Assembly (NCBI GenBank): GCA_905331295.1
Contig: CAJNYD010000446.1
Location: 1-33,790 of the forward strand
DNA length: 33,790 bases
From: Rotaria socialis
Taxonomy: Eukaryota
Direction of reading: 5' to 3'
The translations under genes and the position numbers were made by a program. The notes under the pieces are model-generated. The model was given only the letters and a program-made list of their open reading frames with translations, had not been told where the DNA came from and searched no databases. Below are positions 1 to 33,790 of this stretch, piece by piece (the stretch's first letter is position 1; the number at the start of each line of letters is the position of its first letter).

Positions 1-1125
1 ATGAATCATCTTATAGTAGTATTGTAATATGCTACTATATTATTATTTAAACTTCAAAAACATACACATCCAAACGGCTTTAGACTCATAGTAAAATTTT
101 ACGTTAAGAGTAAAAAACAAAACTATTGACGTACGCATCACAAGTCGTCATTTTGTGTCGCGATGATCTCGAGAACCGAAAATCGTAGAAAACTCGTTGA
201 AACGTGAGATCGAAGTATCAAGATCGAACTGAGAACATCTTTTTTCGAATCTTTAAACTGAAGTTCCGTTCACTCACAAATGTGCTTCCAAAATGACGAA
301 AATGAAAGAAATTTGTTGCAAGATAATTAAAGTGACGTCATGAACATATGTTAGCCACTATAGTCTATTGATTTACAGCTGATCTAAGATAATGAATCAT
401 GGAGATAATTAATCGATCAATCGAAATCGATCTTTCAGAATGTATCGCTATGTAAGAATGGAGTGTTCTCAGTGATGAATTTCATTATATCGACATAAAA
501 AGTATTCAAGATTTCTCTGAATTGAAGATTTTTCCTGAATTGAGATTCCTGCTTCGCATCGCATTTCGTATTCGAGTGAAACTTGAATACCATCTAGTTT
601 TCATGAGAAGACAGTGTACCATTTGAGTACAATAGATGTCGCTATTATTCATTTCTTATCGATCAATATTGATATAAATGGTTGTAAAACAAACCATTGC
701 ATATAAAGACCGTGAATTCACACACTCAAAAGTGTATGTAGATTGTCTTAACCGTCTATTTCACTGTTTTGTCAGGCAATGGTCGATATCATTAACAAAG
801 AATCAGATTACACTCGATTAAAATGGCAGGATTTTAATCTGGTTGTAGTCGTTTTTTTAGCCACAAAGGCAGATTTCGCTGATGTTTTGTATTTTGTCAA
901 ATCAAATTTATTCTACTAAAAGTAATGGCATACTTTTGATGGGTTAATCATTTTTAATCGATTGTAATCGCATTGAAAAAACAAAGGAAATCAAAGAAAT
1001 CTACCTTTGTGGTTGACAAAATTAATTTTCATCGATTTTTACTCATAGAATAGTGGACTTGAATCTGACTTCTTGCCAAATCTTTTAACATCGTTTCTAT
1101 TCTCGTAGATTCACAACGATTTATT

Positions 1126-2944
1126 ATGAATCCAATAATTGGACGAATTTATTTACTTCGATGCAGCGTGCGTCAAGCATTTGGACTTGACACAAAAAAA
1201 TCATCTTCATCATTTGCATCCTCTGCATCATCAGCTGGCTGTTCAGCATCTTCTTCGTTACCATTAAACACGACAAAAGAAAAACGGAAAAGATTTCGCA
1301 AACGCCGATGTCTTATTTTAGACGTAGAAACAGCATCAGTAACAATTTTACCAATGACTCAATTTGACGGGCAAGACCCGGCCTCTGAAAATGTAAAAGA
1401 TGAAATTGTTTTACCAGAACTTTCAAGAGAATATTTATTAAAAAATCTTTTATCAATTCACCCGACTGAACCTGTTGCTGGACGGCGTAGTGTCAATATT
1501 GAAGCATTTTCAGGTTCATCGAACGATGGCTCAAAACCAAGCAACAGTTTTATCGTTTTAAAGCCAATATCAGTTCCTATAGAAGCTGAATGGCCGAATC
1601 CTATACCAGATTTTTTTACAGTCGATGAAATGTTATACATCAGTGATGTCATCTATGCATTATCAAGAGAAGAAAAAGCAAATAAAATTCGAAATTCCCA
1701 AAATCAAATGGTTCACAATGTTATTTATGAAGATAATAAAGATAGTGAAACAACCGGTTCATCATTACCTACGAGTCGTGTTATAGTGGAGTCATTTGGA
1801 AAAGACGATTTAGATAAATCTATGCGTATTGAACAGTGGCTAAATGATTCAACACCATCTTGCAATATTGTTGAAGATATAGATCAATGCTGGTCAACAA
1901 TAGTGAGAATCAAAAAGCTTTTGCTTCGATTATATCTTTTTTTTATTTAGAATTATTCTGGTAAATCAACGTTAATTTTATTCAACAGGACAGGACAAGA
2001 TATATCTTTCACTCATTTACATGGACTTGAAGTAAGTTGATTTTTGTCTTTTTTTTCAAAATTATGTTCACTTTTTGGGTAGTTTTCTGAAAATACGCTA
2101 TTACTTGATGTTATTTTGAACGATAATGAATGCCTTCCATTACTTATATCCAATGAACATGAATCAGCTACACTTACATTCTCTGAAGAACAAGATTTTC
2201 AAACACGACATGAATTTACTATTAAAGTAATATAACACAAGGAAAGAAAAACATTTTTGATTCAACTTTAGTTTTTAGATTGGAGATTTTATTAAAACTG
2301 TACATGTAACTCCACCACACAAACAACTTTATGATTTAGGCCCATCATCAATACCTAATTGGCCTGTTCAAATCGCCTGTGATTATGAAATAAGAAATAA
2401 TCATCGATTTGTTATTCTATGTTCAATTATTAAAGTTTGCAATAACACAGCTATTCCATTAGTTATTTCAAGTATTAATCCAAATGACATAAAGCAATAT
2501 CATCGAATCTCAAAAATTAATTTGAATGAAGAATATGATCTACCTATTGATTTAATTTATGCACAATCAACTCCTACAATATTTATTTCTGTTGATAAGT
2601 AAAGATTTGTTTATTTTAGATAAATAATTGTTTTGTTTAATTGTTTTTGTTTGCAGAAATGATAGTAATGGCGAAATAAATGAATTCATTTCATTTGATT
2701 GGGAAAAACAATTTTCCGTGGAGAAGAAACTAGAATTAACAAATGGAACTCATGCTCATTTTGCTGTGAGAATCTATAAAATTGGTGACCTTGATGAAAA
2801 TGTATTTTTTAGCTTTATAAAAAATCCATTGAAAGTTATTCGGAAAGTACTAATGAACTTGCAATGAGTTTTATTCTTTATATAACTGATCAAACATTTC
2901 ATTCAACTAAATTTATACCAACAGATATTCAATTTGTCAATTGA
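1126..2944 (+). CDS. Chimeric 6-exon gene (~520 aa): unknown/PemK-like N-terminal domain spliced to an internal VPS13-like (VAB/SHR-BD repeat) fragment; truncated, possibly pseudogenic
   Basis: Exons 1126-1902, 1951-2031, 2083-2226, 2279-2598, 2657-2765 and 2813-2944 join in frame through GT-AG introns of 47-58 nt. Exons 2-6 read 'STLILFNRTGQDI...QIACDYEIRNNHRFVILCSIIKVCNNTAIPL...YDLPIDL', resembling VPS13 VAB repeats. TGA at 2942-2944 sits 1 nt before a GTAAGT donor, suggesting a frameshift. Confidence 0.55.
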
Positions 2945-3967
2945 TGTAAGTGAAATATTTCATTTCGCGTATCTCTTTAACTCAATTAGCAAGACAACAA
3001 AATTGAAAAATGAATATAGAAAATATTCATTTTCAATTTGCTCTAATTCGTTCGCGAGTTTGCAATTAAAAACAAAGAATAGAGGGTTGCCGTTTTCAAA
3101 AAATAAAATATTAGATGAAAAATTACTTGAGGATATGTTTAGAATAAATAAAATTCCAGTCGATATTAAAATTTCGAAATTAACTCAATTGTTTTACCAG
3201 AAAGATCTTTGACATATTGAACCAATTTATATTTCTTTTTGGATCGTAAAACATGCGATGTTATAAGATTGAAAAATAGTATGATAATGATTATTGAAAA
3301 AATATAATCGCGCAAGAGAAAACATTCAAAATATTATATTTTAATATTTATTTTTAGAATGATGAATAAATTGATACAACACCAAGGCAATTCAATCTCA
3401 TAATATCTGGCAATAGACATTCTTCATCGACTGTATAATATTGTATTTTTTTTTCTTTAAATAATATATATCATGTTACATATGAAATAGAAAAAAGGCT
3501 AAAAATAATGTAATATTGGTGAATAATACTTGTATACTTGAAACTACTTCAATCATTTAATTTGAATAAGATAAACAAAAAGTAATTTTTTTATTTAAAA
3601 GTTTTTCTTCTAATTGAAGTATTTGATATTTTGCTTACATGTATAACAACAAAAGATTGAGGGCAAGCGTTTAAAAAATATTCCTAAACATAAAGGTTGC
3701 CGGCGTTTGTAAAGATATCTGGTAGATGCACTATTTTATTTTATTATATTTTTTCGCTTTCATTTTCCTAATTTAGATTCAGATGACAATACAATGGACA
3801 GTGTTTAATGTTCTTCCGTTTTTTTTTCTTAATATTTTCCTAGATAATCATATCAGATGAAGTCGATGACTTATGATTTTCAAATGCAGTCATTACATGG
3901 ATTGATGCATGAAGCTATAAAAATTTTAAATTTAATTTGTAAATCGATCTTTGTTTTTGAATTTTAG

Positions 3968-4806
3968 CTGGATGATTCAGCAATTATCTCAAAAGAAGAT
4001 TGAGCAGCTATATCATGAGGTGCATCGACATTTATACTATGTATGTACGACTTATGCTCTCATGTTAACATAAATAATAAAGTCTCTTAATGTTTTTCTG
4101 TGCTATAATCAATATGCTTCAAATACTAAGTGTGACATAGTGACAGTTCAATATATCCATTGAAAGCATTACAAACTAATAAATTTGATATACTGTTCGA
4201 ACTATTGCAACAAGCATTAAAATGTTTGATATGAATTTCATTTTTTACTTAGATTTACAAGAACGAATTTAAAAAAAAGAAAGAATAAGTATCAAAGAAG
4301 CAGCAGAATCATCTATTGAAAATAATGATGATGATGAAAATGATAATTATGAACATGAAGTTAAATAAAAAGATGCTATTCAATGATCGATAAATTCATA
4401 TATATGACATTATAACTGCATCAGAACAAACATGTACTGAAGTTGAATCTCAATTAGAAGAATTACAACGAGCATATGAGACATCAGAACAAAATCTATC
4501 GTCATTAAAAATTGACTCTAAAAATATACAAACATATTTAAATACAATTGAAAAACAATTTGAATCATTAAAAGAAAAATTTGATATTCAAGCGAATAAA
4601 AACGAAGAATTAAATGTTGATAATAAAGAACTAACAGATAATATTATTTATCTTCGACAACAATTACAAGAAAAAGTTCTTCAAGAAGAACAACATAATC
4701 GAGAGAAACAAGCAAATAATAATTTAAAAAGTTTATACAAGTTAAACAAACATTACAAGCATGTCAACAAGAAAATGAACAATTAAAAATTGAATTGAAA
4801 AAATGA
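3968..4806 (+). pseudogene. Decayed coiled-coil protein gene fragment
   Basis: A heptad-rich frame at ~4400-4740 (TASEQTCTEVESQLEELQRAYETSEQNL...RQQLQEKVLQEEQ) shifts frame to QVKQTLQACQQENEQLKIELKK*. Upstream pieces contain stops and residual splice signals. Confidence 0.5.
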
Positions 4807-5552
4807 CAGATTAAACTTTTTAATAAAAATGAGTAATTTATTATGAAATCAAAAACAGAGATGCATAGGGTTTGATTCATAGTTATTCGAACCGGTCTTA
4901 CTTTCGGTTTATGTCCTAATTATATTGACAGTCGGATTCACTGTGCCCTTGAGACATAAATTCTATCAAAATGTCCTTTTTTTGTAGCGTTATGTTTCAA
5001 TGCTCTCATGATAGTTATCAAACCAGAACTGTACATCTCTAGTTTAGTTTGATTTTGAGCGAAATTCATATAGTTAAGAAGAGTATGTTGATATATAATC
5101 GAATAAAAACAATGGTCTCGTAGGTAGAAAATAAATTATTGATGTATTTTTTGACATTTCTTGGTCTAAGAAAAGCAAAATATAAACAAACCAGTTCTAT
5201 CCATTAGAGAGAAAAGCACTTATGTTATGAACAATTTAACCGATGTCAATACAAAATGGCTATCATTTTAGTGGTCAGTAGAATAAATGAAATGGTCAGT
5301 AAGCAAAATAATTATAAAATCAGTAAAATAAATGAATGACCAGTAAAATAAATGAATGGACAATAAATTGAATGAATGAGCAGTAAATTATTTAAATGGT
5401 CAGTTATTAAAATAAATAAGTGTCTTAATACATTTAAAGAGCAGTAAATTAAATAAAAGGGTAAGTATAAAAATCACAATGTGTGATAGTGTGATTCACT
5501 TTTTTTCTTTCTTTCGGTCGTTCTACTATGTCGTCCAGCTGACTGCTACAAC

Positions 5553-5583
5553 ATATATATATATATATNATATATATATATAT
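5553..5583. repeat. (TA)n microsatellite containing an ambiguous base (N at 5569)
   Basis: Direct reading; possible assembly join. Confidence 0.95.
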
Positions 5584-7486
5584 GTACTCTTTGTTTCTAC
5601 CCTTTCTTTCACAATCAGCTGAGTGTCAACGAGTAAAACAGATGGAAGTGATACAAGTTGCCCAATATGAAAGTGAAACATCTGACGAAGAGATTATAAA
5701 AGAAAACCATGATATAAATGAACAAAGAAAAAAATCTAAATTTTGGGTTAAAGAATCTACGTTTGATAAACCTAGTGAAACAGAAGCATTAATTGAAAAT
5801 CAGTGGTCAAAACATTATACAAATTATACAGAAAATGGAAGAAAAGTTTATTATCGATGTAACAAAGTGAAGCGTCGTGGTCCCCAATGTAGTGCCAGCA
5901 TGTGTCTGCTGTATCATGCAGACAGTGACAAAGTTACTTGCTACAAAACTGAAGCTGAACACGATCATTATGATCACAAAGGTCGTGGTATTGATGGAAA
6001 TGTTAAAAAGATTATAGAAGAATTGTATAATGATGGTGTTATAAAGCCCAAACAAATTATTCGAGCACTTGAAGCAAGAAAAATAAAGACACCAACATAC
6101 ACACAATTGAACAATTATCTTATTCATTATAAAAAAAAGAAATATGGTTCATATAAAATAAGCTTAGGTGAATTAGAAAAATGGTGCGAAGACAATGGAG
6201 ATATTCCAATTGATGAAAATAAAGCTTTTGTTGTATCATACAAAATAATTTATGATGAACAAGAATATGATGATGAAGATACAGAGGAAGATAGTGGTAA
6301 TAAATTTCGTGTATTTATATCATCTGTATGTTTGCTCAATATTGCATCAATATCATCACATATAAATGCTGATGCAACATATAAATTAGTCTGGCAAGGT
6401 TTTCCTGTATTAATTGTTGGTACAACTGATTTGAATAAGAAGTTTCATCCATTTGGTTTAGCTATATGTTCCAATGAAAAAACAAAAGACTTCGAATTTA
6501 TATTTAATGGTATACAAATTGGTATGGAAAAATTAAATAAAGATTTATTAAAACCAACAGCATTGATATCCGATGCTGCAGATGCAATAAAAAATGGCTT
6601 TCGAAATGTATTTAATAATGAATATAATCAAATAATGTGCTGGGCACATATGAAACGAAAGATTGATAATCGTGTATGCCATATAAATGATAAACTTATC
6701 GGAAAAGAAATAATAGATGACATTGAAATGCTGCATTTATCCAATTCTACTGAAGTATTCAAATTGGCATATACATTATTTAAAAAGAAATGGAACATGA
6801 ACAACAAACAAACCAATCAGTCAATATTGGATTTTTTGAATTATTTTGATAATGAATGGATCAAATCAAATGATGGTTGGTATGAAGGTATACAGTTGTA
6901 TGCACCAAGTACAAACAATGCCTTGGAAGCAACCAATAAAACAATCAAAGATGATGGAACTTTTAGAGAACGCCACGTTCTATCAAGATTTTTGATAATA
7001 GGTTGTAACATTGTCAATAATTGGTCAAATGAACGAGATATTAAATCAATCAATGCAAAAATATTTGCTACTGAACCAACAATTTCTTTAGAATTATGGA
7101 CTTTGTCGTATCAATGGGCAAAATCAACAAAAGATATTATTTGTATTTCCAATGATTCTTCAAAAACATGTTATATACCAGCTCGTGATATACAATCAAT
7201 TACACAAGCCAATTTAAATAAATATAAAAATAAAAAATGGTCTACTTTCAATCAATTTCAAAAATCATTTGATATTTGGTGTATGGAAATGAATGATTCA
7301 ACTTGGAAAAAATCCAAATGTAACTGTCCTATTTTTTTCAAGAATTACATCTGCAAACACGTCGTTGGTATGGCTATTCGCCTGAAGTATTGTAAACCAC
7401 CACCAGCAGCAAAAACAGTACCCATCGGCGAAAAAAGAAAAAGAGGTAGACCAGCAAAAGCAAAACCTGCTTTACTTGTACAATAA
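5582..7486 (+). CDS. MULE transposase (DDE domain, SWIM zinc finger, C-terminal AT-hook); true start may be ATG 5642
   Basis: Uninterrupted 634-aa ORF with INADATYKL (D), ISDAADAI (D), CWAH (CxxH), TNNALE (E), SWIM CNCPIFFKNYICKH and KRKRGRP AT-hook. N-terminal YYRC...C...HDH zinc-finger-like motif. Confidence 0.93.
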   Translation: MYSLFLPFLSQSAECQRVKQMEVIQVAQYESETSDEEIIKENHDINEQRKKSKFWVKESTFDKPSETEALIENQWSKHYTNYTENGRKVYYRCNKVKRRGPQCSASMCLLYHADSDKVTCYKTEAEHDHYDHKGRGIDGNVKKIIEELYNDGVIKPKQIIRALEARKIKTPTYTQLNNYLIHYKKKKYGSYKISLGELEKWCEDNGDIPIDENKAFVVSYKIIYDEQEYDDEDTEEDSGNKFRVFISSVCLLNIASISSHINADATYKLVWQGFPVLIVGTTDLNKKFHPFGLAICSNEKTKDFEFIFNGIQIGMEKLNKDLLKPTALISDAADAIKNGFRNVFNNEYNQIMCWAHMKRKIDNRVCHINDKLIGKEIIDDIEMLHLSNSTEVFKLAYTLFKKKWNMNNKQTNQSILDFLNYFDNEWIKSNDGWYEGIQLYAPSTNNALEATNKTIKDDGTFRERHVLSRFLIIGCNIVNNWSNERDIKSINAKIFATEPTISLELWTLSYQWAKSTKDIICISNDSSKTCYIPARDIQSITQANLNKYKNKKWSTFNQFQKSFDIWCMEMNDSTWKKSKCNCPIFFKNYICKHVVGMAIRLKYCKPPPAAKTVPIGEKRKRGRPAKAKPALLVQ

Positions 7487-9784
7487 TTAGAATTCATCCT
7501 CTTTTTTCCACTCCATTCTTTATATTTCTACCTAATGTTCTCTTGAATTTCTTATTTGTTCTGTGTTTTTTTATTTAAAAGTACACTTTCTTATATCAAA
7601 TAATATTTACGACAATAAAACTTATTTTTGTTACTGATAAAGTCACATATTTTACTGATCAAATTTAAGCTTTTTACTCACCGAATTTGAATTATTTACT
7701 CACCAAATTTGAATTTGTTACTGATATTTATGTATAAAAAACTGACCATTTCTTAATTAATTACTGACCGTTTTAGTACTGACCATATAATATTAACACT
7801 GATTATTTGCCTATTTTTTTACTGACCATTTCATTTATTTTACTGACCAAAAATTATGTTCCCATATTTTAACAATATCTGCTTCACACAGTTTCAAACA
7901 ACTTACATGGAATCGGTTGTACAATACACAATTCAATTTATTTCCGCTGGTGTTTCTGCCTTGTGATGTTGTTCATCAGCACAGTCGTTTTCTATCATGA
8001 ATTTTCTCGTAATACACTAAATTAGATTATACATCAGTAAATCACAATAAACTGCATACGATCATTGTATTAGTAAACATATTTTTCAAGAAGAGAAAGT
8101 CTTAAACAATTAAATAAGCGTGAGTAGAAAGAAAATTTGACAATTATAAAATAAAACTCATCTGATCATAGGAGAAAATGTTGAATCTATTGAATTTCAG
8201 TATCGTCCTCATTCGTCATCAACTTACTTCATAGCACCGTCACATTTCTATTTAGCTAAGTTTCACTTTTCTTTCAATAAAATGCATATTATTATTCATT
8301 CTAAAAACATCATAGTCAATGTCTTTCTGTATTATTTTCCACATGAATATTACTAATCATAATTTTTCTAGTTTTGTTATTCGATCTTAAATTAGGCTTT
8401 ATCACATGTAGTTTAGATTGTCGACTTTCATAGGATTCTTTGCTATTTAGTGTCTACACTTGTTTGTTTTCTTGAAACGTTTGAAATCATTAATGAGATT
8501 CAAGTCTAACGATGATTAAATTCTGAAAAATAACGGTATAGAAAGACAATCATTACAAGCAGGAAAACACAACCAAAGTTGTCTGGAAAATATAAGTTAT
8601 CACCGAGGAATGCATAGAGCTCAAGAAAAAACATTTTTCGAATCCTAAGAATATGGGATTCAGTTTTCAATGTCGACAAGAAGCTATTTTGAAATAGCAT
8701 AGATGAAATGGGGATTGAAAATTAAATGAATTTTCTTATCAAGTATCTGAAATACAAATATAAATCATGTTAACTATGCAATTTAGGTATGAAGCAAAAG
8801 AGCGAATGAAGAACTTATTAATAAAAAATAAGGACGTTTTTGATAGCTAAATTTACACTTGCAATCATGATTGTATAGGATTGGCAGTGATGCTTTTCAA
8901 ATGTTTACAACATTTCATCGAATAGATCTCTATGAAACCTATTGGTTAATATATGGACGTGTTTACGATCATCAGTTATTTTAACTCGGTATTCTTGGAT
9001 GTTTTCTCATTATGCATCTTTTATTTCACTATTATTAAGCAACATTATTTGATTAATATGTCGAAAAAGTGGATCATCAATATTGAAATTATTGCATTCT
9101 TTGTGCATATATACATAGATATTTTGGCCTTTGTCCTTGTCCAATTATAGACAGATAAGTAAATATGTTAACTTTTACCAAAGAAGAAAGCATTAGTTGC
9201 TATCTATTTACTCTTCAGACAAAAGAAGTATGTCAAAGCACGATTAAACAAGCGAATCAGACAACTCTAAAGTAATATCATCAATTCGTTAGCTTCTTTT
9301 TGTATCAATCATAAATAATAACTCTAACCTCACGTTCATGTTTTGTTTTGCAGGAGAATAATAAGTACTTTTCTGTTTAGATCGAATTATATCGCAAACA
9401 AAATGTAACCGAATGAAATGTAACCAGCCGTATAGAATTTTGCTTATTTTCAGTCAAAAACCTTTTGTCGATTGCCAATCATAGAAGATCATAAGTATTG
9501 ATTTAGGAAAATATCGAACAGTAGACTGACATAACAAGAGAGTAAAATTCATATGACATTTGTATTATATTTGTCATCTCAGTTCTAATATTTGATCGAT
9601 ACCAATTAGAAAGTATCTGGTACAAAATTAAAAAAAACAGAGCTTTATAACGCACTATTCAGAAATAGATATCTATTGTCATAGATGTTTGACTTTAGTC
9701 TCAAGTAAATATTATTGATCATATCTTATACGATATAAAAGAGTTCATAACATATTTTACATAGAAAGTGAAATGACTTCAATC

Positions 9785-11935
9785 TTAAACACTAGCAAAA
9801 GTATTTCCTTCAGCACCAGTTATAATCACATCAACCCATATACGCATGAGCTCAACAGTTGGAGCAACTAAATAATAAGGTCGCTCAATAGTTTTCACAA
9901 TAAATGTTGCTTCACGTGGTTCAGGTGATCTTAATGATATTGATTGTAAATGATCGACATAAACTTCAAGAACTGATTGAAAATAAAAACAACCACGTAA
10001 TTTTGTTTCGGTTTTATCTTGATAGTAAAATAATAAACGTCGTTCACGATCAAATACAAACCAACGGCGATTCCATGTTTTAAATTTGATTCCACCCATT
10101 TTATGAAGATAACCACGACATGATGTCGATGTTAGAATGATATGAGAAGAATTCAATAAATGACCAGCACCTTCAATATGTGCACGCAGATCAAAACCGA
10201 TGGCACGTATTGGTAAATAACGTGTCAATGGGCGTTCCTAAAATGCAAAAAAAGACAATAGGTAAAAGTTTTAAAGAAAAAAAAACTAATGAATTATCTA
10301 CTTGTATTCGATTTTTTTCACGTAGTTTCACTTCATAATCAGATTTTTCAATTCTAGTAGCTAATTTTTGTTCGATTTCAATTCGATTCATTTTTTTATT
10401 ATATCGTTCAGGTAGCTAAATTTTATTGTAATAGTATAAATTCATGTAGGAAAAAGATATTTAATGCATTTCTTTTACTTGTTCTTCAAGAATGATCATT
10501 TTTTCTAGTTTATCTTTAGTCATTTTGTCTTTTATTTCATGTGAATTATCATGATGATCATCTTTTCTTTCCATTCTATGTAAAGAAGATAAGTTACTTG
10601 AAAAACGTCAAAAAACATAATGTTACCTTGATGACGAAAATCCATCGGAATAATTCAATGTTCGATAAAGATATGTTGGAGTTGACTGATATAGATTACG
10701 TTTAGTACCATCAATATTTGACCATGCATCTAAAATATTATTAAGTAAATGATAGTTCCAATGGAAGCGAAAATAAGAAAAAAAAGTTTATTACTATAGA
10801 TTTTCTGTTCTAATTCGTTTGCTTCTAATTTTTTTTGTTTAAAAGCTAATTTTAATTTTTGTTTTTCTCGCTGAAGTTTTTCTTTTTCCATTATTGCTTG
10901 ATACAGAGCGATATATTGTTCATGATCAAGATCATGCAAAGTATTCTGAAAGATTTTCACTAAGAGAAAAGAAAAAACTTTGGTCAAATATTTTACTTGT
11001 CGAATTTGAGCATTTTGTGTAACAAATTTCTGTTCATTTTGAAAATGTTGTTCAGCTTTTTCAAGTTCAGATTCACAGCGGATTTCTAATTCCATCAATT
11101 GATATTCAAGATCTTCATAATTTTTACGAGTTACAGCAATAATTTCTTTTGTTCTAAATTATATCATTGAGAAATTTACATTAGAAACAACGAAATTTAC
11201 TTAAGAATTTTCTCGTCAGACGATCGATAATTTTGTTCCAGTTTATGTAATTCATTTTCGAATTCAAAAAGAATATGTTTCGTATAATCAATCTCATCAC
11301 GAATCTAAATATTGAACAACTGATAACAAACGAAGTGACTATATTTTTTAAATTTTCTCACAGAATTTTTTTCTGCCATTATTCGTTCAATTAATAATTG
11401 TAAATTGTCATTTAACTGTCGTATTTTCTGCTGATCACTTTCACTTGCATCTAAAATTTGTTTGAATACTAAATCATGTTCACCTTCGATCAATGCTTGT
11501 TCAATTTCCAACTAAAACAATAAATACATAAACAAGTGTTGACCTCATAGATATACATATACAGAAAGAGAGAGATTTGATATAAAACAGACGAGATAAT
11601 AACAGTTATCATCATCTAATGTAGTGGCATCACTATTACATAATTATTTTGCTTTATGACCTTATTGATCATGTTCTCTACGTGCATCAAATAAGGAATA
11701 TCTAATTATTTTTCTTGATGAAAGCAACTTGTTATTTGTCGATGCTTCTATGGAGCAAAGGAAATGATTGGCAACCAGATCGTCTAGAATAGGGAAAATG
11801 TCTATGATATCTATTAGTTGGGGACTTCAAACGTTCTTTTTTTTTATATCTAGATATGGGAATGTCAAAGAATATTTTTCTATTAAACGAAAGATCCACA
11901 CATGACATTACTATATTGACAAGATCAAGGATGAG

Positions 11936-11972
<37 letters not shown>

Positions 11973-14900
11973 GAGATAATGTGATCATAGAAGCCAATCA
12001 TCAGAATCATAGAAAAAATTATATTATGAGAATAATAGAAATAATATGAGAAGTAAATTCTATTGTTTTACCTCTCGCATAGCTTCATTAAGACGACTTT
12101 CAGTATTGACAATATTTTTCTTAAGAGTGGTTAGATCATCTAAAGTTCTTCTATATTTAATTTCATATTGTTTGATTTGATTTGTTTCAATAATACCATT
12201 ATTGTGATCATCCTAAACAGTAGTTATTTAAATGTATGAAATAAATTAAATGTCATTTAAAAAAAAACTGAAAAATCCTGTATTCAATAAACAGCTTCAT
12301 TCAACGAATAAAAATGTTAATTTAGCGCATAATAAAAGCGTTTAGTAAAATGTTTTGTTTCAAAAGCATCTCAATTAATATAAAATTCAAATAGTTTAAC
12401 TCCATACACTTAACCAATCTAAATAAAGGTTTGACAAAAAATAAAAATAATGCGTACATCTTCACTACTTGACTTAAGTGTTGGGTGTGTATCAATAATA
12501 ATGCCGGAATCAGATGTGGGTACTTTGTTTATGTGAATTGATTGCTTTTTATGGCAAGATAAATCCATATTGTTCGCATCGAAATCAATAGGATAAAGAA
12601 TTTTCGATGGTGCTTGATGTGAGATTAAATCAATACTTTTTAGACTAGATGCTTTACGTTTTTGAGAATTTATTCGATCTTGTTGAGCACTGTAATCTGA
12701 TCGAGTGAAAAGGTTTTCATCAGATGATGAAAGTGACACCGAAGATATTGACGAATCAGACAAATGAGTTTCTTCAATTTTTACGTTTATTGAATAATGA
12801 TTATTATGAATTGAAGTAAGAGGTTCTTGTAAACGACGAGCAATATGATTACTAGCAGCATGCGGAACTAAAAGACCATTCGTAAGAATACGTCGAGTAC
12901 ATGATGATTTTCGCCCAGGATTATCTGAGATTTGATTTATTTTTGATTTATTTTCATCGATAAGCGTTGACATTTGATCCAATAACGAACAGTCTGTCAG
13001 AGAGTGATGGATACTAAGAACATCTTCGTTCAAAGCTAGAAAACAAAGATGTTCATTGGAAAAAAGATTTGATAATAAAATCGAACAGAAAAAGATAAAA
13101 TCATGTTTGTTTTTGCTATATAAAACCAAACATGTGTAAAAATTATACGCTCACTTGTAGTTGGCAATTGTGATTTTGGTGTTGATGTTGGTGAAATGAA
13201 ATCTGATAGACTTGATGATGATGTTTGAAATACTTTCATTTTTTGAATATGTTGAGAAGATGGTTGTGACGATGGTAATTCATTATGATCCATGACAGGA
13301 TTTGGTTGTTCATCGACTGAAGTTACAAATAACATGGGTGATGATCGTGAAGATGATTGCTGTTTAGGAGAAAGAAATGAAGAATTCTTTTCAGCATTAA
13401 TAGCCGGTAATGAAGATGAGTTTTCATCGTTAATTGTAGTTAACAATGAGGTAGATAATATGGACGAAGGATTATTAACTTTAGAAGTGATCTTTGTTGT
13501 TGTTGTTGTTGTTCCACATAAACGAGAAGCTGAAAGAACATTGGTCAAATTAGGACAGGGTTTAAAAAAAGCATCTGTATAACATGAACCGATACGATTT
13601 CGATTCATAGTGGAAGATAGATGGAATAAAGTAGTTGAAGTAGTCGATTTTTGTTTTGGTTGAATTGTTGAAGACTTAAACAGTAAACAAACAAAAATTG
13701 ATACGATATTTTTGAAATAAATATTCTTTTCACTTTAGTTGATGTATCAACATTTGCAATATCGTAGACAACTAATTTATCATCTGTATTGTTATCGATT
13801 TCTTCTTCTTCTTCTTCTTCTTCTTCTTCTATTTCAGGTTGTGGACTTGGAGTTTCATAAATAGTTGAAAGACGTTCCGTGCTATTTTCACAGTGATCTA
13901 TATTAATTGATAATAGATTACTCATATCGTGTATTTCACGTTTATTCATCTGATTATCATTCTCATATGTATCAGTTTGATCATCATTATCATTTTCTAA
14001 TGTTATTATTGGTATTGAATTTTCACTAATTTCTAATAAAAGTTGCTGTCGTTGTTGTTTCTCTTCATCATCATCTCGTTGCAATTGTTCAAGTTCTTCT
14101 TCATTTTCTTCAGTAATTGTCAAACAATTATTGTTAATAGAAGAATGAATAAGGCTAACTGATGGTTCATAATTATTTTCTTCAAGTGAAAAATCATCTT
14201 CCTATATTGAAATAAACGAAGTTTACATATTAGCTAATAAACGAATAGACGAGACTTACAAAAAATATGGCTAATCTTGAATTTGGTTGATGTACAGTTT
14301 GTTGATCATCGGATAGATCAATATTATAGACAAAATTATCAGCAATGGATTGTTGTTGTTCACATTCTATAAATGCAGCTAATTCTTTATCATAGATTTT
14401 AGTTGGTGAAACAGGCGCTGATCGACTTCGTTGTATTTCTAAATCATTTTCGTTACTTTCATCGTCATGTCCAATGCCAGATAAATCAAGCTCAACTCTT
14501 GTTGTATTTGAAATATTATTACTAGTATCGTGATTTGTTGAAATATCCCGATCTTTTCCTTGGCGATATCGTCGATTTATTAGTAAATCGTCAACACTTC
14601 TACTTTTACTTTGATATTTGATCTTTGATATTAACGTCGAACTATTATGACTTCGTTTGAGCAAATCTTCAAGTGCAATAAGTAAATGACGAGATGATGA
14701 CTCTTCTAAAATAGTAGAACATATGTTCGATATTACATCATTCACTCACCTATTTTTCTCTTTCATTTGACACCTTTCGTTAAGTCATATTTTTATGTAC
14801 ACTAATTGAAACTACATAAAAACTTTAAAAGTTTTGCATCATCAGTCTTACGAAAACTAGTATTCAGAATTTCTCTATTTTGATGGCCACATTAATCTTA

Positions 14901-15241
14901 TTTCTTATATATTTATAATCATCCGAAAGGACTGTCTGCTAAACGGGTTAATCTAATATTAATATAATGTCAATTCTATTTACAGAATGTATGAATGCTG
15001 TGTTGTTCTTCCGAACAATGTTGCGTGATAAATGTGCATGAATTTATGCAGGTTGTCTTTCTGTTCTTTTCTAAGGCAATTTGTTTTCAGTCAGACATTG
15101 TCATACGATTGATCATTGTTATGTCGCATTATATTCTTATAGTAATAATAATAACGCACTAAGAACACTTAAGCTGCATTTTTACTGACCTTGTGGTTGT
15201 TCATCATCTTCATCCATTTTCCAATCGATACTTTCTGCCAT
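9785..15241 (-). CDS. PHLDB: Pleckstrin homology-like domain family B (LL5/PHLDB) protein; multi-exon, low-complexity N-terminus, coiled coils, C-terminal PH domain
   Basis: Last exon RPLTRYLPIR..FDLRAHIEGAGH...CRGYLHKMGGIKFKTWNRRWFVFD...EVYVDHL...IITGAEG is the LL5 signature; coiled-coil exon LEIEQALIEGE. Phase-compatible exons 15241-15190 (MAESIDWKMDEDDEQPQ), 14705-14260, 14201-13734, 13674-13155, 13035-12458, 12212-12072 and 11511-11362, then several short exons down to the stop at 9785. Confidence 0.88.
11942..11967. repeat. (GA)n microsatellite in a PHLDB intron
   Basis: Direct reading. Confidence 0.95.
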
Positions 15242-17261
15242 ATTTATGTATAAAAGTTCATCAATTAATCATAGATTGGCCATCAATAACCAATGAATGA
15301 ATAGAACATTAAAAGTCTTCAAAGTACGAGTTTTGAATAAATATGTATCTGTATGAATGTATGAGGGAAAGAAAGAAGAGAAAGAAAATGACTAAACCAT
15401 CTTCATTCATGTATGTACTCGAGTGTATTCGACCTTGCGAGAGTTGCAAGCGTGCAATCGCTACGTGTAATAAGAATGAGAATAGCGTGCGAGAATACAG
15501 TCGTATCAATGCACGACAGCACACATGCTAACGCCCCAAAAGAAACATAAGCGAAAGAGAAAAGGATAGAAGAAACAAAATGCGTGTGTCGATCAGCACA
15601 AAAAGAAAAATGACATCAAGATACATCTCGTCGACAAATCGAGGAAAAAAGAACAGCAAGGGACAGACAAAGAAAAAGCTTACTGTCCAGAGACAGATCT
15701 TCTATTGGCTTGACAACAATAATATTGATTTCTTTCTCTTTTCGTTTTTGAACAGAGACTTCGTCATACAAAATGGAAACAAAATATTATTCACGATATT
15801 CTGTCAAATATTGACGAAGAACTTTGAATGTAGAAGAACAAAAGCATAAGTCAATAAGAAAAACTATCCATATTATTATCTGTTTGGTGAATTGCTCTCT
15901 CATGCAAATGTAGTCAGATACTATTTTAGTAGACTAATTAATTAGTGATCTGTTCAATATTCTGATCAAGATAAAACAAATATGTTTATTTATTGAACTT
16001 TATAGCTGTGATACTAAATTATTATTGAGGTTAATGAAATTTTGATGAAATACCAAGTATTTGCAATGCAGTACCTTATGATATCTCTTCGCGTACATCA
16101 ATATAAACAACACTTATTTTTCATGATTGGAGTCAGTTAACTGTAAATGTAGCATGTATAGCAGCATAACTTGTTTTATTTGTTGCACTTTACTTGAAAC
16201 AGACAAATAAACTATAAAAGTAAAAAGGAATTTATATAAATTTCATTAAACGTTAATCTACGAAAATCGACAAACCATGTGGTGCCTTTTTCTGATCTTC
16301 ACATTTTTAACGATAGTATCAGATCATTAACATCAGCTGCTATTGAACCATATAAAACAGTAACAGTACTTGAACTTGGATAAGAAATTTGTTCTATTAA
16401 AAACATGCAAAACGAAAGGTTTTTAATCAGAATTTATTGCATATGTTTTTTTTGAATCAGTTAGTCACAGTTGCTTTATTTCATTGCCGAACAGTAATGA
16501 GCGAGGTTGAAGCACTGATGTTAAAAATTAAAGAAAAAATAATTCCTCATATGCTGAATGAATTTCTGATAATCTTAAAACAGCTGTGTTTGATACTGTA
16601 TCAAATAGACTAAAGATATTCATGGCTTCAAGTTTTTTTTTGTAAAGAATATTACCTATGAGTCAGTTGTGCTCTACAATTTTTATTAACAGCTCATTAA
16701 CCTGCTCAACGGTGGGGCTTTTTTCACTTTATCTCCTAAATATCTGTACAAATTCAAGTCAAATAAGGGTAATATTCTAAAAAATATACGAGTTTCGTTG
16801 TCGAATAATTCATCTGAGAAGTTTGATTGGAACCCTTCTTTCTTTACCATTTTTATGATTGAAACATATACCAGAGATGTCCACAGAGCAGGCTTACCCT
16901 GTCCTGTGCCCTGTCATGCCCTACTCTGAACAGAGACAGGGGTAGACGTGGGAAATTGCAGGGCAGGGTGAGAGATATACCCTGCAAAATGATTACTCAG
17001 TTGTTTGAATTTCTGATTCGAAAAAAATACCAAATTATGCGCAAGAACAGTGCTTTGAATATATTAGAGAACAAACTAAAAAAGTACGTGAAAAGCAAAC
17101 AAAACAACAACACTTCATCGAACCACAAAAAAAGATTTACGTTAGAGTAGAAAACGATTTTTGCGCGATTTGAATCTGGAAGTTTAATGAAGAGATTACC
17201 GATAATAAATAACAGTAGCGGAGATGAAAGTGAAGAATATGATTATACCATAAAAAGAGTT

Positions 17262-17721
17262 GATGAACTTGATTGATATCGACTGTTTGAATTCGATAAT
17301 AATAAAGAAATAAAGCAACCGTTAGATTTTTGGAAAAATCATCAAGAAACTTTTCCATATCTTTCAAAGTATGCTCGATCAATATTTTCAATTCCTGTAA
17401 CAACAACAAATGTGGAGAGAGAATTTTCCGCAGCTGGCTGGATTGTGAACGAAAGAAGAACAAATCCTCCACCAGATAGTAGGCGTGTAACAGTTCGGCT
17501 TTAGATCTGATCTGATCAGAAGAAGTGGCGGAAAAGATCAGAGGGACTCACTGAACAAATGTGTGGATCTGATCTGATCTGTTATAATCATTCAGATCAG
17601 ATCAGAAGATCTGTTTGAACAGATCTCTGGATCTGATCTGAGATCTGTTATACCCCTGCCAGATAGTCTAGAGAGCATTTTATTAGTAAGATCAGCGGGA
17701 AAACGTTCACATAAAAAGTAA
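17262..17721 (+). pseudogene. hAT transposase C-terminal dimerisation-domain remnant, interrupted by a MITE
   Basis: DELD*YRL...PLDFWKNHQETFPYLSKYARSIFSIPVTTTNVEREFSAAGWIVNERRTNPPPDS. After removing the insert and one TSD copy the frame continues LESILLVRSAGKRSHKK*. Confidence 0.9.
17480..17658. mobile_element. 179-bp hAT-type MITE rich in AGATC/GATCT motifs, nested in the hAT remnant
   Basis: Perfect 8-bp TSD CCAGATAG at 17472-17479 and 17659-17666. TIR TAGGCGTGTAACAG vs reverse-complement CAGGGGTATAACAG (11/14). Confidence 0.9.
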
Positions 17722-20203
17722 ATTATCTATTTATTGTTAGTTTTTTTCTTGTTCATAGTGGTTATCTTATTTTCTGCTGTTATTTTTGTAAATTTTGTTG
17801 AATTGAAGTTCTACAATAAACTTGTGAGTCTAAGTTATGTATATTGTATCATTCGTTTTTCTTCTTATTACCCACTTATTTATTCTGTTGTTTGGGGTGG
17901 AATATTACTATTATTCTAAAATCAGTTTAATTTAAATTTTAAATTTAAAAAAATCCTCTAAGATTCAATGAGAAAAATGTATTTTTATTATAAAATATAT
18001 GTAAAATTACAGCACAGACACTATTTTCAATTCAGCAGGGTACCGTACCCTGCCTTATCTCAAGACCGATAGGGCAGACCAGGGGCACGATGCATCTTAA
18101 ATCTATTCATTTTTATTCAGCAGGGCAGTACAGGGTACAAAAAGTCACCTTGTGGACATCTCTGGCATATACTTATGATAGAATCACGAAGAATTGATAC
18201 GTGGGCTTGTGTGCTTTATGAATAATTAAAATCGACTTTTCTAAATTTCAATAATCTGTTTTTCGACAATTTAGCTTTCGATAAAAGTTTAGAGATTTGA
18301 AAAATTGTTGTAACGAAATAAAAGTTTTTTAAATGTTTATATTTACTTATACTTATTACTTCGGAATTTTAGGGTGCGTGTTGATCGAGTTACGCAAGAA
18401 AATATTTTATCGGAGACAAAAATCACTAAACTATTCCCAAGAGTTGTGATAAAATACAAGTAGTAATAGTTCTTTGTTCATAAAATAATCTACAAAACAT
18501 TTCGAAGCATGAATATATTTCTTTTCTTTTTCTCTCACATATGAAACATATCGAATGATATCTTTATGGAAAAACTGATAAAGTATTGTTGTAAACGAGT
18601 TTCGAGAATATCAACAATTAGTTGAATGTAATCTGTCTCAACTATTCTGTGTATTTTAGTCTTTGGTACAAACCCAAAAAATATCGTTGAAGTCTTTATT
18701 TTATTCTCCAATAGCGGAACGGACTAACTACCGAATGATTCATAATGAATGACCTACTTTTGTGTTGCTCTTTTTGTTCATGATTTTGAACTTCTATTCC
18801 AAAAATAGTGTTCACTATGAATTTAGACAGAACATCTAATTTTACACATTTTTATTATTTATTGCTGAATTGAACAAAATACTGAGCAGTCAATCCTGAA
18901 TGCTACGAATAAGATCATTGAAGAATTTTGTTGAAGTAACACACGAGTAATGATGCAAGCATTGAGATCATGGTCAGAACTTTTCGATGGCTATCTCTGA
19001 TTATAGATATACGGTACAAAATTCTATGAACATTTAACTAGAGGATACATTAGGAAGCTAGATTTTCATTACATCGTGTAGACTTTTTCATGTTGCCTCT
19101 CATGGTGTATATATTGGTTTTTGGAATAGGCGTTCAGGATCAGGGAAAGAAGCAAAAAATAGGTCATTGGTTTTAGATCATTTGATTTCTTCTATTCAAT
19201 GAAAAATTGGTACACGAAACTTTTAGACTGAAGTTTCAGTCACATCCAAAATGACGATGACTATTAGCTGATGATGCATAAGTTATCATAAAATTTAACT
19301 AGGTAGGTTCGAAGCTTGTAAATTTTGACCACGAGTTTTATTGGTTGAATCAACATCTTACAATATTCAGTACGATGAAATCTTGCTAGATTCTACAACA
19401 TGTACTGACTAATTTTAGAAGTAAAATTTTGTACGCAGATTCATGAAATCAATTTCCAATTCACTCTAAAATGCCATGATTATTTATTTCTGCGATATTT
19501 ACAGCTGTCTAACAATATCAATATGTTGTTTTTGTTACAAGAACGATTAGTTTATAGGAATTAGAAGAATCCTAAACAAAAATTGATCACCAAAATTCAA
19601 ATAATGACTACCTCAAGATCACTATTGGGACAAGAATGACTTAGCCACGGTTAGTGTCGACAATGTGTACGAAATAAAACAGCTTTGTTGTTCAATTTTA
19701 GTAACACATTTTTGTTTATAGGCCATGATAATTAATCTTCTATTTCAAACGATTTATCTGGAATATACCAACTGATATTTATTCGTTAGAACTTAGAATA
19801 GTAAAAGACTGCAAAAATATTCGAGATCACCAATTTTTTGTAAACAAAAAAGCGTTTCTGGTTTTAATAAGCTGACCCAATAGTTTTTGAAAGAGAAAAG
19901 TCGAAACTTCACCACAAAGTCTCAACTAGGATAAGAAATGAGACTGAAGAAATTCTAAAACCAATAACACATAAACTATTCAAAACAAGCTACCTCAAAG
20001 TCTATTTTTGAACGCTTCTGTTCATTTGGTTAGAATGCATCATATAGAAAAAGGACTAATGACAAGGAGTCTGCGCAATCTTTTTCTTTATTGCGGTACT
20101 TTATTACTGGTAAGATAAAACTAGACCTACTCAATATTCGACTTCAGCGATGTTGATTGTCTAGTTAGATAAATTTCTTTGTTGAAAATCAGAGACCTGG
20201 TAT

Positions 20204-20276
20204 GTTCTGTTGGTGTAGCGGTTATCACATCTGCTTAACACGCAGAAGGTCGCAGGTTCGACACCTGCACAGAACA
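20204..20276 (+). tRNA. trnV-AAC: tRNA-Val (AAC)
   Basis: 73 nt; acceptor stem GTTCTGT/ACAGAAC; anticodon arm TCTGC-TTAACAC-GCAGA; T-arm GCAGG-TTCGACA-CCTGC; downstream T-run (Pol III terminator). Confidence 0.97.
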
Positions 20277-20465
20277 GATTAATTTTTTAAGTATTCTTAC
20301 TAAATAATACTCGATAGAAAATATAGAAAAACATATGCAATTGGCTATTAGTTTTTATAAACTTCATCTCATATGATAAAGATAAAGAAAAGCAATTATT
20401 CAAGTTTTTAGATTTATATTCTTTCAATCAGAAATAGGTGGTGCAATTTAGAAGGATCAAACGGT

Positions 20466-20538
20466 GTTCTGTTGGTGTAGCGGTTATCACATCTGCTTAA
20501 CACGCAGAAGGTCGCAGGTTCGACACCTGCACAGAACA
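20466..20538 (+). tRNA. trnV-AAC: tRNA-Val (AAC), second identical copy
   Basis: Identical to 20204-20276; followed by TTTTT. Confidence 0.97.
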
Positions 20539-21790
20539 GTCTCTTTTTATTTTATTGATTCTTTACTCAAGATCAATGAGGTCACATCTAGTATTATTTA
20601 TAGTCTAGTTTTTTTTCTGTTCTAGAGTATCAAGCAGCATGCCCAACGTGTTCAAGAAAAACTGTATCATGTTACTTGTCATTCAATGAATTATATAGCA
20701 TATTAAGAAAAAATAATTTGCTAAAGTTAGGAGGTACCTTGTTTCGTGAAACAGAAAGCGTGATGCCTATTCTAATCAATCATATCTATATTGAATAGTA
20801 TCTCATTAAATCCAAATAGCAAATGTCGCTCGTAGCGATTTGCTTGTTGGTTCATATGTTGGCAAATTTAATCGTTTCTTATTTCTCATCTATAATTTCA
20901 TTATACATGACGATAACCAGAGATCTACTGATTATTATCAAAATGAACTAAAAAACAGTAGAGAGACATGACAAAAAAAAATTATAATTTATAAAAGCAG
21001 TTACTAATATTTATTTTAAAAACATAATATAAACATGAAAATATTGTTACAATAAATTTTCACATATCTGTAGTTACTAAAATAATGCAGAATAGCATGC
21101 ACACATCTTGATCTTGGAAAACATAAATTTATTAAAAAAATTGCTGCAACAATGATATTGTCAATGGTATTTTAGGTTGATTTGCTCTCATATTTCAAGA
21201 AAAACGTTTTATTTTCGTTTGGCTCTGCTTTCAGAGAATTTTTAATAAACAGAAAAGTCGTTTATCATCTTAAATCTAATGCAGTGTCCAACGGAGTCAA
21301 ATTTCTTTTAAAGGATATAGAATATTGTTGGTATTGCTAGAATTTCTATGAGCGCTGTTTCTTTTTCTTGTTTGAACATGAAAAATGATGAAAGAATAAA
21401 TGTACATTTGTAACGAAAGAAGGAAAAACATAGTGCACTGATACTTAAATGAATACACTTCTGTGTCAATCAATTTAGACACTTGGAACAACATTATTTA
21501 TTCGTCTACTGGCAAGAATGTAGGTGTACGAAAAATTCATACTTACATTGATGCATACTGGCTTTATCGATCATATTTTAGTGCTCCTTCAACTTTTACA
21601 ATGTTATTCTAGTGGTTAGGTGTCCTTTAATAATTCTTTAATGCAAATTATTATAAGTTAAAGATATCGCAACACACAATGTTCGATTTACTACAATCGA
21701 AATCAAAGTCTAGCTACATACAAAGAAAGCATTCATTATTAAGATTATTATTTTTTGACGTAGTATAAGAGATGTTAGATATAGCTATAC

Positions 21791-22382
21791 CATAGGTGCC
21801 CACACGGCAGGGCTATATACTTGCATGCCCAGCACGTTTACATATACTAACTTTAGTTCGAAAATAACAGCAATTTTATTTTTCTCGGAAATATGAAAGA
21901 TACTAAAAAATCTAGATAGTGTTATTAAGTGGTAAACAGATTGTTATATTTGTGTTTGCATGATGACCGTGAGGTACAATCAAGTGGTAAGAAAAGAATA
22001 AAGGAATCATAATAGTGCACATGTATTTATAATTGTAATAGTTGCTGATCTTCTTATTGTTTCAAAAAAACTATTCATCGCTATCACCGTCGATAGATTC
22101 ACGTACTGATATATTATGTGTCTCTTCTGGTGATAAACATGAAGTTTCTATTCTCTCTTCGTTAAATATATCTACTGTGGGCCACCACTGGTGGTGCAAC
22201 TTCATCATATACACCTCTTCAATTAAGACTAATTTATTATTTGTTAATCATTAATCTATTTGCTGAATTATTTTTCAAATTAAAAAAATTACTTAAACTT
22301 TAATTTAGCATGAAAAAAATTCTTCTTAATTTGCAGGGCAGGGCAAGACAAGGCAATAAAATTGCCCCTGTGGACACCCCTG
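21791..22382. mobile_element. Non-autonomous hAT-type element related to the 16872-18164 element
   Basis: TIR CATAGGTGCCCACA vs reverse-complement CAGGGGTGTCCACA (11/14). Flanks AGCTATAC / ATATATAC (6/8 TSD). GCAGGG subterminal motifs. Confidence 0.72.
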
Positions 22383-23236
22383 ATATATACTATCAGTATC
22401 TAAATGTCGACAGTGATGAAATTCTATCTCTCGTTTTCCTTTTGATAATACATCAACACGCCCAATAAATAAATTCATTTTCAATCATCTCACTCAAAAT
22501 GGACAATTACAATTTTCTCCTAATTAGACATTAGTTGTTATTTATAGATTTTTTCCGAACATTGACAAATTTTTAAAGAAATTTTTGTGTGAGATCAATT
22601 TAGTTCTAATTTTGAATATTAAATTGAAAATCAAATCTTTTTATTTTATTTTAAATACAAAACTAGGTTAAAACTTGATTCGCCAAACAAGTTTCGCCAA
22701 ATAAAATCATACTGAAGATCAAAGTCAACAACAGTTCTTAAAATGAGAAATAATATGAAAGAAACTATAGTTGATGATTATATACAAGATCATTCATTTT
22801 ATCGTAATCATTTATTGTAGAAATCATTTTAATCTTTATACATTAATATCACTGAAGTATGACATTTATTAATGTGAAATTCAAGATATCTTTTAATGTA
22901 TTAAATCCTAAACATCATAACGTGCTATTCCAAGAATAAAGCAATAGTTATCTGCAAGTAAACGAAATATGACATGTGAAATTTATCTGTAGGTAGTATG
23001 GCCTATTTACGGAAGAATTTTCATAGAAAAATAATTTAGAATTCTTTCAATCTACTGTACAAAAAAAGATCAATAATTTTATTTCAGTATGTTAATCCGG
23101 TTAGTAGAAACAACTTCGCGACAAAAATCAAATAATCGTTATATAAATTTCTGCATAAAAATGAAATATGAATGCCATTAAAAGAGTAAATAAATCTTTT
23201 TTTCAAATAGATAATTAATAGTCTTGATTCTTTCTA

Positions 23237-24139
23237 CTTAGGGCAATCCGAAAGTCATGAGGGAGATTTCTTATTTCCTCAAGCAGAGGCCAAAAAAGGT
23301 TTCTTTTTACCAATAGATAGAGCACGTTTCGCTCTATTTTTCTATGCTATTTGATCACTATTCACGTAATATCATAATAGCAAAATTTCGATAAGATCGT
23401 TTCTTTCGTATATGCGCTGGTAGTATGAACATGAATGCTCGCAGGTAGTTTTTGAATAACGTTTAATAGCAACAAGATGCAGAGCTGTAGTTTGCACTAT
23501 TGGAAAGAGAACATGAAGGCGCATCGAACTGTAGATCACTGATTTTTCTAGCCTGTTTTTTGTAACATTTGTAGTTGACCTTTTAAAGAACAAACCTATC
23601 TGATGAGTTGTTTACAGTGAATTTTCAATAATCAGGTTCACATTAAAACTACTAATCGAAGATCTACAAACTGTGAAAGACTCAGGTGTTAAATTTAATT
23701 ATTTTGGGATAATACGTATTCTAGACGAACCTCTACTTCGATTTTCTATCAACTGTTGTTTTTCATAAAAAAAAGTATTTTTCGGAAGGTTAGAAAATTG
23801 AATAAAAGTACTTCAAAAATCCTATTAGAAACATCAGCGAGCTACAGTTCGATGCGTTTTCATTTCCTCCTTCCAATAGTGCAAACTGCAGTGCTGTATC
23901 TTGTTGCTATTCAACGTTATTCAAAAAATACTCGCGAGCATTCATGTTCATACTACCAGCGCATATATGAAAGCAACGATCTTATCGAAATTTTGCTATT
24001 ATGATATTAGTTGAATAGTGGTCAAATACCATAGAAAAACAGAGCGAAACATGCTCTATCTATTGGTAAAAAGAAACCTTTTTTGGCCTCTGCTTGAGGA
24101 AGTAAGATACATCCCTCACGACTTTTAGATTGCCCTAAG
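23237..24139. mobile_element. Foldback/MITE-like element: 314-bp inverted arms, 275-bp spacer, TA on both flanks
   Basis: Arms 23237-23550 and 23826-24139 are reverse complements, roughly 90% identical by eye (CTTAGGGCAATC...GATTGCCCTAAG). TA at 23235-23236 and 24140-24141 is consistent with a TA TSD. Confidence 0.85.
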
Positions 24140-24239
24140 TATTGTTTAAAAACAATCATACAATTCTTTTTCTGTTTATATTTTTCATAAATATTGAAAT
24201 AATCGAATAAAATAGTTCTCAATACACACAAAAAATAGT

Positions 24240-24974
24240 TTATCGAATTTCATCGAGTTTCATAGCTAAATGTCCTGTTTTCATAAACAATTGACATCCA
24301 TTCTCACTTGTGACTTTAAATTTTCGTCCTGCCCAATCAACGGGTCGTCTAATCCAAAATCCTTTTGTGCACTTATTCTTATTGTTTTCATCATCGGTGC
24401 CATCAATATTTTCGAAACTCATATCACCCTTGAGTACAAATATTTCTTCACCGCCTTGTCCAACAACCCAATTATCACTTTGAAAACCAGGTTCCAATTT
24501 CTCCATCCATACGTATTCGCCTGTTTTTGCATTTGAAAATAAATCAAGACGTTCTCGTTTTGCATCCGAATCTTTTTTCCAATCATTCGAAGTTTCTGTA
24601 TCGATGAGGGTGATAGGTGCTTCTGTACGATCATTCATTTGACGAAGTTTAACCAATAGAGTGGCTCCTTCTTCAGTTGTCCATGGTTCATGTAATGTAC
24701 CCATTCCATGTCGACAGTAAGTCAATGGACTGTGATCACCCGATAGATCATCGAAAAGTCGCCCGTCTAACATAACAAATTCTTCGCCACCTTCATGATT
24801 ATGACGAGGAAATTTCACAAATGGATCGAATTTAACAATAGTTGTAGCACGAGCAACTTCATCACCTATTCGATCTAACATTCGACGTTGAACACCTTTC
24901 TTAGGCGAATCAACAAATGGAATTAAATTAGAATCGATAACATGTGGAACAGAAAGATCAGAACAAATCTGCAT
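24240..24974 (-). CDS. ChrR-like bicupin (Cupin_7) protein, bacterial type, intronless; horizontal-transfer candidate
   Basis: 244 aa. SPKKGVQRRMLDRIGDEVARATTIVKF...RHNHEGGEEFVMLDG...LHEPW..EGATLLVKLRQM, then a second cupin GGEEIFVLKG...GCQLFMKTGHL, match the bacterial ChrR-type cupin family. Confidence 0.9.
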   Translation of the reverse strand: MQICSDLSVPHVIDSNLIPFVDSPKKGVQRRMLDRIGDEVARATTIVKFDPFVKFPRHNHEGGEEFVMLDGRLFDDLSGDHSPLTYCRHGMGTLHEPWTTEEGATLLVKLRQMNDRTEAPITLIDTETSNDWKKDSDAKRERLDLFSNAKTGEYVWMEKLEPGFQSDNWVVGQGGEEIFVLKGDMSFENIDGTDDENNKNKCTKGFWIRRPVDWAGRKFKVTSENGCQLFMKTGHLAMKLDEIR

Positions 24975-25204
24975 AATGATGATGCTACAAATTTAGTTGG
25001 ATACTATGCAATGCAGTATCAAATATTACGTGCATTTATATGTGGAGTAAAACATGCACGAGTCATACACGACAAGAACTATAAAAATGTCAGTAGAACG
25101 ATAAAGATGTCAGCAGAACATTAGAAAAACAACAAATAGACGTAAGATAAGCTTGTTCCGTTTGAGACTGTTTTAGTAGTGCAAGTGATCTCTTTGAGAA
25201 TATT

Positions 25205-25366
25205 GAGGAGTGGCAGAATTCTCACAACCAAAATGCAAGAATTCTGTATTCACAGCAGAATTTTACTAGAACTTTGCTTGTCAACTAATCATAAGGAATA
25301 CAGAATTCTTAGCATAATTCTGCTAGAACTTTGCTCGTATTAAACAGCAGAATTCTGCCACTGCTG
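25205..25366. mobile_element. 162-bp hAT-type MITE between the divergent cupin and PPR-DYW genes
   Basis: TIR GAGGAGTGGCAGAATTCT vs reverse-complement CAGCAGTGGCAGAATTCT. 8-bp TSD AGAATATT / AGAAAATT (7/8). Internal AGAATTCT-like repeats. Confidence 0.8.
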
Positions 25367-25448
25367 AGAAAATTCTATTAGAATCTAATGAAACAAATTC
25401 AAAAGAAAAATAATTACTCTTTTCACAAAAGCTTTTCGAAGGTTTCAG

Positions 25449-28400
25449 ATGTTACGTTTTTATATAAAAAGTTATCATCTTCAATCAGCTTGCGTTATAA
25501 ATATTTGGTCAACTAGATGTTTATCTTCAGCGAATAAATTGATTAGTCATGATGAAATTCGTACATGGAATCATTCATTACGTGAACTTCTTCGTCATGG
25601 TAAACTGGAAGAAGTTCTTGAACAATATCATAATCGAAAATCAACATTAGGAGATCTATCTATACAAACTTATTGTATAATTTTTAAAGCATTTACATTA
25701 ACTAAAAAATGGTCGGAAGCTCATCGATTATATACTCAAATTCAAACTAATACAAAACTTTATAATGACCAACAATTAAAAATTGCAAGTAGTTTAAAAA
25801 ACTCAAAACGATATTTTTATGCATTGACTTTTTTAAAATTGTTTTTGTATTAGATCATTTTAAATATGTACTCAAAAGCAGGTTACTTCGATCAAGGTAT
25901 ATTTCACTTTATTTTTTCGTTCTTAATTTCTGTTGTTGAATTTAGCGGAACAGATTCTTGCTGATCTACTAGCATCACTGCCAACATCGACTAAGCCGCA
26001 CCATATTGATCCAACTGTTTTTTCTATAGTTATGACTGGATATAATCTTCATCGTCAACCAGACAAGACTTTAATCACTTTTGATCGTGTTCAATGTCCC
26101 GATGCTATTTCTTATTTACTAGCATTTCAAGCATGCGCACTATTAAAAAACTTACAAAAAGGAAAAGAATTAGCTAAAAAATTAGAAAAATTAAATATAG
26201 ATCTTGGAAAAAATTTCAAATTACAGACTGCATTATTTGATGTAAGTCGCTCTAGACTCAATGATAATACCTAATTGTTTATTAGTAGATGTATGGTAAA
26301 TGTGATGATGTACCCAATGGTAAATATTATAAAAAATCAATTTTTAATTTTCTTAGATATTTATTTTTGTTTCTCTATTCAGCTGAAACTATTTTTGATA
26401 TGATTGAAAATCCAACGATAGTTCATTACAATTCTTTGTATGTTTTTCAATTTATTATTTCAAATGATTTATTTGTATTTTGTTTTTTGTGTAGATTAAA
26501 AGTATACAATAATAATAAGATGTATGATAAAGCATTTGAATTGTATTATAAATTAAAACAAAATCAAAAGAATCTTATACCAGATCAAATCACATTTAGT
26601 TGCATTCTATATTCTGTTGCTAAAATAGCTCATAGTGATCGATGCCAAGATATTCTAAATGATTTAAATTCAAGCAAAATTCATCTTGATCAACATCCTA
26701 TTCTTCAAACAAGTCTAATTCATGCATTAGGCAAATGTGGAGATATCACTACAGGTAAATAATCAATTGTTTTAGTAAACAATAAAAATATTGTTTTTAA
26801 AAATAATCTAGCTCAAGAAATCTTCGATCAAATTACTCAAGAACGTACAACTGGTATTTATAATGTAAGATATATGTGTCGGGAAGAATTTGTGCCATTG
26901 TGTCGTTTTTTATAGGTTTTGATGAAGGGTTATATCTATGCTCAAACACCATTAACAGCCCTATCTATTTTTGATAAAATATCAAAACCTGATACAATTT
27001 CCTATTTGATTGCAATCAATGCTTGCGCTCAAATCTCTATGCTTCGTCGAGCTCGAATTTTATATGACCAAATTTTATCGAATTTTCCATCATGTAAAGA
27101 AGATATTCGAATAATGAATGCTCTTATTGATATGTTCGGAAAAGTAAATCAAAATTATTATATACGTATATTTAGGCAAGAACTAATCAATCTAATATTC
27201 TTCTAATTTGTTTTTTCTCTAGTGTGCTGATGTCAATGTAGCTCAACAACTATTTAATATGATTGAACATAAAGATATTATTTCGTATAATGCACTGGTA
27301 AAAATATATATTTTATCTATTAACATGTCTTCATAATTCTGTTTCTTTTTAAGATTAATGCCTATGGTATGAAATATCTTTTAAGCTCTATTTTACTAAA
27401 AACAAGCTCTTTTATTTCGAAGGTCTCAATGGTTATGGTTTGAAGGCTTTCAACATTTACAATTCGCTCTTAAAGAATTCAACATTAATTCCAGACGAAA
27501 AAACTTTCTCAATTCTTATTAATGCTTGTTCACATTCATTACTTGTTAATGAAGCTGAACAAATCTTTGATTCGATACCAATTAAATCTCGAAATGTTTT
27601 TATTTACGCTACTATGGTAGATCATATATTTTTCTATAGTGAGAATTTAATTTTTTTTAAATATTATAGATTGATACATTGTGTCGCGCATCAAAAATAA
27701 ATCAAGCTGAAAATCTACTTGTTCAATTTGAGCAAACCAATAGAAAATATCCACCGATGTATATAACATTGTTAACAGCTTATGCTCGTGTTGGAAATAT
27801 TAATAAAGTGATTGAGATACGTGATTTTATTCAGGAACATTTTCCCACTGATTTTCATTATATTTCATCAGCAACAATTCTTCTAGCCAATACGTATGCT
27901 TTTCTGGATAATATGAATGAAGCAAAACGTTTACGTACGATACTAACGGAAACAAATAAGCTACGTGGAATATCAAAATTACCTGGAATATCATGGACAG
28001 AAACGAATGATGGTCAAATACATGAATTTATTGCTCATGATGTTTGTATAAAAGAAAATTGAAACAATCAAAATTGAATTGAATTTTTGTTTAGAAACGT
28101 CATGAGCGAACAGAAGATATTTATGAAGAACTGAAATATATTTCTGATAAACTTAGCAAAGATGGTCATAAAAGTGACCGAAGATGGATAACATCAGATC
28201 ATAATTGTAGTGAATTAACCGATCCATTACATACTCATAGTGAACGGTTAGCACTTGCATATCAATTATTACTACGAAGAACAATACCGAGTAATGAACC
28301 AATACAAATTACAAAAAATCTTCGAATATGTGGAGATTGTCATGAAATTTTCAAACGAATCACTCGTATTTACACAGGACTGATTATTTTAATTCGAGAT

Positions 28401-28457
28401 AGAACACGATATCATAAATTTCAACAAGGAGAATGCTCTTGTAATGACTTTTTTTGA
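25449..28457 (+). CDS. PPR-E/E+-DYW protein (plant-type RNA-editing-factor architecture), 13 exons, ~772 aa
   Basis: Exons 25449-25784, 25854-25896, 25946-26241, 26289-26319, 26383-26437, 26495-26754, 26812-26864, 26916-27143, 27223-27297, 27354-27366, 27423-27616, 27670-28041 and 28095-28457 total 2319 nt and stay in frame. PPR motifs (NALIDMFGKCADVNVAQQLF, PDEKTFSILINACSH), E domain (ILLANTYA), PG box (KLPGISWTE), and DYW domain HSERLALAY...KNLRICGDCH...IRD..RYHKFQQGECSCNDFF*. Confidence 0.93.
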
Positions 28458-28959
28458 AATAAAATTCAAACAAAATTATTTCTTTCTTTGATTAGAAAAT
28501 AATATAGAAATAAAAGAAAACTACTAATTTCTAAGTAAATATCTGATAATTTATAGTGATTGATACAAATTTTCAATAGTAATCTTTCGATTGATACTGC
28601 AATTTTATCGCCTATGTTCATATTTTCAAATCTATATCCGACCAAGAATCTTCTGTCTATTATTAGTACAAAAAGTACAACATGAAAATGTAGACAGAAA
28701 AAATTTATTTTTTAAAAATAGAAAGAATGAACCTAGATAATCATCGATGTAATCAGGCGGAAAAAAAACGAAGGCTATTAGTTTTTTCCTTTTCTGGTAA
28801 TGCTTATCGCTCATGAGTCATGTATTTTACAAAACAATGTCGATGAGTCAACCGGTGACATTGCATTCTATGCACTGATGTAAATTTATAATCGACTCTT
28901 TATTCTGTGTTTTTTAGCATCCTAAAGAATTTAACTTTGTCTTAACACAAACATCACCG

Positions 28960-30096
28960 ATGGCAACATTACTTGAATATTTACCAGATGAAATTCTCCT
29001 GACTATTTGTCAATATCTGTATCAGCGCTACATTATTCAGGCTTTTTGTGGTTTAAACTCTCGTCTTAATTGTACAATTTCACATTTCACTCGATCTTTT
29101 ATTGTATCTGATGAAAACTTCTTGACAAAGGAAGAAAATTTCAAACTACTTTCTACTATTGGACCTTATCTTCATTCTCTTACAATAAAAAATATTTCTC
29201 TATCTGCAAATGAAATAAGTTTAGCATCAAATATTCGAGAACTGACATTGATTCATACGCAACCCTGTCTTATTCCGGTAATTTTGTAAGAAAGATTCAA
29301 TGAAAACCGAAACTTTCGATTGTATTTTTAGTCACTTCGAAATCTAACTGATTTGAATATTATCTACGGGCCAAAATTTCAATCGATTGATGTTTTATTT
29401 TTACCAAATAATAATATTCATTCTGTTTATATTTCTTCAATTAGTCCTTTAAAAGTCCCTGTATTTTCACCTTCAAAATTTTCTTCAATCAAACAACTTA
29501 CTATAATTCTTCAATCATTTCATGATTTTGTTCAATTACTTCGTATTTGTCCGCAACTTACATGTCTGAATCTGACACTACAAACTTGTGATCCAATAAT
29601 CTTAGAAATACCAGACAAGTAAGATTAACTTTAATTAGATCTAAACTAATTTGATTTATGTAGTCAATTACAAATCGAAACATCTTCAACTCTTCGTAAT
29701 TTTTCACTTCGAACAACGTACGATCTTAATGTTAACTTCAATACATTAAAAAATATATTTAAACACTTAAGTTCAAATATCGAACATATTGCTATCGAAA
29801 TTAATACCGAAGATATAGCATGTATTGATGGTGAACTATGGGAAAACTATTTGAAACAAAATCTACTAGATTTACATCGGTTTGAATTTTTCATTCTATT
29901 AAGAAAAGAAAATCAAGACCAGACAAAACTAATACCGTTAGGAGATATCTTTAAGAAATTTCAAAGTTCATATTGGTCTTTAATGATTCCTCAAAATATG
30001 ACTGGATACTATAATTCATCCTTTTCTGGTATATCGACATGTATTCATACAAAAGCTATTCCAACAGTGAAACGACGACGCTATTTTTTGAACTAA
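28960..30096 (+). CDS. F-box domain / LRR-like protein, 3 exons
   Basis: Exons 28960-29277, 29332-29618 and 29664-30096 join in frame. N-terminal LEYLPDEILLTICQYL...AFCGLNSRLN F-box-like motif, CPQLTCLNL, and IDGELWENYL typical of the expanded rotifer F-box family. Confidence 0.8.
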
Positions 30097-31688
30097 TCTA
30101 AACTTTTATTGAAAATAGATCCGAAAGAACAACAGAAAAAACAACGATTTATGATTTTCAACATCGTGCACGATGTGGCTTTGAAACCAAATACGAATTG
30201 ATGTTTGGGATAGTACTAATTGAGTAGCAAGTTGATCGTATTCATACGACGTTGGATATTGATTTTGATTATAATCTTTATTTAAATACCAAATTTGCCA
30301 ATCAGTTAGTTTGCGTCGTGTCTACAAAGATATTAACAAAGATTTTGCAACTGAGAACATTCGAAATCAATACCTTTCATTGTACATATTTTGATAGAAC
30401 ATGATACTCATATAATGACAAAACAGAGGAATCAAAAGAACTATAAATAATATCGTCTAAAAAAAATTATTAACAATAATATAAATAGCTGTTCAGAAGT
30501 GAAAGTTTGTCAAAAATAAACACAGCAATCGTACTGCATTCAGTCTTTCATTTCGACTTTATTAATGCAAATTAAAAAACTTTAAACTTACCTTGATTTT
30601 GTTCAAATATAGAAAGGAAACGAACAGCATTTGTGGAGATTGCTGATGATTCAATCGAATGAAAGTGGTTAAGCCTGCTTTAAAACGATGCGATGAATAG
30701 CTGAAGTGAAAAATATCTATTTATTTTCAAATATTCATTACATTCACCGTTTCTTCCTCTGTAATGGACATATTTTTATTTTAATTATTTGAAAATTCAG
30801 TCGATGATGGAACTTTTTGGTTGGCAACCGATTTGAATATAAATATGAATATCTATTGGTCTTACCTTGTATTCTAGCAATTAGTTATGATTTACTCATC
30901 TTTTTCTTGCACATGTTGACAAACTTAAATCAATTACAATCATCTTCATTGAATAATTAGAGTAAATTTGATGTGAATATGATCTATTTATTTTTATAAC
31001 AGTATATATTTGAGTATTATATCCAATTGACATATCAGAGAAAACTTGCTGATTGAAAGAAGAACAATTTCTAGTGGCGCAAATAAACTTTCACTTTTAG
31101 CTCATGTACAAGTTATGTTGAATAAATATTGATTCAAAACAGAGACAATTAGATTCACAAAGAAAGCGCATTGATATCAAGAAAATATTTCCTTGCTTCA
31201 TTGAAGAACATCTTCGAGTAATTAAATGTAAGTAATTTCTCCTTGAATTGTGCGAGAGAAAATAAATTTTTCTGCGCCGATAAGATCAATTCAAAATGTC
31301 ACCTATTCGTTGACAGTGACAGCAAGTATAGTGTTGTCATTGCTCATATCATTTATTTGTTTCGCTCTTTAACAGTGTTTTATAGGAGAGTGACAGAAAA
31401 TATTGTTTTTCTCTCATTACTATATCAATTTTTTCTCTCATTACATCAAGAATACAATAAGCGGTGTGACAAATAGAAAACAGCGATCTTTTTTATTACG
31501 TGTAATGTAAACATAACAATATCAACAAAGACTCACTTGTATATACAGACGCGCATACATCTATTTATTAACACAAGAAAATCTTTGTCTTGGCTATTTT
31601 AACAGCGCAGATGATGAATATATAATTGCTGTGAGTTTTTTCTTTTCTCCTATATTACTTTGATCGAAGTCGAAGCTATAAGACAACT

Positions 31689-32513
31689 ATGGGTATGATT
31701 AATTCGAAATCAAAATATATTACTTGTTCAAATAAATCGGACATAAAATGTAGTTACCGATTTCCAACAATTTTTCATTCGGGATCATTAATATCATTAC
31801 GAAATAGAAAATTAAAATATATTGATTTCGAGTTTTACAACCGACAACGTTTTTGTATGAAGAAAAAAGTTCTTATTTTGGGCTTGGATGGTGTAGGAAA
31901 AACAGATTTATTTAATCGATTGATATGTCCTACTAATCAATTGCCAAAATTACATTCATTGTCCCAACCAACTGTGGGTAAGCACGAAAACGAATGAGCC
32001 ATGACTGAGAGTAATTATTTGTTTTTCTAAATCTTAGGATATAATGTTGAAACAATAAAAGTTTATAGTCGTCATTTCTATCTTCGCCGTTGTCACAAAA
32101 TTACAATATGGGATTGTGGTGGTCAACCTTCTCTTCGATCATTATGGCCTTATCATTTTTCGAATACTTCTCTTCTTCTTTGGTTAATAAATGCACATGA
32201 TCGCTCAAGATTAGATATTAATCTTGATTTACTTTCACAAACTCTTAAAAATCGATTACTTGATCGAGTTCCAGTTCTTATTGTTGTATATCAAACATCG
32301 GTTGTTTTACAAAATCAAAAAAAAATCTTCAATGAAAATCATAATGAAAATTTATTAACTAACCTAGAAGTAGCTTATCGCTTTTTAATTACACTTTCAA
32401 CTTATCGCGCAAATACATTCAAATGGCAAGTTATTAGTATCAATTTGAATGATAATTCAAATGAGGATCTTAAAAGAGTTCAACAATCGTTTAAAGAATT
32501 AATGGAATTATGA
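31689..32513 (+). CDS. Divergent ARF/ARL-family small GTPase-like protein, 2 exons
   Basis: Exons 31689-31977 and 32038-32513. G1 LGLDGVGKT, G2 PTVGYNVE, G3 WDCGGQ, R.LW.Y; N-terminal MG; no NKxD motif. Confidence 0.85.
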
Positions 32514-32546
32514 AAAAAAAGCACACATTACTAGATCTATTTTTCT

Positions 32547-33337
32547 TTAATCTGGTAAAGAACGAACTAATTGACGATCATTATTCTCATCATTGTTATA
32601 TCCATTATCGGTTGCATCTCGATAATATATTGAACTTCCATGTATACTACTACTCATAGAATATTTATTCATATGAGGAATTGCCCATTCTTGATGCTAG
32701 AATATTGAACATACGTAATAGATAATAGCTACTAAGTTAAAATGTGAATTAGAAAATTTTCAAAGATTTACTTTGAGTCGATTGATTCTGGCTTGTTTAA
32801 AAAAGAGATGTCTTAGTTGTTGATGTCGTTCTCGAATAGATTGTATTCGTTTTCCTTCATCTTCAGCTTCTTTTAAAGCAGCAATTTCTTCGTATTCTTG
32901 ATCTATTCAAAGGAACAAAATGCCTATGCGTTTTTAAAAAGAAAAATTATCATCAACTTCTCAATGTTTTTTCTTGATTTGCTTTGGTCATAGCAGTGGA
33001 GAGTCTTGCTATAAAATAAGAATGTAAAAAAAGTCAATTATTGAAATTCATCGGTATATTCAATGATGATACCTTTATTTTTTCCATCATTGAATGGTCG
33101 ACTTTTTGTGCACTGTTTTATTTCTTTGCAAACTAAAGTTGATTCTACAGGTGGCATAAGTACGACTGAATTCCAGAATTGTTTAGCCAATTTGCTTTCA
33201 TCTTCTCGAGATCCATCGAATACAGTTAATGTTGAATTTAGTCGAGTATCGACTTCGTGTATTATTGGACTTGATAAATCTATTAATAACAATAATTGTA
33301 TATTGCGGTGTCCGTTTACGAACAACTACTTACTCAT
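32547..33337 (-). CDS. HOATZ: HOATZ (C11orf88)-like cilia/flagella-associated protein, multi-exon; start codon tentative
   Basis: LTVFDGSREDESKLAKQFWNSVVLMPPVESTLV parallels the HOATZ motif (VFAGSS..D..LAKQFW.S....PP.ES.LV) as I recall it. Further exons include 32903-32773 (EYEEIAALKEAEDEGKRIQSIRERH) and a last exon ending LVRSLPD* at 32547. Confidence 0.72.
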
Positions 33338-33370
33338 TCTTCTGTTTAAAAACATACCATGTTCTAAGGA

Positions 33371-33384
33371 GTTGTCATGGAAAA
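33371..33384. promoter_or_regulatory. Possible RFX X-box upstream of the HOATZ-like gene
   Basis: GTTGTCATGGAAAA resembles the X-box GTTRYC-AT-GGHAAC except for the last base, ~34 bp upstream of the tentative ATG. A second palindrome, GTTGTTATACAAC, lies at 33723-33735. Confidence 0.3.
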
Positions 33385-33790
33385 GACACAATCAAAGAAA
33401 TATTCAGAAGACAGAGCACGACAAATTTAACTCTAACATTTGTCTTTTTCTTTCAGCTTCTACAGCCATCTATGGGTAAACCAATATTGGAAATCATACT
33501 ATCGCTCATAACTTGATGATCATTTTTTTACAGTAATTTAAAAAATAATTAGCATAAATGATAGAAACATTAGAATTTATTTCATCTCTGTTAATTTTTA
33601 TATAGGTTTCTATTATGTTATCAGTTAGGTGTTAGCGTCGTAAGATGTCGCCGTACGACGCTAACTTGTTTTCTTAGACTTATTCGTTTCTTTTCTGTCA
33701 TTCCTTTTCATCGTAATCGATAGTTGTTATACAACAGGTTACAATGCCCCTTTTTTTTGTTTCTCACTCTCTCTTGCTATGTATTGTATT

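Follow-up and report, generated by a model that had tools for sequence, protein, structure and literature searches.

Bdelloid rotifers probably edit their mitochondrial mRNA, and likely in the way plants do, since a complete PPR-DYW gene is present in Rotaria socialis and bdelloid mitochondrial DNA (mtDNA) holds many codons that C-to-U editing could repair. We also hold with good confidence that the comparisons point to plant-type, site-specific C-to-U editing by an acquired PPR-DYW family, which would be the first in animals, with the gene described here as an old member. The protein itself is likely mitochondrial, and would probably deaminate a specific cytidine of a mitochondrial RNA to uridine. 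The gene lies in what we call the window, the whole stretch of 33,790 nucleotides that was analysed.

Gene structure and surroundings

The frame runs open throughout, from an ATG at 25449 to a TGA at 28457 on the forward strand, in 13 exons of 772 codons (772 aa), as had been proposed from the letters alone:

25449-25784, +, exon 1 of the PPR-DYW gene
25785-25853, +, intron 1, putatively GC-AG
25854-25896, +, exon 2
25946-26241, +, exon 3
26289-26319, +, exon 4
26383-26437, +, exon 5
26495-26754, +, exon 6
26812-26864, +, exon 7
26916-27143, +, exon 8
27223-27297, +, exon 9
27354-27366, +, exon 10
27423-27616, +, exon 11
27670-28041, +, exon 12
28095-28457, +, exon 13, the DYW deaminase exon

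The 12 introns measure 47-79 nt each, in a window that is AT-rich with short introns. Intron 1 must begin with GC because both nearby GT donors break the frame (80 stops each), which leaves the GC donor as the sole open-frame option among the three tried. Contigs of run X10, which belong to a relative about 97% alike and are presumed to be transcripts, skip introns 3 to 12 at the predicted places (10 of the 12 introns), and they include the 13-nt micro-exon and the join of exon 12 to the DYW exon. The spliced message and the union of the deaminase exon with the PPR exons, both expected from the sequence-only reading, are borne out by these presumed RNA contigs. No contig of this run bridges introns 1 and 2; the join of exons 2 and 3 stands at the start of proteins annotated for R. 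magnacalcarata and for R. sp. Silwood2. The public R. socialis models have 759 aa, with the DYW exon included and exon 2 skipped, and in the public models as a whole exon 2 is either skipped or contains the start. The 772-aa protein is 98% identical to the R. socialis models when the 13-residue gap is counted, and otherwise equal to them.

The scaffold is metazoan, as had been supposed, since neighbouring frames match the VPS13, PH, homeodomain, Arf-like, HOATZ-like, MULE and hAT families of Pfam. The two neighbours named earlier were PHLDB and HOATZ: a HOATZ-like frame and a PH-domain gene are indeed there, the name PHLDB for the latter being putative, by resemblance. Just upstream of the PPR-DYW gene, at 24243-24974 (-), a single long frame encodes a ChrR cupin-like domain (PF12973, E 2e-27), and this gene too may have come by horizontal transfer. 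Downstream of the DYW exon, at 28918-30093 (+), lies a gene without a Pfam match whose start presumably resembles an F-box. Several R. magnacalcarata models splice the DYW exon into the downstream gene, giving false fusions of 980-1083 aa without the CxxC. The window also contains an intact-looking MULE transposase with a SWIM finger (5543-7483, +) and a remnant of a hAT dimerisation domain (17277-17501, +).

Protein architecture

The domains follow the order presequence-like N-terminus, 15 PPR motifs, E1/E2, PG box and DYW domain, with these positions:

25449-25529, +, predicted mitochondrial presequence, from composition and motif only; ends R-x-L-S-S (R-C-L-S-S), an R-3-like motif
25557-27750, +, 15 PPR motifs, (P1-L1-S1)x4 + P2-L2-S2, residues 37-555
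27751-27981, +, E1 and E2 motifs, residues 556-632 (PF20431)
27982-28029, +, PG box, residues 633-648, from sequence
28236-28244, +, HSE (H700-S-E702), in the DYW exon
28329-28343, +, C731-G-D-C734-H735, in the DYW exon

With the P-L-S array, E1/E2, PG box and DYW domain all present, the gene is by its motifs a PLS-class, DYW-subgroup PPR protein, and by anatomy it resembles a plant organellar editing factor. The profile scan placed DYW_deaminase (PF14432; 94.6 bits against a cut-off of 24, E 3e-27), E_motif (PF20431; 27.7 against 27.3 bits) and PPR families above their cut-offs, and every element read earlier from the letters was recovered by Pfam or in the sequence: PPR repeats, E domain, PG box (as defined in PMC4202320), HSE, CGDC and the terminal H..F..G.CSC. 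H759, C766 and C768 also lie in the DYW exon, and the domain carries a second zinc site (H, H, CxC) beside HxE...CxxC. When the protein is aligned to OTP86 (7o4e) and to 9kfx, a synthetic PPR-DYW, the catalytic and structural zinc ligands are identical. The protein ends in DFF rather than DYW and its orthologues in DYF; the terminal tripeptide is described as variable in non-plants (PMC13386178).

The PPR motif borders were placed by eye from the motif consensus, and the array is also backed by the Pfam PPR families found on the public 759-aa version (P0125) and by helical pairs in its structure model. The codes at the fifth and last residues read NS CD ID SD LN TT ND SH TT ND LD ND ND SN AY; a predicted target would roughly fit G.AU..U.UUA....C. 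The model of P0125 has a mean pLDDT of 85.7, and among its fold matches 9kfx, a complex of synthetic PPR-DYW with RNA, comes first (E 8e-28). A U-to-C editor of the DYW:KP type was considered and rejected, as the PG box here is canonical and there is no KP-type box. In the DYW:KP editors of hornworts, lycophytes and ferns such a box stands in place of the PG box.

The N-terminus is basic and free of acidic residues until D35, as first read, and residues 1-32 form a low-confidence segment in the model of P0125. R-x-L-S-S is kept in both Silwood orthologues, though the remaining N-terminus is just 46-49% identical. Furthermore, of 47 bdelloid paralogues that start with Met, 32 have basic, acid-poor first 25 residues, a composition shared by 12.7% of 6640 internal windows.

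Orthologues and the bdelloid family

The R. magnacalcarata orthologue is about 95% identical, those of two Silwood species 76-78% (gap counted), and those in metagenome records 63-72% along their C-terminal portion. In comparison with both Silwood proteins, identity is 87-88% in the DYW domain, 78-80% in the PPR part and 46-49% in the N-terminus, with 11 of the 15 PPR codes unchanged in Silwood2. A fragment of the R. sordida orthologue reads HSEC instead of HSER. The remaining bdelloid DYW family shows 31-37% identity to the window protein (39% for one shorter protein), and plant proteins 23-30%.

A quick tree was built with 89 rows, that is, 104 less 15 without the expected DYW pattern; it held 13 named plant rows and no named protist DYW. 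The orthologue group (10 rows, 63-95% identity) has 100% support and a long stem, and a 98% branch places it with the bdelloid rows, apart from all 13 named plant rows, which takes up in part the earlier suggestion of a phylogeny against plant and other DYWs. Its position among the bdelloid rows has weak support. On this tree the group is conserved and deep-branching within the bdelloid family. No Adineta orthologue was among the relatives found in protein searches, and viral contigs held no relative of the protein.

Bdelloid DYW-PPR genes have been published. Rotifer DYWs were noted, and mitochondrial editing proposed, in PMC3239186; PMC4202320 puts them near Naegleria, PMC5295000 restates the point, and PMC13386178 lists ten bdelloid species, R. 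socialis among them, and gives 60 DYW genes for A. vaga, 58 of them expressed. The gene is indeed intact, spliced and housed in a bdelloid, but it is not rare, being part of a large published family (PMC13386178). By its alignments it is a new, well-conserved member of that known family.

T-to-C excess in bdelloid mtDNA

A primer-derived rrnL pattern fetched 63 bdelloid mitochondrial loci, most of them metagenome contigs. Named bdelloids share 85-98% identity with the 34 loci that contain cytochrome b, and three loci viewed in full have the gene order of R. rotatoria (PMC2784805). After exclusion of the outlier L050 (GC 33%), 57 loci had coding sequence, and with a limit of 93% identity they fell into 44 lineages.

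In these 44 lineages, a count was made of radical changes that a single kind of change could repair, at columns without other variation. T>C accounts for 36 of 979 opportunities, and the other 11 kinds of change together for 29 of 7273 (in a first-pass count, 37/966 against 45/5454, p 6e-11). A C-to-U change would repair each of these radical T-to-C codons. Silent T>C, by comparison, is among the rarest silent changes (420 of 13784, 3.0%), so mutation bias fails to explain the radical excess; the radical-to-silent ratio is 0.076 for T>C and 0.0008-0.009 in the eight other classes with a denominator. Third positions agree in part: the Ser codon is TCA or TCG in 30 of 30 cases over 16 Leu/Ser columns, a pair that supplies 11% of all Ser codons, and at Phe/Ser columns the Ser codon is TCT in 7 of 7, while at Phe/Leu columns the codons are mostly ordinary TTA/TTG (34 of 51).

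By the strict test the candidate load is 0-9 per lineage, and three near-complete mtDNAs have zero candidate sites. Most sites were found in L006, L011, L021 and L040 (6-9 each); L002, L033 and L042 have none over 10 kb. Given this low load and the three genomes at zero, visible sites are fewer than the dozens of DYW genes. The disproportion between a DYW family far bigger than the candidate mitochondrial sites of a genome could speak for action elsewhere, on nuclear-encoded, viral or transposon RNA or on ssDNA, for example in defence or the UV response, and a UV link is speculated on in PMC13386178. We consider such a role very improbable, as presequence-like N-termini occur in the window gene, its orthologues and those 32 of 47 paralogues, and the mtDNA signature itself points to mitochondria.

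Candidate sites in single genes

The affected conserved motifs are PEWY of cytochrome b, HFH of cox1 and GESEL of nad1; the changes recur across the tree and differ between clones. Candidate positions include L274 and L280 of cob and F377 of cox1. In cox1, HFH, which presumably sits between haem ligands, becomes HLH in 10 of 37 loci, with the Leu codon always CTT. GESEL of nad1 becomes GESES in 7 loci (codon always TCA), and atp6 begins with ACG in 7 of 50 loci. In cytochrome b, H, S, P or L can stand within PEWYFLFAYCIL, encoded by a C codon in every case. In the ten residues after KPE, 51 of 128 full-length bdelloid records deviate, and all 19 variant types are F>S/L/P, L>S/P, Y>H or C>R; PEWYFL is present in 33 of 34 non-bdelloid cytochromes b.

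C-forms stand to other radical kinds of cytochrome b change as 17:35 in 69 bdelloid records. The 34 outgroups give 1:27 (p 0.002), and a subset of 23 records with comparable divergence gives 0:16 (p 0.007). A further cytochrome b count of 107:6 is not relied on; it is partly circular because its columns were chosen to allow C-forms. The states of candidate sites change 4-6 times on a 28-lineage tree.

Among the named mitogenomes, C-forms are carried by Philodina citrina, Adineta vaga and, of three Macrotrachela clones, one. The candidate codons of cob lie in VESHW and PEWYSLF in A. vaga and in PEWYFSF and ISRS in P. citrina. The cytochrome b of R. rotatoria has none, though they are present in 3 of the 5 records nearest to it. 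Genomic DNA was the source of the A. vaga and Macrotrachela sequences (PMC3426538), and the Macrotrachela clones differ at that one cytochrome b codon, so the site behaves like a silent polymorphism. Near-identical cytochrome b pairs that differ only at candidate sites had been considered as RNA-versus-DNA pairs. This reading was dropped because the DNA-derived Macrotrachela clones and the locus L043 show the same differences at the DNA level. A final cluster look-up gave no further informative cytochrome b pair, no named cDNA-derived bdelloid cytochrome b surfaced in the record search, and neither primer matching nor cytochrome b identity, which reached 88% at best, brought any locus close to R. 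rotatoria. On contigs of up to 1500 nt, C-forms are present in 5 of 35 records and on longer ones in 55 of 134 (p 0.003), the records being non-independent and unlabelled as to RNA or DNA origin, so that the scarcity on contigs about one cob message long is a hint, consistent with editing.

A different reading of these codons is that there is no editing: they would be real amino-acid changes accumulating under weak selection in asexual bdelloids, nuclear copies or assembly errors, and the DYW proteins would act otherwise. Most mtDNA records in the comparison are metagenome contigs, and Barraclough 2007 is titled as evidence of inefficient selection on bdelloid cox1. Weak selection, however, should lift all classes of change in proportion to mutation, whereas T>C belongs to the rarest changes when silent and is the commonest when radical; the same codons stand in the three named GenBank mitogenomes and on contigs of up to 14 kb with open frames, and third positions remain compatible with C-to-U repair. 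This explanation appears improbable to us.

Several observations were made in passing. Two cox1 Ala codons opposite mammalian Val/Ile, in 37/37 and 35/37 loci, may be ancient sites or real substitutions and were excluded from the count. At nad4 HVEAS and nad5 WLL in the bdelloid consensus, positions where other animals carry Pro, the direction is opposite to C-to-U repair. The cox1-nad6 spacer holds a conserved stem-loop with a GCA anticodon that looks like tRNA-Cys, which is reported missing from R. rotatoria mtDNA (PMC2784805), and several bdelloid mitochondrial tRNAs look very short. P0375, P0380 and P0386 group together as a divergent cytochrome b of rotifer-like type, at 57-68% to the query, with C-type changes such as PERY, ISR and TNLP in two of the three. 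P0520 and P0521 are bdelloid-type cytochrome b fragments; the 14.3 kb contig that carries them is filed under a Bdellovibrionales MAG but is probably a mitochondrial genome placed in the wrong bin.

PPR-code scan and role of the protein

The PPR code was scanned, with codes from PMC6468296 and weights of our own, against the mtDNA of bdelloids other than R. socialis, the nad3-nad2 spacer (4 loci) lying outside the scan. No conserved target in these mtDNAs rose above shuffled codes. The top site (cox1, 29 lineages) was rejected as an ordinary conserved Ala, 12 shuffled codes having given 15-42 lineages, and the exact 7-position pattern was met with a C in at most one lineage, against 1-30 for 20 shuffles.

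In plants, some DYW proteins work in processing or in trans, and trans donors have short PPR arrays. It is conceivable that bdelloids edit their mitochondrial RNA while this orthologue binds a mitochondrial transcript so as to define or protect its end, or serves as a DYW donor to paralogues lacking the domain. The orthologue group is old and slow, with its long, fully supported stem, unlike sites that come and go; its code matches no candidate site in the mtDNA of other bdelloids; and trans DYW donors are also named in PMC13386178. Against a non-editor role stand the full array of 15 motifs, the code kept across Rotaria (11 of 15 in Silwood2) and the intact active site, and the scan covered the mtDNA of other bdelloids rather than that of the host. 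We regard this alternative as unlikely, although less so than the other two.

The claim of a working mitochondrial editing enzyme stands in part: the gene is intact and spliced, the N-terminus is presequence-like and bdelloid mtDNA carries the expected signature, but the code scan gave no target. Counting against it are also the HSEC of R. sordida, the DFF end, the mtDNAs with zero sites, the lack of C-forms in R. rotatoria cytochrome b, the ordinary TTA/TTG codons at most Phe/Leu columns and the five short-contig records with C-forms. Furthermore, no Adineta orthologue surfaced, yet A. vaga mtDNA has C-forms.

Discussion

We propose that the PPR-DYW protein is imported into the mitochondria of Rotaria. 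By analogy with plant factors, its presequence would be cut at R-x-L|S, the 15 repeats would each recognise one base, about 15 in all, S2 lying at position -4, and the DYW domain would deaminate the C at position 0. The comparative data suggest that bdelloid mitochondria use C-to-U mRNA editing through a DYW family gained by horizontal transfer. Vital codons could then bear genomic T-to-C changes, because the message would be repaired. Fast-turning paralogues probably track lineage-specific sites, and the slow orthologue group probably acts on an older site or fulfils a shared function.

The window gene has the same lineage and architecture as the bdelloid genes of cluster IV in PMC13386178 (earlier PMC3239186 and PMC4202320), and it differs from the bulk of the family in belonging to its own group of 10 rows, at 31-37% identity to that bulk. 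The available parts of these three papers contain no edited rotifer site, and the word 'editing' is absent from the available part of the R. rotatoria mitogenome paper (PMC2784805). Literature searches, with subscription journals mostly outside their coverage, returned no report of edited sites in rotifer mitochondria. With respect to the published DYW genes, the new part is the mtDNA signature on the presumed substrate side.

With the land-plant structures OTP86 (7o4e), DYW1 (7w86) and 9kfx the protein shares P-L-S triplets, P2-L2-S2, E1/E2, the PG box, HxE/CxxC and the second zinc. It is unlike land-plant factors in its animal host, its 12 short introns (one GC-AG) and its DFF end, and its activity is a prediction. 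Schallenberg-Rudinger 2013 reportedly names candidate sites for Malawimonas, not for rotifers. Mitochondrial DYW editing in Naegleria, Acrasis and Physarum likewise involves a horizontally acquired family and few sites; bdelloids differ in being metazoans with a compact mtDNA of 14-15 kb and candidate sites that vary by lineage and clone. In marsupials, the anticodon of mitochondrial tRNA-Asp is edited C-to-U, a single tRNA site with no known PPR-DYW factor. That case is likewise C-to-U in animal mitochondrial RNA, and the bdelloids present many candidate mRNA codons. Bdelloid DYW genes outnumber visible sites, as in Acrasis, where 12 DYW genes are present and editing was confirmed at 2 of the 6 sites predicted (PMC4202320).

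The existence of DYW genes in rotifers has been on record since 2011, and the parts of the literature covered demonstrate no substrate for them; with the candidate codons, RNA and DNA from one and the same clone would suffice to test for rotifer editing. If the proposal is true, bdelloids would be a source of animal-adapted single-protein C-to-U editors for mitochondrial RNA work, and bdelloid mitochondrial proteins read from DNA, dN/dS values and cox1 barcodes would be partly wrong. In the same joint reading, sites would come and go between species, and even between clones, at residues otherwise fixed across life, which would offer a small, fast-evolving model of editing-site gain and loss; part of the apparent mutational decay in the mtDNA of the asexual bdelloids would be repaired in the RNA; and a whole organellar editing system would have crossed into an animal and become working machinery.
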